Origin: Candidatus Undinarchaeota archaeon
GTDB taxonomy: Archaea; SpSt-1190; JASMDC01
Assembly: GCA_964519305.1 (NCBI GenBank)
Contig: CAZFHY010000001.1
Span: 314,132 to 378,131 of the forward strand
Length of the DNA stretch: 64,000 bases
Direction: 5' to 3'
The notes below the pieces were generated by a model, which saw nothing but the letters and a program-made list of their open reading frames with translations, had not been told where the DNA came from and did no database searches. Each line of letters begins with the position of its first letter. Position 1 is the stretch's first letter. Both the position numbers and the translations under genes were made by a program. Shown here one piece after another: positions 1 to 64,000 of the stretch.

Positions 1-66
1 CAGATACATTATCCCGACCAGCACAGCGATCAGGGGGAGCAGGGCGAGGAAAAAGTGCAATGCCAT
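1..66 (-). CDS. N-terminus of a membrane protein running off the window (possibly L-lactate permease-like)
   Basis: ATG at 66 reads MALHFFLALLPLIAVLVGIMYL; hydrophobic; divergent from paaK across a TTTAAA box near 92-97. Confidence 0.45.
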   Translation of the reverse strand, partial: MALHFFLALLPLIAVLVGIMYL

Positions 67-149
67 GTCAGGGCGCACTCACTGAATAGTATTTAAACAT
101 GTTTTCAAGGGCCACCTGCTGAACTACACGATCATTAGAGGTTTTTACA

Positions 150-1451
150 ATGGTCTCTACAGATGCTATCTGGAACCCGAAGGTCGAGACGATGCCCGTC
201 AAGGAGCTAAAGGAGCTCCAGCTCAAGCGCTTGAGGTGGGTGGTCGACCACGCATACAAGAACAACAGGGTCTACCATGACAATTTCAAGTCCGCGGGGC
301 TCAAGCCCGGCGACATAAAGACACTGGACGACCTGGCCAAGATACCCTTCCTCACCAAGGACGATCTGCGCAATTCCTACCCGTTCGGGATGGTGTGTGT
401 CCCCATGGACAAGGTCATCGAGATCCACGCTTCCAGCGGTACCACGGGAAAGCCCGTGGTCGGGACTTACACCAAAGGCGACCTGGGCGTCTGGTCGGAG
501 GTCATGGCACGGGCCATCCGCGCAAACAACCTGAAGGCGGGCGACAGGATGCACAACGCCTACGGCTACGGCCTGTTCACCGGCGCGCACGGATTCGAAC
601 GGGGAGCCCAGACCGCGGGTGTCACCGTGTTCCCCCTCAGCTCCGGCAATACCAAACGTCAGATCAACATGATGAAGGACCTTGGTTCCACCGGTCTTGC
701 TTGCACTCCGAGCTACTCGCTGTACCTCGCCGAGGCAGCTCAGGAGATGGGACTCGACCCTCAGACGGACCTCTCGATCAAGTCCGGTCTTTTCGGAGCG
801 GAGAGCTGGGGCGAAGAGCTGCGCAAGACCATCAACAAGGTCTGGGACATGGAGGCGTTCGACCACTACGGCCTCACCGAGGTCATCGGTCCCGGCGTGT
901 CAGTTGAGTGCGGCCAGCACGACGGGCTCCACATCAACGCGGACCACTTCCTTCCCGAGATCATCGATCCCAAGACCGGTGAGCGCCTCGAGCCCGGGGA
1001 GAAGGGCGAACTGGTGTTCACCAGCCTTACAAAGGAAGCCTTCCCCTCAATCCGATTCAGGACCAAGGACATCTCTATCCTCTACGAGGACGTGTGCGAG
1101 TGCGGCCGGACCTCCCCCCGACATGCCCGGCTAATGGGACGGAGCGACGACATGATGAAGGTCAAGGGCGTCATCGTGTTCCCCAAGCAGATCGAGGAAG
1201 CGGTCATGAGCGTCAGTGGCGTGAGCGAGAACTACCAGATCGTGAAGTTCAAGAAGGGAGTCATCACTAACCTGGCGGTAAGGGTCGAGCCCACATCGTC
1301 AAGGCACAAGGAAGGCGGGCTGGACGCTCTCAAGAAGCAGATCGAGGACGAGATCTTCGCAATTCTGAACCTGCGCATCCCGGCCACCATCGTCGCACCC
1401 GGCTCTATCCCACGGAGCGAGGGCAAGGCCAAGCGCGTGGTCGAGGAGTAG
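150..1451 (+). CDS. paaK: Phenylacetate--CoA ligase family protein
   Basis: HASSGTTGKP, YGYGLFTG, YGLTEVIGPG, GRSDDM and C-terminal GKAKRV motifs. Confidence 0.9.
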   Translation: MVSTDAIWNPKVETMPVKELKELQLKRLRWVVDHAYKNNRVYHDNFKSAGLKPGDIKTLDDLAKIPFLTKDDLRNSYPFGMVCVPMDKVIEIHASSGTTGKPVVGTYTKGDLGVWSEVMARAIRANNLKAGDRMHNAYGYGLFTGAHGFERGAQTAGVTVFPLSSGNTKRQINMMKDLGSTGLACTPSYSLYLAEAAQEMGLDPQTDLSIKSGLFGAESWGEELRKTINKVWDMEAFDHYGLTEVIGPGVSVECGQHDGLHINADHFLPEIIDPKTGERLEPGEKGELVFTSLTKEAFPSIRFRTKDISILYEDVCECGRTSPRHARLMGRSDDMMKVKGVIVFPKQIEEAVMSVSGVSENYQIVKFKKGVITNLAVRVEPTSSRHKEGGLDALKKQIEDEIFAILNLRIPATIVAPGSIPRSEGKAKRVVEE

Positions 1452-1476
1452 GTAAGGCAGAAGGCATTATCAGGAT

Positions 1477-1502
1477 CCCTGGGGGCTCATCTGCCCCCGG
1501 GG
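1477..1502. terminator. GC-rich hairpin between convergent paaK and citF
   Basis: CCCTGGGGGC-6 nt loop-GCCCCCGGGG between two stop codons. Confidence 0.45.
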
Positions 1503-1513
1503 GTGCCCCTCGT

Positions 1514-3064
1514 CTATCGGATTATCGGTTGTCGCACCACGTCCAGCACCGTCCCGTCCCGGTTCTCCACCACGGCGATGATGCGGTCAGTGGTCTCTAG
1601 GGGCGGTAATCTGGACGCGTCCTTCTGCGCCATATCGTACAGCTCGTTAATGGTGACGATGGGCAGCTCTGTATCCCTGTAATGGTCGATGAGGTCGCGG
1701 CGTCGGGGATTGATAGCGATACCCCTATCGGTGACGACGACGTCCACGGTCTCGCCGGGAGTGGTCACGGTGGTCACCGTGTCCACGATGGGAGTGATGC
1801 GCCGGCGGCCGCGGACCAATGGCACTGTGATGATGGTGGTGTTCGCCCCTGACGCCACATCCTGGTGACCTCCGATGCCGTGGAGGAGCATACCGTCCGA
1901 GTGGGTAACGACGTTCGCGTTGAACTTCAGGTCCACCTCGGTGGCGCCCAGGATACCGAAGTCCAGCATATCAACCACGTTCCCACGGTTGTGGATGTTG
2001 GCATAGAACTCCACGTTGACCTCAACATGCCGAGGATCGTCGCGTAGCGAGCCGATGGCCACCGGGTCGAACGCCTGACCATCGAGCACCTTGCGGGTGG
2101 TGCCGTCCCGGAGCATTTCGACCACGGGGCGTGTGATGCCGCCGACGATGAAGCCAGCGGTAATCTTCTGCTCCTTCATGGCGGTGTTGACGTGGCCCAT
2201 GGTGGCCAGCGACATCCCACCGACGCCCGCTTGGAAGGATACGCCGTCCCGGAAGAGAGGATGGCTTTGGATGAAGTCGGCCGCCAGCCTGGCGATGGAG
2301 AGCTTGACCGGGTCGCTCGTGGGGCTCGTGGTCCCCGATACGATCTTCTCCGGATACCCTATATTATCGACCTTGACCACGTAATCCACGAGGGTCTGTG
2401 CTATACTGATGGGCGTTGCCGGGTAGGGGACGAGGTTGTCGGTGACCGCGACGACCTGGTCTGCGAACAACGCGTCACTTATAGCGCTCCCCAGTGCGCC
2501 GAAGGCAGAGGGGCCGTTCACACCGTTCAGGTTCCCGTAAGGATCGCACTCGGAGGCCGCGATGAACGCCACATCGATGCGTAGCTCACCGTCGTACATG
2601 GCACGAGCACGACCACCGTGCGAGCGCAGGATGACCGGGCCGGGGAGGAGGCCTCTGGACACGCCAGCGCCCACGGGGCCGTTGCAGCTCCCTTCCATCC
2701 GTACGACCACGCCGCTGCGGACATGGTCGAGGACCGGCTCGTGCACGGGGAAGAAGGCGGTAGGGGCCACGGTTATCCCCTTGATGCCCTTCTTTGCGAT
2801 GCGGTCGAGCACCATGTTGAGGAGGACATCACCATCCCGGTAGTAGTGCTGGAAGGACACGGTCATCCCATCGGAGAGCCCGGTCCGATCGATGGCCTCG
2901 TCAATGGAGGCGAGCACCTTGTCCCGCCTTGGGTGGCACACCTTGAGCGGAGGACCGTGCCGACGGCCGGTCACCGGTTCTGTATGCTGACCACTGTAAG
3001 GCCTGACGGACCCGTACCCCTCGATCTCGTCCGGGAGCTCCCTACCGAGCGCATTGACCGGCAT
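1514..3064 (-). CDS. citF: Citrate lyase alpha subunit / citrate CoA-transferase
   Basis: GMTVSFQHYYRDGD, RSHGGRARA, SFQAGVGG, LGATEVD, GIGGHQD, TTPGETVDV, ENRDGTVLD match CitF. Confidence 0.88.
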   Translation of the reverse strand: MPVNALGRELPDEIEGYGSVRPYSGQHTEPVTGRRHGPPLKVCHPRRDKVLASIDEAIDRTGLSDGMTVSFQHYYRDGDVLLNMVLDRIAKKGIKGITVAPTAFFPVHEPVLDHVRSGVVVRMEGSCNGPVGAGVSRGLLPGPVILRSHGGRARAMYDGELRIDVAFIAASECDPYGNLNGVNGPSAFGALGSAISDALFADQVVAVTDNLVPYPATPISIAQTLVDYVVKVDNIGYPEKIVSGTTSPTSDPVKLSIARLAADFIQSHPLFRDGVSFQAGVGGMSLATMGHVNTAMKEQKITAGFIVGGITRPVVEMLRDGTTRKVLDGQAFDPVAIGSLRDDPRHVEVNVEFYANIHNRGNVVDMLDFGILGATEVDLKFNANVVTHSDGMLLHGIGGHQDVASGANTTIITVPLVRGRRRITPIVDTVTTVTTPGETVDVVVTDRGIAINPRRRDLIDHYRDTELPIVTINELYDMAQKDASRLPPLETTDRIIAVVENRDGTVLDVVRQPIIR

Positions 3065-3070
3065 GAGCTG

Positions 3071-5224
3071 TCACTCGAGATGCCGATCTGCCGGCCCCTT
3101 GTACTTAGCGTCGGAGAAGTTTATCCGGCGCATCTTGTTCTGGCTTAGGACCTCCTCGAAGTAGTGGGCCGAAAGACCCGCCACCCGTCCATAGATGAAC
3201 ACGGCCTTGGCCAGGGCAGGGTCAAGCCCCATGTCCGCGATGACGGCACCGATGACACCATCCACGTTGATGGGCAGGTTCAATCCACGCACCTGGGACA
3301 ATACTTCGGTGATGAGCTTCGAAGCGGCCACGTGGTCGCCGGCCACACCGGCGTCCCCTGACATTGTCCACAAGGCATCACGCCGCGGGTCCTTGGTATG
3401 GACACGGTGGCCCATGCCTTCGATACGACGCCCTGCGTTGATGGCTTCCTTGGTCCGACGCCGGAGCGCCTCGGTGAGGTCGATGCTCTCTTCGGCAGCG
3501 AGCTCCACCGACGAGCGGAAGAACGCGGCCGCCTTGGCCCCGGCCCCCCCGTGCACATCAGTGATAGCGCCCACGCCATGGGCTACAGAGACCTCGTAGG
3601 CGGCCCGTGTCGAGGCAGCGATTAGGGTGGCCTGCGCCGAGGGCGGGGTCACACCGTGATCAACACTGGCCACGACCATGGCCTCGACCAGTTCGGCCCG
3701 GGCGGGATCTATCTCGTTTTGTCCGCTCACCGCACGCCAGATGAGTTCCCGGGGCGATGCTTTGGGATCCGCGTCATCCAACGCATCTCCGGTCCCTAGG
3801 ATGACCGCCAGATAACGGGACATGCGACCCAGCGCGAACACGGTCTTCTCGACCTGGGCATTAGCTCCCTTCTCGGGGAGAGCGGCAAGGCCGTCATCGA
3901 GCAGCAGGCACTTGGCCAGCGTCTTTGAGATGTCCTCGTCCTTGGAACGCTTGACTGCAGGGCCGGGGCTGGCCGCGGCCTCGCGGAACACCTGCTCAAG
4001 GAACGTCCGCTCCTCGTCAGTGGGGAAGCGCTGCCTGACCAGCAGCGAGGCCATCTCGACGATGCCCTTCTTCCCGATGAGCTCTTGGAGCGGGTAGCCT
4101 GCTATGACCAGATTATTGGGCTCGACCTTGGTGATGAGCGTGCCCCATGACGCCTTGTCTGGAGGCTCCTCCCAGGTAGTGCGCATCCGCTCGTAATAAC
4201 GGTCGACGTCGAAGTACGTCTTTCCGCCGAGGTTCTCCTTTACCGCCTTGATGAGGTCATGCTGGCTGTTCACCACAGTGACACCAGCGGCTTCCAGCGC
4301 TTCCTTCTTGGATGCGAAGGTACCGTAGGCGGTCCCGGGCGAGACGATGGCCCCAGCATGACCCATGGTCTTGCCCTCCGGTGCGTTGGCACCGGAGATG
4401 AGGGCTACGATGGGCTTGGGGTAGCGCTCGGGATGCTTGGTTATGTCCTCGGCCAGGAGCTCCTCCTGACACCCGCCGATCTCGCCAGCCACGACCACTA
4501 GGTCCGTGTTGGAGTACGACTGGGCCAGCGGTACAAGAATGGGGAACGGTGCGCCGATAGCGCCGTCGCCGCCCACACCGAGCACCGCGTTCTGAGCGAT
4601 GCCTGCTGACGCAAGACCGTCCGACATATGGTACAGGATGGCCCCACTGCGTGAGATGATCGTGACCCCATGGGCACCTGCCTTCCCTGGCGCGGGTTCT
4701 GCGGGATGGAACACATCGGGTAGCATCCCGGCCTTGATCCCTTCGGGAGGAAAGATGACGCCCGGAGTGTTCCCGCCGATGAGCAGTGTGTTGTTCTTGC
4801 GGGCCGCAACGAGTATATCGCGGACATCACGCAGGGGGATGCCCTCACTGATGAGCACGACCACGGGGACGCCCGCCTCGATGACCTCAAGGGCCGCGTC
4901 CTTGGCGGTAGCGTAGTGTCTCCAGATGCTGGCAACGGCCACGTCCGGATGCTCGGACAGGCACTCGGCGACGGTATCGTACACGGGAACGGTCTCGTGG
5001 ACCCGCGTCCCGCCACGTCCGGGAGCGATGCCTGCGACTATGTCCGTGCCGTAGTCCATCATGAGCCCAGCGTGCCTGGTCCCCTGGCGACCGAGGCCGA
5101 GGATTATCGACTCGATGCGCTTAGATCCCTTGATCCGCTCGGCCAGTTCGGGCCGTCGTTCATTGATTATATGGAACAGGAAACCCTGGTCGGCGGGCAG
5201 CCGTTCGAGGGGCATGACGCTCAT
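3071..5224 (-). CDS. aclA: ATP-citrate lyase alpha-like subunit: SucD-like CoA-binding/ligase domain fused to citryl-CoA lyase (citrate synthase-like) domain
   Basis: SRSG, GGD and phospho-His motif MGHAGA; C-terminal DHGVTPPSA, HGGAG, GMGHRVH, DPR, NVDG. Confidence 0.8.
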   Translation of the reverse strand: MSVMPLERLPADQGFLFHIINERRPELAERIKGSKRIESIILGLGRQGTRHAGLMMDYGTDIVAGIAPGRGGTRVHETVPVYDTVAECLSEHPDVAVASIWRHYATAKDAALEVIEAGVPVVVLISEGIPLRDVRDILVAARKNNTLLIGGNTPGVIFPPEGIKAGMLPDVFHPAEPAPGKAGAHGVTIISRSGAILYHMSDGLASAGIAQNAVLGVGGDGAIGAPFPILVPLAQSYSNTDLVVVAGEIGGCQEELLAEDITKHPERYPKPIVALISGANAPEGKTMGHAGAIVSPGTAYGTFASKKEALEAAGVTVVNSQHDLIKAVKENLGGKTYFDVDRYYERMRTTWEEPPDKASWGTLITKVEPNNLVIAGYPLQELIGKKGIVEMASLLVRQRFPTDEERTFLEQVFREAAASPGPAVKRSKDEDISKTLAKCLLLDDGLAALPEKGANAQVEKTVFALGRMSRYLAVILGTGDALDDADPKASPRELIWRAVSGQNEIDPARAELVEAMVVASVDHGVTPPSAQATLIAASTRAAYEVSVAHGVGAITDVHGGAGAKAAAFFRSSVELAAEESIDLTEALRRRTKEAINAGRRIEGMGHRVHTKDPRRDALWTMSGDAGVAGDHVAASKLITEVLSQVRGLNLPINVDGVIGAVIADMGLDPALAKAVFIYGRVAGLSAHYFEEVLSQNKMRRINFSDAKYKGPADRHLE

Positions 5225-6498
5225 GCCTTCACCCCCTTGGTATCCAGCGCCTCTTTTAGACCGAACCGGATGACGTCGGCCATGATGCGCTCGTTGCCCA
5301 CTACCAGATGAAGCTCGCGCAGCTCGTCCGGCGTCTCGATGATCGCTTTCTCGAGGAATGTGCGAGCGGAGGGCAGGTCGGTCCCCACCATTCTTCCATA
5401 GACCGGCACGAGGCGTTTGTTGTCGCTGTGCCGTTCTCGCAGGGCCTGAACAAGCCCGCGGATGAACACGTCACAAGATGATATCCCACCGAACCGCGAT
5501 GTGACGACCACGTCCACACGGGGATCGTCCATGAGCAGGTGGAACATCTCGGCGACCTTGTTCTGACTGGGGCCTCCGCCGCTGTCCATGAAGTTCACGG
5601 GGACGGCTCGATCGTCCAGGTACCTCTTGCTGACGTTCACGACCTCGTCGATCGAGAAAATACCGTACCCGGCGCCACCAGGTACCAGACCAACGTAGAC
5701 CTTCTCAGGGTCCTTCTTCAGGTCCAGGGGTAAAAGGTCGACGTAGGGGAATCCAGCGTCACGGGCCCGGCGCTCATTGGCGGTGGGTTCGGCGACGTCG
5801 TGGCGCACGCTCCCGATGCCGAGCTGGGCGAGGAGCGCCTTCTGGCGATAGAGAGCATTATCGTCGATCACGAGCTTCGCGTCCACTGCCAACGGGCCCT
5901 CCGGTGTTATGAGGAGGGGATTGATCTCGCATACCTTGGCATCGACGTCCTGATAGAGGGCGTACACCCTGGCCACGACATCGGCCAGTTGCTCGACATC
6001 GGCGCCGGGTAGGTCCTTGGCGAGGAACTCGGCCAGTTTCCGGACAGTCTCTACGGGTAGTTCGGAACCATTGGACGTGATGGGCACTTTCATGATCGCC
6101 TCAGGCCGTGTGCGCGCCACCTCTTCGATGTCGACGCCACCGGAGGCGCTCACCATCATCACGTTGGTGTAGGTCGCAGGTTCCATGGTGGCGCCTACGT
6201 AGCAGGCGCCCTTTTCCTCGGCCATGGCCTCCACGGCGACCGTCTCTACAGGGTAGCCTTTGATGGACAGCGAAAATAGCTCGGCGACCGCGGACTTGGC
6301 CTCTTCAGGGGTCTTTGCCCGTTTGATACCACCGGCCTTACCCCTGCCACCCACAAGCACCATCGACTTGAGCATGACCGGGTACTTCACATCCAGCGAC
6401 CCGAACTCCTCGGGTTTGTGGATGACACCATAGAGAGCGGGTACCTTGATACCCTTGCTCACGAACACCTTCTTTGCCTCGTGCTCATAAAGACGCAT
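5221..6498 (-). CDS. aclB: ATP-grasp subunit, SucC/AclB-like
   Basis: MRLYEHEAK, GGRGKAGGIK, GGVDIEE, EINPL, DAK; 4-nt overlap with the alpha-subunit gene. Confidence 0.75.
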   Translation of the reverse strand: MRLYEHEAKKVFVSKGIKVPALYGVIHKPEEFGSLDVKYPVMLKSMVLVGGRGKAGGIKRAKTPEEAKSAVAELFSLSIKGYPVETVAVEAMAEEKGACYVGATMEPATYTNVMMVSASGGVDIEEVARTRPEAIMKVPITSNGSELPVETVRKLAEFLAKDLPGADVEQLADVVARVYALYQDVDAKVCEINPLLITPEGPLAVDAKLVIDDNALYRQKALLAQLGIGSVRHDVAEPTANERRARDAGFPYVDLLPLDLKKDPEKVYVGLVPGGAGYGIFSIDEVVNVSKRYLDDRAVPVNFMDSGGGPSQNKVAEMFHLLMDDPRVDVVVTSRFGGISSCDVFIRGLVQALRERHSDNKRLVPVYGRMVGTDLPSARTFLEKAIIETPDELRELHLVVGNERIMADVIRFGLKEALDTKGVKA

Positions 6499-6610
6499 GA
6501 TCTGTAACCTCCATTATCAGGCGTGCACGCCCACTGGCCACATAGAAGGAGGAAATAAAAAGGTTGGTAAGGAACGCTGGCCCACACCACTACGGGACCG
6601 GGATGGCACC

Positions 6611-6871
6611 ATGATACGTCTGCGCACCGCCTTCAAGGTCGAGGAGCTGATTCCTTACGAGGTGGACTGCGCCGACCATTATTTCCTCCCCGGCCCGGAC
6701 CGACGCGTGCGGCACCCTGATCCCTTCTGGGTGTACGAGGTACCGGCAGAGGTGCTCCTAGGCAGCGCTTTGGACGATGACGTGGACCTTGGGAGCATCC
6801 CGGACAAGAAGGCTTTCTTCGAGGCGGTCAAGCAGCTCAAGGAACGCTTAACTGGAGGCGAAAGAGCATGA
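6611..6871 (+). CDS. Small hypothetical protein
   Basis: Probable ATG at 6611; stop overlaps the next start (ATGA). Confidence 0.55.
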   Translation: MIRLRTAFKVEELIPYEVDCADHYFLPGPDRRVRHPDPFWVYEVPAEVLLGSALDDDVDLGSIPDKKAFFEAVKQLKERLTGGERA

Positions 6872-7797
6872 AGGACATGATCCTGACATATCTTGAACAG
6901 CACGGCCCGAGCCTGCCTGTCGAGGTGAGCTCGGACATGGAAGAGGATTCTCTCATCGTCGCCGCAATGCTCTCGGACCTGTCGCATCAGAAGCAGCTCA
7001 TCCACTCCAGGATGCGTGTCGGCTCGGTCTCTTTGTACGCGCTCCCGTCGCAGGCGGACGCTCTCCGAGAAAGACTGCGGAGAGATTTCATACAGGAGCC
7101 GGCCCAAGGCGCGATAACCCGCTTGGAGCGCGAGCATCTCATCATGGAGGAGGAGGCCCGGGGTCCTGAGCGGAAGGCGTTCGACATGGCAGCGGACTTC
7201 GCTGAACCATTGCGCATCCGTGTCGAGGGACGTGAGGTCCGATGCTGGGCGTGGCACGGGCTCACCGATGAAGAGGTCCGTACGCTGGTGGAGCGCAAGC
7301 TCATGCCCGCGGTGGAAAAGCCCGATGTGCCTGAACCACAGCCGACGGCACCCCCCGCGGCGCCCGCCCAGACTACCCTCCCTGTCCAGCAGCCCGCGCC
7401 AAGACCGGAACCGGCACCCGCGCCGGTCCCCGAACCCGCACCACCGCCAGTGAATGAAGCGGGCCTTGGCGAGGTCCCGCCGTCCGCAGCACCACTGCTA
7501 TCCCTGCTCAAGGGCTGGGGGCTGGACGTGCTCTCCCTGGAGGAGGAACGTAAGGGGACCGCGTACGGCGGACTGGTCGGTGCCGCTACGCCAGCGGGCG
7601 TCCAGACGTATATCCTGCGTTACCGTAACCTGAAGAAACAGGTGGGCCCCACTGACCTCATGGAGGCCTATGTCCAGGGTGTCGAGTCCAAGACACCGGT
7701 GCTCTACATCTCGGCTTCCGGCTTCTCCGACAAGGCACGAAAGTACCACCAGGAGAACTTCCCCAACTTCATCCTCCTCGTCGAGGGAGGGACCTGA
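6868..7797 (+). CDS. Winged-helix protein with Pro-rich linker and C-terminal Mrr/PD-(D/E)xK-like domain
   Basis: N-terminal YLEQHGPSLPVEV...SRMRVGSVSLYALP; long P/A/E linker; C-terminal VLYISASGFSDKAR typical of Mrr-like folds. Confidence 0.6.
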   Translation: MKDMILTYLEQHGPSLPVEVSSDMEEDSLIVAAMLSDLSHQKQLIHSRMRVGSVSLYALPSQADALRERLRRDFIQEPAQGAITRLEREHLIMEEEARGPERKAFDMAADFAEPLRIRVEGREVRCWAWHGLTDEEVRTLVERKLMPAVEKPDVPEPQPTAPPAAPAQTTLPVQQPAPRPEPAPAPVPEPAPPPVNEAGLGEVPPSAAPLLSLLKGWGLDVLSLEEERKGTAYGGLVGAATPAGVQTYILRYRNLKKQVGPTDLMEAYVQGVESKTPVLYISASGFSDKARKYHQENFPNFILLVEGGT

Positions 7798-7799
7798 CC

Positions 7800-8075
7800 A
7801 TGGCACGGTTCCGCTGGTCCGAAAGCGTGGTGTCAGGTAAGGACGACCACGGTATGTACCTCCTCAACGAGAAGAGCGGGGAGACCAGCCGTTTGGACGA
7901 GGCCATGTTCTTCGTGTGGGCCCTCTGCGACGGTACCAGGAGCATCGAGGAGATGGCGCATCAACTGGCCGACGAGACAGGGGACCCGTACGAGGAGATG
8001 CTGTCGCTGGTGGCCAACATGCTCCGTTCGCTGGTGAACCTCCGTCTCGTGGTGCAGGTGGAAGAGACTCCTTGA
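7800..8075 (+). CDS. PqqD-family (RRE fold) small protein
   Basis: LDEAMFFVWALCDGTRSIEEMA...L...LV pattern, 91 aa. Confidence 0.75.
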   Translation: MARFRWSESVVSGKDDHGMYLLNEKSGETSRLDEAMFFVWALCDGTRSIEEMAHQLADETGDPYEEMLSLVANMLRSLVNLRLVVQVEETP

Positions 8076-8121
8076 ACCCCGAGTGATGGTTCTTTAAAGC
8101 TGACCCGCCCCACGAGGAAAC

Positions 8122-8652
8122 ATGGCGCTCTACCAGTTCGAGGACATCGCACCTACTGTCGGCGAGTCCTCCTTCGTACATTCCCACGCTGATGTCGTGG
8201 GTGACGTGATCATCGGCGAGAATTGCTGGATTGGTCCCGGGGTCCGCATCCGTGGCGATTGCGAGCAGATCGTCATCGGTGACGGGACAAGCATTCAGGA
8301 CAACTGCGTGATCCACACCCGTGACGGGATGGTAACGACCATCGGCTCCGATGTCACGATCGGACACTGTGCCATCCTCCACTCCTGCACGATCGAGGAC
8401 AAGGCCATCGTCGGTATGGGCGCTATCATCACCGACGGCGCCGTGGTGGGCACAGGTGCCATCGTAGCGGAGGGGGCCGTGGTCAAGGCACGCCTGGACG
8501 TCCCTGCGAACTCCATCGTCGCCGGTGTACCCGCCAAGATCGTCGGCGAGGTTAAGCCCGAACAACGTGAACGAGTGCTATTCGGAGTAACGCACTACAT
8601 CGACATGTGCACACGCTACAAGGAGAGCATGCACCGGATCGATGAGGGCTGA
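8122..8652 (+). CDS. Gamma-class carbonic anhydrase / PaaY-like hexapeptide-repeat protein
   Basis: IRGD, IQDNCVIH, TIGHCAILH, GVPAK; TTTAAA about 25 nt upstream. Confidence 0.9.
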   Translation: MALYQFEDIAPTVGESSFVHSHADVVGDVIIGENCWIGPGVRIRGDCEQIVIGDGTSIQDNCVIHTRDGMVTTIGSDVTIGHCAILHSCTIEDKAIVGMGAIITDGAVVGTGAIVAEGAVVKARLDVPANSIVAGVPAKIVGEVKPEQRERVLFGVTHYIDMCTRYKESMHRIDEG

Positions 8653-8697
8653 GCGGTCGCGGACAGATTATTAAGACTTGACCCGCTCGTTCTGGCC

Positions 8698-9585
8698 ATG
8701 ACGTCCTCCGTCGCGCTCGCGCCCGAGGAGGTGGCCCGACTGAAAGCCGCCCTCAAGGAGGCGGGCATCGCTACACAGGACGGAAGCTCGCAGTACGAGG
8801 AGCTGCGGGTGAAGGATGGCGCCATATTCCTGGTCCTGTACACGTCCGGGAAGGTGGTGTTCAACGACAATGATGCCACACGCGAGCTCCTGGACCGGGC
8901 GGTCGCCCGCGACACCGATGACCGGCGCATGGTGGCCGGTTCTGACGAAGCGGGAAAGGGCGAATGGTACGGTAGCCTGGTCGTCGCTGCAGTGGCAATC
9001 TCACCAGACACAGCCCAGGAGATGCGGCTCGCGGGAGTGCGCGACTCCAAGACCCTGGACCCCCGGCGCAGGGAGGTCCTGGCCGGCCGTGTGCGGGAGA
9101 TGGCTTCGGCCTATGAAGTGCTCGCCATCGATGTGGCCGACTACAACAACCGGTACGCGGCTCTCCGGATCGAGGGCGGTTCGCTCAACCACCTGCTCGC
9201 CTGGGCCCATGCCAAGGTACTGCGTGCAGTGCTTTCCACAGCACCCGAGGAACCGTGGCGTGTCGTCGTCGACCGCTTCGACGAACGCAAGACGGAACAG
9301 GCCCTTTCCTGGATCGACCGGTCCCGCGTGGAGGTCTTCCAGCTCGAGGGAGCGGAAGCTCGGGAACCCGCGGTGGCGGCGGCCAGCATCCTGGCAAAGG
9401 ACACCTTCGACCGTTCGGTCGCATCGCTGGAGGAACGCTACGGTGTGAGCCTGCGCGGCAGTCAGCCCAAGGACGTCCCGCCACAGGTAGTGCGCAAGGT
9501 GGGTAAGCACCACTTCGCCAACGTGGCAGCGCGCCTGAAACCACCCTCTGCACCATCCCAGGCCTCGCTGTCAAGGTGGTCCTGA
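8698..9585 (+). CDS. rnhC: Ribonuclease HIII (TBP-like N-domain plus RNase H2 domain)
   Basis: N-terminal LYTSGKVVF; GSDEAGKGEWYGSLVV, GVRDSK, VVDRF, VAAASILAK, KHHFAN. Confidence 0.8.
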   Translation: MTSSVALAPEEVARLKAALKEAGIATQDGSSQYEELRVKDGAIFLVLYTSGKVVFNDNDATRELLDRAVARDTDDRRMVAGSDEAGKGEWYGSLVVAAVAISPDTAQEMRLAGVRDSKTLDPRRREVLAGRVREMASAYEVLAIDVADYNNRYAALRIEGGSLNHLLAWAHAKVLRAVLSTAPEEPWRVVVDRFDERKTEQALSWIDRSRVEVFQLEGAEAREPAVAAASILAKDTFDRSVASLEERYGVSLRGSQPKDVPPQVVRKVGKHHFANVAARLKPPSAPSQASLSRWS

Positions 9586-10724
9586 TGGAGCCCGAAGTGC
9601 TCGTTGTGGGTGCCGGCCCCGGCGGATGCGCTACCGGCCGTGCTCTGGCGGAGGCGGGATTGCGCGTCACCGTCGTCGAGGAACATCCGCGTGGTCACCA
9701 CAAGGCTTGCGGCGAGGGCGTGCTGGCCACCACCTTCAGGTCCCAGGGTTTCGAGCCGGGAGCACCTTATGTCATGGGCGCGGTCGACCGGTTCTCGGTG
9801 ACCGTGCACGGCTCCCGCGTCTATGATAGAAGGTACCCGGACGCCCTGGGCTATACGGTGGACCGCTCTATGTTCGATGCCCACATGGCGGACGAGGCCG
9901 AGGATGCAGGGGCGAAGGTCGAGTTCGGTACATCGGCCGGCGGATTCGACGCTACCAACGGCGTTATCGACCGCATCGCCCTCCGCAGCTCATCAGGGAA
10001 CACGCGCACGGTCCGGCCGAAGATAGTGGTAGGTGCCGACGGCGTTGCTTCCCGCGTAGGCCGTGCTGTCGGGCTCGCCAGCCCGTTGCCGCCCAGCGAT
10101 CTGGCCCCGTGCGTCCAGACCGTGGTGCACGGACCGGTCGACGAAGGCCACTCGCGCATCGTGCTCGGCGACTTCGCTCCAGGAGGGTATGCCTGGTCGT
10201 TCGCCCGCGGTCCCCAATGTGCCAATGTGGGCGTGGGCGTCGATACCGAGTACGCCCACAATCTCAGCGGATACCTCGATTCGTTCCTCGCATCGCAGGA
10301 CGACCTTTCGGCGTGCACGAAGGGCGAGCTACGCTTCCTACCCGTGCCCTGCGGCGGGCTCGTCCCACGTCTTGCGGGCGGGAACACGGTGCTGGTGGGC
10401 GATGCAGCTCGTCAGAACGATCCCGTGAGCGCCGGAGGGATCCTCCAGGCCGTGGACGCAGGACGAATGGCTGCAGGGACCATCGCGGACGCCGTGTCCG
10501 CAGAGGACCTCGGGCTGCTTGAGCTCTACGACCGTGCATGGCGCAAGGTGCACGGTGGCAGATACTCATTCTCCCTACGCTTGAAGGAGGCCGCTCGCCG
10601 CCTACCACTGCGCCTGCTCGCCCCTGCGGCGAAGGCGGCCTTCACGCTGGTGAAAGGCGACGTGTTCTCGATCGGACGCGATGATGAGGAACGTATGAGC
10701 AAGGCCCTGGGCCGGTTCGGGTAG
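9585..10724 (+). CDS. Geranylgeranyl reductase family flavoprotein
   Basis: VVGAGPGG, CGEG, DRSMFD, GADG, PGGYAWSF, LVGDAA, GGI; TGATG coupling to rnhC. Confidence 0.88.
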   Translation: MEPEVLVVGAGPGGCATGRALAEAGLRVTVVEEHPRGHHKACGEGVLATTFRSQGFEPGAPYVMGAVDRFSVTVHGSRVYDRRYPDALGYTVDRSMFDAHMADEAEDAGAKVEFGTSAGGFDATNGVIDRIALRSSSGNTRTVRPKIVVGADGVASRVGRAVGLASPLPPSDLAPCVQTVVHGPVDEGHSRIVLGDFAPGGYAWSFARGPQCANVGVGVDTEYAHNLSGYLDSFLASQDDLSACTKGELRFLPVPCGGLVPRLAGGNTVLVGDAARQNDPVSAGGILQAVDAGRMAAGTIADAVSAEDLGLLELYDRAWRKVHGGRYSFSLRLKEAARRLPLRLLAPAAKAAFTLVKGDVFSIGRDDEERMSKALGRFG

Positions 10725-10727
10725 CAC

Positions 10728-11114
10728 CTAGAATGATCCTTGGTCCCAGCCCTTCTCCTCGATGCGGGCCGATATGAAATCTGCCAGACGCTCGAGGAAC
10801 GGTCGGTCGACCACCAGCGACGTCTTGATCCTGTCCCCGTGGAAGCTGAGCACCGGACCTCCTAGCTCAGGATCGTCGAACAGTTCCAGCAGGGGTCGCG
10901 TGTGCATCGAGGCCTGTATGCTCCCCGTGTCCAGGAACGCACGCACCTTGGTCACCAGATCACAGGCCAGGTCCCGATCCAGTTCCACTCTGATTGCTGC
11001 CAGCCCGGGCGGTGATATGACCAGCCCGATCAGGTCCGGACGTGCCCTGGACGATACCCTTGATACGGCAAGCGATATCCCTGACACAGGACCATCGTCG
11101 GGTGTGCCTGTCAT
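10728..11114 (-). CDS. Hypothetical protein
   Basis: Open frame downstream of larC; start at 11114 is inferred. Confidence 0.5.
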   Translation of the reverse strand: MTGTPDDGPVSGISLAVSRVSSRARPDLIGLVISPPGLAAIRVELDRDLACDLVTKVRAFLDTGSIQASMHTRPLLELFDDPELGGPVLSFHGDRIKTSLVVDRPFLERLADFISARIEEKGWDQGSF

Positions 11115-11145
11115 GAGCGGATGATGACCGGTAATCCGTATAAGG

Positions 11146-11898
11146 CTATCGGGAGACGGGACGTCCAAGCTCGAGGCGCACCACGTTCGGCCATGGGAGC
11201 TCACGTGAGCCTATACCGATACCTGTCGTATCCACAGTCAGCTCCGGGTGGGAGAATGTCGCGATCTCGGCGAGCAAGGCTGCACCTGTCGGTGTGAGAA
11301 GCTCGGTGTCAGCATCCGGACGACGTCGGTACGACAGTCCGGCCTCCTCCAGCACGTTCCTTGTAGCGGGAGCTGGCACGGGAAGCACACCGTGAGCGCA
11401 GCGGACGGTCCCCGAACCCACGACGAGCGGGGAAGCAAAGAGACGGTCCACTCCAAGTAGCTCGAGCCCCAGCACGAACCCGACGGTGTCCACGATGGAG
11501 TCGACGGCCCCGATCTCATGGAACCTGACCTCAGATATGTCCGTGCCATGTGCCCTCGCTTCGGCACGCGCAAGCCTCCTGAACACCGCGATGCTCCGTG
11601 CCTTGACCTTGACCGACAGATCGCTCGCTCCTATGAGGTCCTCGATATCGTCCAGACATCGGTGCGGGGGATCATGCAGGTCCACCACCACGTCCAGAAA
11701 GGTGCCCTCGACACCCCGGCTCCTCCGTCTCTCTACAGTGATCTTCCAGCCGTCCACACCGAGCGTGGCCATGCCATCGTTCCAACTGACAAGATCGAGC
11801 CCGGCATCGGCGAGTGCGCCCAGGAGCATGTTGCCGCTAGCTCCGGAGGATATGTTCACATAGGCGACACGGTCCGATGACGTATGCGAAGAGGCCAT
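11146..11898 (-). CDS. larC: LarC-family nickel insertion protein (N-terminal LarC1 half only)
   Basis: SGASGNMLLGAL, FHEIGAVDSIVD, CAHGVLPVPAPAT, ELLTPTGAA, PNVVR. Confidence 0.85.
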   Translation of the reverse strand: MASSHTSSDRVAYVNISSGASGNMLLGALADAGLDLVSWNDGMATLGVDGWKITVERRRSRGVEGTFLDVVVDLHDPPHRCLDDIEDLIGASDLSVKVKARSIAVFRRLARAEARAHGTDISEVRFHEIGAVDSIVDTVGFVLGLELLGVDRLFASPLVVGSGTVRCAHGVLPVPAPATRNVLEEAGLSYRRRPDADTELLTPTGAALLAEIATFSHPELTVDTTGIGIGSRELPWPNVVRLELGRPVSR

Positions 11899-12009
11899 CA
11901 ACGTCGGTCCCTTTCCGGCTGTTGTATAAAAATGTATCAGTGGGGCTACTGCGACCATAAACCGGTACGCAATAATACCAGTAGATTAGCTGGTCACTAC
12001 GCCTGTCAA

Positions 12010-12690
12010 TCACCCGGCCATCAGAGCCGGCACGATCCGGTTCAGGCCATGGGCGGCCCAAGGTCCTGCGAGGTTACCGGTCCGGTGGGCGATGAGCGCC
12101 AAGAGCACACCCTGTACCGCCGTCACCAGGAGGAACGGCTGGCCGAAGTGCTGGGGGTGGGCCGCGATGAAGGTGGCCGTGGACACCAGGAAGGCGCGAC
12201 GCCACGAGGTCCTTCCAGCGAGCCATACCATGAGAACGCCCCGGAAGTAGAACTCCTCGGTGAACGCCTCGAGGAACATGAGCACGTGCCACAGAGCGTC
12301 GGGCGCGGGACGGGGTGTCGACGTCAGATGCACAAGCACTAGCGTGACCAGAGCGGCTATACATCCGAACACGAGGCTCTCTCGCAATCCTGCGCGTCCG
12401 ACACCGGTGGTCTTTGCGAGCTCACGCACGCCAACGCCCTCGATTATGTACAGCGCTCCTGCGGGAAGGAGCACGAACACGAGCATCTTTCCCAGGACGT
12501 ACCCGGCCGTGCCGTAACCGGCCGACAGGCCGCCCACAACGGGGTAGGCCAGCATCATAGCGGCACCGCACAGCAGAAGCCAGGCGGCAGTCCTCATCTC
12601 GCGCTCGTCACGAAGGACGTTGTAGAGGAGCAGAAGGACGAGAGGTCCCGGAAGAAAGGCCAGTGGATTGTCAGGCAGTAGCAGGGCCAT
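12010..12690 (-). CDS. CPBP (CAAX/Abi) intramembrane glutamic protease
   Basis: EEFYFRG, FIAAH, AHGLNR motifs; multiple TM segments. Confidence 0.85.
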   Translation of the reverse strand: MALLLPDNPLAFLPGPLVLLLLYNVLRDEREMRTAAWLLLCGAAMMLAYPVVGGLSAGYGTAGYVLGKMLVFVLLPAGALYIIEGVGVRELAKTTGVGRAGLRESLVFGCIAALVTLVLVHLTSTPRPAPDALWHVLMFLEAFTEEFYFRGVLMVWLAGRTSWRRAFLVSTATFIAAHPQHFGQPFLLVTAVQGVLLALIAHRTGNLAGPWAAHGLNRIVPALMAG

Positions 12691-12702
12691 GTGACGGCAC
12701 CG

Positions 12703-13776
12703 TTACGACCGGGCGCCGATCGCGTCCCGATAGAGCTGGTGAACGTTCCTGGCGACCTCGGCCGCCTCCGTGTCGTCCAGACCATCGACTGTGATGCTCA
12801 TGGTGCCGTTCTTGACGGAAACGCCCGCCTCCCAGCTGTCGGTCGAGAAGCCCATGGTGAGGCTGGCCATCCGGCCCTGGGCGTCGAGGAGGTAGCTCTG
12901 ACTGATGTCGAGCTCGAGGGCGGATGCTTCGGCCACCCGCGTATCCTTCGCGTGCTGCTCGGCCTTCACGAACCCATCGCTGTAGGCTGCCATCTTGGCG
13001 GCCGTGGCCTTCTGCTCGACAATATCTGAGTGACCCCCGGCAGCGAGTATGGCCGCGGCCATGGGATCGAGTGTGTTGTAATCAGCAGGATCGACTGTGA
13101 TGCCCTGAGCTGAGAGCTCTGCTGCGAGAAGGGACTCGACGTCGTCGTAACCGTCCTTGGGAAGGTAGAGACCACCCTCGGTGGTCGTCCCCGCGGCAGG
13201 CCCGTAGGTGATATCCGTGGTCGTACCCTCCAGGTCATCGCCACGCCACCCTGTGTAGGTGGGAGCGCTCTCCCAGATGTTCACCTCGGTAGCGGCGGTC
13301 GTCTTGCGGTCGACCTTCTCCATTGCGGCTGCGAGCATCCGGGACCTTGCCGCCTCCCGGCGGTCCTGGACATAGTCGCCGTTGCCCTCCTTGGTCCACT
13401 GGTCGGCGAGGAGCGGGTTGATGTCACCGTAGTCCTGGAGGTTCGTGCTCACTCCGCTCTCCTTCACTATGTCCTTGAGGTATGCGTCGACGTCGCCGTC
13501 ATAGGTGAGGATGCCGCCCTCAGTAGTCCCGATCTTCGGGTCCTCGGCGGTCTGTGCGGGAAGGTCGAGGAGGTAACCCGTGGAGGCGCGCTCCTTGGCC
13601 TTCTCAGCGAGGGTATCGAGGTCGGTCTCGTACCCGGTGGGGAGGATGAGCCCTGACGAGGTCTCGGTGAACGCCTGCGGCTCGGAGCCATACGCGAGCT
13701 TGAGCTCGCGAGTCAGCCCAGTGTAGCCGTCCTCGGTGAGGAGGCCGTCCACAGGAAGATCGATCGTGTAGGTCAC
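12703..13776 (-). CDS. Acidic hypothetical protein with internal repeats
   Basis: 357-aa ORF coupled to the upstream gene (GTGA overlap); repeated (T/S)(S/E)(S/G)G(L/I)(I/L/Y) modules. Confidence 0.7.
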   Translation of the reverse strand: MTYTIDLPVDGLLTEDGYTGLTRELKLAYGSEPQAFTETSSGLILPTGYETDLDTLAEKAKERASTGYLLDLPAQTAEDPKIGTTEGGILTYDGDVDAYLKDIVKESGVSTNLQDYGDINPLLADQWTKEGNGDYVQDRREAARSRMLAAAMEKVDRKTTAATEVNIWESAPTYTGWRGDDLEGTTTDITYGPAAGTTTEGGLYLPKDGYDDVESLLAAELSAQGITVDPADYNTLDPMAAAILAAGGHSDIVEQKATAAKMAAYSDGFVKAEQHAKDTRVAEASALELDISQSYLLDAQGRMASLTMGFSTDSWEAGVSVKNGTMSITVDGLDDTEAAEVARNVHQLYRDAIGARS

Positions 13777-14543
13777 TGGACCTCACCCCCGAGGCCTTTC
13801 TCGGCCACGTCGCGTAGGGTCCGGCCCTTGTCAGAAAGCTCGCGGCACACGTCCACGAAGCCCTCGGAGTAGTAGCCCTGCTTGGAGAGCACCTCGCGGT
13901 TGCGCTCACCGATCACCGAACTGAACTGCTTTGCCCAGTCGAGCTGGCTCTGGATGAACTCCCGGTTGTGGTCGGGGAGGTCGAATGGGAGCGAGACCTC
14001 GTCCAGTGAGTAGGAAGAGAGCTTACCGGTGAGGTTGGCGGCCACCAGATGATGGGCCACCCAGTTGCTGACGTAGTTGAACGTCTCCTGTTCGGGCTGT
14101 GACTTGAGGAGGGCCTGGTACGCCCCCACTTCCGCCACTCCCTCGACCATCGCCTCTTTCGCGGATGCGAGGTCGGAGTGGAGCTGGTCGTGGAGCGCGT
14201 GGATGGACTCGTGGATGATTAGCTCGTCGGCCCGCAGGTGACCGGGTGAGTCCATGATGCAGTACTGCCTGCCCCTGAACCGTGACCCTGCCTTGTAGAG
14301 CGCCAGGTCGGTGCGTGCGATGTTGAGGTGCGAGCAGTCCTCGCCGTCCTCGTAATGGGCCTTCTGGTAGACCGTATGATCGGATTGTGTGTCGAGGGAC
14401 AGGTCGATCTGCTCGCCCTTGTACCCAAGGGCGTCCTCTGCCAGCGCCCAGGCCTGGTCGTAGGCCGTGGTTAGGGCTGCACGCTCTTGTCCCTCAGGGA
14501 GGTCCTCCCTGAAGTCCAGGAACACATCATACCCGTCCATCAT
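13773..14543 (-). CDS. Putative gluzincin-type zinc metalloprotease
   Basis: IIHESIHALH followed by EGVAE; no signal peptide. Confidence 0.65.
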   Translation of the reverse strand: MMDGYDVFLDFREDLPEGQERAALTTAYDQAWALAEDALGYKGEQIDLSLDTQSDHTVYQKAHYEDGEDCSHLNIARTDLALYKAGSRFRGRQYCIMDSPGHLRADELIIHESIHALHDQLHSDLASAKEAMVEGVAEVGAYQALLKSQPEQETFNYVSNWVAHHLVAANLTGKLSSYSLDEVSLPFDLPDHNREFIQSQLDWAKQFSSVIGERNREVLSKQGYYSEGFVDVCRELSDKGRTLRDVAEKGLGGEVQ

Positions 14544-14629
14544 GCCTGTCGGCCCCCCCAGCCACTTATTAAGGTTGTCATTGGGGGGTAGTGAATGCCC
14601 CCCGTAAGAAGACGATCTTGGCCCCCGTG

Positions 14630-15577
14630 CTAGGTGAAATCGATTATCACGCCGTTATACCGGTCGGCCTTGGGAAGTGTGCCCACCAGACGGTCACGAT
14701 CGAACACCTTGACCCGATGGTCGTCCACGGTGACCTTGTTGCCCTTGGTGAAGATCCTGTGCTCTTTTCGGGGAGAGAGCACCTCGCACTGCTCGTACAG
14801 GACCGTTCCCCCCTTCACGGTGCCGTGAAGACGTATCCCCTTCCCGACACCGAAATACAGCACAGGGACCCGGAGGTTCTTCTCGATGGCACGGGCGTAC
14901 CCCTCATCCTCATTTCTAATGACAGCGAGAAGCCTGTCGGCGAACGCCACGGACCGGGCGCAGCTGAACGAGCAGGGATAGTGAGAGATCAGGGCGAATG
15001 GGACCGGCATCGAGAGGTCCAGGTACTGGGTGAGGAAGGAGGGCTTGCCCGGTGTGTTGCCATACGCAACTCGAGCGTAATCGCATTGAGCGTCCCGGCG
15101 TGCCTTCTGGAATGTCCTTATGCAACACGACGGGTACCCCAGAGCCCTGCCGAAATCGGCACACATCTCGTCGTTCAGTCCGCCCCCGAACCTGTTCATC
15201 ATGGGTGTATGGACCTCGTGGTCGATGTCCCGGGTCCTCTTTGAGATGTCCTCGTCCCGCGATACGTAAAAGTAGACCTCTTCCAAAGGTTGCCTTCGAA
15301 GGAGGCTGACCGCGTAGTCGAATGGATTGTCAGGATTGCGCACCCGGGCGAACTTCGAGTGATGGACCGAACAGTCCATCGAGCCGGCAAGCTCCCGCAT
15401 CTGTCCGAGCATCCTGAAGGGCCCCTGTATCCGAGTACACGGTTTTAGCCCGTGGGTGGCCGCGATGAACTCGTTTAGGCTGTTGTCATGTACGTAGCGG
15501 GGCTCGGTGAAGAACAGACCGTACCTTCTGATGAACTCCGGTGACAGGTGTTCTGTCTCGATCCTCATCGGCAGCAT
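14630..15577 (-). CDS. DUF483-like protein
   Basis: FGRALGYPSCCIRTF and HYPCSFSC motifs; start uncertain. Confidence 0.65.
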   Translation of the reverse strand: MLPMRIETEHLSPEFIRRYGLFFTEPRYVHDNSLNEFIAATHGLKPCTRIQGPFRMLGQMRELAGSMDCSVHHSKFARVRNPDNPFDYAVSLLRRQPLEEVYFYVSRDEDISKRTRDIDHEVHTPMMNRFGGGLNDEMCADFGRALGYPSCCIRTFQKARRDAQCDYARVAYGNTPGKPSFLTQYLDLSMPVPFALISHYPCSFSCARSVAFADRLLAVIRNEDEGYARAIEKNLRVPVLYFGVGKGIRLHGTVKGGTVLYEQCEVLSPRKEHRIFTKGNKVTVDDHRVKVFDRDRLVGTLPKADRYNGVIIDFT

Positions 15578-15674
15578 ATGGATGCCCTCCGGTCTATAAA
15601 AAGATACATATCCGGGGCGGGAATACCATCCCAAGGGAAAAGACTATATACGCAGGTTCACGGCCCGAGGGGCC

Positions 15675-16640
15675 GTGGCCATCGAGACCGTCGTGGACCC
15701 GGGCATTGAGCATGGCACCTATCAGGACATGCTCGACCGTATCGATGGTTACGACGACGACGCGGTCCACGTGCGCACTATCGATAGTTACCTCGATGAC
15801 CGGTCCCTGGTGAGCAGCGCCGGTAATCCAATCTCGTACGTCGACCTCACCTATGCCGAGGATCCTGACAGCACAATCGTCATCACCGCTGGCCGACACT
15901 CGGACGAGCACGGTGGCCCTGAAGCCGCTGTAGAGCTCGTAGGACGCATCCTCGCCTCTCCCGGGATGCGGGAGTATCTAGAGCACGGGGAGATCACGAT
16001 CGTCCCTGCAGTCCACGTGGACGAGTACGCCAAGCCGGCGAATGACCGCACTTACAAGCTCGATCTGTACGGTCACTACGCTGTACCTATCCCCCCCTTG
16101 AGCCTTAGGGGTTGTGACGGGTGCCGCAACACAGGTCATGATTCCTATCGCGAGAAGGGTCTGGTTCCCGATTATGAAGGCAAGTTCTCCACCTTCGACC
16201 AGCGATTCGTCCTCGATGATGAGGCTGAACACGGGTATGTCCGACTTGATGACGAGATGATATCCAAGGAGGCGTACGCTGTCGCGCGGCTCCTGGAAGA
16301 GAAGAAGTCCTCACGCGACAAGGTGCTCTTCACCGCCGACCTCCACGAGACCGACCACAAAGGGTTCAACAACTGCACGATCTACTATAACGAGGATAAC
16401 GAGCATGTGGTCCGGGCCATCAGTGACCGTATACGCAAACGGTTCAACTGGAACGGTGTCAACGTCCTCAAGGACAAGTCCACCACGTTCTCCGGATTCT
16501 CCCATGCCCTCGGCATCGATGCCTACACCACCGAGGGCGCGCCCTATAAGTTCGATCGACGCCGGCCATTTTCTGCGCGCGTGGAGCAGCAGCTCATCGC
16601 TCTGGACGAGCTTCTGGACCACTACGTCGTGAAGGGATAA
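15675..16640 (+). CDS. M14-like zinc hydrolase, paralog 1
   Basis: ITAGRHSDE (HxxE), DLHE, YTTEG; TATA about 25 nt upstream of the GTG start. Confidence 0.75.
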   Translation: MAIETVVDPGIEHGTYQDMLDRIDGYDDDAVHVRTIDSYLDDRSLVSSAGNPISYVDLTYAEDPDSTIVITAGRHSDEHGGPEAAVELVGRILASPGMREYLEHGEITIVPAVHVDEYAKPANDRTYKLDLYGHYAVPIPPLSLRGCDGCRNTGHDSYREKGLVPDYEGKFSTFDQRFVLDDEAEHGYVRLDDEMISKEAYAVARLLEEKKSSRDKVLFTADLHETDHKGFNNCTIYYNEDNEHVVRAISDRIRKRFNWNGVNVLKDKSTTFSGFSHALGIDAYTTEGAPYKFDRRRPFSARVEQQLIALDELLDHYVVKG

Positions 16641-16966
16641 GGGTATTCTTTCGAATCGAATAGCTGCTATCAGATGTCAGTTCAAGATTATCTCTTCACC
16701 CGCGTTGATTCACGAAAAAGGAATTAGTGAGGAGGGCAGCCGGACGCCTCCCTCCTCAGGTGTAGGTGTATGGTCGGTTAAGTATGGGTTGGGTATATGG
16801 GGTATGGGTGCACGTGATGAGCTAGAACGAGTATCTTCGGCTTTTTCACCACCATGCAGTAGTAATATGGTGTTCCAAGTATAAAGGAAAATAGCACCAC
16901 TGCAGTGGTGCTCTTCTGTGACCCAAGGGCAAACCATATTAACGGACGACCCTGCCGCCCAGCACC

Positions 16967-17926
16967 GTGGCCATCGAGACGGGGGTGGACCGTGAGCTTG
17001 AGCATACGACCTACACCGATATGCTCGACCGGCTCCAGGGGTACGACGACCCCGCCGTCCACGTCCAGACCATCGACGGCTATCTCAATGACCCATCCCT
17101 TGTCAGTGACCAGGGGAAGCCCATCTCTTACGTGAACCTATCGTACACGGACTCACCCGATAGCACTATCGTAATCACAGCTGGTCGCCACTCCCCCGAG
17201 TACGGCGGTGCGGAAGCCGCCATGGAAGTGGTCGACCGGGTCCTCGCCTCTCCCGAGATGCAGGCCTACATGCAGCATGGTGAGGTCACCATCGTGCCCG
17301 TGGTCCATGTCGACGAGTATAGCAAGGCCGCGGACCAGCGGATGCCCGGGTTCAAGATGGTGGGCTACCACATCCCGCCCCCCGAGTCGTACAAGCGGTT
17401 CGACGCGTGCCGGAACTCCGGCCACGACTCCTACATCCGAGGGGACAGTCCCCCGGGCTGTAAGGACCGGATGACCCACTTCGACCAGATATTCGATCCG
17501 GAGAAGGACTCCGGCGGCTGGGGAGGCCCCCCTCATCGTGAGCATACCGCCATCACCCCTGAAGCCTATGCGGTCGCCCGCCTCCTGGAGGGCAAGAAGG
17601 AGCAGGGGAAGGTACTATTCGCCGCTGACCTACACGAGACCGATGCTGACGGGTTCGAGTACTGCACACTCGTTTTCGACAAGGAGCTCGTGCCTATCGC
17701 CGATGTCATGGACGAGCGGGTGAAAGAGCAGTACCCCACGAGCGGGACCCGGTTCATGGACGGCCTCAATACCTTCTCGGCCATGTGCATGGCCTTCGGG
17801 GTTGATGCCTACACCACCGAAGGCTCGCCCCGGGACGGGTGGCAGCGCAGGCCGCTGGCCGAGCGGGTGGAGCAGCAGCTACTGGCACTGGACGCGCTTC
17901 TCGACCATTACGTAGCCGAGAAGTAG
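16967..17926 (+). CDS. M14-like zinc hydrolase, paralog 2
   Basis: AGRHSPE, DLHE, YTTEG; clear paralogy to 15675. Confidence 0.75.
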   Translation: MAIETGVDRELEHTTYTDMLDRLQGYDDPAVHVQTIDGYLNDPSLVSDQGKPISYVNLSYTDSPDSTIVITAGRHSPEYGGAEAAMEVVDRVLASPEMQAYMQHGEVTIVPVVHVDEYSKAADQRMPGFKMVGYHIPPPESYKRFDACRNSGHDSYIRGDSPPGCKDRMTHFDQIFDPEKDSGGWGGPPHREHTAITPEAYAVARLLEGKKEQGKVLFAADLHETDADGFEYCTLVFDKELVPIADVMDERVKEQYPTSGTRFMDGLNTFSAMCMAFGVDAYTTEGSPRDGWQRRPLAERVEQQLLALDALLDHYVAEK

Positions 17927-17942
17927 GCGCTCAGGATCACGA

Positions 17943-19685
17943 TCACACCGGGAGCCCTATCCTCAGCTCGCGCCCTTCCTTTCTCACGGGGAGCTCGATG
18001 GTCCTCTTGCCACCGATCCTCAGGACGGCCATGCCCCGGGCCCTGTCGAGGAACAGCGCAGCGGTCTCCTCCCTGTCGTAGAGCTTGCGCACATCGGTGT
18101 AGATGCGTGATGGTCCCTCGCCCGTGCTGGCGAGAAGGTCCCGGGTCAGTCCGACGTTCGTCCTCAGCACCGCCCCTGCCTCGTCGAGCCGGATCTCCAC
18201 CCACTTCTCATCCGAGCTAAGGCGGATGGCCGCGCCGCCGTTGACCTTCTCCGCCTCCACTAGGTCGGCCCAGGCCATGTCCAGCTCCTCCTTGAGGAAG
18301 TCCTGGAGCGCCTCCTCACCACTGCCGGGGACCTGGTCCCAGCCGAACAGGAACCGCTCCGTCCTTAGATGGAACTCGACGGTCTTCCCGTCGCTGGTCC
18401 GGAGGGTGGCCCCGTTCTCGGCCTCGTTGATGGTGATCTGCACCCACTGCCCGTCCCTGACGCAGCGGATGGTCCTTCCGTCATCGCTCCTCTCTACCGG
18501 AGCTTCCTCTGCCCACTCCAGGTCGAGCGTGTCGACGCAGTACCTCTGCAGGGCCTCGCTCCCCACTCCGGGGATGCCCCCCAGGTCCATAACAGGATCA
18601 TTGCGTACCCGGATTACGTCCCCGTCCATGGCCTTCTCGATCTCTGACATCTCCGCCCATTCTATGCCTAGGAAGAGGTGGAGGTAGGTCTCCAGTCGCC
18701 CCTCGTCACCGTACGGAATCTTTTCCCATGTGAGTATGTAGCCCGCTTCGCTGATCTCGCGGTACAGTCTACGCTCCTTGCGCCAGTCGTGGACGGCGGC
18801 GACGCTCAGGAAGAAAGTGATGGCGATGCCGGGGATCCCGATGAACTCGAAGAGGAGGATGCTCCAGTACCACATCTCCTTGGGGATCTCATACGGCTCT
18901 TGCTCTACCTTGAGCCTGACGGTCCCGGGATACTCCTCGGGGAGGGGTTCTTCCACGTCGAGGATCTCGTAGTGGATCACGTAGCGGTTGCCAGAGGGCT
19001 CGATCATGTCGATGCCGCAGTACCGGTACTCCACCGAGAGCACCAAGTTGACTAGCCAGAGGTAGGCGTTCATGAGGGTGGTGGCCACGTAGTTCTGGAT
19101 GATAGGATCGTACTCCACCTCTGCCGATGCCACGGTAATGTTCGTCCCCTCGTCCACCACCTCCACGGCCACTGCAAGCTCGCTGACGTCCTCGCTCATC
19201 ACGAAGGAGCATGCGTACGTAGCTCCCGGTTCCAGTCCCACGGTGATGTTGTTCCCCTGCTGGTGCCCGCCCTCGTACACGACAACGTCGGCGATCGTGC
19301 CTTCAGCGTTCTCATATATGCCCGTCACCGTGAAGAGCCCTACAGTCAGGAGGAGACCTGTGGCGAAGAGAATGATCGCCATGAGCATCAACCAGTTCCA
19401 CTCGAGCCAGCCGGCACCCTCCTGCTCTTCCTCGGAGGCGTCGGGCTCAGCGTCATCCCGAGCGGGTTTGGGCACCACGCTCCCCAGAGCATCGTCCACC
19501 GCATCCTCGTCGTACCCTGTCTGCAGTAGGCGGTCCCGCAGCTCGTCCGCAGTGAAGCCCTGTTCCAGACATTGCCGGACGTACTGGTGGAGAGGTTCCT
19601 GCTCCTGGGAGGGATTCGCGGCGTTCCCGCTCTCCCCTAGCGATGTCGTGGCCTCTGAGCCGGATGGTCCTTCGTCAGATGACAT
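17943..19685 (-). CDS. Two-TM membrane protein with three copies of a C-terminal Trp-containing module
   Basis: Two hydrophobic spans; repeats of (W)xx(I/V)P..E.L..(Y/F)L...L...WA....E...DG..IR. Confidence 0.75.
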   Translation of the reverse strand: MSSDEGPSGSEATTSLGESGNAANPSQEQEPLHQYVRQCLEQGFTADELRDRLLQTGYDEDAVDDALGSVVPKPARDDAEPDASEEEQEGAGWLEWNWLMLMAIILFATGLLLTVGLFTVTGIYENAEGTIADVVVYEGGHQQGNNITVGLEPGATYACSFVMSEDVSELAVAVEVVDEGTNITVASAEVEYDPIIQNYVATTLMNAYLWLVNLVLSVEYRYCGIDMIEPSGNRYVIHYEILDVEEPLPEEYPGTVRLKVEQEPYEIPKEMWYWSILLFEFIGIPGIAITFFLSVAAVHDWRKERRLYREISEAGYILTWEKIPYGDEGRLETYLHLFLGIEWAEMSEIEKAMDGDVIRVRNDPVMDLGGIPGVGSEALQRYCVDTLDLEWAEEAPVERSDDGRTIRCVRDGQWVQITINEAENGATLRTSDGKTVEFHLRTERFLFGWDQVPGSGEEALQDFLKEELDMAWADLVEAEKVNGGAAIRLSSDEKWVEIRLDEAGAVLRTNVGLTRDLLASTGEGPSRIYTDVRKLYDREETAALFLDRARGMAVLRIGGKRTIELPVRKEGRELRIGLPV

Positions 19686-19855
19686 GTTCCATCCTCATAG
19701 TTCCGATCGTGAATCTCCTGACGGCACACTCCCGGCCCCGGGAGGATCCCTTTCCCGCTACTATAAAGGCAGTCTATCCTATAAAAGCCTGACACTTGGG
19801 CACCTCGACACCCGGGGGAAAAGCCTATAAACGGCCGGCCCGGCCGCGGACCACA

Positions 19856-20809
19856 ATGGTCATCGAGACCGCTGTCGACCGGGACCTCGAGCACGGCACC
19901 TACACCGATATGCTCGACCGGCTCGACGGTTATGACGATCCGGCCGTCCACGTCCGCACCATCGACGGCCAGCTCGGGGACAACACTCTCGTGAGCGACC
20001 TGGGAGGTTCCATCTCTTACGTAGACCTCTCCTATGCAGATAATCCTGATTCGACCATCATCATCACCGCAGGCCGGCACTCACCCGAGTACGGTGGCGT
20101 CGAGGCCGCCGTTGAGCTCGTCGAGAAGGTGCTCGCCTCCCCCGGGATGCAGGAATACCTACAGCACGGCGCGGTAACCATCGTCCCAGCGGTCAACGTG
20201 GACCAGTACTCAGTACCGGTGGACGAGCGCAAACCCGTATGGGACCCACAAGGGAACGGGATCATCCGGCGATGGAAGTGCGATGCCGACCGGAACTCCG
20301 GCCACGACACCTACCTGACCGATGGCGAGGCCCCCTCCTACGAGGGTCAGCTGAACTGGTTCGACCAGAGCGCTGTTGTGGCCATGAGCGAGCCGGGCTG
20401 CCTCCGGGAACTGCCATCGAACTTCATCACACGGGAGGCCTACGCTGTCGCCAGGCTCCTGGAGGAGAAGGCAGCGAACGGAAAGATCCTCTTCACTGCT
20501 GACCTCCACGAGACCTGCAAGCCCGGTTTCAGTTACGCCACACTGGTGTTCGATGAGAAGCTCGTCGAGACCGGGGAGGAGGCCACCGCCCGGGTGGGCG
20601 AGGTCTACCCGGTAAAAGAGACGGCTCTTATGGAGGACAGCAAGGGCACCTTCTCCGCGTTCTGCGCGGCGAAGGGGATCGACACCTACACCCTCGAGGG
20701 CTCTCCCTTCGACGGGGAGGAACCACGACCGCTGAGCGAGCGTGTGGAGCAGCAGATGCTGGCACTGGACGCACTGCTCGACAAGTACATTGGAACGGAG
20801 GCGTCCTGA
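19856..20809 (+). CDS. M14-like zinc hydrolase, paralog 3
   Basis: MVIETAVD start; AGRHSPE, DLHE, YTLEG; CTATAAA upstream. Confidence 0.75.
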   Translation: MVIETAVDRDLEHGTYTDMLDRLDGYDDPAVHVRTIDGQLGDNTLVSDLGGSISYVDLSYADNPDSTIIITAGRHSPEYGGVEAAVELVEKVLASPGMQEYLQHGAVTIVPAVNVDQYSVPVDERKPVWDPQGNGIIRRWKCDADRNSGHDTYLTDGEAPSYEGQLNWFDQSAVVAMSEPGCLRELPSNFITREAYAVARLLEEKAANGKILFTADLHETCKPGFSYATLVFDEKLVETGEEATARVGEVYPVKETALMEDSKGTFSAFCAAKGIDTYTLEGSPFDGEEPRPLSERVEQQMLALDALLDKYIGTEAS

Positions 20810-20812
20810 TTA

Positions 20813-21772
20813 GTGGTCATCGAGACGTCCGTCGATCCGGGGCTCGAGCACAACACCTACGGCCAGGTACTGGAGCGGCTCCACGGGTACACGGACCCGG
20901 CGGTCCACGTCCACACCATGGACGGATACCTCCAGGACCCTGCTCTGGTGAGCGGGTGGGGCTCGCCCATCGCATTCGTGGACCTCTCCCTCACTGAGAA
21001 CCCTGACAGCACCATCATCATCACTGCAGGTCGTCACGCCCCCGAGTACGGTGGCGCCGAGGCCGCAGTAGAGCTCATAGACAAGGTGCTCGCCTCTCCC
21101 GGGATGCGCGAGTACCTCGAGCATGGCGAGATCACCATCGTGCCCGCCGTCCACGTGGACGCGTACGGACTGCCGCCGGACCAGCGGCCGGCCATGTACA
21201 TACCTGAACCCGGTGTGTACCTCGACAAGGAGGACTTCGCCCGGTTCGACGCCGACCGGAACGACAGCCATGACACATACAGGTTCGATCCAGCGACCCC
21301 GACTTACCAGTGCGAGCTCAATTATTACGAGCAGCTCTTCGAGGACCCTGAGCTCGATCCGAACGGGATGGCCTGGCGCAGGACGTTCCCCCTCATGACC
21401 AGGGAAGCGTTCGCCGTGGCGCGACTGGTCGAGGAGAAGAAGGCCAACCGCGAGAGCGTGCTCTTCGCCGCCGACCTACACGAGACACCCCGGGAGGATT
21501 TCACCTACACAACCGTCGTGTACGAACCCGAGCTGGTGCTCGTGGCCGAGGACGCGGCCAAGCGCGTGGGCGAGAAGTACCCCACACAACCCTCGCTCCT
21601 CCACGACGACAGGTGCACGTTCACCGGGTTCTGCAACACACTGGACATCGACGCCTATACCACAGAAGGCTCGCCCTTCGACGGCAGCCGTCACAGGTCC
21701 ATGGCAGAGAGGGTGGAGCAGCAGCTTCTGTTCCTTGATGCGCTGTTCGAGCACTACCTCGAAAAGGAGTAG
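20813..21772 (+). CDS. M14-like zinc hydrolase, paralog 4
   Basis: AGRHAPE, DLHE, YTTEG; 3 nt after paralog 3. Confidence 0.75.
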   Translation: MVIETSVDPGLEHNTYGQVLERLHGYTDPAVHVHTMDGYLQDPALVSGWGSPIAFVDLSLTENPDSTIIITAGRHAPEYGGAEAAVELIDKVLASPGMREYLEHGEITIVPAVHVDAYGLPPDQRPAMYIPEPGVYLDKEDFARFDADRNDSHDTYRFDPATPTYQCELNYYEQLFEDPELDPNGMAWRRTFPLMTREAFAVARLVEEKKANRESVLFAADLHETPREDFTYTTVVYEPELVLVAEDAAKRVGEKYPTQPSLLHDDRCTFTGFCNTLDIDAYTTEGSPFDGSRHRSMAERVEQQLLFLDALFEHYLEKE

Positions 21773-21777
21773 GAACC

Positions 21778-22110
21778 CTAGCGGTTCCAGACGTACACCA
21801 GCACCGACGCCACTGCGGCCCACACCGCAACACCACCAGTCAGCGTCTGGTTGATAGTGGTCCGCGTGTGCAGATGGTACACCGTGGCCAGGTAAGCGAA
21901 GTAGGGCGCCAGCGACCACATCCCGAACACGATGACATCGCGGAACTCCTCCGGTGGGTTCGATGTGCCCACGATGTAGTGGCTCATGAGCCCGAACGTG
22001 GGGAACAGGGGGAGAAGGCCTGCCAGATAGTAGTGCTTGGTACGGGCGAGGAGGGTGATCACCACCACGAAACCGCCGCCGATGACGCCGCGGACGAGGA
22101 GCTCGTTCAT
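21778..22110 (-). CDS. GlpM-family membrane protein
   Basis: YYLAGLLPLFPTFGLMSHYIVG signature. Confidence 0.8.
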   Translation of the reverse strand: MNELLVRGVIGGGFVVVITLLARTKHYYLAGLLPLFPTFGLMSHYIVGTSNPPEEFRDVIVFGMWSLAPYFAYLATVYHLHTRTTINQTLTGGVAVWAAVASVLVYVWNR

Positions 22111-22186
22111 GACGGATGAGAGGAAGGGTGCCGGACATTTAAGGATTGGTGTGGTGGCACGAAAGGCCGTCAGGGACGTGAACATC

Positions 22187-23074
22187 ATGGTCAAGGTATG
22201 TGTCATCGGCGCGATCAACTGGGACATCAACTACTTCGTTGATCACCTGCCCGCACAGGGCGAGGAGGTGCTCGTAGAACGGAAGGACACGTGCCCCGGT
22301 GGCACCGGCGCCAACGTCGCCACCGCCGCTGCCCGGCTGATGGCAACTGGCGAGGTAGCCATGCTCGGTGGGCTGGGCCGTGATGACATCGCGCAGCGCC
22401 AGCGCACCCTCATGTCCGCGGAGGGCATCGACACAGAGGGCGTGCTCACCCTCGACGCGGAGTCGGGCCAGGCCCATATCACCATCGATGCGAACGGCGA
22501 GAACACCATCGTCACCATCATGGGTGCCAACGCGCTGGTCACGCCCGAGACACTGCACACACCTGCAGTCGAGCGGCTTCTGTGGGCTGCGGACGTCGTG
22601 GTCATCACAGATCCACCCCTCGAAGCAATATCGACCATCGTCGAGCTCGCGGGTGACGCCGTCCTCGTGTGGGACCCCGGCGTACGGATTGCCGAGGCAG
22701 GTCCATCCCTTCTGGAACGGATGGACTATCTCGTGCTCAACGAGGTCGAGGCGAAGGGGCTTGCCCCCGAGGTCCTTCAGCGGACCGCCATGATCGAGAA
22801 GCTGGGGAAGGCAGGATGTCGCTTCTCGGGCCCCGAGGGCAGCATCGAGGCCTCGGGCGTCGACCTGGGGGTCCTGGAGCTGGAAGCGGTGAACACCGTG
22901 GGGTGCGGCGATGCGTTCCTGGGAGCGTTCGCGGCGTCTATTGCCAGCGGTCTCGATGTCAATGAATCACTTGCACGAGCGAACCTTGCCGGGGCCATCA
23001 ACGCGTCCCGGGCCGAGACCCGCGGCTCACCGACACTTGCGGAGCTGGAAGAAGCTCTTGAGCGTCTCGGTTGA
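22187..23074 (+). CDS. PfkB/ribokinase-family carbohydrate kinase
   Basis: GGTGANVATAAARL, GENTI, NEVEA, NTVGCGDAF. Confidence 0.88.
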   Translation: MVKVCVIGAINWDINYFVDHLPAQGEEVLVERKDTCPGGTGANVATAAARLMATGEVAMLGGLGRDDIAQRQRTLMSAEGIDTEGVLTLDAESGQAHITIDANGENTIVTIMGANALVTPETLHTPAVERLLWAADVVVITDPPLEAISTIVELAGDAVLVWDPGVRIAEAGPSLLERMDYLVLNEVEAKGLAPEVLQRTAMIEKLGKAGCRFSGPEGSIEASGVDLGVLELEAVNTVGCGDAFLGAFAASIASGLDVNESLARANLAGAINASRAETRGSPTLAELEEALERLG

Positions 23075-23080
23075 GCCGCT

Positions 23081-23491
23081 CTATACGCCGATGCTGTCCT
23101 CTGTGAGCAGCTTGCGCTGGAACGCCGTCCGCTGTCCCATGAGGATGTACTCGGGCAACAGGTCGGGGTCCGCGCTCGGGCCGGAGACACATCCCAGCTC
23201 GTCGAAGAGCTTGGCCTGTTCGGTGCGCTCCATCCCCGTGAGGTCCTCACGAGTGTATCGCTCCACGCCGGGCACGTCATCGTAGAGGCCCTGAGCAAAG
23301 GCATCGGCCTCCAGCCTGACGATCGAGTAGATCAGGTCCCCGTTGGACAGGTCACTGGTCGGGGCGTGAGGTCCCTCGTCGCGTACCGGTAGGTCGCGGT
23401 AGACGTCCTGCAGCTCGGTGAAGGACATGGGCTCAAGCTCTGCGACGGTGTATACGTGGATACCGGGATCGGCTGCCTCGTAGGGGATCAT
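23081..23491 (-). CDS. Acidic hypothetical protein with a two-fold internal repeat
   Basis: PGIHVYTVAELEPM...DLIYSI versus PGVERYTREDLTGM...DLLPEYI; TATAAA upstream. Confidence 0.6.
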   Translation of the reverse strand: MIPYEAADPGIHVYTVAELEPMSFTELQDVYRDLPVRDEGPHAPTSDLSNGDLIYSIVRLEADAFAQGLYDDVPGVERYTREDLTGMERTEQAKLFDELGCVSGPSADPDLLPEYILMGQRTAFQRKLLTEDSIGV

Positions 23492-23539
23492 TGACGGCGA
23501 ACGGCCCGGGGGCCGCTATTTATACCTTTCCCCGGGGCG

Positions 23540-24169
23540 CTACCGGCCTTCGAACTCCTCTATCCGCCGGAACGATACCTCGATCCGATCATCGACAACG
23601 TCGTCGCTTCCAACGTACATGGTCATCCGCGCAGACTCCACGTAGGCCTGCGGATCACGTATCAGGGACATCATGATGGCCTCCATCCCCGCATCGTCCC
23701 GTGACGCTAGCGCCTCCTCGATGAGGGGGACGTACACATCTGACACGTCATCGCTCTCGAACTTGAGCTCTACTACGATCGTGTCGTCTCCATCCGTGTC
23801 CTCGAACGTGTAGCCGGTCCAGTTGGGGATGTCCCAGCCCTTGCGGAACTCGCTCTCGATGCACACAGGAGCGTCCATGACGTACCCGTCGCCATCCTCC
23901 ACGAGGTCGGCGCCGTAGATGCGGTGGGTGGTGGTGCCCTCGCCAAGGTACGAGCTCATGTCGCCCAGGGGCAGGGTGAGCGTGCTGTACGCCGGCTCCT
24001 CCACCTCGTGCTCGACAGGCTCGTCGGCACCATCCCCACCCAGAGGGACCGTTGTGATGGGGCCGAAGGAGATCATAGGATGGGTATGATAGGAGATGGC
24101 AGCGCACTCGTCGCCAGAAAGGGTCCGTGAATCGTAAAGATCGTCACCGTCGTAGAGCTCTATTTCCAT
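23540..24169 (-). CDS. Acidic hypothetical protein
   Basis: 209-aa D/E-rich ORF with own TTTAA box. Confidence 0.65.
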   Translation of the reverse strand: MEIELYDGDDLYDSRTLSGDECAAISYHTHPMISFGPITTVPLGGDGADEPVEHEVEEPAYSTLTLPLGDMSSYLGEGTTTHRIYGADLVEDGDGYVMDAPVCIESEFRKGWDIPNWTGYTFEDTDGDDTIVVELKFESDDVSDVYVPLIEEALASRDDAGMEAIMMSLIRDPQAYVESARMTMYVGSDDVVDDRIEVSFRRIEEFEGR

Positions 24170-24300
24170 GGGATTTCACCCGGGGGAGGGCATCGAGCAG
24201 GGGAGCCTGGTTAAATGTGTACGCTTCCCGAGTTGTCACCACTCCGCAGGGACATCTAAAGGAAAGGTTTAAGAACCGGACAGGGGGCCGCACGAGCACC

Positions 24301-25257
24301 GTGACGGAGTATGTCGTATCCAGCATAGATCACACCGTCCCCCAGTACATGGAGCTGCTGCACAAGCTCGAACTGGTGAACGACCAGGACTCCGTCCATA
24401 CCATCAAACCCTCTAACGCGGAAGCGTACGAGCTCGACCACGCCGAGCCCGATGACCTCGTGGCCATGTACGAGAACGTTCCCCGGGAGGACGGGCCGGT
24501 CATCATGCTGAACGGCTCGGGCACCTACCATCACCTCACCTACGGTATGTGCCGTGGGGCCATCGACAAGCAGGAGGTACCGTACACCGTTTTCCACTTC
24601 GACAAGCACGGTGACTCGCGCCCCAGCGATGGCACGATCGACTGTGGTAATTATCTTTCCAGGCTCACAAAGGACTCCCCGTACGCCACCAAGCAGGTGG
24701 TCATCGGAGCAGACTGCATGGTCGACAACGCCAAGTGGATGGACACCGAGGTGCTCGACAAGGACGCTGGTATCTACCCCTACTCGGTTGCGGAGGCACG
24801 GTACACCAAGATGGACCACGAGCCCGATGTGGACTGCGTTTCGAAGCAGTACGATCCGGCCAAGCACTGGGTTGACGTGGAATGGCATACCGTGGAGAAG
24901 GAGGGCATCGAGGGCATAGTCAACCGTGCTCTTGACAGGACCGGGACGGACGCCGTGTACATCACCGTCGACCTGGACGTCCTAAGTCCAGAGTACGCGT
25001 CCACCGACTGGTCCAACGGCAAGATGTCGCTGGACGAGCTGCTGGACGCCATCAAGCTCATCCGCGAGGAGAAGCAGGTGCTGGGTATCGATATCACCGG
25101 CACCGACCGGGGTCTCGAGGAGTCCTGCTGCCACACCTACTACTCCATCGCCGCCATCGTCAACGAGGTCACCGACGGTCCGCACGACCGCGAGTTCTTC
25201 AAGGACAATATCAGGACAGAGCGCGGGATCCTGCGCACCCTCGGGATGCTGGATTAA
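24301..25257 (+). CDS. Arginase/ureohydrolase-fold protein
   Basis: GSGTYHH, HFDKHGD, YITVDLDVL, GIDITG; GGAAAGGTTTAAG promoter upstream of GTG 24301. Confidence 0.75.
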   Translation: MTEYVVSSIDHTVPQYMELLHKLELVNDQDSVHTIKPSNAEAYELDHAEPDDLVAMYENVPREDGPVIMLNGSGTYHHLTYGMCRGAIDKQEVPYTVFHFDKHGDSRPSDGTIDCGNYLSRLTKDSPYATKQVVIGADCMVDNAKWMDTEVLDKDAGIYPYSVAEARYTKMDHEPDVDCVSKQYDPAKHWVDVEWHTVEKEGIEGIVNRALDRTGTDAVYITVDLDVLSPEYASTDWSNGKMSLDELLDAIKLIREEKQVLGIDITGTDRGLEESCCHTYYSIAAIVNEVTDGPHDREFFKDNIRTERGILRTLGMLD

Positions 25258-26141
25258 TGGCTTACGTCGATCTTGAACGGACCGACTGGGACGCCTATCT
25301 CACTCCGCTCCTCGACGGTGCCACGGACCTGGGCGACGCCATCACCGGGGAGGTCCGGGACGGTGAGACAGATGCGCTCGGGGCCTATGAGCACGTGCGC
25401 AACGAGCGGCAGGAGGCCGTCAAGGACATGCTCGAAGCGCATGGGCTCACGTACGAGGTGGAGCAGTTCTACCACGAGACGTGCGGTCCTGCTTCCAACA
25501 TCGTGGCAACGCTCCCGGGCGGGGATGCGGGCACCGTCTACATCAACGCACATTCCGACTACATCGCCGGCACGGGCGCCGAGGACAACGCCTCCGGCAT
25601 CGCCGTCGCACTGGCAGCCGTAGACCGATTGCACGGTCGCGACCTGCCCTTCACTGTCAAGCTCGCCATTTTCGACTGCGAGGAGGTGGACGCCGGCGGT
25701 TCGCGGTACCATGCGGGATCGCTGTCCAGTGGAGATCGTGAGGATATCCTTGCAGTGATCAACCTGGACTGCGTAGGCGCGGGACCTGACCTTGTCATCC
25801 CACGGGCCACTCTGGACATCGCCAACTGGGGCGGGTACACAGAGGTGGACCCCGGGCTTCACACCCGCCTAGTGGATGCAGCTCATGAAGGTGGGTACGA
25901 ACCGGTCACTGCCCGGTTCTCGACGTTCTACGCCGACCACGGCCCCTTCTGCGAGGAGGGGATGCCGGCGGCAACCATCGGTTCCGCTGTGATGCTCGAC
26001 GAGGATGATGTCGACCCCGACTTCGCGAGCGTCGTGCACTCACAGAAGGACATCGGCCCATCCCTGAACACCTCGTACCTGGACCGAGCTCTGAATGTGG
26101 TGCTGGGCACGGTAGAGGACATCGCTGCGGACGTGCAATAA
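25257..26141 (+). CDS. M28-family zinc peptidase
   Basis: NAHSD, GAEDNASG, DCEE, NLDCVG, DHGPF, HSQKD; TAATG coupling. Confidence 0.85.
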   Translation: MAYVDLERTDWDAYLTPLLDGATDLGDAITGEVRDGETDALGAYEHVRNERQEAVKDMLEAHGLTYEVEQFYHETCGPASNIVATLPGGDAGTVYINAHSDYIAGTGAEDNASGIAVALAAVDRLHGRDLPFTVKLAIFDCEEVDAGGSRYHAGSLSSGDREDILAVINLDCVGAGPDLVIPRATLDIANWGGYTEVDPGLHTRLVDAAHEGGYEPVTARFSTFYADHGPFCEEGMPAATIGSAVMLDEDDVDPDFASVVHSQKDIGPSLNTSYLDRALNVVLGTVEDIAADVQ

Positions 26142-26205
26142 TCACGCTTCTCAGTGCACATCTCCGAAAAGCAATTAATAGTCTTCAGCCTATTCAATTA
26201 CTAGG

Positions 26206-26442
26206 ATGGCCGACGAGGTGCCCGAGGAGAAGGATGTCACGTCCGAGGCAGCGGATGACGAACCGCTGGAGAACGGCAACTTCGAGCTCGCCATGGGCAC
26301 CGGGCTCGGAGCGCTTGCAGCTGGAGAGATCGCGGTCCTCGGCCTCGCCTGCCCGGCCTGCATCGTCGGTGCTCCTTTCCTTATCGGCGCCGGTGCGCTC
26401 AAGAAGATGCGACGCTGGCGGTGCGGAACCCCTACCGAGTGA
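26206..26442 (+). CDS. Small hydrophobic protein with CxxC
   Basis: Acidic N-terminus, Gly-rich hydrophobic stretch with CPAC, basic tail. Confidence 0.55.
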   Translation: MADEVPEEKDVTSEAADDEPLENGNFELAMGTGLGALAAGEIAVLGLACPACIVGAPFLIGAGALKKMRRWRCGTPTE

Positions 26443-26499
26443 TACAGATAGCCCCACGGAAAGGTATAAAACGCGGTCAGCTGGCCGTGCGACTCACTT

Positions 26500-27300
26500 A
26501 TGTACGACCTTGTCAACGAGGAGCGGCCGTCCACCATCCGTGTGGGACTCATCAGGACCTCCACCGACACCGACCGGTTCTACGTGAGGGACGACCAGCC
26601 CTACGACACGGAGCTGGTGCGGGAGTCGGAGGAGCTGATCGAGAAGTACCTGGACGCCGACGTGGACATCCTGGTGGCCCCTGAGTACACCTTCCTCGCG
26701 GACCGGCCTTTCACCACGAAGGAGAAGGACGAGCTGATGACCTCCATGGCCGAGCGCACCAAGGACCGGGACCTCCTGCTCCTGCCTGGCACCTACGTGT
26801 GGGCCGACGGCACGGACCTCCACAACACGCTGCCCATCATCTACGGCGGCGAGGTCGTCCGGGCTTACGACAAGAAGGTCGACGGGGGCGACTCGAAGAT
26901 CGCCGACAGGTACTGGCGTGAGTTCACACCGGGAACGGAGAGCGGCGTGATCCCCTACAAGGATCTGGAGCTGGGCGTCGAGGTCTGTGCCGACCACCAC
27001 CAGCGCAACGGGCGCGGTGGCGTGTCGAACCCGGGCCGCCTGCTCACCGAGGAAGGTCCCGACTCCCTGGACCTCCAGCTTATCGTCTCCTGCGGGATGT
27101 CGATCCATGATAAAGCGCTGGCCGTGCGGGAGAACGGGTACGCCCTGTGTTGCGACGGCAACGCCGGTGGTCGGACGGGCCCGTCGACGTCAGTGAATAT
27201 GAGGGTGCTGGGCGCGGACGACGAGTATCACACCCTGCCCATCGAGCCCACTGAGGTCCACGGTGACCTGTACATCTACGAGCTGCCTCTCAAAACGTGA
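26500..27300 (+). CDS. Carbon-nitrogen hydrolase (nitrilase superfamily), paralog 1
   Basis: E-K-C triad: APEY, YDKK, EVCADH. Confidence 0.75.
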   Translation: MYDLVNEERPSTIRVGLIRTSTDTDRFYVRDDQPYDTELVRESEELIEKYLDADVDILVAPEYTFLADRPFTTKEKDELMTSMAERTKDRDLLLLPGTYVWADGTDLHNTLPIIYGGEVVRAYDKKVDGGDSKIADRYWREFTPGTESGVIPYKDLELGVEVCADHHQRNGRGGVSNPGRLLTEEGPDSLDLQLIVSCGMSIHDKALAVRENGYALCCDGNAGGRTGPSTSVNMRVLGADDEYHTLPIEPTEVHGDLYIYELPLKT

Positions 27301-27382
27301 GCAATAGCCGTTTTCAGGCGTGCGCAACCCCGTCAGGGTGTACTGAACGTTTATAAGGCGACCCTGAAGCACGGCGTCTCAT

Positions 27383-28177
27383 ATGACATACGACCTTGAC
27401 ATCGATGGATCCGAGGAGCGGCCCCGGACCATCCGCGTCGGACTCATCCAGAAGGAGACATCGCACAAGGACTTCGGTCTCCCTGAGAAGGGGCCGTACG
27501 ACACGCACGGTCTATCCGTCTACGAGGGCATCATCGAGCGCGCCCTCGAGTCCGATGTCGATGTCCTGGTCGCGCCCGAGTACTTCTTCATGCCCGGCCG
27601 GCCACTCCATCCCGAGGAGAAGGACGAGCTTGTGGGCGGGATGGCCGCCCGTACAAAGGGAAAGGACCTCCTGCTCCTTCCGGGCACGTACGTCTGGCAG
27701 GACAAGGAGCACATCCACAACACGCTGCCCATTATCCACGACGGCGAGGTCGTCCGTAACTACGGGAAGCAGTTCGACGGCGGCGAGGCCGAGATCGCCA
27801 TGGCCTACGATCGCGAGTTCAAGAGCGGGAGCGAGGACGGTGCGTTCACCTACAAGGGTCTCGACATGGGCGTGGAGGTATGTGCTGACCACTACCAGAA
27901 GCACGAGTGGGGCGCGGTCCGCAATCCCGGATGTCTCCAGGGCGAGGTGGACGAGGGTCTAGACCTCCAGCTCGTGGTCTCCTGTGGCATGACCATCCAC
28001 GACCAGGCACTGGCCGTACGCGAAGGCGGGTACGCCGTGCTCTGCGACGGGTACATCCCCATGGTGCAGGTCTACCGATACGCGCCTGACGACGACGGCC
28101 TCCTTACAACCCATCGACTAGATCCGGTGGAGGTCCGCGGCCAGCTGCACATCTACGAGCTCGAGATCGACAGGTAG
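27383..28177 (+). CDS. Carbon-nitrogen hydrolase, paralog 2
   Basis: APEY, YGKQ, EVCADH; collinear with 26500. Confidence 0.75.
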   Translation: MTYDLDIDGSEERPRTIRVGLIQKETSHKDFGLPEKGPYDTHGLSVYEGIIERALESDVDVLVAPEYFFMPGRPLHPEEKDELVGGMAARTKGKDLLLLPGTYVWQDKEHIHNTLPIIHDGEVVRNYGKQFDGGEAEIAMAYDREFKSGSEDGAFTYKGLDMGVEVCADHYQKHEWGAVRNPGCLQGEVDEGLDLQLVVSCGMTIHDQALAVREGGYAVLCDGYIPMVQVYRYAPDDDGLLTTHRLDPVEVRGQLHIYELEIDR

Positions 28178-28192
28178 GTCTGTCGGGAAGGT

Positions 28193-28507
28193 TCACATAC
28201 CTAGTTCCTGCAGGTCCTCCTCCGTGAGTAGGATATCACGGATATTGCTATGTGCGTCATACTCGTGAAGAAAAGCGAGCACCCGGCCCACGTCCTCGTT
28301 ACGGATGATGAGCACGGACTTCTCCGGCCTGATAAAAGGCACGTCCTCGAGAAATCCTGCCCTGCTGTAGGTGTACTTGCCGCCATCGGGCCGGTCGGTC
28401 CATCCATAGAACTTACGGCAGAACCGGTTACGGTCCTTGGGGGGGAGGTGACCGAGCTCGTAAACCACCAGCTTTCCGGTGACCATTGATGATGAAGTGT
28501 ACGACAT
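28193..28507 (-). CDS. Small Cas2/VapD-like ferredoxin-fold protein (orphan)
   Basis: LVVYEL...RFCRKFYG...KSVLII pattern; start may be 28486. Confidence 0.5.
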   Translation of the reverse strand: MSYTSSSMVTGKLVVYELGHLPPKDRNRFCRKFYGWTDRPDGGKYTYSRAGFLEDVPFIRPEKSVLIIRNEDVGRVLAFLHEYDAHSNIRDILLTEEDLQELGM

Positions 28508-28664
28508 AGTATATGCTCTTCTGTTACGACCGATAGTAGTACCTGCCCCGCACCATTACGTTATGGTTTAGTATATAGGTGTATGACTGTTATGTTTATC
28601 ATATACTTTAAATTCCCCGGCCGCTTGGGAAGGTTCTTATATCTATGGTTCTCCCTCTGCCCCA

Positions 28665-28928
28665 ATGGTCTATGAGGGCCTGAACCAGTGGGAAAAACAG
28701 AAAGCATTGGAGAGAACCTACCGGAAGCAGGTGAGTGAGCGGATCCAGACCCAGAGCGGCGAGTCCGAGTATGTTATCAAGCGGCTCAAGACTGGGATCC
28801 AACTAATCTACTACACCCGGGAAGGCGGCAGATGGCGACCCGAAGATCGTGTTTTTATCCCCGACGAGCTCAAGGAGGAGCTGTTGGAGATGCTCTCACG
28901 CATCTGGAACGCTGATGCGAACCAGTAA
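28665..28928 (+). CDS. Small hypothetical protein
   Basis: 87-aa ORF preceded by GGAAGGTTCTTATAT. Confidence 0.55.
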   Translation: MVYEGLNQWEKQKALERTYRKQVSERIQTQSGESEYVIKRLKTGIQLIYYTREGGRWRPEDRVFIPDELKEELLEMLSRIWNADANQ

Positions 28929-29000
28929 TCAAACAAGAAACCGCACGCCGAACGCCACTCCGAGAACTCATAGGAGTGGGAGCATTTCTTCGCTGGCCCT

Positions 29001-29663
29001 CTACCCTACCAGTTTCCCGATCCGCGGCACATCCTCCGCCGTGGCGACCACGACAACGTCGTCGCCTGCCTGGATCTTCGTCTTGCCATGGGTGATGATG
29101 ACCTTCCCCTCGCGGATGACCGCCACGAACAGGAAGCCCTCGGGGAAATCCTCCTGGGCGGCCAGCTCGGACACGTTCTTCCCCGTGATGGACGAGCCCT
29201 CGGGCACCTTGACTATCAAAAGCTCCGCCGCACCTCTGGCCAGGCTGGCAACCCGGCGGACGGTGGGCTCCTCGATCTCCAGCATCATCTCGTTGTAGAG
29301 GATGTCGGCCCATCCCTCGACGTGGTGGGCGCCCGCCAGACGGAAAACCTCGTCGTAGTCGGGGTCCACGATCTTGGCGACTATCTTGGGGACCTTGTAG
29401 CGTTTGCCGATGACGCATACGGCCACGTTCTCCAGGTCTTTGGGCAGAACGGCCACAAGAGTGTCGGCACGGTCGATCCCGGCCTCCTCAAGCACGGCAG
29501 GCCGCTCGGGCGAGCCGTTGATCACCAGGGCGCCCGACTCAGCGCGCACGTCCTCGCATCGCTGGCGGTCCTCCTCGACCACGACGACGTCGTGCCCGTT
29601 CTCGGCGAGACCTTTGGCCAGCTTGCGGCCCAGAAGCCCCGCCCCGACGATGATCACGTGCAT
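29001..29663 (-). CDS. trkA: TrkA potassium uptake regulatory subunit
   Basis: IIVGAGLLG Rossmann motif plus RCK-C domain. Confidence 0.9.
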   Translation of the reverse strand: MHVIIVGAGLLGRKLAKGLAENGHDVVVVEEDRQRCEDVRAESGALVINGSPERPAVLEEAGIDRADTLVAVLPKDLENVAVCVIGKRYKVPKIVAKIVDPDYDEVFRLAGAHHVEGWADILYNEMMLEIEEPTVRRVASLARGAAELLIVKVPEGSSITGKNVSELAAQEDFPEGFLFVAVIREGKVIITHGKTKIQAGDDVVVVATAEDVPRIGKLVG

Positions 29664-29671
29664 GGTTCAGT

Positions 29672-31108
29672 TCACCTTGGGAAGCCTTTCCAGGTCTTGG
29701 GATCGGCCAGGACCAGGAGCGGCAGGATCTCAAGTCTACCTGCGAGCATACCAAATATATAGGTTAGCTTGACGGCGGCGTGGAGCTGCGTGCCCGCGGG
29801 CACGTACCAAGGTCCGATGTTGCCCAGAGCGGAGAACATCCCGCTAGCAGCCTCGAAGGGCCCCATGTCCCCGTGAAACACCAGGGTGACCAGCGTACCG
29901 GCGAGCAACAGCGCAAGGTAGAGCACGAACATCCCGGCTATGCGGGTGAGCGCGGACTCAGGTACGGGCTTATTGGCCACGACCACGGGCGCTACCGCCC
30001 GTCGGGGGATGCGCAGACGGTAGAGCTCGCGCCGGGCGAGCTTGAGCAGGAGGACGAACCGGGCCACCTTGAGCCCGCCGCCGGTGGAGCCGACGCAACC
30101 GCCGATGACCATGAGCACGAGGAACACCACCCGCGACACGGCCGGGAACGCCCCGATGTCCCGGGTGCCGAACCCCGTCGTAGTGAGAACCGACACGACC
30201 TGGAAGGCAGCGTCAGAGGCCTCTGTACCGGTGGGCGCTGTATGCCAGCGCAGGTCGCTCCATACAAGGAGCGTGGTGAGCACGATGATGAGGGCATAGG
30301 CCTTCAGCTCGTAATTGCTCAGGGCCCTGCGCAGGTCCTTGGTGAGCGCCAGGTGGACAAGGGCGAAGTTCACACCGCCCAGTGCCATGAAGAGGATGAC
30401 GGCCGGCGCCACGGCGGCCGGGTATGCGGCGATGCTCGCTGCCCGGGTCGAGTAGCCGCCGGTGGAGAGGCAAGTCAGCGCGTGGGCCAGGGCGTCGAAG
30501 GGGTCCATCCCCAGCGCTATGAAGGTGACCGCTGCTGCCACAGTGAGCCCCACATACACCCGCCAGAGCCCCTGGATCGACGAGATAAGTCCGGGGCGCA
30601 GACGTCCGGCCTCCACCTTGTGCGTCTCGGCTGCAAAGAGCTGGAACGCCGCCGATGAACCCGGGACCACCACCGCCAGGAAGAAGGTAAGGATCCCAAG
30701 CCCACCCAGCCACTGGGTGAGCGCCCGCCACAGCAGGAGACTTTCGGGAAGGGTGGCGGGATCGGAGACCATGGTGATGCCCGTGGTCGTGAATCCCGAG
30801 ACTGCCTCGAAGTACGCGTCCAGAGGGGCCATGTGCCCGACCAGGTAGAACGGGAGCGCGCCAATACCGGACACCACCACCCACGACAGGGTGCACACGG
30901 CCATGGCCTCCTGGACCGTGGGGGCCTTGATCCCCAGGGGCCGGGAGGCGGTCCAGCACAGCAGTGCCAGGACGGCCGCTACGAGGTGCGCCGAGACGGT
31001 GTACCAGGGCTCGCCCGCCGCCGCCCCCATCAGGGCTGGGATGAGGAGCGTGGCCCCGACGATGCGCAGCACGGCACCCAGATAGGCCGCGATGACGCGC
31101 GCACGCAT
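29672..31108 (-). CDS. trkH: TrkH potassium uptake permease
   Basis: FEAVSGFTTTG, QWLGGLGI, STGGYS, TTTGFG, GSTGGGLK, GNIGP, GRLEI. Confidence 0.92.
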   Translation of the reverse strand: MRARVIAAYLGAVLRIVGATLLIPALMGAAAGEPWYTVSAHLVAAVLALLCWTASRPLGIKAPTVQEAMAVCTLSWVVVSGIGALPFYLVGHMAPLDAYFEAVSGFTTTGITMVSDPATLPESLLLWRALTQWLGGLGILTFFLAVVVPGSSAAFQLFAAETHKVEAGRLRPGLISSIQGLWRVYVGLTVAAAVTFIALGMDPFDALAHALTCLSTGGYSTRAASIAAYPAAVAPAVILFMALGGVNFALVHLALTKDLRRALSNYELKAYALIIVLTTLLVWSDLRWHTAPTGTEASDAAFQVVSVLTTTGFGTRDIGAFPAVSRVVFLVLMVIGGCVGSTGGGLKVARFVLLLKLARRELYRLRIPRRAVAPVVVANKPVPESALTRIAGMFVLYLALLLAGTLVTLVFHGDMGPFEAASGMFSALGNIGPWYVPAGTQLHAAVKLTYIFGMLAGRLEILPLLVLADPKTWKGFPR

Positions 31109-31177
31109 GGCACCCACCACGAGCGTTTCCTTTATATCAATTGCCAGCGACAAGAGGATACAGCGGGGAGGGTTTCG

Positions 31178-31885
31178 TTGAACTTCAAGGTCATGGGAGG
31201 GTTCATCCCCATACTCGAGGCTACCCTCGAGGTCGGGGAATCCGTCTACTGCGAGGGCGGGGCCATGATCTACAAGGACCACGACATGGAGTTCGAGGCC
31301 AGCATGAAGGGCCTGTTCGGCCGCGCCGCCTCGGGCGAGACCGCGTCCCTCAACCTCTACACGGGCCCCGGTACCTTGGGGATGTCCAAGTCATCGCCCG
31401 GTGATGTGCGTTACGTCACCCTCGAGGGCGGTCAGAAGCTGGACGTGAGCAAGGCCGCCTTCCTCGCGGCCGAGAACACCGTCAACCTCTCCATCGAGTT
31501 CGTCACCGAGCTCCTGGGCGGCGGGCTCATCAACAAGATACTGATCGGGCTGTCAGGCACGGGGCTGATACTCGAGAAGGTCATCGGCCCCGGTAACGTG
31601 TTCATCCACGTCCCCGGCGACTGTGTCATCAAGTACCTCCAACCAGGCGAGAAGCTCAAGCTTGACGAGAAGCACTTCCTGTTCAAGGACAGCTCTGTGG
31701 CCGTTAACCTGCGCAAGATAGGTGACGGGATATTCGACACCCTGAAGAAGGGCATTTTCGGCGGAGAGGGCTTCTTCCTCTTCGAGCTGGAGGGGCCCGG
31801 CTACGTGGGCATCCACTCCATCCAGAGCGTGTTCATCATGGGCCGGCCCATCCCCTATTCGCGGGCCAGGAGGCTGAGGCTGTGA
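31178..31885 (+). CDS. AIM24-family protein 1
   Basis: CEGGAM, GPG, FGGEG; TTG start inferred from paralog alignment. Confidence 0.8.
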   Translation: MNFKVMGGFIPILEATLEVGESVYCEGGAMIYKDHDMEFEASMKGLFGRAASGETASLNLYTGPGTLGMSKSSPGDVRYVTLEGGQKLDVSKAAFLAAENTVNLSIEFVTELLGGGLINKILIGLSGTGLILEKVIGPGNVFIHVPGDCVIKYLQPGEKLKLDEKHFLFKDSSVAVNLRKIGDGIFDTLKKGIFGGEGFFLFELEGPGYVGIHSIQSVFIMGRPIPYSRARRLRL

Positions 31886-32514
31886 ACATCCGAAAGATCG
31901 GCGGGTACACGCCCATCCTCGAGGTCCAGCTCAACGAAGGCGAGTCCATCATGTGCGAGGCGGGGGCCATGATCTATGCGTCGTCCTCCACTCACATGGA
32001 GAGCCTGGTCGGCGGTCTTTTCAACGCGATCAAGAAGTGGCTGACGGGCGAGACGATCGCCGTGAACAGGTACACCGGACCGGGTGTCATCGGTCTCTCG
32101 GCCTCGTCCCCCGGGATGATCAAGGAGATCGACCTGGGGCCGGGACAGTCCGTCGACGTGTGCAAGGGCGCGTTCATGGCCGGCGACGTCACCCTCTCCT
32201 ACGGCATCGAGCGTGTGTGGAAGGGCATCCTACCCTGGAAGTTCCTGTTCGGCGGCCAGGGTTTCTTCTATCAGAAGCTCACAGGACCCGGCAGGGTCTT
32301 CATCGTGGTCAAGGGGGACCTTGTCGAGGCCACCTTGGCCCAAGGACAGAAGATGGACCTCGACCAGGGATACATGGCCTACAAGGACCCGTCTGTCGAG
32401 GTCGACCTCACGAGGATCAAGGGATTGCGTAAAGTGTTCATCGGGGGCGAGGGGCTCTTCCTCCTCACATGCACGGGCCCTGGCAAGGTGGGCATCCAGA
32501 GCACGGGGTGGTGA
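31882..32514 (+). CDS. AIM24-family protein 2
   Basis: CEAGAM, FGGQGFF, GGEGLF, GPGKVGIQS. Confidence 0.85.
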   Translation: MNIRKIGGYTPILEVQLNEGESIMCEAGAMIYASSSTHMESLVGGLFNAIKKWLTGETIAVNRYTGPGVIGLSASSPGMIKEIDLGPGQSVDVCKGAFMAGDVTLSYGIERVWKGILPWKFLFGGQGFFYQKLTGPGRVFIVVKGDLVEATLAQGQKMDLDQGYMAYKDPSVEVDLTRIKGLRKVFIGGEGLFLLTCTGPGKVGIQSTGW

Positions 32515-32518
32515 TGGG

Positions 32519-33151
32519 ATGCAGACACGTATCATAGGGCATTTCGCACCGGTGATGGAGATCGACCTCTACCAGGGCGAGACCATCGTGTGCGAGCGCG
32601 GTGCCATGTTGTACGAGACGCCGGACATCCACTCAGACGCCGTGCTTGGTATGGGATTCTTCTCCCGTCTGTTCACCGGCGAGTCCGCTGCTCTGGACAA
32701 GTACGAGGGTCCCGGAACCGTAGGAATCGCTGCGGGCAAGCCCGGGATGATCAAGGAGCTCGACCTCCAGCCCGGCCAGGCCATCGACATCGCCCACTCG
32801 GGTTTCCTTGCCATGGAGCCCACGGTACAGTTCTCTATCTCACTTGCGTCCCACAACCTCGTCAAGCTCATAGGCATGGCCAGCTTCGCCCGGGACAACC
32901 TCATCTTCCAGAACCTGACGGGACCGGGAAAGGTGTTCATGCACGTCCACGGGGACTACGTCATTACGTATCTTGAGCAGGGCCAGACCATGATGATCGA
33001 TCAGGGCTATCTAGTGTTCAAGGACCACAGCGTCGAGCTGGAGCTGGTCCGCGTCCACGGCATCGAGAACATCCTCATCGGGGGCGAGGGGCTATTCCTG
33101 CTACAGGTCTCAGGACCGGGGTACGTGGGCATACAGTCGATGAGGGGGTGA
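32519..33151 (+). CDS. AIM24-family protein 3
   Basis: CERGAM, FTGES, GGEGLF, GPGYVGIQS. Confidence 0.85.
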   Translation: MQTRIIGHFAPVMEIDLYQGETIVCERGAMLYETPDIHSDAVLGMGFFSRLFTGESAALDKYEGPGTVGIAAGKPGMIKELDLQPGQAIDIAHSGFLAMEPTVQFSISLASHNLVKLIGMASFARDNLIFQNLTGPGKVFMHVHGDYVITYLEQGQTMMIDQGYLVFKDHSVELELVRVHGIENILIGGEGLFLLQVSGPGYVGIQSMRG

Positions 33152-33486
33152 ACAAGGACATGGTGTTGTACACACAGGGCGAGCCGGGAGGGACGTACGA
33201 GCTACATCAGCCTGAGTACGACGGGTTCCGGTCCGTGGAGGAGTACACACAGATGCCGGGACTACCTGCATCGGACTCGTTCACCGTGCCCGGGTTCGTG
33301 CTCAACTACTACATAATCGTATACTTCTTGGGGATGCACCTCCACAAGATCACACGCATATTCTACAGGACGAAGGCAGGTCCGATCGCCGCCGGACTGG
33401 AGTTTGTGGTCGTTTTCGGGCTCGCCCTCCTGCCGCTCTGGCTGCCATTGGCGCTCGTCTACCTAGTGTTCGTGATGGGCATATAG
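33148..33486 (+). CDS. Small membrane protein, last gene of the AIM24 operon
   Basis: GTGA overlap; two hydrophobic segments. Confidence 0.6.
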   Translation: MNKDMVLYTQGEPGGTYELHQPEYDGFRSVEEYTQMPGLPASDSFTVPGFVLNYYIIVYFLGMHLHKITRIFYRTKAGPIAAGLEFVVVFGLALLPLWLPLALVYLVFVMGI

Positions 33487-33609
33487 TCGCGGTCCCACTG
33501 GCGGGAGTACTTGAGATTCTACCGGCCTAAGTGCTCATCACGATTGTGATAACTATCGTTATATACCTGGGGCGCCTATTATTCTAGTAGCGCGAGAAGT
33601 TAGAGGTGC

Positions 33610-34203
33610 GTGAGCTTGAAATCGAGATATTTAATTCTAGGATTAGTGCTGTTGACGGTCCTGGGCGTCGTCCTTGCGTCCGGTCAGTCATTCTGGACAG
33701 AGGACTGGGGTTCAGGCCAGGACAACGGTCTGAGGCTCCTCATCGTTGAGGAGGATGCTGTGGAGGAAGAGGTCGCCCCGGAAGAGGAGGCGGTCGTCGA
33801 TGGACCACAGCTGGTGCTCGTTGAGAAACCTAAAGAAGAGGTAGTGGACGAGCCACCTGCAACGGTCACCCCTGCTGTCCTTCTGGATACGCCCATGAGC
33901 TTCCGTGATGATGGTGTCGTCAAGGCACCGACGACCATACCCGATGGACGAATCATCGCTACGTTCCCTGCAGGACAGTACATCATCGTCAAGCTCGAGG
34001 ACGAGGAGGGGATCATGTGGGTTGTCCTTCTGGACAGATGGACCAAGGAGGTCATCAAGTCATTCCAAGTGGAAGGCAAGTTCGGTAAGAACAGCCCCCA
34101 CCACGGTCGTTGGGGCCACCCCTGCGGCAGAAAGCGCAGGTTCCATCATGGATGTCGGAAGAGGCGCGGATTCCATCAAGGATGCATGAAAAAAGCCGCC
34201 TGA
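33610..34203 (+). CDS. Signal/anchor-bearing hypothetical protein with basic Cys/His C-terminal repeat
   Basis: N-terminal KSRY plus hydrophobic stretch; tail CGRKRRFHHGCRKRRGFHQGC. Confidence 0.6.
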   Translation: MSLKSRYLILGLVLLTVLGVVLASGQSFWTEDWGSGQDNGLRLLIVEEDAVEEEVAPEEEAVVDGPQLVLVEKPKEEVVDEPPATVTPAVLLDTPMSFRDDGVVKAPTTIPDGRIIATFPAGQYIIVKLEDEEGIMWVVLLDRWTKEVIKSFQVEGKFGKNSPHHGRWGHPCGRKRRFHHGCRKRRGFHQGCMKKAA

Positions 34204-34205
34204 AG

Positions 34206-34541
34206 CTACCTTGACTCTTTCCATGCACGCCCGCAGCGCAGACACTTGTAGAACTGTGTCGGCGGCTCGTCGGGGCGCCGGGTCTGTAGCTGCCAGGTCA
34301 TCACGCCGACACGACCGCAGTTACGGCAGCGGACCTTGAGCGTGCCCATTTTCTTAGCCATCTCCTCAACGTCGATGACTGCGATATCCTTATCCCGGTC
34401 GTCAGGGGTCGTGCGCTCCTCCATCTCCTTCCCGCACTTCTCGCAGCGCATTTTCCTGACGTCGCCGAACCCCACGAGCAGCAGATCACCTCCGCAGTCC
34501 GGACAGGTGCCGGCCTTCAGGAGCTTGGGGCGGACGGGCAT
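34206..34541 (-). CDS. tfs: Transcription factor S (TFS / RpoM-like)
   Basis: Two Zn ribbons (CPDC-CEKC; CRNC-CLRC) and QTRRPDEPPTQFYKC with the catalytic DE intact. Confidence 0.85.
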   Translation of the reverse strand: MPVRPKLLKAGTCPDCGGDLLLVGFGDVRKMRCEKCGKEMEERTTPDDRDKDIAVIDVEEMAKKMGTLKVRCRNCGRVGVMTWQLQTRRPDEPPTQFYKCLRCGRAWKESR

Positions 34542-34616
34542 CGTCGGTGTATGAAGAAGGGAGGTTTATGAGGATTTCGGACTCGAAGCACTGCCCTCTC
34601 GGTCACGGATAGCATC

Positions 34617-34627
34617 GGAAAGAAAGG
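34617..34627 (-). terminator. Pyrimidine tract just after the last repeat unit
   Basis: Minus strand CCTTTCTTTCC a few nt after the closing stem of the final helix. Confidence 0.4.
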
Positions 34628-35425
34628 TTGGGACACAGGGGCGCCTTCCGCGGTACTGTTGCCAGCACCACTTCGGGCGTCCCTGTTGCGGACCCTCCCC
34701 GCCCGCGACCGGAGCCGCGTTCGGTTCTTGACCGCTCCGCCCCGCGACGCCGAAACGCCGCCGGTCGGCCCTGCCGGGCCTCGGGAGCGGGGATGCGCAC
34801 CCGGACGCCGTTTCCGGCACCCTTTGGGCATCCTCGCCGCGGCCTCCCGTTCCCCGGAACGTACGCCCCGGTTCTATTCAGGCCGCGCCGCTGTACCTTC
34901 GCTTCCACGCTGATCCAACGACCCACCGGGTCCCCGATACGCGACACGTCCTCCCGGACACCGTTGCCGGCACCCCTTCGGACACGCCCCGCCACGGCCC
35001 ACCCTTCCCCGCGGCTTGCGCCACGGAGCACCGGGCCGCACCGCCCGCCCGACGCCGAAGCGCCGACCGACCGGACCGGAGCCGGTACCAGGCACACCCT
35101 CCCAAGCACCGTTGCCGGCACCCTTTCAGGCATCCCTCGCCGCGACCGTCGCACCTCCACGGCTTGCGCCGCAGCGGTTGTCGGCCGCACCCCCCGCCAG
35201 CGCCGAAGCGCCGCCGAGCGGCCCGGGACCGGTGCCAGACACACCATCCCAAGCGCCGTTGCCAGCGCCCTTTCAGGCATCCCTTGCAGCGACATCAGCG
35301 CCCGTCAGCTTGCGCGTCAGGGCCCCTCTGTCGCACCGCCCAACCGACGCCGAAGCGTCACCGGACGGCCCGCGACCCCTGCCCGGTTCGCCCCGGAGGG
35401 CGCCTTGACAAAGGCCGGACCCCTC
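34620..35425 (-). ncRNA. Candidate large structured ncRNA made of five ~150-nt three-helix units
   Basis: Repeated hairpins with GCAA/GAAA and UUCG/UCCG tetraloops; stem changes between copies keep pairing on the minus strand; own promoter; unit spacing 152/153/148/147 nt. Confidence 0.75.
34634..35375. repeat. Degenerate tandem repeat, 5 copies, period 147-153 nt
   Basis: Core like CCGTTGCCGGCACCC in 20-mers at 34651, 34803, 34956, 35104, 35251; core like GACGCCGAAGCGCC at 34746, 35051, 35199, 35346. Confidence 0.9.
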
Positions 35426-35437
35426 GCTATAGTAGTA

Positions 35438-35454
35438 GGAAGTTTAAACCTTCC
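35438..35454. promoter_or_regulatory. Near-palindromic BRE/TATA element, possibly bidirectional (ncRNA and mutSL)
   Basis: GGAAGTTTAAACCTTCC; minus strand reads GGAAGGTTTAAA, matching promoters near 24261, 26460, 61786 and 63074. Confidence 0.65.
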
Positions 35455-35648
35455 GGATTAAGTGCGCGACGCCACTGCAGGGTGGGTCCGACACGATGTC
35501 AGCGTGGGTGGTGGCGCACGGTAGGGATCTCGTCGGAGCACGGTCGCCAGACGGCTCGGCCTGCCCATCCACAGGACATAAAAGTCTACCTTCCTTCCTG
35601 ACGACGGGAGGGTGACGACTGGGTAAACCAAAGCAAAAGGAGACGCCC

Positions 35649-38306
35649 ATGACCCGGCAGTACCGGGAAATGAAGCGACAGTACCCTGACGCCGTGCTCT
35701 TCTTCCGGATGGGCGATTTCTTCGAGACCTTCGGTGAAGATGCTGTCAAGACCAGCAAGGCTCTCGACATCGTGCTCACCTCCCGCAACCGCGGTTCGCC
35801 CCAAGAGACCAAGCTCGCCGGGTTCCCCCACCACGCGCTGGACAACTACATCGGCCGGATGCTCAGGGCAGGACACAAGATCGCCGTTTGCGAGCAGCTC
35901 GAGGACCCCAAGAAGGCCAAGGGCCTGGTCAAACGGGGCGTGATCCGGGTCTACACGCCCGGTACGCTGATGGAGGGTTTCCTGCTTGACGAGAAGGAGA
36001 ACAACTTCCTGGCCGCCGTGTCCGCCGGTGGCGGTTCGTACGGTCTTGCTGTCATCGACATCTCGACCGGCGAGTTCATGGCCACCCAGTTCGACGGCGA
36101 CGATGCTGCAACCGAGCTCAACGCCGAGCTCGTCCGGCTCGGGCCTGCCGAGATCCTCGTCCCGGAGTGGCTGCGACAGGATGAGGGATTCGTCAGGCTG
36201 GTACGAGTGCAGTCCGTGATGCGTCTCTCGGACTTCCCCGACGCGCACTTCGCCTACGAGCGGGCGTACGACATAGTGCGCGATCACTTCGGCACGCTCA
36301 CTCTTGACGGGTTCGGGCTGGAGGACCGGCGTCTGGCCGTGTCATCGGCCGGAGCCGCGCTGGTGTACCTCCGGGAGACGTTCAAGGGCACCAGTGAGCA
36401 CATCCGCGTGCTCCACCCTTACTCGACCGACGACGTGCTCGTCATCGACGCCGTATCCTCCCGGAACCTGGAGCTGGTGCGCAGCATCCGCACGAACGAC
36501 ACCACGAACACGCTCCTCGAGGTTCTGGACCATTCCACGACACCCATGGGCGGCCGGCTACTACGCCGTTGGCTCCTGCGTCCTTTAACGGATGTGGCCG
36601 CCATCGACCGACGACTGGATGCCGTTGGCGAGCTCCTGGAACAGCAGCTGGTGCGCGACGACCTGCGTGACCTGCTCAGGGGTGTGTCCGACCTGGAGCG
36701 GCTCGCCACACGCATCGTGTCCGGTACCGCCAATGCACGGGACCTCGTCTCGCTACGCGACTCGTTGCTGACGCTCCCGCATATCCGGGAGCAGCTGGCC
36801 GAAAGGTCCGCGGCCATCCTTACCGAGGCCTCCGAGACCCTGCCCGACCTCGTCGACGTCGCCGAGCTGATCTCACGCGCCATCATCGAGTCTCCCCCTA
36901 CCGCCGTGCGGGAGGGGGGCATCATCCGCGAGGGCTTCGATACCGACCTGGACGAACTGCGTGCACTGTCGCGCTCGGGCAAGGACTGGATCGCCACCAT
37001 GCAGGAGACGGAGCGCAAGCGTACGGGCATCAGGTCGTTGCGCGTAGGTTTCAACAAGGTCTTCGGCTACTACATCGAGGTCACACGACCCAATCTAGAG
37101 CTCGTCCCCGACAACTACATCCGCAAGCAGACGCTGGCCAATGCCGAGCGGTTCATCACGGAAGAGCTCAAGGAGTACGAGTCCAAGGTGCTCACGGCCG
37201 AGGAGCGGTCGGTGGCCCTGGAGTACGAACTGTTCTGTCGGGTACGCTCCCAGGTCGCAGAGAGCGCGGCCGATGTACAGGACGCCGCGCAGGTGCTGGC
37301 CCGTATCGACGTGCTGGCGTGCCTCGCCCAGGTCGCCCACGACCGGGATTACAAGCGACCACAGGTGAACGATGGCGACCGCGTCCGCATCCTCGCCGGC
37401 CGCCACCCGGTGGTGGAGCGTACCATAGGTCGGGGCGGTTTCATCCCCAATGACACGACCCTGGACTGCGGCGAGAACCGGTTCATGCTCATCACCGGCC
37501 CCAATATGGCCGGCAAGTCCACTTACCTGCGTCAGGTGGCGCTCATCGTGCTCATGACGCAGATGGGCTCGTTCGTCCCGGTACTGGAGGCCGTCATCGG
37601 CGTAGTGGACCGGATATTCACACGCGTGGGAGCGCACGACGACCTGGCATCGGGTCAGTCGACGTTCATGGTCGAGATGAACGAGACGAGCAACATCCTT
37701 CATAACGCATCGTCGCGCAGCCTAGTCCTTTTGGACGAGATCGGTCGGGGGACGAGCACGTTCGATGGCCTGTCCATCGCCTGGGCGGTGACCGAGTACC
37801 TGCACTCCCACCCGGAGAAGGGGTGCAAGACGCTGTTCGCCACCCACTACCACCAGCTCACCGTGCTCGAGGACGAGCTGGCGGGGCTGCGTAACCTCTC
37901 CATCGCCATAAAGGACGACGGGGGCAGACTGGTGTTCCTGCGCAAGATGGTGGACGGGCCGGCGGACCGCTCCTACGGAATAGAGGTGGCCCAGCTGGCC
38001 GGATTCCCCGAGGATGTGCTGGACCGCGCCCGACAGGTGTTGGGGACGCTGGAGGACCCGGACCATCCCGGGAGCCAGGCCTTGGCCATCGGACCACTGG
38101 CGCGACCACCGCCCCGTGCACCACAGGTGCGGACAGAGGAGCCCGAGCCCCCGCCCAAGCAGGCGTCCCTGGTGGAGTTCACCGCGGGTGCCACGGTCCT
38201 CGACGAGCTGTCGGACCTCAACCTGAACGAGATGACCCCCGTCCAGGCGCTGAACAAGCTGGAGGAGCTCAAGCGTCGGGCACAAGGTGGTGACGATGAT
38301 GACTGA
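35649..38306 (+). CDS. mutS: DNA mismatch repair protein MutS (MutS1)
   Basis: FFRMGDFFETF, GPNMAGKST, STFMVEM, DEIGRGT, FATHYH, SYGIEVA; true start may be CTG 35619. Confidence 0.97.
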   Translation: MTRQYREMKRQYPDAVLFFRMGDFFETFGEDAVKTSKALDIVLTSRNRGSPQETKLAGFPHHALDNYIGRMLRAGHKIAVCEQLEDPKKAKGLVKRGVIRVYTPGTLMEGFLLDEKENNFLAAVSAGGGSYGLAVIDISTGEFMATQFDGDDAATELNAELVRLGPAEILVPEWLRQDEGFVRLVRVQSVMRLSDFPDAHFAYERAYDIVRDHFGTLTLDGFGLEDRRLAVSSAGAALVYLRETFKGTSEHIRVLHPYSTDDVLVIDAVSSRNLELVRSIRTNDTTNTLLEVLDHSTTPMGGRLLRRWLLRPLTDVAAIDRRLDAVGELLEQQLVRDDLRDLLRGVSDLERLATRIVSGTANARDLVSLRDSLLTLPHIREQLAERSAAILTEASETLPDLVDVAELISRAIIESPPTAVREGGIIREGFDTDLDELRALSRSGKDWIATMQETERKRTGIRSLRVGFNKVFGYYIEVTRPNLELVPDNYIRKQTLANAERFITEELKEYESKVLTAEERSVALEYELFCRVRSQVAESAADVQDAAQVLARIDVLACLAQVAHDRDYKRPQVNDGDRVRILAGRHPVVERTIGRGGFIPNDTTLDCGENRFMLITGPNMAGKSTYLRQVALIVLMTQMGSFVPVLEAVIGVVDRIFTRVGAHDDLASGQSTFMVEMNETSNILHNASSRSLVLLDEIGRGTSTFDGLSIAWAVTEYLHSHPEKGCKTLFATHYHQLTVLEDELAGLRNLSIAIKDDGGRLVFLRKMVDGPADRSYGIEVAQLAGFPEDVLDRARQVLGTLEDPDHPGSQALAIGPLARPPPRAPQVRTEEPEPPPKQASLVEFTAGATVLDELSDLNLNEMTPVQALNKLEELKRRAQGGDDDD

Positions 38307-40149
38307 GATCCATGTACTGTCCGACGTCGTGGCGAACCAGATCGCCGCGGGTGAGGTGGTCGAGCGGCCTGCTTCTGTAGTGAAGGAGCTTGTGGAGAAC
38401 GCTCTGGACGCCGGATCTACCCGGATCGAGGTGCGCATCACCGATGGCGGTAAGGAGCTTGTGGCCGTGCGCGACAACGGCCGATCCATGACCGCCGAGG
38501 ACGCTGAGCTCTGCTTCGAACGTCACGCCACATCAAAGCTCGTAACCATCGATGACCTGGGCGAGCTGGGCACCCTGGGATTCAGGGGCGAGGCGTTGCC
38601 CTCTATCGCATCCGTCGCCCTTGTGCGGCTGGTCACCTGTCGTGATCCGCTGGCGGGAGCGACCGAGGTGCGGGTTGAGGGAGGTCGGACGGTATCGGTC
38701 CAGCCCACCGCTGCGCCCACGGGCACCGAGGTAGAGGTGCGCGAACTGTTCTTCAACACGCCCGCCCGGCGCAAGCATCTGCGTGCAACGGCAACGGAGC
38801 TGGGCCACGTCACCGAGGTCGTGAACGCCGCCGCACTGGCCCACGCCGATATCTCCTTCAGCCTAGAGCACGGGGGGCACACACTCCTGCTGACGCCGGG
38901 TTCCGGCGAGCTCAAGGCCGCGGCCATGGCGGTCCTGGGCAAGGACGTCGCCCGGTACATGGTGGCCGTGGACGACGACAGGGACGGAGTGCGTGCGTAC
39001 GGCCTCATCGTACCCCCTGACGCCCCGGCCCCGCCTGCTCGACCGCCTTTCGTGTTCGTCAACGGTCGACCTGTGCGCATGCCCCTCCTGCGCCGCGCGC
39101 TGTCAGAGGGTTACAGGGGCACCCTCCCGCCGGGCAGGAACGTGCCACCAGGTGTGCTCTTCATCGAGGTAGATCCATCCGAGGTCGACGTGAACGTCCA
39201 TCCCGCCAAGCGCGAGGTGCGGTTCGTCCACCCGTCCAAGGTGGCCGACGCCGTGGCCGCAGTGGTGGCGGACGCGCTCGCTGCACGGGCTCCGGTCTTC
39301 CGTGCCGCCGGTGCGGGGACGCCCTTGGCACCATCGACGCAGCAGGAACCATTACCGGGGACAGTGGGTGCTGACAGGGCGGCTCGGGGCATTCTCCGGC
39401 CCACCGCCAGGCCCGCAGGGAAGGTCACTCCGGCCAAGGGCAGTGTCGGGACGCGGTCCGGCCAGGTCCAGGCGGTGCTGGCAAGAGCACAGGAAACGGC
39501 GCCATCAGGCCGGACCGATACACCAGTCGAGGACCTGCCCCAGCAGGATCGGTTCGATGGACGTTTCGCAGGTCTTATCTACATCGGCGAGCTGTTCGAC
39601 ACCTACCTGCTCTTCCAGGGACGTGACGAGCTGCTGATGGTCGACCTCCACGCGGCCGCCGAGCGCGTCAAGTACGAACAGCTCGTACGGTCGCACGCCG
39701 ACGGCGATGTCGGAGGCCAGGAACTGGTGGCACCCCTGGTGCTCGAACTAGGACCGCGGGAAGCGGTGCTCCTGAAGGACCGGTTGGACGAGCTGGCCGG
39801 ATTGGGGCTAGTCATCGAGCCCTTCGGCGGGAACAGCTTCCAGGTGTGCCGCGTGCCCGTCGTGCTCGGTAGGACCGCCGGTCCCGATCAGGTGCGTGCG
39901 CTCATCGATGACATCCTCCGCCTCGGAAAGCCCAAGCACAGGGAGTCACGAACGGACGCCATCCTCAAGATCATGGCCTGTCGCGGCTCCATCAAGGCAG
40001 GCGAGCGCCTCACACCCGCGCAGGCCGAGGACCTGCTCCGCAAGCTCCTGCTATGCGAGCACCCCTGGAACTGCCCACACGGCAGACCCACAATCGTCGG
40101 CCTGTCCCGTACGCGTATCGAGAAGGACTTCTCAAGGATTGTAGCGTAG
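38296..40149 (+). CDS. mutL: DNA mismatch repair protein MutL
   Basis: IAAGEVVERP, KELVENALDA, HATSK, GFRGEAL, DVNVHPAKREV, ACR, CPHGRP. Confidence 0.95.
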   Translation: MMTEIHVLSDVVANQIAAGEVVERPASVVKELVENALDAGSTRIEVRITDGGKELVAVRDNGRSMTAEDAELCFERHATSKLVTIDDLGELGTLGFRGEALPSIASVALVRLVTCRDPLAGATEVRVEGGRTVSVQPTAAPTGTEVEVRELFFNTPARRKHLRATATELGHVTEVVNAAALAHADISFSLEHGGHTLLLTPGSGELKAAAMAVLGKDVARYMVAVDDDRDGVRAYGLIVPPDAPAPPARPPFVFVNGRPVRMPLLRRALSEGYRGTLPPGRNVPPGVLFIEVDPSEVDVNVHPAKREVRFVHPSKVADAVAAVVADALAARAPVFRAAGAGTPLAPSTQQEPLPGTVGADRAARGILRPTARPAGKVTPAKGSVGTRSGQVQAVLARAQETAPSGRTDTPVEDLPQQDRFDGRFAGLIYIGELFDTYLLFQGRDELLMVDLHAAAERVKYEQLVRSHADGDVGGQELVAPLVLELGPREAVLLKDRLDELAGLGLVIEPFGGNSFQVCRVPVVLGRTAGPDQVRALIDDILRLGKPKHRESRTDAILKIMACRGSIKAGERLTPAQAEDLLRKLLLCEHPWNCPHGRPTIVGLSRTRIEKDFSRIVA

Positions 40150-40210
40150 CGGGGGAATCCGCACGATTTATAATATGTAGGACCGTCCTCCCTAGAAGGG
40201 GGACAGGCCT

Positions 40211-41668
40211 ATGACAATCCGTAAGTCGCTCACAAAATCCAAGATCATCTGCACACTGGGACCTGCGACCTCCTCACCCGAGCAGATAAAAAAACTGGCA
40301 GAGCTCGGGATGGACTGTGCACGTATCGATTTCTCGTGCGGGACTGTGAACGAGAGACTCTCATTGTTCAAGAACGTCCGGAAGGCGGATGAGACCATCC
40401 CTATCCTCTGCGAGCTCCAGGGACCGAAGATCAGGATCGGAAAGATGCAAAATGGCGGGGCCGTCCTCCTACCGGGGAACAAGATAACGATCACGAAGAA
40501 GGACGTCCCCGGCACCTGTGAGAAGATATCGCTCCCATGTAAGGACCTCTACAAAGATCTGAAGCAGGGCGACCTGTTCTACATCAATGACGGTATCGTG
40601 TGCCTGAGGATAGAGACCATCTCGGAGGAGGAGATGGAGTGCACTATCCTGTCGGGTGGGTTCATCTCCAGCAAGATGGGCGTGAACACACCGTCGCTCG
40701 TCTTCCCGTTCACGGTACCGACAGGGAAGGACATACAGGACCTCTGGGTCATCGCCGATCTCGATCCCGAGTTCGTGGCGGTGTCCTACGCGGACACCGA
40801 GAGCGACGTGCTAGCAGTCAAGAAGATCCTGACCGAGCGCGGTAACGACAGTATCAAGCTGATCACGAAGATCGACCGACCTATCGCGCTGGCCACGTTC
40901 GACTCCATCCTTGAGGTCTCAGATGGCATCATGGTGGCACGGGGCGATCTGGGTGTTGAGATACCCCCGGAAGAGGTGCTCCCCTACCAGAAGGAGATGA
41001 TCAGGAAGTGCAACATCGCGGGAAAACCTATCATCGTGGCCACCCAGATGCTCGAGTCCATGGTGAAGTCCCCTATGCCCACACGAGCAGAGATATCTGA
41101 TGTGTTCAACGCGATCGAGGACGGCGCCGACGCCGTCATGCTGAGCGCAGAGACCGCATCGGGCGACTACCCTGGTGAGGCGGTCGAAATGATGGAGAGG
41201 GTGATACGGGTGTCCGAGGCACTGATCCCCCAGAGGAACCCCGATAAATACGACTCGGAGAACGAGACCACGTCAGAGATGATCGGTCACCTTGTGTACT
41301 CAGCATGCAAGGAACTGAATGACATGCAGTACAAGAAAGGGATGATCATCTGCCTCACCCATAACGGCTACACTGGGCGCATGGTGTCGAAGTACAGGCC
41401 GGCACTGCCCATTCTTGGGATCACTTCCCATCCGCGGACGGCAAGGGAGATGAGGCTGGTGTGGGGTATAGAACCGCTCCTGATACAGGGACTTGACGGA
41501 TCTGAGGACAGCCTTACCCTGATACGAAGGTCCATCAAGGGCTGTTTCGAGAAGGACCTCATCGAACAGGACGAAACGCTCATCATCGCCGCCAACATGC
41601 TGGACCGCCCCTCGCAGACGAACATGGTCGCCGTCTTCTCTGCCAGGGATATCCTGAAGGACCAATGA
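40211..41668 (+). CDS. pyk: Pyruvate kinase with several altered active-site motifs
   Basis: KIICTLGP, GPKIRIG, MVARGDLGVE, ATQMLESM, PTRAE, DAVMLS. Confidence 0.9.
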   Translation: MTIRKSLTKSKIICTLGPATSSPEQIKKLAELGMDCARIDFSCGTVNERLSLFKNVRKADETIPILCELQGPKIRIGKMQNGGAVLLPGNKITITKKDVPGTCEKISLPCKDLYKDLKQGDLFYINDGIVCLRIETISEEEMECTILSGGFISSKMGVNTPSLVFPFTVPTGKDIQDLWVIADLDPEFVAVSYADTESDVLAVKKILTERGNDSIKLITKIDRPIALATFDSILEVSDGIMVARGDLGVEIPPEEVLPYQKEMIRKCNIAGKPIIVATQMLESMVKSPMPTRAEISDVFNAIEDGADAVMLSAETASGDYPGEAVEMMERVIRVSEALIPQRNPDKYDSENETTSEMIGHLVYSACKELNDMQYKKGMIICLTHNGYTGRMVSKYRPALPILGITSHPRTAREMRLVWGIEPLLIQGLDGSEDSLTLIRRSIKGCFEKDLIEQDETLIIAANMLDRPSQTNMVAVFSARDILKDQ

Positions 41669-41750
41669 TCCGGACAACCTAGGTGGGATCGCTGTCTACA
41701 GCGGGTCCGAACAGCACCTGAACCCGATGCCCGGCAGACCGTAACTGGGG

Positions 41751-42296
41751 CTATTCTTGGGACATGACCGGTCGTACCACGGGAGTCACTACGCCAGCAT
41801 CCTTCTCGAGCAGGGCTGCGGGGATGCATACCTCGAAGTACGGCCAGCCGTACTTGGAGTTACTAGAGTACACCATCATGTTCCGTGCCCGGCACGGATG
41901 GAGCGCGCACAGGTCCTGGCGGGGGCTTCTGTCCCTTGGCGGGATCGTGCATCCGGGATCGGCCCCGGGCATGCATCCGTTCTGGACGTACCAGATGCAC
42001 TCGGTGGCGTCTGCGGGATCGTCCGTGTCATCATGGTCGGGCGGCACGCAGTACTTGGGATCCTCGTATATGTTCCAGCTGCCACCAAAGGAGAACGCGC
42101 ACTGTACCGCACCGTCCCCGCCAGCCCCTTCCTCCAGCAGGTCGACGAACCCGTCCGATGAGGGTAGTGGCGGGGCGATGTTCACGAGCGCGGACCACAG
42201 CCCTACCGCGATCACACCGATGATGAGCAGATTAACAAGGTTCTCATTACCGGTCCCTTGGACTGCGGGACTGTCGTCCGTCATTGCGCTACTCAT
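41751..42296 (-). CDS. Membrane-anchored Cys-rich protein
   Basis: One N-terminal TM segment, eight Cys downstream; GGTGA RBS; overlaps the upstream stop. Confidence 0.6.
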   Translation of the reverse strand: MSSAMTDDSPAVQGTGNENLVNLLIIGVIAVGLWSALVNIAPPLPSSDGFVDLLEEGAGGDGAVQCAFSFGGSWNIYEDPKYCVPPDHDDTDDPADATECIWYVQNGCMPGADPGCTIPPRDRSPRQDLCALHPCRARNMMVYSSNSKYGWPYFEVCIPAALLEKDAGVVTPVVRPVMSQE

Positions 42297-43725
42297 CACC
42301 CTCGGTAGCCGCCGGGCTCTCAAACTCGACACATCCTGACAGAGCGTCCTCGGCACCTTCGGCCTGGTACGCGAGCCTCCCCCGATGGATTACTGCCAGT
42401 GGCATGATCGGATTATCGATATTGGCGAGCACCACGTCGGCTGGCCGGCCCTCGGCGAGCACTCCCGAGTCGAGCCCGAAGACGCCCGCAGGCGTGCTCG
42501 TGAAGGTCGGCAGCACCCGCCAGTACTCCTTACCGGTCTCCTTACAGGCGGCCAGTACACGTCCTCTGATGGGATCATGGTGACCTGCGCCGTAATCGGT
42601 GGAGATTATGTCTGCCGCACCCTCCTCGATGAACCTTACAAAGGTCTCCAGCTCGTCGGCGAAGCCCTCTCGGGCCGAGTTGAAGGTCGAGGCACCGGCA
42701 TAAGTAGGGTACTTACGCCGCTTCTTGATGGAACTGACCCATGCCATCGCCTCGTCGGGCGGGATGTTCGGATGGTTCGTGTGACCCAGCACGAGAATCC
42801 GGGGCAGGTCTGCGATCCTCTCGATGACGCCCAAGGATGGGAGCCCGGTGTGGACGAGCATTGGAGCTCCGGTCATCATGGCCATCTGGGCGGCATATCG
42901 TGTGCTCTCCATCTCTTCCTTGACCGCAGGGCCCAACCGCTCCACAACGTCACGCCGGATCCCCTCCATCGATCCCATCGGTATGCCAAGATCGGCCGCT
43001 GCCTCGCGGTACGCCTTTATCTCCTTGGGCGACTCCCGGGGTGTGAGCGTCCGCAGGTCGTACAGTGCCTTCTTAAGTCTCTCCCCGCCCCGTTCGCCCA
43101 GCTCGACGCCACACCGCGCGCGGACGATGCCCGGGATGATGCGGTAAGCGGCGACGCCACCCAGGAATGTCGCGCCCGAGCCCACTTCGCCCACACCGAT
43201 CACAACGTCAGGATGGCGCTTGATCTGTGTCTCGGTGTCCAGGAAGCGTACCTCGGCGAGCCCGCACCCGTCCACGCAACGCGCCGCGGCCAGGGCGTGG
43301 GGGTTCACATTGGAGAGCGTGTAGATGGAAAGGTGGGGGAAGGCCTTACGGACAGCACGCACCTTGAGAGGATCACAGAAGTTGTCCGCCGATATGATCG
43401 TTCCGGTCCCCTGCCGCAGGTGTATCCGGAGGTTCTCCACCGTTTGCTCAGGTACCGGCGGCTCCGAACCGCTGGAGAAGAGCGGCGTGCCGGCGATTAT
43501 CCCGTGGGCGTGGATGTTGACAACCGAAGGTTCGGCGACGAGTTCGCACTCACCCTCGCCCCCGGGTGTTATCGAGGCGATGGTCCCGTCGGGAGCGAAC
43601 CTGATACTCGCATTCCTCGACGGATTCTCCCCGGTCCCGTCAAAGAGAAGGACGTTGTTAAGTGTCCTGACAAGAGGGCCGGGAGCCTCCCCCTCTAGTA
43701 GAACTGCTTGATCGTTTCCTTCCAC
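42289..43725 (-). CDS. Metal-dependent amidohydrolase
   Basis: VNIHAHG, LVHTG, GHTNH, ISTDYG, GVLAEGRPADVV; start (GTG 43725) uncertain. Confidence 0.78.
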   Translation of the reverse strand: MEGNDQAVLLEGEAPGPLVRTLNNVLLFDGTGENPSRNASIRFAPDGTIASITPGGEGECELVAEPSVVNIHAHGIIAGTPLFSSGSEPPVPEQTVENLRIHLRQGTGTIISADNFCDPLKVRAVRKAFPHLSIYTLSNVNPHALAAARCVDGCGLAEVRFLDTETQIKRHPDVVIGVGEVGSGATFLGGVAAYRIIPGIVRARCGVELGERGGERLKKALYDLRTLTPRESPKEIKAYREAAADLGIPMGSMEGIRRDVVERLGPAVKEEMESTRYAAQMAMMTGAPMLVHTGLPSLGVIERIADLPRILVLGHTNHPNIPPDEAMAWVSSIKKRRKYPTYAGASTFNSAREGFADELETFVRFIEEGAADIISTDYGAGHHDPIRGRVLAACKETGKEYWRVLPTFTSTPAGVFGLDSGVLAEGRPADVVLANIDNPIMPLAVIHRGRLAYQAEGAEDALSGCVEFESPAATEGDE

Positions 43726-44924
43726 TTCCGCACCCCGGTTCGCGAGAGCCCCATGGCCGCGAGCGTCCTGCCTTCCTTGATGATGCGTCCCATACCGAGG
43801 GCGATCACCTCGTTGATGACGCTCTGGTGGACGGGCACGTCCATACCGAGCGCCCTGCCCAGCGACCACATGGGAACAACCCTGGTGGGTAGCTCCTCGG
43901 TGAGGTAGCGGTGGGTCAGGATACTGGGTGCAGGCGACACTGCTGGATCCCCGTAGTACGGGGTCTTGGGATCGTTGAGCATCTCGTGGAGCGAACGACG
44001 TCTGCCCTTCTTGTCATTGAGGGCTATGTCGTACGCCACGTTGAGGAAGGTTCGGCAGGACTTCGCAGGCTCCATGCCCAGGTTGACCGAGATCCGGGCC
44101 CGTTCCTCGTCGAAGCGCTCCATCCGTGCAGTCATCCTCTTGGTGAAGCTGAGGTAGAAGTTGAAGGGACCCCGATCACCCCTGGCGACTGCCATGATCT
44201 TGCTGACGTTACCGAGCATGCCCAGAGCATGGAAAGCAGGCGAGTCGTGGACGCCCTCCTCCAGGGGATCGTGGCAGGGCTGCAGCTTTGTCGGCAGGAA
44301 GAACGGCTGGACCTTCGCCATGTTCTTCTCCATTGGCTTAATGGGGATACCGGTTGCGAGCAGGTTGTTCTTCTGGCGCTTGAGCAGGGAGGTGACCGTT
44401 CCCTCTTCGATGTTCACGAAGGCCTTGCAGGTGATGCCCAGTGTCTCGGTGCCCAGGATCTGCACTGACTTGCGGATCTTCTGCTGGCGCTCCGAACCGG
44501 AGTCCTCGTGCAGGATCTTCCGTGCGCAGAGGGTGCCGCCCACGCCATCCGAGTGGATGATGAGGTGGGCCCCTTTCCGGTCGATGTGGGGTGCGAGGCT
44601 CCTGACCAGTCCCCGGTGGTGATGGGCGGGTGTGAGTAGGTGAATGTAATCTGCGCCGGTCACAGCCTCGGCTATGTCGTCGGTGACCTTGGGCAGCTTG
44701 GAGATCTCATGGGCGGTCTTGATCTTCGCCGGGTCCTTAATGTCCGCGATCTTGAAGGTCCACGATTTCGCTTGCTGTAGGGCCTCGAGGCGCTTCTTGA
44801 GCCCTCCCACCGTGGGCTCGAAGAGTGTGAGGTTCTTGGCCGGTACGACCTTGTTGAGGATCCATAGGAGGGAGTACGTGATGCCCCCCTGCCCTGCACC
44901 GATGACTGCGACCTTGCCTCTCAT
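43695..44924 (-). CDS. NAD(P)-dependent opine (octopine/nopaline) dehydrogenase family protein
   Basis: VAVIGAGQGG, FNFY, DEER, HRYLTEELP...SLGRALGMDVP, GRTLAAMGL. Confidence 0.78.
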   Translation of the reverse strand: MRGKVAVIGAGQGGITYSLLWILNKVVPAKNLTLFEPTVGGLKKRLEALQQAKSWTFKIADIKDPAKIKTAHEISKLPKVTDDIAEAVTGADYIHLLTPAHHHRGLVRSLAPHIDRKGAHLIIHSDGVGGTLCARKILHEDSGSERQQKIRKSVQILGTETLGITCKAFVNIEEGTVTSLLKRQKNNLLATGIPIKPMEKNMAKVQPFFLPTKLQPCHDPLEEGVHDSPAFHALGMLGNVSKIMAVARGDRGPFNFYLSFTKRMTARMERFDEERARISVNLGMEPAKSCRTFLNVAYDIALNDKKGRRRSLHEMLNDPKTPYYGDPAVSPAPSILTHRYLTEELPTRVVPMWSLGRALGMDVPVHQSVINEVIALGMGRIIKEGRTLAAMGLSRTGVRKWKETIKQFY

Positions 44925-45046
44925 GGAAGGGGGATAGATTCCGAACAAATAAAAGAATGAGCGTGACGTTCCGACGGCGAGGCCGTGGGGGATTCACCCT
45001 AAAAAAACGTCGCGATATTTAATAACTGCTTGACTCATCCTAAAGT

Positions 45047-48000
45047 ATGGGAGACCGAGGAAGACTATCAATCGTACTGCTGGTAACCATAATTATCGCG
45101 CTCGCCATGGCCCAAGGCGCCAACACGAAGGTGCTGCCCCTTGTGGTCCAGCGTTATTACGAACCTGGCGAGACCATGGAGGTCAAGCTCGCCTACTTTG
45201 ATGACTCCGGGCTCGTGACCGGTGAGCCCACCATAATCCAGCTCACCGATCCGCGTGGTCAGGTGATGGACAAGCAGACAATCACGCCCTCGGGATCCAC
45301 TGCGTCCTATACCTACAAGATCCCCATGGGGACACCGCCCGACTACCAGGACCCGTGGTTCGGCAGCTGGACCATGACGGCCTTGATGGGTAATTACATG
45401 AAAGCGGTCACCTTCGACGTACGGCGCCAGGTAGGCCGCCGGTACCACCGCGGGCTGTACGAGAAGGAGGCCTACATCTCCCAGCATCCCTATGCCAACG
45501 ACGCGGCCATCATAATCTCCCCCCGCACCTCCGTGCTCCCGTCCGGCGTCGACACTCCGCTCCCGGTCACCGCTATCCACCGGTTCGGCCCGTACCGTGG
45601 GGTGATGATCGTGCGCGTGTACACCGACACCGAGAAGGTGTTCGAGGAGTTCACCTGGGTGGAGGACGGGACGTACGTACCGACAGTGAACCTCGAGCCC
45701 GGCTCATACCACATCGTCGCGGATATATTCCCCGGCGAGGGTCGGCGCACACAGGCCACGAGCCTCACCGCAGCTCCTGCGATAGTGCTCGTACCCACGC
45801 CCGACAGGTGCAACGTCTTCGTTGTGGTGCTCCTCGATCCGGCTACCCTGAAACCGGTCCCGGGCGCCTCTGTCACCGTCAACGGCGTCACGCTCACGAC
45901 AGATACGGCCGGTCACGTGCTGTTCCCCAAAGGCTCGGTAGCCAACGATCGGACCTCGATCAGCTACACGCTCCCCGACGGCAGGAAAGGGAGCTACGAG
46001 GTGGGCACCTACTCCTCTTGTTCGTCCTCGTCCTGGACCGACATCGCGTTCGCCACCGACAGGCCCATCTACAATCCTGGCCAGACCGTGTTCTTCCGGG
46101 GCTACTCCTGGAAGTGGACCGGAGAGCGTGTGCTCCCCGTCTCCCAGAAGATCAAGGTCACGCTCCGCAGCAACCGGGGGTTCACCATCCTCGAGGAGAC
46201 CGTGACCAGCAACGAGTACGGTATCTATGACGGCCATGTCACCCTCCCCATGAACATCGATGAGGAGACCTACTGGTTCCAGGTCGACGGTGGCCGGGGC
46301 CAGCAGATCGAGGTGAAGTTCTTCGAGAAGAAGCAACTTATCAGCGAGATGGAACTGGACAAGGAGCACGAGGGCTACGACCACGGTGATGTGGTCAAGG
46401 GCAACGTCTCCCTGCGCTACTACTTCGGTAAACCGGCCTCCAACAGCGACGTGGAGCTCACCGTTTGGTGGGCCGCCCGCGAGCCGGGGAGCGGCTACTA
46501 CGGAGGGCCGGTCTACTACGACGAGCCCATGTACTACGGGGGAGGTATGGACCTCTACGAGCCCATGATGGCCAAGGAAATCTCGTACCGCGGCATGCCG
46601 TCACCGCCCTGGGGGGGCGGGCCCGGTCTTGTCAAGCTCCAGGTCTACAAGCGCATCAATCTCACCACCGACACCGACGGCGTCGGCTCCTTCGAGGTAC
46701 CTCTGGAGGAGCTGAAGGGCACCCACATCATCGTTGATGCCCATATAACCGATCCCGCGGGCCGCACGGTGGACCTCTCCAAGAACGCCAAGCTCGCTCC
46801 CGAGGTGACCGTGAACGTCGCCATGACCTACTATCCGGGGAACGAGACGCTCCACCTGACGGCCACGAGCAAGGGTACCGACGCATCGAACCTCCGTTCC
46901 ATGACGATGGATCTCACTGGTGTCCCCCCCGACGGGGAGCCCGAGAAGATCAAATCCCTCACCCTCGACCCCACCACGGGCTCGAAGGTCGAGCAGGACT
47001 TCACGGTGTCCCGTGACGTCGCCCTGAAATACATGTACCTGGAGGGCGAGCTAGGGGTCGTGGACCGGTACGGACGCGCCTGGGGCGCGTTCGGCCAGGC
47101 GGTCTCGGGCAAGTACGAGCTCACGCTCACTCCGCGACTGGACGGGGAGAAGGTCGTTGCCGAGCTCGCTCTTATCGACACTCTCACGGGCGAGCCGGTC
47201 AGTGACAATGACATGCGCTGGTCGTTCAACGGCCCCATGGCGGGACAGTCTGTCGGCATCCATATCCAGACCTCTTCCGACGGGACCGAGACCATCGGTG
47301 TCCCCGTGCCCCATCATCCCGAAGGCCTCTACGCTATCTCCGCTACGGCCACCATCGGGTTCAACGAGGAGACGGGCTACGACAGGGGACTCACCCTGAC
47401 CGTGCAGCGTCCGGTCGTGCTCGGTACAATCCGCACCGCGCGACTGTGGACCCTCACACAGGAGGTGGAACCTGGCGATGAGGCGCGGTTCGTCCGCCAG
47501 TACAACGGATTCGATCCCGATGCGGTCATCGTGGAGCGGCACTACATGCGCAATATCCCCCTCCGGACCGTCGTTCGCACAGTGGGCGACGGCGGGAACG
47601 TAACGGTTGGGATCCCGACTAGTGAGGACGACCTGGGCGGTGTAGGGCTGGCCGTGTTCGTCGTTGGCACAAACGGTATCACATACCCTCTTGGTGGCCA
47701 GGCCAGGCTCAAGCTCAAAGGGTTGCGGACAACCATCAGCGTCGACCGCGAGGTGTATGAGCCCCGCGACGATCTAACTCTCACTGTAACGGTCACGGAC
47801 AAGGAGGGCAGGCCCGTACCGAACGCTGCCGTAGGTGTGAAGGTCGTCGACCAGTCGGTCATCGACGCGTCCGAGCGCGGTGATGTCGTTTCACGACCCC
47901 TCTCCCGCTCCTGGTCTATCACATCGAACGCGAACTTCCAGGGCAATATGAACATGCGACGGATGTACGGCACGCCCGTCAGCGATCCCGCGAAGCTGGA

Positions 48001-51000
48001 GACGAGCAGCGATAATCCCGCCCGAGCCCACTGGGACCGCGGCGATTACATGGAGCGGAACGCGGGTCGCGCGATGATGGGTGGTAGCATGGCCCCGCCC
48101 GGGGCACCGATGGCCGCCATGGAGATGGAAGAGGGATTCGCCATGGCCGACAGCGATATGGTGATGCAGAAATCCTCCGAGTCGAAGGCCATGTCCTTGG
48201 GCGCCGACGATACCGCTGCAGTGCTGGCGACGGTGCAGATGCGCACGATGTTCCCAGAGACATTCTTGTGGGAGCCGTTCGCCCTCACCGGCGAGGACGG
48301 CACCTTCACCACCACTGTGATGGTCCCCGACTCGCTCACCACCTGGAAGGCGGCCGTGTACGCGTCCACCATGGACGCCCGGTACGCCGAGAACGCCACC
48401 GACTTCGTCTCGCAGAAGGAGTTCTTCATCAAGCCCTACTTCCCGGCTTCGCTCACGCAAGGCGACAACACGACCATGCAGATGACCGTGCACAGCTATC
48501 TGGACGGCGACCTCGATACGCTCGCAGGGCTCAAGGAGGAGGAGTGGTTCGATCTGTTCACCCCCAATGCGGCCACATTCACCCTCCACAAGGACATCCC
48601 CCAGTCGGTCTCCTGGCGCCTGAGGGCCCGTACGCCCTTCTTCCAGAACCTCACGTTCTTCGCTACGGCATCGGCGTCCGACGGGACCGAGCTCACCGAT
48701 GGTGTCCAGGACCGCATCTGGGTCCGGCCCAACGGTGTGCCCTGGGAGGAGACCGTGTCAGGTGACACTGACAAGGAAGAGGTGACATTCACCATCAATG
48801 TGCCCAAGGAGGCCTACGACATCTCCGTGCGTGGTTACGCCCGGTTCGGCTCCGAGTCGCTGTCCATCTACACAGGTTCCGCCCGGGTGGACGGATACTC
48901 CTATCCGACAACCGAGGTCACCGCGTCCAAGATCATACCCACCGTACTCTCCCACGAGTACCGAAAGAAGCTCAAGCTCATCAGCAGCGAGCGCTGGTTC
49001 AAGGAGCGGGTCCGCAGCCTTGCCCTCGAGCTTGTGTTCATGCGCCACGCCGACGGCGGCTGGGGCTGGTGGAAGAAGGGTCCGTCGACCACCTACATGA
49101 CGGCCTACGCCCTTCGGGCGCTCTCCACCGCCAAGCGCCACGTGCTCGTGGACGACTCGATGATACAGGGCGCGGTCCGCTGGCTGGCCAACCACGCCAA
49201 CGGCGACGGGTCCTACAACGGCACTCAGTGGCTCACCGGCAACGATGCCGGGATGACCGCCTACGTGCTCCTCTCCCTGGCAGAGGCGGGTCAGTCCGTT
49301 CCCGGTGAGGGGATGAACTTCCTGCATCAGAAGTGGGTTGCTGGCGAGATCAGCGATCCATACACCATCGCACTTTACGCACGACTGCTCTCGCACACGC
49401 GTGATGCCCAGGGCGACGAACGGGCCGTTGTGAACAAGCTGCTCTCCCTGCTCAAGGAGGAGGATCCCTACATCTCGTGGAGCCGCGGGTATTCGCTCGG
49501 CGGGCCCGACGAGACCACAGCACAGGCCGCGATGGCTCTCCTGGAGCAGCCGGCCTATCGCGATACCGCAAAGGCCGCGCTGAAGTGGCTGCGTGAGCGC
49601 AATCCCTGGGAGTTCACCACCACCGCCGACCAGATCGCCTCTCTGGCCGCTCACCTGCGGCTGCTGGAGATCGAACCGCCCGTCATCCCCGACATGAACG
49701 TCGAACTGTACGTGAACGGTGAGCGGATCGACTCGGTCCATCTCGAGGGCATCTGGGGCATGTCGGGCGAGCTGCGCCTCACCGACTTCCTGCGACATGG
49801 TGATAACACCATCCGCATCGTGCGCCGCGGGAAAGGAAAGCTGTTCTACGACGTGTGGTCCACGGCCACCCTGGGCGGTAACGTGACCGCCGCGTTCGAG
49901 GTGGGCGAGCCCGCCTCACCGGGCGTGTACCCGGTCAAGATGACCCTCACACCCCACGCAGACGTGGCAGTGCCCGCACGCATCAGCATCGAGCTGCCCG
50001 TACCCGACGGTGTCGAGGTGCGGCCCACGCGCCGGCTCTACGTGGACAGCCTTCCCGAGCCACGGACCTTCGAACTCTACTACGTCACCGACCGCGCCGT
50101 CGATCGGCTGGAGCTGGGTAAGGCCAAGGCCGAGTACGGTCTGGCCCGCGGTACCAAAGTCGGCGGTAAGCAGTTCGAAACATGGGAGCTCCCGACGCTT
50201 ACCAACACCGAACCGGCCGGCACGGGCCCTGCGCTCACCGTCTCAAAGAGCGCTTCCTTCGCCACCGCAGGCAGGGATCGTGTACATGTGACCCTCGTGG
50301 TCCACAATACCGGGAACGATCCTGTGACGGGCGACCTCTACGACTTCGTGCCCGCCGGACTGACCGCGGCCGGATCCGAGGACAAGGACCCCGACCTCGC
50401 GCTGCACTGGCCTGTGGACCTCGTTGCCGGAGGAAGCACATCTGTCACCTACGAGCTCTACGGCGAGCCCGGGAAGTATAAGCTCGACGCCGCCGTCGCG
50501 TTCACCGATGACGGCATGGTATCCTCCGAGCCCGTCGGTATCGTGCTGGTCCGTGGCGAGGACATCGTCGTGCTCCGTACCTACGACACCACCGTCCCCG
50601 ATCCCGGGGACAACGTCAATGTGTCCATCACGGTCACCTCGGGCGTCCACCAGCACTTCGTGGTGGTAGAGGAGCCCATCCCACCCGGGTTCACCGTGAC
50701 CGGATACGCCGACGAGGGCGGTTCGGTACGCAAGGTCATGGTCAAGGCCGACAAGATCGTATGGTTCCTCGATCACACAAGCGACGTTGGTCTGTGGTAC
50801 GAACTGTCCGCCTCGTCCGAGGGACGGGTGCAGGCGGCCGGTACTCGCGCCTACCCGCAGTTCACGCCCGAGAACGAGGGCTTCGCTGACGAGGTCGTGC
50901 TGTCCATCGGCCAGAACGCCCCCGAGCCAGAGCCCGTGCACGTAGTGGAGCTGCCCTACGCCGAGGGCGTCGTCGTCGAGGACCCGCAGCCGACGGCAAG

Positions 51001-52537
51001 GCCTGTGACCACTCCCGGTCCGACGACCGATGCCACGCCCAAGCCCACCGCAGCCGCCACCCCGCGGCCGACCGTGGACATCCCAGAGGATCCAGCTGCC
51101 CGAGAGGCCTACTACCGGAACGCCATGGCCACCATCGATAGTGAGGCGGCGAGCATAGAGGATAGCGACGTCCGTGCCCGTATCGCTGACCTGCGCAAGG
51201 AGCTCGAGGCCGCCGTGAACGCTGACGACCACGGCCAGGCGAAGGCCCTCATCCAGGATATCAACCGCGAGCTCGACAAGGCCTCCGGCGTCCCGCCGGG
51301 CCCGGCCGGTATCCCCCACCTCAAGACCGTGCTGGCCGTTGGATTCATCATCGCAGCGCTCTTCGCCATGTCGATGTTCCGTAGTGGTAAGAGCGGCGGC
51401 GGGGGCGGTCTGAACGCCATGATTCTCGTGTGCCTCGCCACTGGTCTGGTGCTAGCGGCCGTATTACCGGAGGCGCCCGCCACCGCGATGACGCACGTGG
51501 ACATAACGGAGCGCGAGCTCTTCGTCAGGCCAAGCCTTTCCATCAATGTTGGTGCGCCCGAGGACGAGACCGTTGCTCTGACGTATAACATGGAGCTGTC
51601 CATGGTCAACCGACAGGAGACGGCCGTTGAGGCCGTGTCCTTCGTCATCGATCAGCCCGGACTGACCCTTGTACCCCAGGAGCGTGAGGACTACACCGAG
51701 AGTGCCCATGCGGCCCCAAACGGCGGTTCCATAATCACCGTGGCGTTCAAGACACCGGTGTTCATCGGCGAGGAGCGTTCCGTGTACATCGAGCTGAAGG
51801 GCGAGACCCAGCTCACCGACCTCGAGACGACCATCAAGACGGGCTTCTCAACGCCGGAGTTCTTCCGTTCCTACAACGTCCAGCTCACGATGGCCAACGG
51901 CATGTCACTCAACCGGACGAGCTTCGCTACCGCGAGCACCCGGGAGAACGAGTGGAACCCCGACTGGGCCCAGTGGAGCGAGACCTGTGCGTACGGAGAG
52001 GGTGAGGATACACTTAACGATGATCAGTGCTTCAGTGACGCCGTGGGCATCACGGCCACCCTGCGGGCGAGGCCGGTCACCATCACTGACGTCGTCATAA
52101 AGGACATCCTCAAGCGCGACCTGAAGCGCACCCGCACATGGACTATCACCTACCAGAACATCGGGCGGAAGTCCGTGGAGCGCCTGCCTTTCGACCTGGG
52201 CTCGAGGACCACGATCGCTACGAGCGGCGTGACCTTCGACAACGGCGAAGCTGTGCTCGCAACGCCTCTAGGGTACAAGGACACGATCACCATCGAGGCC
52301 CGTGAGAAGACGTCATCCCTCGGGTACGGCCAGGCCACCCTGGAGACCACGCCGGACGAGCTCAAGCGGGCCATCGCTCCGGCGCGGCGCTACAGGGCCC
52401 ATGTGGAGGTCCATGGCCTGACCATCGAGTGGCAGGACGGGCTCTGGAATGCCGATCGCGAGGAGGAGAGCGGTGTCATCACTTTCGATATGACTGACAC
52501 CAGCCCCATCACATATAGGATGCGGGTCGTGACCTAG
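45047..52537 (+). CDS. Alpha-2-macroglobulin-family surface protein, 2496 aa
   Basis: Signal peptide; TDRPIYNPGQTV (MG2), FPETFLW, PDSLTTWKA, DGGWGWW..TAYAL, VEEPIPPGF. Confidence 0.9.
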   Translation: MGDRGRLSIVLLVTIIIALAMAQGANTKVLPLVVQRYYEPGETMEVKLAYFDDSGLVTGEPTIIQLTDPRGQVMDKQTITPSGSTASYTYKIPMGTPPDYQDPWFGSWTMTALMGNYMKAVTFDVRRQVGRRYHRGLYEKEAYISQHPYANDAAIIISPRTSVLPSGVDTPLPVTAIHRFGPYRGVMIVRVYTDTEKVFEEFTWVEDGTYVPTVNLEPGSYHIVADIFPGEGRRTQATSLTAAPAIVLVPTPDRCNVFVVVLLDPATLKPVPGASVTVNGVTLTTDTAGHVLFPKGSVANDRTSISYTLPDGRKGSYEVGTYSSCSSSSWTDIAFATDRPIYNPGQTVFFRGYSWKWTGERVLPVSQKIKVTLRSNRGFTILEETVTSNEYGIYDGHVTLPMNIDEETYWFQVDGGRGQQIEVKFFEKKQLISEMELDKEHEGYDHGDVVKGNVSLRYYFGKPASNSDVELTVWWAAREPGSGYYGGPVYYDEPMYYGGGMDLYEPMMAKEISYRGMPSPPWGGGPGLVKLQVYKRINLTTDTDGVGSFEVPLEELKGTHIIVDAHITDPAGRTVDLSKNAKLAPEVTVNVAMTYYPGNETLHLTATSKGTDASNLRSMTMDLTGVPPDGEPEKIKSLTLDPTTGSKVEQDFTVSRDVALKYMYLEGELGVVDRYGRAWGAFGQAVSGKYELTLTPRLDGEKVVAELALIDTLTGEPVSDNDMRWSFNGPMAGQSVGIHIQTSSDGTETIGVPVPHHPEGLYAISATATIGFNEETGYDRGLTLTVQRPVVLGTIRTARLWTLTQEVEPGDEARFVRQYNGFDPDAVIVERHYMRNIPLRTVVRTVGDGGNVTVGIPTSEDDLGGVGLAVFVVGTNGITYPLGGQARLKLKGLRTTISVDREVYEPRDDLTLTVTVTDKEGRPVPNAAVGVKVVDQSVIDASERGDVVSRPLSRSWSITSNANFQGNMNMRRMYGTPVSDPAKLETSSDNPARAHWDRGDYMERNAGRAMMGGSMAPPGAPMAAMEMEEGFAMADSDMVMQKSSESKAMSLGADDTAAVLATVQMRTMFPETFLWEPFALTGEDGTFTTTVMVPDSLTTWKAAVYASTMDARYAENATDFVSQKEFFIKPYFPASLTQGDNTTMQMTVHSYLDGDLDTLAGLKEEEWFDLFTPNAATFTLHKDIPQSVSWRLRARTPFFQNLTFFATASASDGTELTDGVQDRIWVRPNGVPWEETVSGDTDKEEVTFTINVPKEAYDISVRGYARFGSESLSIYTGSARVDGYSYPTTEVTASKIIPTVLSHEYRKKLKLISSERWFKERVRSLALELVFMRHADGGWGWWKKGPSTTYMTAYALRALSTAKRHVLVDDSMIQGAVRWLANHANGDGSYNGTQWLTGNDAGMTAYVLLSLAEAGQSVPGEGMNFLHQKWVAGEISDPYTIALYARLLSHTRDAQGDERAVVNKLLSLLKEEDPYISWSRGYSLGGPDETTAQAAMALLEQPAYRDTAKAALKWLRERNPWEFTTTADQIASLAAHLRLLEIEPPVIPDMNVELYVNGERIDSVHLEGIWGMSGELRLTDFLRHGDNTIRIVRRGKGKLFYDVWSTATLGGNVTAAFEVGEPASPGVYPVKMTLTPHADVAVPARISIELPVPDGVEVRPTRRLYVDSLPEPRTFELYYVTDRAVDRLELGKAKAEYGLARGTKVGGKQFETWELPTLTNTEPAGTGPALTVSKSASFATAGRDRVHVTLVVHNTGNDPVTGDLYDFVPAGLTAAGSEDKDPDLALHWPVDLVAGGSTSVTYELYGEPGKYKLDAAVAFTDDGMVSSEPVGIVLVRGEDIVVLRTYDTTVPDPGDNVNVSITVTSGVHQHFVVVEEPIPPGFTVTGYADEGGSVRKVMVKADKIVWFLDHTSDVGLWYELSASSEGRVQAAGTRAYPQFTPENEGFADEVVLSIGQNAPEPEPVHVVELPYAEGVVVEDPQPTARPVTTPGPTTDATPKPTAAATPRPTVDIPEDPAAREAYYRNAMATIDSEAASIEDSDVRARIADLRKELEAAVNADDHGQAKALIQDINRELDKASGVPPGPAGIPHLKTVLAVGFIIAALFAMSMFRSGKSGGGGGLNAMILVCLATGLVLAAVLPEAPATAMTHVDITERELFVRPSLSINVGAPEDETVALTYNMELSMVNRQETAVEAVSFVIDQPGLTLVPQEREDYTESAHAAPNGGSIITVAFKTPVFIGEERSVYIELKGETQLTDLETTIKTGFSTPEFFRSYNVQLTMANGMSLNRTSFATASTRENEWNPDWAQWSETCAYGEGEDTLNDDQCFSDAVGITATLRARPVTITDVVIKDILKRDLKRTRTWTITYQNIGRKSVERLPFDLGSRTTIATSGVTFDNGEAVLATPLGYKDTITIEAREKTSSLGYGQATLETTPDELKRAIAPARRYRAHVEVHGLTIEWQDGLWNADREEESGVITFDMTDTSPITYRMRVVT

Positions 52538-52571
52538 GCGGGACGCAGGCGCTCACAGGCGTCCGTGACGG

Positions 52572-52802
52572 CTAGAGCTCCACCAGCTCGCGCTTCTCCC
52601 GTCGGGTCATGCGCTTGATCTCGATCTCCCTGCGCAGGGCCTCGCTCTTCGTTGCGTAGGCCTCGGAGAACACCATCGCCACCGGGAGCCGGGCCCGTGT
52701 GTACTTTGCACCCTTGCCACTGTTGTGCGTCTCCAGTCGCTTTCCGAGATCGGTAGTGTATCCTGTGTAATAGGTGCCGTCGGCACACTCGAGGATGTAC
52801 AC
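52572..52802 (-). CDS. GIY-YIG nuclease (UPF0213-like)
   Basis: [38 protein letters not shown]. Confidence 0.9.
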
Positions 52803-52837
52803 GAAATGTCCGTGATCGGTCAGGATCGGTCAGCTCC

Positions 52838-53077
52838 CTACATGTACTGGGACGGGTGCTTCCCGTCGACCTCGACCACGATGATGGCATCCGAGTCGAT
52901 CCAGTGGACCTCGCCCTTCTCATCGCTCACAGCTAACACGGTGAACTCCCCTTTGTCCTCGGATGGTGCGAAATTACCCAGCAACATCCCCGGCCGCGCC
53001 GCCTTGAAGGCGCCGAACCCCGTTCCTAAAAGCACGTACCGCGCTCCCGTTTCTTTCTCCTTCACGATGATGGCCAT
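52838..53077 (-). CDS. Small hypothetical protein
   Basis: 79-aa ORF, YVLLGTGFGAFK; TTTATCAA upstream. Confidence 0.65.
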   Translation of the reverse strand: MAIIVKEKETGARYVLLGTGFGAFKAARPGMLLGNFAPSEDKGEFTVLAVSDEKGEVHWIDSDAIIVVEVDGKHPSQYM

Positions 53078-53167
53078 GGTACCACGTCCCTTACGAGCCC
53101 ATGTAGGTTCACCTTGATAAACCCGTCGCCACCCAAAGGGCAGCTATTTATTCAGGTCGTCGTGACA

Positions 53168-53515
53168 ATGTTTGCCACGATGGACGGGCACTATCTCCCC
53201 ACACAGGAGAACCTGGCGTACGTGCACGACCATCTGGAGAAGTTCGGCAACTTCCCCGAGAACGAGATGATGCTAGAACGACTTGCCGAACACGGTGTCC
53301 GCACAGAGTACGACCAGAACTTCCTCGACCATGAGCTTACCGAGCGATGCTACATGGACGAGCAGGGGATGGACTACGATACCGCTCACGAACGCGCATT
53401 GAGCGACCTCGGCGTGTCGCCTTACGCGATCTACGACACAAGCGTAGTCGCAGCACTACCCGAGCACTTCAATGATAACTGGTACTCTTTCCACGGTATC
53501 GAACGCGAGTTCTGA
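53168..53515 (+). CDS. Acidic protein with HExxE...Y..AH motif
   Basis: FLDHELTERCYMDEQGMDYDTAHERAL. Confidence 0.65.
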   Translation: MFATMDGHYLPTQENLAYVHDHLEKFGNFPENEMMLERLAEHGVRTEYDQNFLDHELTERCYMDEQGMDYDTAHERALSDLGVSPYAIYDTSVVAALPEHFNDNWYSFHGIEREF

Positions 53516-53551
53516 AGAGAGGACTCAATTAGTAAGACCTCGGTCCCTGAC

Positions 53552-53881
53552 TCACATGCCAAAGGGTGTCGGCCGTCCAGTATCGTCAAGTTCCTCAGGG
53601 ACCTCGTTCCCCCCGGTGACCAGCACAACGAGGCTGCATAGAGGGAGGATGTCCCTCGGGTGACCTAGCAGGGCTTCACCGCACCCTAGCCCCAGCAGGA
53701 GCTTCTGAGCCTTCGTCGGAGCGAGGTCGGTCACGAGGTCGAACTGGACCAGTGCCAGCAACGGGTCCAAGAGGGATAGCACGGGTACGTACTCGAGGTT
53801 GAACGTGTTGAGGATATCGATTACCACGGCGAGAAGGAACCGGGTCGCGACCGGCAACTCCTTCCAGATTCCCGAAACCAC
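53552..53881 (-). CDS. Small hydrophobic hypothetical protein
   Basis: 109-aa ORF; TTAAAT upstream. Confidence 0.5.
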   Translation of the reverse strand: MVSGIWKELPVATRFLLAVVIDILNTFNLEYVPVLSLLDPLLALVQFDLVTDLAPTKAQKLLLGLGCGEALLGHPRDILPLCSLVVLVTGGNEVPEELDDTGRPTPFGM

Positions 53882-53935
53882 GGTGCGTTCACCCCGGATT
53901 ATCAGTAAGGGGACTCATCCATTTAAGCATAGGTG

Positions 53936-55123
53936 TCAGCGGCCAGAATCCTCACTCTGCTGACGCCCCTTTTTCACCGTCCGCTCCCAGGCAGGGTCCT
54001 CACCGCCCGCTAAGCGGTTGGCGATGAAACCGATAGGGACTAGGATGCACATGTACACGTCCAAGAGGCCCGTAAGGGGGAGGTAGAGTATCAGGCCCTG
54101 CTTGTAACCATAGATCCGCATGTAGACCAAGTAAAGGAGCACGGTCAACAGCAGGAGTGCAGGGTAGGGTTGCCCCTGTCCCAGAAGCACGGCCACGAGC
54201 GCCCATAGTGCCACTAGTGGCATGCTGATGTCCAGCCCCATGAGCACTACATCAACTATGCGTCCCAGGTAGTAGGGATTCCCGCGCGCCTCGCCGAAAG
54301 CGTTCAGGTACTCCTTGAGGGCACCGCCGCCCCATCTCTTACGCTGTCGAAGGAGCGTGTCCAGATCATCGGGCACCTCCTCGGTAACTATCGCCCCTGG
54401 GACGTATGCCACACGACGACCTGGCTCCTCATAGATACGGCGGGTGATGTAGAGGTCCTCGGCGAGCACCGTTTCGTCGAACCCGCCCAGATCGTTCAAC
54501 AGCTCCCGGCGTATGGCGAAGTTGCGTCCGGGTACGGGCACGAATAGCTTGTGACGAGCACGGTGGGCGTAGAGCCCGCCGTAGTACCAAGCGTACTCGA
54601 GGGAGACCAGCCTTGTGATCCAGTTGTCGGTGTGCTTTGCAGAGAGGATGCACCCTACGGCCACGGCCGAGTCGCCCCGGGCGATGGGGGCCACCAGCGA
54701 GCGCATGGCACCGCGCTCAGGCACGTTATCGGCATCGTAGACCACGAGCACCTCCCCAGGCGCGTTCTTAATTGCCTGGTTCAGGGCATGCGCTTTGCTC
54801 GCCCCGCCCTCGCCCTCGGGGACCGCCGTAAGATGATCGTGTTCCTCGGCGAACTCACGGGCGATCTCCATAGTACGGTCCTTGCTTTTCCCGACGATCA
54901 CAAGCACATCGTGCTCACCGGGGTAATCGAGGCGGGCGAGCGCCTCCAGTGTCTCAGCGATCACTGCCTCCTCGTTGCACACGGGGAGCACTACTGTGAC
55001 CGTGGGCCACGTCTCCGGCTCCGGTGATTCTCGTTGCCCCCCAAATAGGTTGCTGACTATCTCCGATAATAGCAGGATGGCGTAATAAGCACCAGCGACT
55101 ACAAGGAGGGTCGTGAGGGTCAC
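53936..55123 (-). CDS. GT2 glycosyltransferase, processive (cellulose/PNAG synthase-like)
   Basis: KAHALN, YDAD, LAED, QRKRW; TM segments at both ends. Confidence 0.9.
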   Translation of the reverse strand: MTLTTLLVVAGAYYAILLLSEIVSNLFGGQRESPEPETWPTVTVVLPVCNEEAVIAETLEALARLDYPGEHDVLVIVGKSKDRTMEIAREFAEEHDHLTAVPEGEGGASKAHALNQAIKNAPGEVLVVYDADNVPERGAMRSLVAPIARGDSAVAVGCILSAKHTDNWITRLVSLEYAWYYGGLYAHRARHKLFVPVPGRNFAIRRELLNDLGGFDETVLAEDLYITRRIYEEPGRRVAYVPGAIVTEEVPDDLDTLLRQRKRWGGGALKEYLNAFGEARGNPYYLGRIVDVVLMGLDISMPLVALWALVAVLLGQGQPYPALLLLTVLLYLVYMRIYGYKQGLILYLPLTGLLDVYMCILVPIGFIANRLAGGEDPAWERTVKKGRQQSEDSGR

Positions 55124-55181
55124 GGGAAGGGCACCGTCGGACTACAGCTTTATATGCCTGCCCCTAAGGGCCCGGGCGACC

Positions 55182-56840
55182 TCAGGCAGTGACCAGATAC
55201 CCGCCTATGACCATGGCGTCAAGCCCGATGCGCTTGAACGTGCGTATGGCGTCGTACGGCGTGCGCACGATAGGCTGGCCACGGGAGTTGAACGAGGTGT
55301 TGAGGACCACCGGCGGTTTGCCCTCCTTGGCGAACCGCGAGATGAGCTTGTGGTAAAGGGGAGTCGCCCGTCCGTCCACGGTCTGGAGCCGTGCCGAGCC
55401 GTCCACGTGGGTCACGGCAGGGATCTCGTCCCGTTTCTCCTCCCGCACCGGGTAGGTGAGGATCATGAACGGCGAGGGATGGTCGCCCTCGAAGTACTCG
55501 GGCAGGTGCTCGATGAGCACTGACGGGGCCAGCGGCCGCCACATCTCCCGGTTCTTGATACGGTTGACGCGGTCATGCATCTTTGGGTCCGTGGGGTCCG
55601 CGAGGATGGAGCGCTGGCCAAGGGCCCGGGGACCGAACTCCAGCCGGCCCTGGTACCAACCGATGACCTTGCCCTCGGCGATGAGCACTGCTGCGGTGCT
55701 GGCCGGGTCGTCGACAGGTTCGCCGGTTAGCCCCTCGTCAGCCAGTGCCCGGGCGATGGCTTCGTCGTGGTATGACGGGCCAAGGGCCGCTGTGATCATG
55801 GTCTCGACATGGACGCCTTCCTCGTGGCAGAGCTGGAAGGCGGCCCCCAGTGCCGTACCAGCATCGCTGGCGGCGGGCTGGACGAACACACGGTCCACCA
55901 TGGGCGTGCGCAGGAGCACTCCGTTCATGGAGCAATTAAGGACCACCCCTCCTGCCAGGCAGAGGTCCTTGTACCCGCTGGTCTCGTGCAGACAGTCGAC
56001 CATCTCTATGGCCACACGCTCCAATGCATCCTGCAGGCTTGCTGCGATGTCCTGGTGCTCCTTGGTGGGCTCGCCGCCGTACCGGATGTGCCGGGCCAGC
56101 TCATGCACGTGGTCCATGCGGATGTTGTAGTCGTGGTGCAGCACCTCGACCATCTTGACGTACTCGGGCCTCGGCGTACCGTAGGGCGCCAGGCCCATGG
56201 TCTTTCCCTGTCCGAACCGACCAAGACCGAGGATTAGGGATATGAACGTGTAGAGGATGCCCATGGAGTTGCTCTCGGCGATGTCCTTGACGGGCTCGAT
56301 ATCCCCGTCGCCTACGAACAATGAGGTGGAGTACTTCTCCCCCGAGCCGTCCATGACAAGGATGTTCGCCTTCCCGAACCCGGACGCACGGTAGGCGGAG
56401 GACGCATGTGCCAGATGGTGTCGGACTATCTCGAAGTCGAGCCCCATGCGCTTCTGCATGTACTTGCGCTCGAGCTTCCGGCGGTTGATGAGAGCGTTGA
56501 ACTGTGTCCAGTACGCAGCGTTCCCGGCCGCCTTGATGAGCGACTGCGGGAGCCGGTCAATGGTGCTGAGCCAGGCCGCGGGCGGGTGGAGCATGGTAGC
56601 GGGGAAGACCTGGTACCGGTCGAACCGGGGTACACGGAAGTCGTTGTACTCCATGGTGTACACGACGCGGTCGATGCCCGAGAAGTCGCCACCTGTGACA
56701 TGCTCGATGGCGTTGAAGGGGAATATGTCTACGTGTCGCCGGTAGGTGAAACGCTCCTCCTCGACCGCGGCGATGATGCGTCCGTCCTCCACGAGGGCCG
56801 CGCTTGAGTCGCTGCAGTCGTTTATGGCCAGGATGCGCAT
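55182..56840 (-). CDS. O-carbamoyltransferase (NodU/CmcH/TobZ family)
   Basis: EEERF, HHLAHA, DGSGE, GKTMGLAPYG, AGGVVLN, EFGPRALGQRS, HVDGSARLQT, LNTSFN. Confidence 0.93.
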   Translation of the reverse strand: MRILAINDCSDSSAALVEDGRIIAAVEEERFTYRRHVDIFPFNAIEHVTGGDFSGIDRVVYTMEYNDFRVPRFDRYQVFPATMLHPPAAWLSTIDRLPQSLIKAAGNAAYWTQFNALINRRKLERKYMQKRMGLDFEIVRHHLAHASSAYRASGFGKANILVMDGSGEKYSTSLFVGDGDIEPVKDIAESNSMGILYTFISLILGLGRFGQGKTMGLAPYGTPRPEYVKMVEVLHHDYNIRMDHVHELARHIRYGGEPTKEHQDIAASLQDALERVAIEMVDCLHETSGYKDLCLAGGVVLNCSMNGVLLRTPMVDRVFVQPAASDAGTALGAAFQLCHEEGVHVETMITAALGPSYHDEAIARALADEGLTGEPVDDPASTAAVLIAEGKVIGWYQGRLEFGPRALGQRSILADPTDPKMHDRVNRIKNREMWRPLAPSVLIEHLPEYFEGDHPSPFMILTYPVREEKRDEIPAVTHVDGSARLQTVDGRATPLYHKLISRFAKEGKPPVVLNTSFNSRGQPIVRTPYDAIRTFKRIGLDAMVIGGYLVTA

Positions 56841-56861
56841 GGTCGTCTCACTCTCACGTCT

Positions 56862-57977
56862 CTAATGTTTCAGCCACTGGGTCAAAAGCCACGGGAACCG
56901 CGGACTGATGCATGCGTGTGGGCATAGCTCCACGCAGCATAGGCACCGGATGCATTTGTCGTAATCGAACCGCACCCGGTCACTGACCGTGATGGCCTTT
57001 GCGGGACAGTTGGTCTCGCACGTACCGCACCGTTCGCAAGCGGCGTCGTCGCACATGGGCTTGGGAACGGTGAACGGGATGAGGAACCCGGCCTGGAACA
57101 CAGGCCAGAGCCGGTAGATGAACTGCGACGGTAGACGGACCTTGGTGGTCTCGGGCTCTTCGCCAAGGATCGTATAATCAGTGGAGCCCAATCCCAGCTC
57201 CTGGGCGACCTGTACGGTCACGAGCTTGTCCAGGGGGATGCCCATGATGCGTGCCAGCACCGTGTCAACGGCCACCGGATCGCGGCCGGCCACGATATAA
57301 CCAAGACGGACGCTCTTACCAAGATAGTTGGGCCCGTTACCCTCCAGCCCGATCACGGCGTCGGCCACTGCCATGTCCGCAGGGCACGCTTTATTGATCG
57401 CGGCCACAGCCTCGGCGAAAGGCCGGATGGTGTTGGCCCACTTGTGGATGAGCTGCTTCTCGTTGCCGGGGATGAGGCCGTACATGTTCTTGAGTGCCCC
57501 CGTAAGGATAGTGACCATGTGGGTCTTGGCCTTGGGCATGTTGATGATGTAGTCGGCGTCCACGGCGGTCTTCTCCAGGAACACCGTGCGCTCCTTCCCA
57601 CCGAACTCCATGGTGAAAGGGACCGGCGGCGCCTCACCGAACCGCATGAGGTGAAAGTCCTGTCGCTCGCTAATCTCTTTGAACCCCGTGACCTTGAGGA
57701 AGTCCTTGAGCCGTTTGTTGGCCCAGGTGCCGGGGGAGTCGCCCACGGTGAGCTGACCGCCCAGTCGCTTGACCTCCTCCACCATCGGTTCTACGACGGC
57801 GGGATGTGTCGTGACAGCATCGTCGGGCCGCCGTCCGATAAGGAGGTTGGGCTTGATGAGCACCTTGTCGTCCTTGGCAATGTCGAGCCCTCCCAAGAGG
57901 GAAAGTGCCTTGCGCACCGCGTCATCAGCGTCAGCGTAGTCCTTGCACCGGACCACAGCGACCTCGGACGGGGGCAT
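56862..57977 (-). CDS. DUF362 protein with C-terminal 2x[4Fe-4S] domain
   Basis: IKPNL, TTHP, PKAKTH, KNMYG, GNGP, DPVAVD; CERCGTCETNCP and CIRCLCCVELCP. Confidence 0.88.
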   Translation of the reverse strand: MPPSEVAVVRCKDYADADDAVRKALSLLGGLDIAKDDKVLIKPNLLIGRRPDDAVTTHPAVVEPMVEEVKRLGGQLTVGDSPGTWANKRLKDFLKVTGFKEISERQDFHLMRFGEAPPVPFTMEFGGKERTVFLEKTAVDADYIINMPKAKTHMVTILTGALKNMYGLIPGNEKQLIHKWANTIRPFAEAVAAINKACPADMAVADAVIGLEGNGPNYLGKSVRLGYIVAGRDPVAVDTVLARIMGIPLDKLVTVQVAQELGLGSTDYTILGEEPETTKVRLPSQFIYRLWPVFQAGFLIPFTVPKPMCDDAACERCGTCETNCPAKAITVSDRVRFDYDKCIRCLCCVELCPHACISPRFPWLLTQWLKH

Positions 57978-58032
57978 CAGGCCAACCATCCTGTCCCAAG
58001 GATTTAAATGTTCCCCGGTACAGCCCCGCCAC

Positions 58033-59112
58033 ATGGCGTCGCCTGCCCACATCCCGCTCTCGCGCCCGGTAATTACCCAAGAGATGAAGGACGCTGTATG
58101 CCGCGTGCTGGACAGCGGGCGGTTCGTACTGGGGGACGAGCTCGCCGCGCTCGAGAAGGAGTTCGCCACATTCGTGGGAGTAGGCAACGCCGTGGGGATA
58201 TCTTCGGGCACCGATGCGCTCCACCTGGCCCTCAAGGCCGCGGGAATCGGCCCTGGTGACGAGGTAATCACCGTCCCCAACACGTTCATCTCCACGGCCC
58301 TGGCCATCTCGTACACCGGTGCGTCGGTCCGTCTCGTCGATGTGGACGAGAGCTACACCATGGACCCCTCCAAGCTGGAGGCGGCCATCACGCCCAAGAC
58401 CCGGGCGATCATCCCTGTCCACCTCTACGGCCATACCTGCGACATGGACCCCATCCGCGAGGTCGCCGAGCGTCACGGGCTGTTCCTGCTCGAGGACGCC
58501 TGTCAGTCGCACGGTGCCACCTACAACGGTGCTCGCACCGGCTCGCTCGCGGACGCGGGCTGCTTCTCGTTCTACCCATCCAAGAACATGACGGTCGCCG
58601 GAGAAGGCGGTATGTTCGTAACCGATGACGATGCTCTCGCCGATAAGGTGCGACTGCTCCGTGCATACGGCGCCAACGCCCGCAAGGGGATCGCCGAGGT
58701 CCTGGGGTACAACGCCAAGCTGTGCGAGATGTACGCCGCCATCGCCCGCATCCAGCTGCAGATGCTGGACGGGTTCAACGACGGTCGTCGGAAGAACGCC
58801 GCTCTCTACGACAAGCTGCTCGGCGATGCAGTGGTGACACCCCGGGTGCACTGGGGCACACACGTCTACCACCTGTACGTTATCAGACATCCCAACCGCG
58901 ACGCTTTGCGTGCACACCTCGATGGATGCGGCATATCCTGTGGCATCCACTACCCCGTCCCAGTCCACCGTCAGCCCTGCATGGACGTCCCTGGCTCGTT
59001 CCCCGTGGCCGAGGGGTTCGCGAAGGACATCCTCTCTCTCCCAATGTCGGCCGTCCACACGGACGAAGAGGTTGGTCGCGTGTGTGACGCGGTCCTTGCA
59101 TACGTGAAGTGA
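58033..59112 (+). CDS. DegT/DnrJ/EryC1/StrS PLP sugar aminotransferase
   Basis: SGTDALHLAL, PVHLYG, EDACQSHG, SFYPSKNM, LSLPM. Confidence 0.93.
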   Translation: MASPAHIPLSRPVITQEMKDAVCRVLDSGRFVLGDELAALEKEFATFVGVGNAVGISSGTDALHLALKAAGIGPGDEVITVPNTFISTALAISYTGASVRLVDVDESYTMDPSKLEAAITPKTRAIIPVHLYGHTCDMDPIREVAERHGLFLLEDACQSHGATYNGARTGSLADAGCFSFYPSKNMTVAGEGGMFVTDDDALADKVRLLRAYGANARKGIAEVLGYNAKLCEMYAAIARIQLQMLDGFNDGRRKNAALYDKLLGDAVVTPRVHWGTHVYHLYVIRHPNRDALRAHLDGCGISCGIHYPVPVHRQPCMDVPGSFPVAEGFAKDILSLPMSAVHTDEEVGRVCDAVLAYVK

Positions 59113-59141
59113 GCCTGACCGCTATCTGGGATTGTAACTAC

Positions 59142-59178
59142 AAAAAAAGGTAGAAGCGGCCCCCTTGACGAGGGCCGC
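59142..59178 (-). terminator. Hairpin plus T7 terminator of the 59190-60260 gene
   Basis: Minus strand GCGGCCCT-loop-GGGGGCCGC then TTCTACCTTTTTTT. Confidence 0.65.
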
Positions 59179-59189
59179 GTTCTGTATGC

Positions 59190-60260
59190 CTATTTTTTCG
59201 GGAAGTACTTAGCTATGTTGGCCTCAGTGAAACCAGCATCCAGGAGGGACGACCGGATCTTGTCCATGGGCATCCCCTGGTCCTTGCACTTAGATATGTA
59301 GTCGGCGATCTCATCGGCACCGCCGCTCCCCTCTTCCTCGTCCTGGAGGACGTCGGGGATCTCGGTGTGTCGGCAGATCTCGTCAGCAAGGTTGGTGACG
59401 ATGCGGTCCACGAACAGCGCGGCCAGCAGCATGAACAGCGAGAACCCGAACGTTGAGAACACCAGGCGCTCACCTGACACCTTCTTGCGACACTTGCGGT
59501 CCTTGTCATAGCAGAACTCGTCGACGCCGCATGCCTTGTCCTGGTCTTCCGGAGCAAGCTTCGAGGGATCTATACCAGGTACACAATCCTTGTCCGTCAC
59601 CACGTTGGCGGCGAAGGAATAGAACATCCCCACGACCACCAGCGCCAGACCGACGAACGCAACGACCGCGATTATCTGCTGTTGCTGACTGAACGCGTCC
59701 ATGGGGCCGTAGACTACGCCCCCGATCTTGTTGATGGTCTCAGCGGGTACGAAGGTGTGCACCAGGATGATGACCACCAGGAACACCAGTGCGAGCCCGG
59801 AGAACAGGCCCAGCCCCTCGCCCTCGCCCTGGCCGAGTGTCAGGATGAAGAACGTGAAGATAGCCAGGAACGTCAACAGACACAGGGTGCGCAGATAGAA
59901 GTTGTAATTGCGCAGTTTGCGCTCGAACTCCTCGTCCGCGGTCACCACCGTGAGCAGTCCCGACGCGGCCTCGGCCATGTCGCGGATCTCCGACAACGCC
60001 TTGGAGAGCAGTATACAGATTACCACCAGCAGGATCGCACCGATCGTTTGGAATGCAGATACTCCATAGAAGTCCTGGAACGGAGCGAACTTCAAGAAGA
60101 GGTAACCACCGATCGTCCAAACGATGAACGCAATGAGCAGGTTTATAATGAACTTCGGGAAGGAGTCCCATATCTCTCGCACGGACTCGACGAATATCTT
60201 ACCCGAGGTCACGCCCGCTTCGATGGCAAACTTGCCAATGGCGAAACGTCCCTTAACCAT
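59190..60260 (-). CDS. Polytopic membrane protein with Cys-rich loop and small C-terminal helical module
   Basis: About six TM segments; loop DCVPG...CGVDEFCYDKDRKC; tail YISKCKDQG...IRSSLLDAGF. Confidence 0.7.
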   Translation of the reverse strand: MVKGRFAIGKFAIEAGVTSGKIFVESVREIWDSFPKFIINLLIAFIVWTIGGYLFLKFAPFQDFYGVSAFQTIGAILLVVICILLSKALSEIRDMAEAASGLLTVVTADEEFERKLRNYNFYLRTLCLLTFLAIFTFFILTLGQGEGEGLGLFSGLALVFLVVIILVHTFVPAETINKIGGVVYGPMDAFSQQQQIIAVVAFVGLALVVVGMFYSFAANVVTDKDCVPGIDPSKLAPEDQDKACGVDEFCYDKDRKCRKKVSGERLVFSTFGFSLFMLLAALFVDRIVTNLADEICRHTEIPDVLQDEEEGSGGADEIADYISKCKDQGMPMDKIRSSLLDAGFTEANIAKYFPKK

Positions 60261-60319
60261 GGTGTCAAAGGATTGACTTAATCCTTTATATAAAAATGTG
60301 GCTCGCGACCACCTGCGCT

Positions 60320-60904
60320 CTACTTGACCTGCTTGAGCAGTCGTATGGATGCTATATTGATGGCAACCTGTAGGTTGGTCCATGCTTTCCCGATGTTCCC
60401 GTGATCGAGTGCCTCGAGCATCTTCTCCATGAACACTCTGATGTCATAGAGGTGGGGTCGCTCGTTGATGTTGAGCTCGATCTCCACCTCCAGGAGGGTC
60501 AGGATGAGGCTGATTGTGTGACGTACCTTGCGCATGGCCGCTCGCCGGGAATCGCCTTCCAGATCATCGATTATCTTGAGTAGGACGAATATCCAGCTCA
60601 GCCTGTCGAGGATGCGCATGTACTTGAGCACCTGTATGCGCCGGGGGAGAACCAGGTTATACTCCTTGTCGTCAGTGAGGACCACAACAGCATCTATGTC
60701 GATGCCCTCGTGACAGGAGCGGTCCAGAAGGGCCTCGACCTCACCGTCGGCCATGTGAGGGTACTCCGAGCCCAGCTTGCGCACGAAGATGACGTTGTCC
60801 ACAACGCGCACCTCCTCGGGTTTCATGCTCGAGCGTATCCGGTCAAGCGACTTCTTGGAGAAGCCACCGAACACTTCGTCCTCGGGGCTCACGGTCCCAC
60901 CCAC
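60320..60904 (-). CDS. Hypothetical protein
   Basis: 194-aa ORF overlapping the end of the upstream amidohydrolase. Confidence 0.6.
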   Translation of the reverse strand: MGGTVSPEDEVFGGFSKKSLDRIRSSMKPEEVRVVDNVIFVRKLGSEYPHMADGEVEALLDRSCHEGIDIDAVVVLTDDKEYNLVLPRRIQVLKYMRILDRLSWIFVLLKIIDDLEGDSRRAAMRKVRHTISLILTLLEVEIELNINERPHLYDIRVFMEKMLEALDHGNIGKAWTNLQVAINIASIRLLKQVK

Positions 60905-61698
60905 TCAAGGATGTTCTGGCCCAGGATCATGTCGATCTTTTCCTTTGGGAGATGGAGCGACAGGGCGATGTCCACGACCGCTTCCAGCGCTGATGCCATG
61001 TGCCCGTACGGTGTGTCGGAACCGAACACCACCCGGTCGGGGCCCACTGTGTAGATGAGCTCATAGATGTCATAGATGGGAGCGACCGAGGTGTCGAAGA
61101 GGATGTTGTGAGCGCCCTTGAGCGAATACACCACACGGACTATGTCCACGTACGCCCCGTGGGCAAGGATTATCTTGAGCTTCGGGAAGTCCTTGATTAT
61201 GTTGGTGAGGGCGTCACCTATCCGCATACGTCGCATGAGCCCGGTATGGATGATGATGGGGATGTCGTGCTCCTGGGCAGCATCGTAGATGTTGAACGCG
61301 ATCTCCTCATCGATGGAGAAGCTCTGGGCACGCGGGTGGAGCTTGATACCGCGGAAATCCTGGTCCAGTCGTTCCTGCATTTCCTTTCCGCACGCTGTGG
61401 AGTGGGGGTCCAGACGCATGAAAGGGATCAGACGGTCCCTATGGGAGTCGTACGCTTTAGCGATGATCTCGTTGGCCTTGTGGAAGCACCGTCCCGGCCC
61501 CGGCATGTTGAACGGGAACGCCACCGCCCGGTCCACCTTATGCTTGTTCATGGCACGGATGAGCTCCGGCATCGCCTGATGCATGCCGTCCTTGTCCTCC
61601 CCCAGGTGGGTGTGGCAGTCCACGATCAGTGTGTCGTCGAGGAGCTCCTCGTACACGATGCGCGGGTCCTTGCCGGGGAAGCAGTGGTATGGAGTCAT
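60889..61698 (-). CDS. Amidohydrolase_2-family metallohydrolase
   Basis: VDCHTHLG, GIKLHP, IIHTG, ILAHG, FDTS, FGSDTPY. Confidence 0.88.
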   Translation of the reverse strand: MTPYHCFPGKDPRIVYEELLDDTLIVDCHTHLGEDKDGMHQAMPELIRAMNKHKVDRAVAFPFNMPGPGRCFHKANEIIAKAYDSHRDRLIPFMRLDPHSTACGKEMQERLDQDFRGIKLHPRAQSFSIDEEIAFNIYDAAQEHDIPIIIHTGLMRRMRIGDALTNIIKDFPKLKIILAHGAYVDIVRVVYSLKGAHNILFDTSVAPIYDIYELIYTVGPDRVVFGSDTPYGHMASALEAVVDIALSLHLPKEKIDMILGQNILEWVGP

Positions 61699-61854
61699 GC
61701 GTGCAGTGGAGGTTACGCTCTGACGATTAATGAAGTTTTGCTTCGCGCCCAGGGATGACGGGATTACTCCACCTGCCGGGGACAGAAGGTTTATATTCCG
61801 GCGACCCCGCTAGATATCGCTTGAGGGGACAGTGGTCCCCATGGGGTGTACGGG

Positions 61855-63039
61855 ATGGATATTGAGAGCAGTGAGCGTACGATAGTGTTCTTCGACAGGT
61901 CCTACGGTGGTGACGCCACCGGGGAGCTCGAGTCCTACGGCATACAGGTGGAAGAGTCCTACGCCGGTCTGGGCGCCGCGGTCGTGACCGGGGCCGACGC
62001 GCGCGAGCTGGCCACCCTGCAGCTGGCGGGTGTGGTATCCAAATATGGCGAGGACCAGTCCGTCACAATCTCCGACGAGACCCGCGGTCCGTACAACGAC
62101 AGCGCTCACGGCCCCGGCAGCATCTCCCCCGACCCGTACGACACCGGCGACCAGCCCGAGGCGCGCGACGTCCCTAACGACTGGGGCTACCTCCGGGTGC
62201 GCTCGGCCCAGGCCAACGCAAAGGGTCTGGACGGAGCAGGAGTCAAGGTCGCAATATTCGACACCGGCATCGACGCGAATCACGAATACCTCAAGGACAA
62301 CTACGCCGGCTTCACCGACATTCCCTACGGTAAACCGGACCCGTACGACGACCACGGGCACGGCACCCATTGCGCGGGTACGGTCAAGACCGTCGCCCCC
62401 GAGGTCGAGCTCTATGGCTACAAGCTCCACATGTCACACGGCGCCAACCGCATCTCGGACATCCTCCGCGGACTGGACACCATAGTCCAGGACGGCATGG
62501 ACGTGGTGAACATGTCCTTCGGTCTGGACACGGACGAGGAGCGCGAGGGCTACTCCAAAGAAGAGGGTGACCGCATCCTCAATGAGGCGTGCTCGCGTGC
62601 CTACGACTCAGGCGTGTTCCTCGTGGCCGCTGCTGGTAACGACGGCCAGGCCGCCGATCCGGCCACCGGCCGCAGCAGGTCCGCACCAGCCTCCGGTCCG
62701 GACGTCTTCGCAGTGGGTGCCATGAGCAAGTACAACGACAAGCTGGCGTACTTCACCAACCTCGGGTTCGACATCTCGGCACCCGGTGCACGGATCCTCT
62801 CCTCGATCCCCGGGGACAGGTACGCCACGTGGGACGGCACGTCCATGGCCTGCCCGTTCGTGGTCGGTGCCGTTGCGGCCATCAAATCCAAGTACAGCGA
62901 CCTGTCCAACGACGAGATCAAGGACGTCCTCATCGCCTCGTCCGACGATGCGAGCTGCAACACCTACCGCCACGGGTTCCAGGAGTACAAGGTGCTCAAC
63001 CTCGAGGCGGCAGCCGACCTGCTCGAGGACGTCGAATAG
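61855..63039 (+). CDS. S8 subtilase, paralog 1, no signal peptide
   Basis: DTGID, HGTHCAG, AAAGND, GTSMACP; GAAGGTTTATA upstream. Confidence 0.92.
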   Translation: MDIESSERTIVFFDRSYGGDATGELESYGIQVEESYAGLGAAVVTGADARELATLQLAGVVSKYGEDQSVTISDETRGPYNDSAHGPGSISPDPYDTGDQPEARDVPNDWGYLRVRSAQANAKGLDGAGVKVAIFDTGIDANHEYLKDNYAGFTDIPYGKPDPYDDHGHGTHCAGTVKTVAPEVELYGYKLHMSHGANRISDILRGLDTIVQDGMDVVNMSFGLDTDEEREGYSKEEGDRILNEACSRAYDSGVFLVAAAGNDGQAADPATGRSRSAPASGPDVFAVGAMSKYNDKLAYFTNLGFDISAPGARILSSIPGDRYATWDGTSMACPFVVGAVAAIKSKYSDLSNDEIKDVLIASSDDASCNTYRHGFQEYKVLNLEAAADLLEDVE

Positions 63040-63109
63040 TCCGTGACAGAACGGCCCACGCCCCGTCCCCCGGGGAAGGGTTAAAAACGCCATCGCCAGC
63101 AGCGCCAGC

Positions 63110-64000
63110 ATGGTGGAGCTTGCAGGTGTCGAGCGCACTGTCGTGTTCTTGGAACAGGGTCATGATGCGTACGACCTCGCGTCCTATGGGATTACCGTCG
63201 AGGAGGCGTACACGTCACTGAACGCCGCCCTCGTATCACATGCTGACGACCAGGAGCTCGCTGATCTCCAGACCACGGGCGTCATCACCTGCTACGGCGA
63301 CGAGCGCGCGGTCACCATAACCCACAGTGATCAGCCCTATGAGCTCGCCACGGGTGTCGGACCGGAGGACGTGGCCCAGGACTGGGGCTACAAGCGCGTG
63401 CACGCCACCGAGGCGAACGCCCGGGGGCTCACCGGTGTCGGTGTGAAGGTGGGCATACTCGACACGGGGATCGACGCGTCACATCCTTACATCATCGACG
63501 CCTACCGCGGATTCACTGACCTGATCTACGATAAACCCGACCCGTACGATGACCACGGCCACGGCACTCACATCGCCGGTATCATCCACACAGTAGCTCC
63601 CGAGGCCGAGCTGTACAGCTACAAGGTCATCACGGGCAAGGGCGATGACGGGTTCTCGGTAGCGCTCCGCGCACTCGACAAGGCCGTCGCGGACGGAATG
63701 GACGTGGTCAACATGTCATTTGGGATGGAGACCGCAGAGGACTTTGAGGGACTGCCCAAGGCCGAGGTGGACCGCCTCGTCAATGAAGCGTGCTCACGGG
63801 TGTACGACGCGGGAGTGTTCCTCATAGCGTCCTCTGGCAACGCCCGGGAGATGGCCGATCCTGAGACGGGCCTTAGCAGGACGTCTCCCGGCTCCTGCCC
63901 CGACGTGTTCACCGTTGGCGCGTCCTGGGAGGACAATGACCGCCTTTACAACAACACGAACCTCGGATTCGACATAGTCGCGCCCGGGACAAGCATCCTC
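63110..64000 (+). CDS. S8 subtilase, paralog 2 (runs off the window)
   Basis: Manual translation from ATG 63110: MVELAGVERTVVF...DTGID...HGTHIAG...SSGN; absent from the ORF track because it has no stop in the window. Confidence 0.9.
   Translation, partial: MVELAGVERTVVFLEQGHDAYDLASYGITVEEAYTSLNAALVSHADDQELADLQTTGVITCYGDERAVTITHSDQPYELATGVGPEDVAQDWGYKRVHATEANARGLTGVGVKVGILDTGIDASHPYIIDAYRGFTDLIYDKPDPYDDHGHGTHIAGIIHTVAPEAELYSYKVITGKGDDGFSVALRALDKAVADGMDVVNMSFGMETAEDFEGLPKAEVDRLVNEACSRVYDAGVFLIASSGNAREMADPETGLSRTSPGSCPDVFTVGASWEDNDRLYNNTNLGFDIVAPGTSIL

What the first reader, a model, noticed from the sequence alone, without database searches (positions are those of the whole stretch)
34620..35425. 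Candidate new large ncRNA: five tandem ~150-nt three-helix modules with GNRA/UNCG tetraloops and covariation
Seen (minus strand, 5'->3'). Helix I in all five units: GGGCGCUG-GCAA-CGGCGCUU (35270-35251), GGGUGCCG-GCAA-CGGUGCUU (35123-35104), GGGUGCCG-GCAA-CGGUGUCC (34975-34956), GGGUGCCG-GAAA-CGGCGUCC (34822-34803), UGGUGCUG-GCAA-CAGUACCG (34670-34651). All eight pairs survive in every copy through C-G/U-G/U-A swaps, and the loop stays GNRA. In four copies the helix continues through a 4x4 purine loop (GAAR/SGGA) into an outer stem, e.g. GGCGUGUCC/GGACGUGUC. Helix II: GACGC-UUCG-GCGUC, GGCGC-UUCG-GCGCU, GGCGC-UUCG-GCGUC, GGCGU-UUCG-GCGUC, with one degenerate copy. Helix III: a closing stem such as GCGGCC/GGCCGC with an apical GCAA, GUAC or UCCG loop. 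Spacings of 152/153/148/147 nt break any reading frame, and the G-U wobbles only work on the minus strand. A matching BRE/TATA lies about 25 nt upstream and a pyrimidine tract downstream. Established: GNRA and c(UUCG)g loops plus covariation are hallmarks of functional RNA. Inference: an ~800-nt modular RNA, or a precursor of five RNAs, that does not match any archaeal RNA I recognise.
Basis: partly seen in the sequence, partly recalled or inferred. Interest (0 to 1): 0.92.

Follow-up and report, generated by a model that had tools for sequence, protein, structure and literature searches.

The report
New modular structured RNA in an archaeon
Between two ordinary genes, a marine archaeon carries a gene for a large non-coding RNA built from five (seven in relatives) repeats of the same three-hairpin module; it matches no known RNA family, turns up in RNA sequencing data, and its function is unknown.

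Summary
Window 35392-34636 (minus strand) holds five tandem ~150-nt units. Each unit is a row of three extended hairpins capped by UUCG or GNRA-type loops. Across 12 units (5 here, 7 in a congeneric genome), paralogues are only 53-75% identical, yet 92.7% of 454 pair cells are canonical, 11 of 38 pairs show double changes, and 34 of 36 apical loops are GNRA or UNCG. G.U pairs make up 24% of cells, which fixes the strand as minus. Between the two species, substitutions break pairs less often than expected (13 of 49 against about 22; P<0.001), and there is no codon periodicity. A 296-nt (two-unit) indel destroys any common reading frame. Conservation starts at a BRE/TATA-like promoter and ends at a perfectly conserved tail with a T tract. 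Metatranscriptome contigs from two studies cover only 34626-35394, bridge all four unit junctions, and leave the tfs and mutS flanks bare; contigs cannot show the strand. There is no Rfam hit. The covariance model hits one locus per genome in this genus and nothing in 15 phylum relatives or 448 other archaeal genomes. Verdict: a real, expressed, new lineage-restricted modular ncRNA. My mechanistic guess, unproven, is a multivalent protein-binding scaffold or sponge.

The parts
35441..35483 (-). Conserved promoter block: BRE-like purine stretch (35456-35449) and TATA box TTTAAA (35448-35443). The inferred start of transcription is about 35420-35430.
   Evidence: Similarity between G000 and G001 begins here, although the upstream genes differ: divergent mutS in G000, an AbiEi/AbiEii pair in G001. 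The start site is inferred from the usual archaeal TATA-to-start distance (recalled), not measured.
35365..35430 (-). 5' leader with a hairpin (about 35413-35377) whose apical part is a 5-bp stem with a UCCG loop (35402-35389).
   Evidence: Two adjacent pairs, 35409-35381 and 35408-35382, change on both sides between G000 and G001 and stay paired. RNA contigs of two studies both end at 35394, inside the UCCG loop.
35238..35392 (-). Module 1: linker, hairpin a (UUCG), hairpin b (GCAA), hairpin c (GCAA, 4x4 purine internal loop).
   Evidence: Covariance model hit at 116.5 bits; alignment A5 and consensus fold; loops.
35090..35237 (-). Module 2 (UUCG, GCAA, GCAA). The point where G001 carries 296 extra nt (two modules) lies at 35117/35116, inside hairpin c.
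   Evidence: Covariance model hit at 128.2 bits; alignment blocks; loops.
34941..35089 (-). Module 3 (UUCG, GCAA, GCAA).
   Evidence: Covariance model hit at 111.7 bits; 95% identical to G001 module 5.
34791..34940 (-). Module 4, the most divergent: GGAA replaces UUCG in hairpin a, GUAC loop in hairpin b, GAAA in hairpin c.
   Evidence: Covariance model hit at 110.7 bits; loops and identities.
34636..34790 (-). Module 5 (UUCG, UCCG, GCAA).
   Evidence: Covariance model hit at 114.6 bits; loops.
34610..34648 (-). 3' tail, identical in G000 and G001 over 39 nt. It contains the pyrimidine/T tract TTTCTTT (34625-34619), the likely archaeal termination site.
   Evidence: Alignment. An RNA contig of run X7 ends at 34626, directly before the T tract, and no RNA contig covers the tfs gene.
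34206..34541 (-). Context, not part of the RNA: the transcription factor S (TFS) gene, with its own conserved ATAAA box 24-28 nt upstream of the ATG (34569-34565).
   Evidence: Pfam Zn_ribbon_TFIIS, E 3.6e-15. The box is conserved in G001. A leaderless tfs mRNA is an inference.

Best explanation
This is an independently transcribed, abundant, non-coding RNA. It is about 770-800 nt in this genome and about 1,070-1,100 nt in relatives. It runs from its own archaeal BRE/TATA promoter to a T-tract terminator just upstream of tfs. It is built from 5-7 tandem ~150-nt modules. Each module folds locally into three extended hairpins (outer stem, internal loop, inner stem, UUCG or GNRA-type tetraloop) followed by a variable linker. 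Selection acts on the base pairs. It also appears to act on the sequence of hairpin c, where the 5' strand is nearly invariant and the internal loop is a purine-rich GAAR/SGGA. I therefore propose that the RNA works in trans as a multivalent platform. Each module would offer the same binding surface for a still unidentified protein (or RNA) partner, so the RNA would scaffold or sequester several copies, and capacity would scale with module number. Shown here: the repeats, the structure, its conservation, the lack of coding signal, presence in RNA libraries, and multi-module RNA-derived contigs. Inferred: strand, exact ends, and the trans-acting scaffold or sponge role.
For: Structure. There are 38 consensus pairs over 12 modules. 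Of 454 pair cells, 92.7% are standard pairs, against 39-52% when the partners are slid. Eleven pairs change on both sides (1 of 500 shuffles reach this) and the covariation score is 0.400 against 0.312 (0 of 500). Paralogous modules are only 53-75% identical. Of 36 apical loops, 34 are GNRA or UNCG, and one position swaps UUCG for GGAA.

Strand. 110 of 454 cells are G.U pairs, and only 68.9% of cells would pair on the other strand. Fold z-scores are -4.97 on the minus strand and +1.26 on the plus strand.

Orthologue test. G000 and G001 differ at 73 of 816 positions, which touch 49 pairs. Thirteen pairs break, against 22.3 +/- 2.8 expected (P=0.0006). Four compensatory doubles occur against 0.9 expected (P=0.012). 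A third variant, from RNA run X13, breaks 6 of 25 touched pairs against 10.6 +/- 2.1 expected (P=0.025).

Not coding. Unit periods are 143-153 nt, mostly not multiples of 3. The species differ by 296-nt and 1-nt indels. Substitutions fall 29/23/21 by codon position. There is no Pfam hit, and the only relatives of the antisense ORF are two near-identical 7-module variants.

Expression. RNA-library contigs lie only on 34626-35394 within the 6,001 nt laid. They bridge all four module junctions. The tfs and mutS flanks have none, while a DNA run is flat at 12.6. In run X13, from another study, the k-mer depth is 108-216.

Own transcription unit. Conservation starts at the promoter and the 39-nt tail with the T tract is 100% conserved.

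Modularity and variable valency. Module counts are 5 in G000 and 7 in G001, and an RNA contig carries 233 extra letters. The indel sits inside a module, consistent with unequal crossing-over (my inference).

Single locus. The covariance model finds 5 hits in G000 and 7 in G001, and nothing else in either genome.
Against: No partner has been identified, and nothing here tests binding. The neighbouring genes (tfs, mutS/mutL, AIM24, TrkH, two hypothetical proteins) do not point to an RNA-binding partner. All homologues come from one genus-level lineage, so the covariation rests on paralogues and on close orthologues, which are not independent samples. The RNA evidence consists of assembled contigs. 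These give no strand, no true ends and no reliable abundance, and the runs were found through the array's own words. For X13, at 90-95% identity, the flanks might simply be too diverged to be laid. Most pair changes are G-C/G-U transitions, which are cheap. In the orthologue test, 13 pairs of the single-sequence MFE model do break. The internal loop of hairpin c is not a canonical K-turn or any motif I could verify.
Confidence: 0.42

Rival explanations
1. Polycistronic precursor. The array is transcribed once and cut in the linkers into five to seven ~150-nt small RNAs, which are the functional species. This would resemble archaeal and eukaryotic clusters of small RNAs or tRNAs.
For: The modules are complete, autonomous folding units separated by variable linkers. 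Copy number varies between relatives. RNA contigs of two studies stop at the same base, 35394, in a hairpin loop, which could be a processing site.
Against: RNA-derived contigs bridge all four module junctions, so multi-module RNA exists. I found no tRNA-like element, no known ribozyme or processing-signal family at E<=10, and no conserved C/D boxes in the alignment. The linkers are the least conserved part of each module.
Confidence: 0.15
2. A single large folded RNA machine. The modules pack against each other through GNRA-loop/helix contacts into one defined tertiary architecture, comparable to OLE, GOLLD or ROOL. The function would then belong to the whole particle, not to each module.
For: There are many GNRA loops: 22 of 36 apical loops (12 in hairpin c, 8 in hairpin b, 2 in hairpin a). 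The RNA is large, has the second-highest GC of all 600-nt windows in the genome, and reaches high apparent abundance. That large ornate RNAs share these traits is recalled knowledge.
Against: Module number differs (5 against 7) between species whose modules are 88-95% identical, which is hard to reconcile with one fixed architecture. The consensus shows only local hairpins, and the long-range pairs of the MFE model are among those broken by substitutions. No 11-nt-type tetraloop receptor was noticed on reading; I did not search for one formally.
Confidence: 0.15
3. Cis-acting leader or regulator of tfs. The array would be a very long 5' UTR, or a transcription-interference or attenuation element, controlling the transcription factor S gene directly downstream on the same strand.
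For: It lies immediately upstream of tfs on the same strand in both genomes, although the upstream neighbour differs. TTTCTTT is a short T tract and could be a leaky or regulated terminator.
Against: No RNA contig extends past 34626 into tfs. tfs keeps its own conserved ATAAA box 24-28 nt before the ATG. Synteny across only two congeneric genomes carries little weight.
Confidence: 0.08
4. No function of its own. The array would be a GC-rich tandem DNA repeat (satellite) that happens to be transcribed. Alternatively it would be part of a low-complexity Pro/Ala/Arg-rich protein gene on either strand.
For: Long ORFs are open on both strands: 277 aa on the plus strand and 230 aa on the minus strand. 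Gene callers elsewhere have called the antisense ORF (P0001, P0002). The distribution is very narrow.
Against: The frame is not conserved: there is a 296-nt indel, a 1-nt indel, and periods of 143, 148 and 152. Substitutions show no third-position excess (29/23/21). There is no Pfam hit. A profile search of 1.84 billion representatives returns only the query's own cluster. A real Pro/Gly-rich coding repeat in the same genome has periods of 15-48 nt, all multiples of 3. Paralogues at 53-75% identity keep 92.7% of pairs and stable tetraloops, and substitutions avoid breaking pairs. The promoter and tail are conserved.
Confidence: 0.07

Closest known systems
CsrB/RsmZ-type protein-sequestering RNAs of bacteria (recalled; no test of homology is possible)
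   Same: It is a separate transcription unit producing an abundant non-coding RNA made of many copies of a similar hairpin element. Copy number varies between relatives, and a valency-based mode of action is plausible.
   Different: The modules here are ~150-nt three-hairpin composites, not ~20-nt GGA hairpins. The apical loops are UUCG or GNRA, with no GGA loops. The organism is an archaeon. No Rfam CsrB/Rsm model matches.
Large ornate bacterial ncRNAs: OLE, GOLLD, ROOL, HEARO, raiA (Rfam families; properties recalled)
   Same: It is larger than 500 nt, densely structured, rich in GNRA loops, apparently highly expressed, and of unknown biochemical function.
   Different: No match to any of these covariance models at E<=10. 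Those RNAs are not built from tandem copies of one module. This one is archaeal and restricted to one genus-level lineage in the genomes searched.
Abundant RNAs known from marine metatranscriptomes (IMES-1 to IMES-4; Rfam, properties recalled)
   Same: It is found in seawater and marine sequencing runs, and at high k-mer depth in a metatranscriptome.
   Different: No Rfam match. This RNA is far larger and modular.
Eukaryotic repeat-containing lncRNAs that bind many copies of one protein (NORAD, FIRRE repeat domain, Xist A repeat; recalled)
   Same: They contain tandem repeated RNA domains of roughly 100-160 nt in a long non-coding transcript, used as a multivalent binding platform.
   Different: Different domain of life, no sequence relation. 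This is an analogy only.
CRISPR and TIGR-type guide arrays
   Same: It is a tandem array in an intergenic region, transcribed as one precursor.
   Different: There is no repeat/spacer alternation: whole modules are homologous at 53-75% identity. The variable parts are 88-95% conserved between species. The period is 143-153 nt. A real CRISPR array picked up by my pattern scan (L167; period about 73, 37-nt repeat) looks quite different. In the preprint 10.64898/2026.10.21.760802, of which I read passages only, 96.1% of periodic array clusters have periods of 60-79, 18 or 5 nt.

Membership tests
Any Rfam 15 family (4227 models, including SRP, RNase P, C/D sRNAs, riboswitches, self-cleaving ribozymes, OLE/GOLLD/ROOL/HEARO/raiA, IMES, Hgc RNAs) | Covariance-model score at or above the family's gathering score | tested here: not met
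   There were 0 matches at gathering score in the whole window. At E<=10 in 33500-36500, the only row is a 16.7-bit chance match to Prion_pknot outside the array.
Protein-coding tandem repeat | Repeat period a multiple of 3, reading frame conserved between relatives, substitutions concentrated at third positions, and protein homologues | tested here: not met
   Periods are 147/148/153/152 in G000 and 147/143/153/148/153/152 in G001. There are 296-nt and 1-nt indels. Substitutions fall 29/23/21. No Pfam hit. Only two near-identical ORFs were found among 5.8 billion clusters, and only the query's own cluster among 1.84 billion representatives.
CsrB/Rsm-type sponge RNA | Multiple GGA motifs presented in hairpin loops | tested here: not met
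   The 36 apical loops are UUCG (10), GGAA (2), GCAA (16), GCGA (1), GAAA (2), GUGA (1), UCCG (2) and GUAC (2). There is no A(N)GGA-type loop. Only the two GGAA loops contain the letters GGA.
CsrB/Rsm-type sponge RNA | Cognate CsrA/RsmA protein encoded in the genome | not tested
   I did not search G000 for CsrA. That it is a bacterial protein is recalled knowledge.
Box C/D sRNA cluster | C box (RUGAUGA) and D box (CUGA) in every unit, forming a K-turn | tested here: not met
   Read from alignment A5: CUGA occurs in 4 of 12 modules (A1, A2, B1, B7). A UGAUG-like stretch occurs in only 2 of 12 (A1, B1). No Rfam C/D family matches.
tRNA or tRNA-like array | Cloverleaf detectable by ARAGORN | tested here: not met
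   There were 0 tRNA or tmRNA genes in the whole window.
Self-cleaving ribozyme satellite (hammerhead, twister, HDV-like and others) | Match to a ribozyme core in each repeat | tested here: not met
   No ribozyme family matches at E<=10. CUGA and GAAA elements are not conserved across modules.
CRISPR/TIGR-type guide array | Conserved repeat alternating with unrelated, fast-changing spacers | tested here: not met
   Modules align along their whole length. Orthologous modules are 88-95% identical, including their variable parts.
K-turn (L7Ae-binding) element in hairpin c | Three-nucleotide bulge followed by tandem sheared G.A pairs | tested here: inconclusive
   The loop is a symmetric 4x4 (3x4 in some modules) GAAR/SGGA purine loop. 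It could hold tandem G.A pairs but lacks the asymmetric bulge. No tool here scores K-turns.
Cis-regulatory leader or riboswitch of tfs | Transcript continuous with the downstream coding region | tested here: inconclusive
   RNA contigs stop at 34626 and none lies on tfs. However, contigs cannot prove absence of read-through.

The most novel reading that the evidence does not exclude
This is the founding example of a new class of archaeal giant modular RNAs. A highly abundant 0.8-1.1 kb transcript would use repeated three-hairpin modules to assemble a defined multi-subunit ribonucleoprotein, or would self-assemble through its many GNRA loops. Its cellular role would have no counterpart among known archaeal RNAs. 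It occurs in a lineage whose genome (3.6 Mb) is several times larger than those of the rest of its phylum.
Probability: 0.3. Interest if true: 0.85.

Novelty: new variant of a known kind. Interest (0 to 1): 0.66.

Why it matters
Large structured non-coding RNAs other than rRNA, RNase P and SRP RNA are rare in prokaryotes, and almost none are known from archaea. The few bacterial examples have each led to unexpected biology. This locus offers a clean case. It has its own promoter and terminator, a strong and strand-specific structural signal that survives 25-47% sequence divergence between modules, direct presence in metatranscriptomes, and a natural series of 5- and 7-module alleles that can be used to test whether function scales with module number. 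If a partner protein is found, it would be the first archaeal example of a multivalent scaffold or sponge RNA. The finding's weakness is its narrow distribution, one genus-level lineage so far. That limits both the statistical power of the covariation and its general importance.

Tried and rejected
1. Wider homologue search by DNA pattern. Scoring the 80 + 80 listed loci with model R1 gave best scores of 21.6 and 26.9 bits, against 108-128 bits for true modules. These were chance matches in high-GC bacteria and in CRISPR arrays (for example L167). These scans therefore say nothing about absence elsewhere. Records of the window's own genome may also have been left out of them.

2. Covariance-model search of genomes. 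Model R1 hit only G000 and G001 among the 17 genomes of the phylum. It hit 0 of 2, 6, 151, 133, 5 and 151 genomes of six other archaeal phyla. In the large batches Infernal's stricter filters were used. The model is built from close sequences (effective number 2.76), so distant relatives could be missed.

3. Taxonomic placement. The atlas search with MutS returned only generic bacterial MutS clusters and did not help. I did not pursue the identity of the organism further.

4. Coding hypothesis. Rejected; see the rivals. ORF-based searches did serve to find two more array variants, P0001 and P0002.

5. Other GC-rich, skewed places in the genome that might be sister RNAs. C8:44400-45200 is a Pro/Gly-rich coding repeat. 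L263, L264 and L265 have no Rfam match. I followed these no further.

6. A terminal stem pairing the 5' and 3' ends, and linker-linker stems that would close each module into a junction. Both are present in single-sequence MFE folds but absent from the consensus, and they are broken by substitutions. Rejected.

7. Parts of the laid stretch without RNA cover (32500-34625 and 35395-38500 in X7, X8 and X13) are reported as such. For X13 the flanks may be too diverged to be laid at 90% likeness.

8. Literature. Four full-text searches turned up no description of an RNA like this; I saw listings and abstract starts only. I read passages of preprint 10.64898/2026.10.21.760802. No supplements were consulted. 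Statements about CsrB, OLE, GOLLD, ROOL, IMES, NORAD, FIRRE, K-turns and archaeal promoter and terminator rules are recalled, not read here.

Full report
WHAT IS THERE

On the minus strand, between a divergent mutS gene (35649 onward, plus strand) and a transcription factor S gene (34541-34206, minus strand), lies a 1.1-kb gap with no Pfam-recognisable gene. Each has eight standard pairs and a GNRA loop, and they are spaced 147/148/153/152 nt apart. A degenerate version of the motif occurs four times in the window against 0.00 expected. Tandem Repeats Finder sees the period of 147-148 nt in the better-conserved first three units. The array has 72-74% G+C against 58-65% in the flanks, with a strong excess of G on the minus strand. 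It contains the second most GC-rich 600-nt window of the 3.63-Mb genome, which has a mean of 0.596 and sd of 0.039.

A SECOND GENOME AND MORE VARIANTS

One other genome of the same genus (G001) has the same element at 84-91% identity, with seven modules instead of five. A global alignment gives three collinear blocks. G001 carries 296 extra nt (two modules) at a point inside hairpin c of module 2 (35117/35116). I read this as the footprint of unequal crossing-over between modules (my inference). Orthologous modules are 88-95% identical, and paralogous modules only 53-75%.

Similarity between the two genomes starts about 35 nt upstream of a TTTAAA box preceded by a purine-rich BRE-like stretch (35456-35443). 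This holds even though G001 has an AbiEi/AbiEii toxin-antitoxin pair upstream, where G000 has mutS. At the other end, a 39-nt tail (34648-34610) containing TTTCTTT is identical in both. It is followed by a short diverged stretch and then a conserved ATAAA box 24-28 nt before the tfs start codon. The conserved block therefore looks like a self-contained archaeal transcription unit.

Searching the translated antisense ORF against 5.8 billion protein clusters found two more arrays that gene callers had mistaken for proteins, P0001 and P0002. Both are of the 7-module type and are 86-87% identical to G001 in that frame. A profile search of 1.84 billion representatives found nothing beyond the query's own cluster.

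STRUCTURE

The minus strand folds at -490.8 kcal/mol (z -4.97; 0 of 20 shuffles as good). The plus strand folds at -350.2 kcal/mol (z +1.26; 18 of 20 shuffles as good).

I aligned the 12 modules with boundaries placed after hairpin c. RNAalifold then gives 38 pairs in six helices, which form three extended hairpins:
- Hairpin a: a 6-bp outer stem, an internal loop, and a 4-bp inner stem with a UUCG loop.
- Hairpin b: a 6-bp outer stem, a large purine-rich internal loop, and a 7-bp inner stem with a GCAA loop.
- Hairpin c: a 7-bp outer stem, a 4x4 GAAR/SGGA loop, and an 8-bp inner stem with a GNRA loop.

Of 454 pair cells, 92.7% are standard pairs, against 39-52% when the 3' partners are slid by 1-3 columns. 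Eleven of the 38 pairs show changes on both sides (1 of 500 shuffles reach this). The covariation score is 0.400 against 0.312 (0 of 500). These shuffles ignore relatedness, so they overstate significance.

Of 36 apical loops, 34 belong to the GNRA or UNCG families. In module 4 and its orthologue, the UUCG of hairpin a is replaced by GGAA. G.U pairs make up 110 of the 454 cells, and on the opposite strand only 68.9% of cells would pair. This identifies the minus strand as the functional one.

I found no support for a closing helix that would make each module a three-way junction. Long-range and linker-linker pairs appear only in single-sequence folds, and several of them are broken by substitutions.

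SELECTION ON PAIRS, NOT ON CODONS

I used the MFE fold of the G000 sequence alone as the structural model. The 73 substitutions between G000 and G001 over 816 aligned nt touch 49 pairs. Thirteen pairs are broken, against 22.3 +/- 2.8 when the same substitutions are placed at random on the same bases (P=0.0006). Four are compensated on both sides, against 0.9 expected (P=0.012). Two of those four are adjacent pairs in the 5' leader hairpin.

The 40 listed (of 53) differences of a third variant, seen in RNA run X13, break 6 of 25 touched pairs, against 10.6 +/- 2.1 expected (P=0.025).

Substitutions fall 29/23/21 on the three codon positions. The long ORFs on both strands are explained by composition, since several frames are open at once. 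They have no Pfam match. Their frames cannot be shared between G000 and the 7-module forms because of the 296-nt and 1-nt indels. As a contrast, a real Pro/Gly-rich coding repeat elsewhere in the same genome has periods of 15, 18, 21, 24, 30, 33 and 48 nt.

EXPRESSION

Sampled 31-letter words of the stretch are held completely by five DNA runs and at 0.97 by a sixth; the six come from two studies, and the five complete holders may be the source of this assembly. They are held in part by metatranscriptome runs. I laid three RNA runs and one DNA run on 6,001 nt (32500-38500).
- DNA run X1 is flat at depth 12.6 throughout.
- RNA run X7 gives two 100%-identical contigs, 34626-34830 and 35104-35267.
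- RNA run X8 gives one, 35105-35394.
- RNA run X13, from a different study, gives five contigs at 90-99% identity (four of them at 90-95%), tiling 34742-35394 at k-mer depths of 28-216. One is a 710-nt contig with 233 extra letters, indicating an allele with more modules.

No RNA contig touches tfs, mutS or any other flank. Together the contigs bridge all four module junctions.

The X7 contig ends at 34626, directly before the T tract. The X8 and X13 contigs both end at 35394, in the UCCG loop of the leader hairpin. By the tool's own standard that is only a weak hint of a real 5' end. It sits oddly with the compensatory pairs at 35409/35408, which imply that the primary transcript starts further upstream. 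A processed 5' end is one way to reconcile the two.

Caveats apply. The runs were found through this very sequence. Contigs carry no strand, no true ends and no reliable level. The X13 flanks may be too diverged to be laid.

WHAT IT IS NOT

No Rfam family matches, either at gathering thresholds over the whole window or at E<=10 over 33500-36500. There are no tRNA-like genes. No other copy exists in the genome: a DNA search gives best E of 0.12 elsewhere, and the covariance model has five hits, all in the array. It is not a CRISPR-like array, a C/D sRNA cluster or a known ribozyme satellite (see the membership table).

Model R1 finds the element in 2 of the 17 genomes of the phylum, namely the two of this genus. 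It finds it in 0 of 448 genomes sampled from six other archaeal phyla. My two pattern scans of the large contig collections were too unspecific and returned only chance hits, so the wider distribution remains open. Four literature searches and one preprint read in passages revealed nothing comparable.

HOW IT MOST LIKELY WORKS

Shown here: a conserved, single-copy, own-promoter locus; an RNA structure under selection; no coding signal; presence of multi-module RNA in RNA libraries.

Inferred: the minus-strand transcript runs from about 35420-35430 to the T tract at 34619-34625, giving roughly 800 nt here and 1,100 nt in relatives.

Three features suggest that the unit of function is the module and that the modules act additively. 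First, the same three-hairpin module is repeated at 53-75% identity. Second, module number varies between close relatives. Third, the 5' strand and purine loop of hairpin c are conserved beyond what pairing requires. The best-fitting known logic is a multivalent scaffold or sponge for a protein or RNA partner. I hold this at about 0.4, because no partner is identified and nothing tests binding.

The alternatives are given with their tests in the rivals section: a precursor of ~150-nt RNAs (0.15), a single compact RNA machine (0.15), a cis-acting element for tfs (0.08), and a functionless or coding repeat (0.07). That the locus encodes a real, structured, expressed non-coding RNA I hold at about 0.9.

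NOVELTY AND VERDICT

It is a new RNA family with no detectable relation to any curated one. It is unusual in size and in its tandem modular build for an archaeon. It belongs to the broad known kind of large structured ncRNAs and repeat-module RNAs, so I rate it a new variant of a known kind rather than categorically new. It is worth follow-up.

Noticed in passing
whole genome G000 and its relatives: The phylum, which equals the class, holds only 17 species genomes. G000 and G001 are 3.6-3.8 Mb, while all 15 others are 0.6-1.2 Mb. This lineage has a genome several times larger than the rest of its phylum.
   Followed up: no
L010 68-1422 (G001): An AbiEi antitoxin / AbiEii nucleotidyltransferase toxin pair sits directly upstream of the RNA promoter in G001, where G000 has divergent mutS. 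It looks like an inserted mobile module, and it marks the upstream edge of the conserved RNA unit.
   Followed up: partly
window 35394: RNA contigs from two different studies (X8, X13) end at the same base, in the UCCG loop of the 5' leader hairpin. Compensatory changes at 35409/35408 imply that the RNA starts further upstream. It may be a processing site or a library artefact.
   Followed up: partly
G000:C8:44400-45200 (L263 1424-2130): This is another very GC-rich, skewed region. It is a Pro/Gly-rich protein-coding repeat with periods of 15-48 nt, all multiples of 3, inside a 391-aa ORF.
   Followed up: partly
G000:C25:16900-17900, C21:56900-57700, C16:71600-72700: These are low-GC islands (0.32-0.44 against a genome mean of 0.60) with extreme GC skew. 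They may be foreign DNA or other unusual elements.
   Followed up: no
L167 1-3100 (metagenome contig): This is a CRISPR array of at least 42 repeats with a period of about 73 nt and a 37-nt repeat ending in ATTGAAAC. My Helix I pattern picked it up by chance. Other multi-match loci (L146, L158, L178, L203) probably have the same explanation.
   Followed up: partly
window 35405-35433 (+): An 11-of-12 match to a bacterial sigma-70 promoter (TTGACA, 17 nt, TATAGT) lies on the plus strand inside the RNA's leader. It is presumably meaningless in an archaeon.
   Followed up: no
window 33148-33486 and 33610-34203 (+): Two ORFs convergent with tfs (112 aa and 197 aa, the latter with a hydrophobic N-terminus and His/Arg/Lys-rich C-terminus) have no Pfam match.
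   Followed up: no
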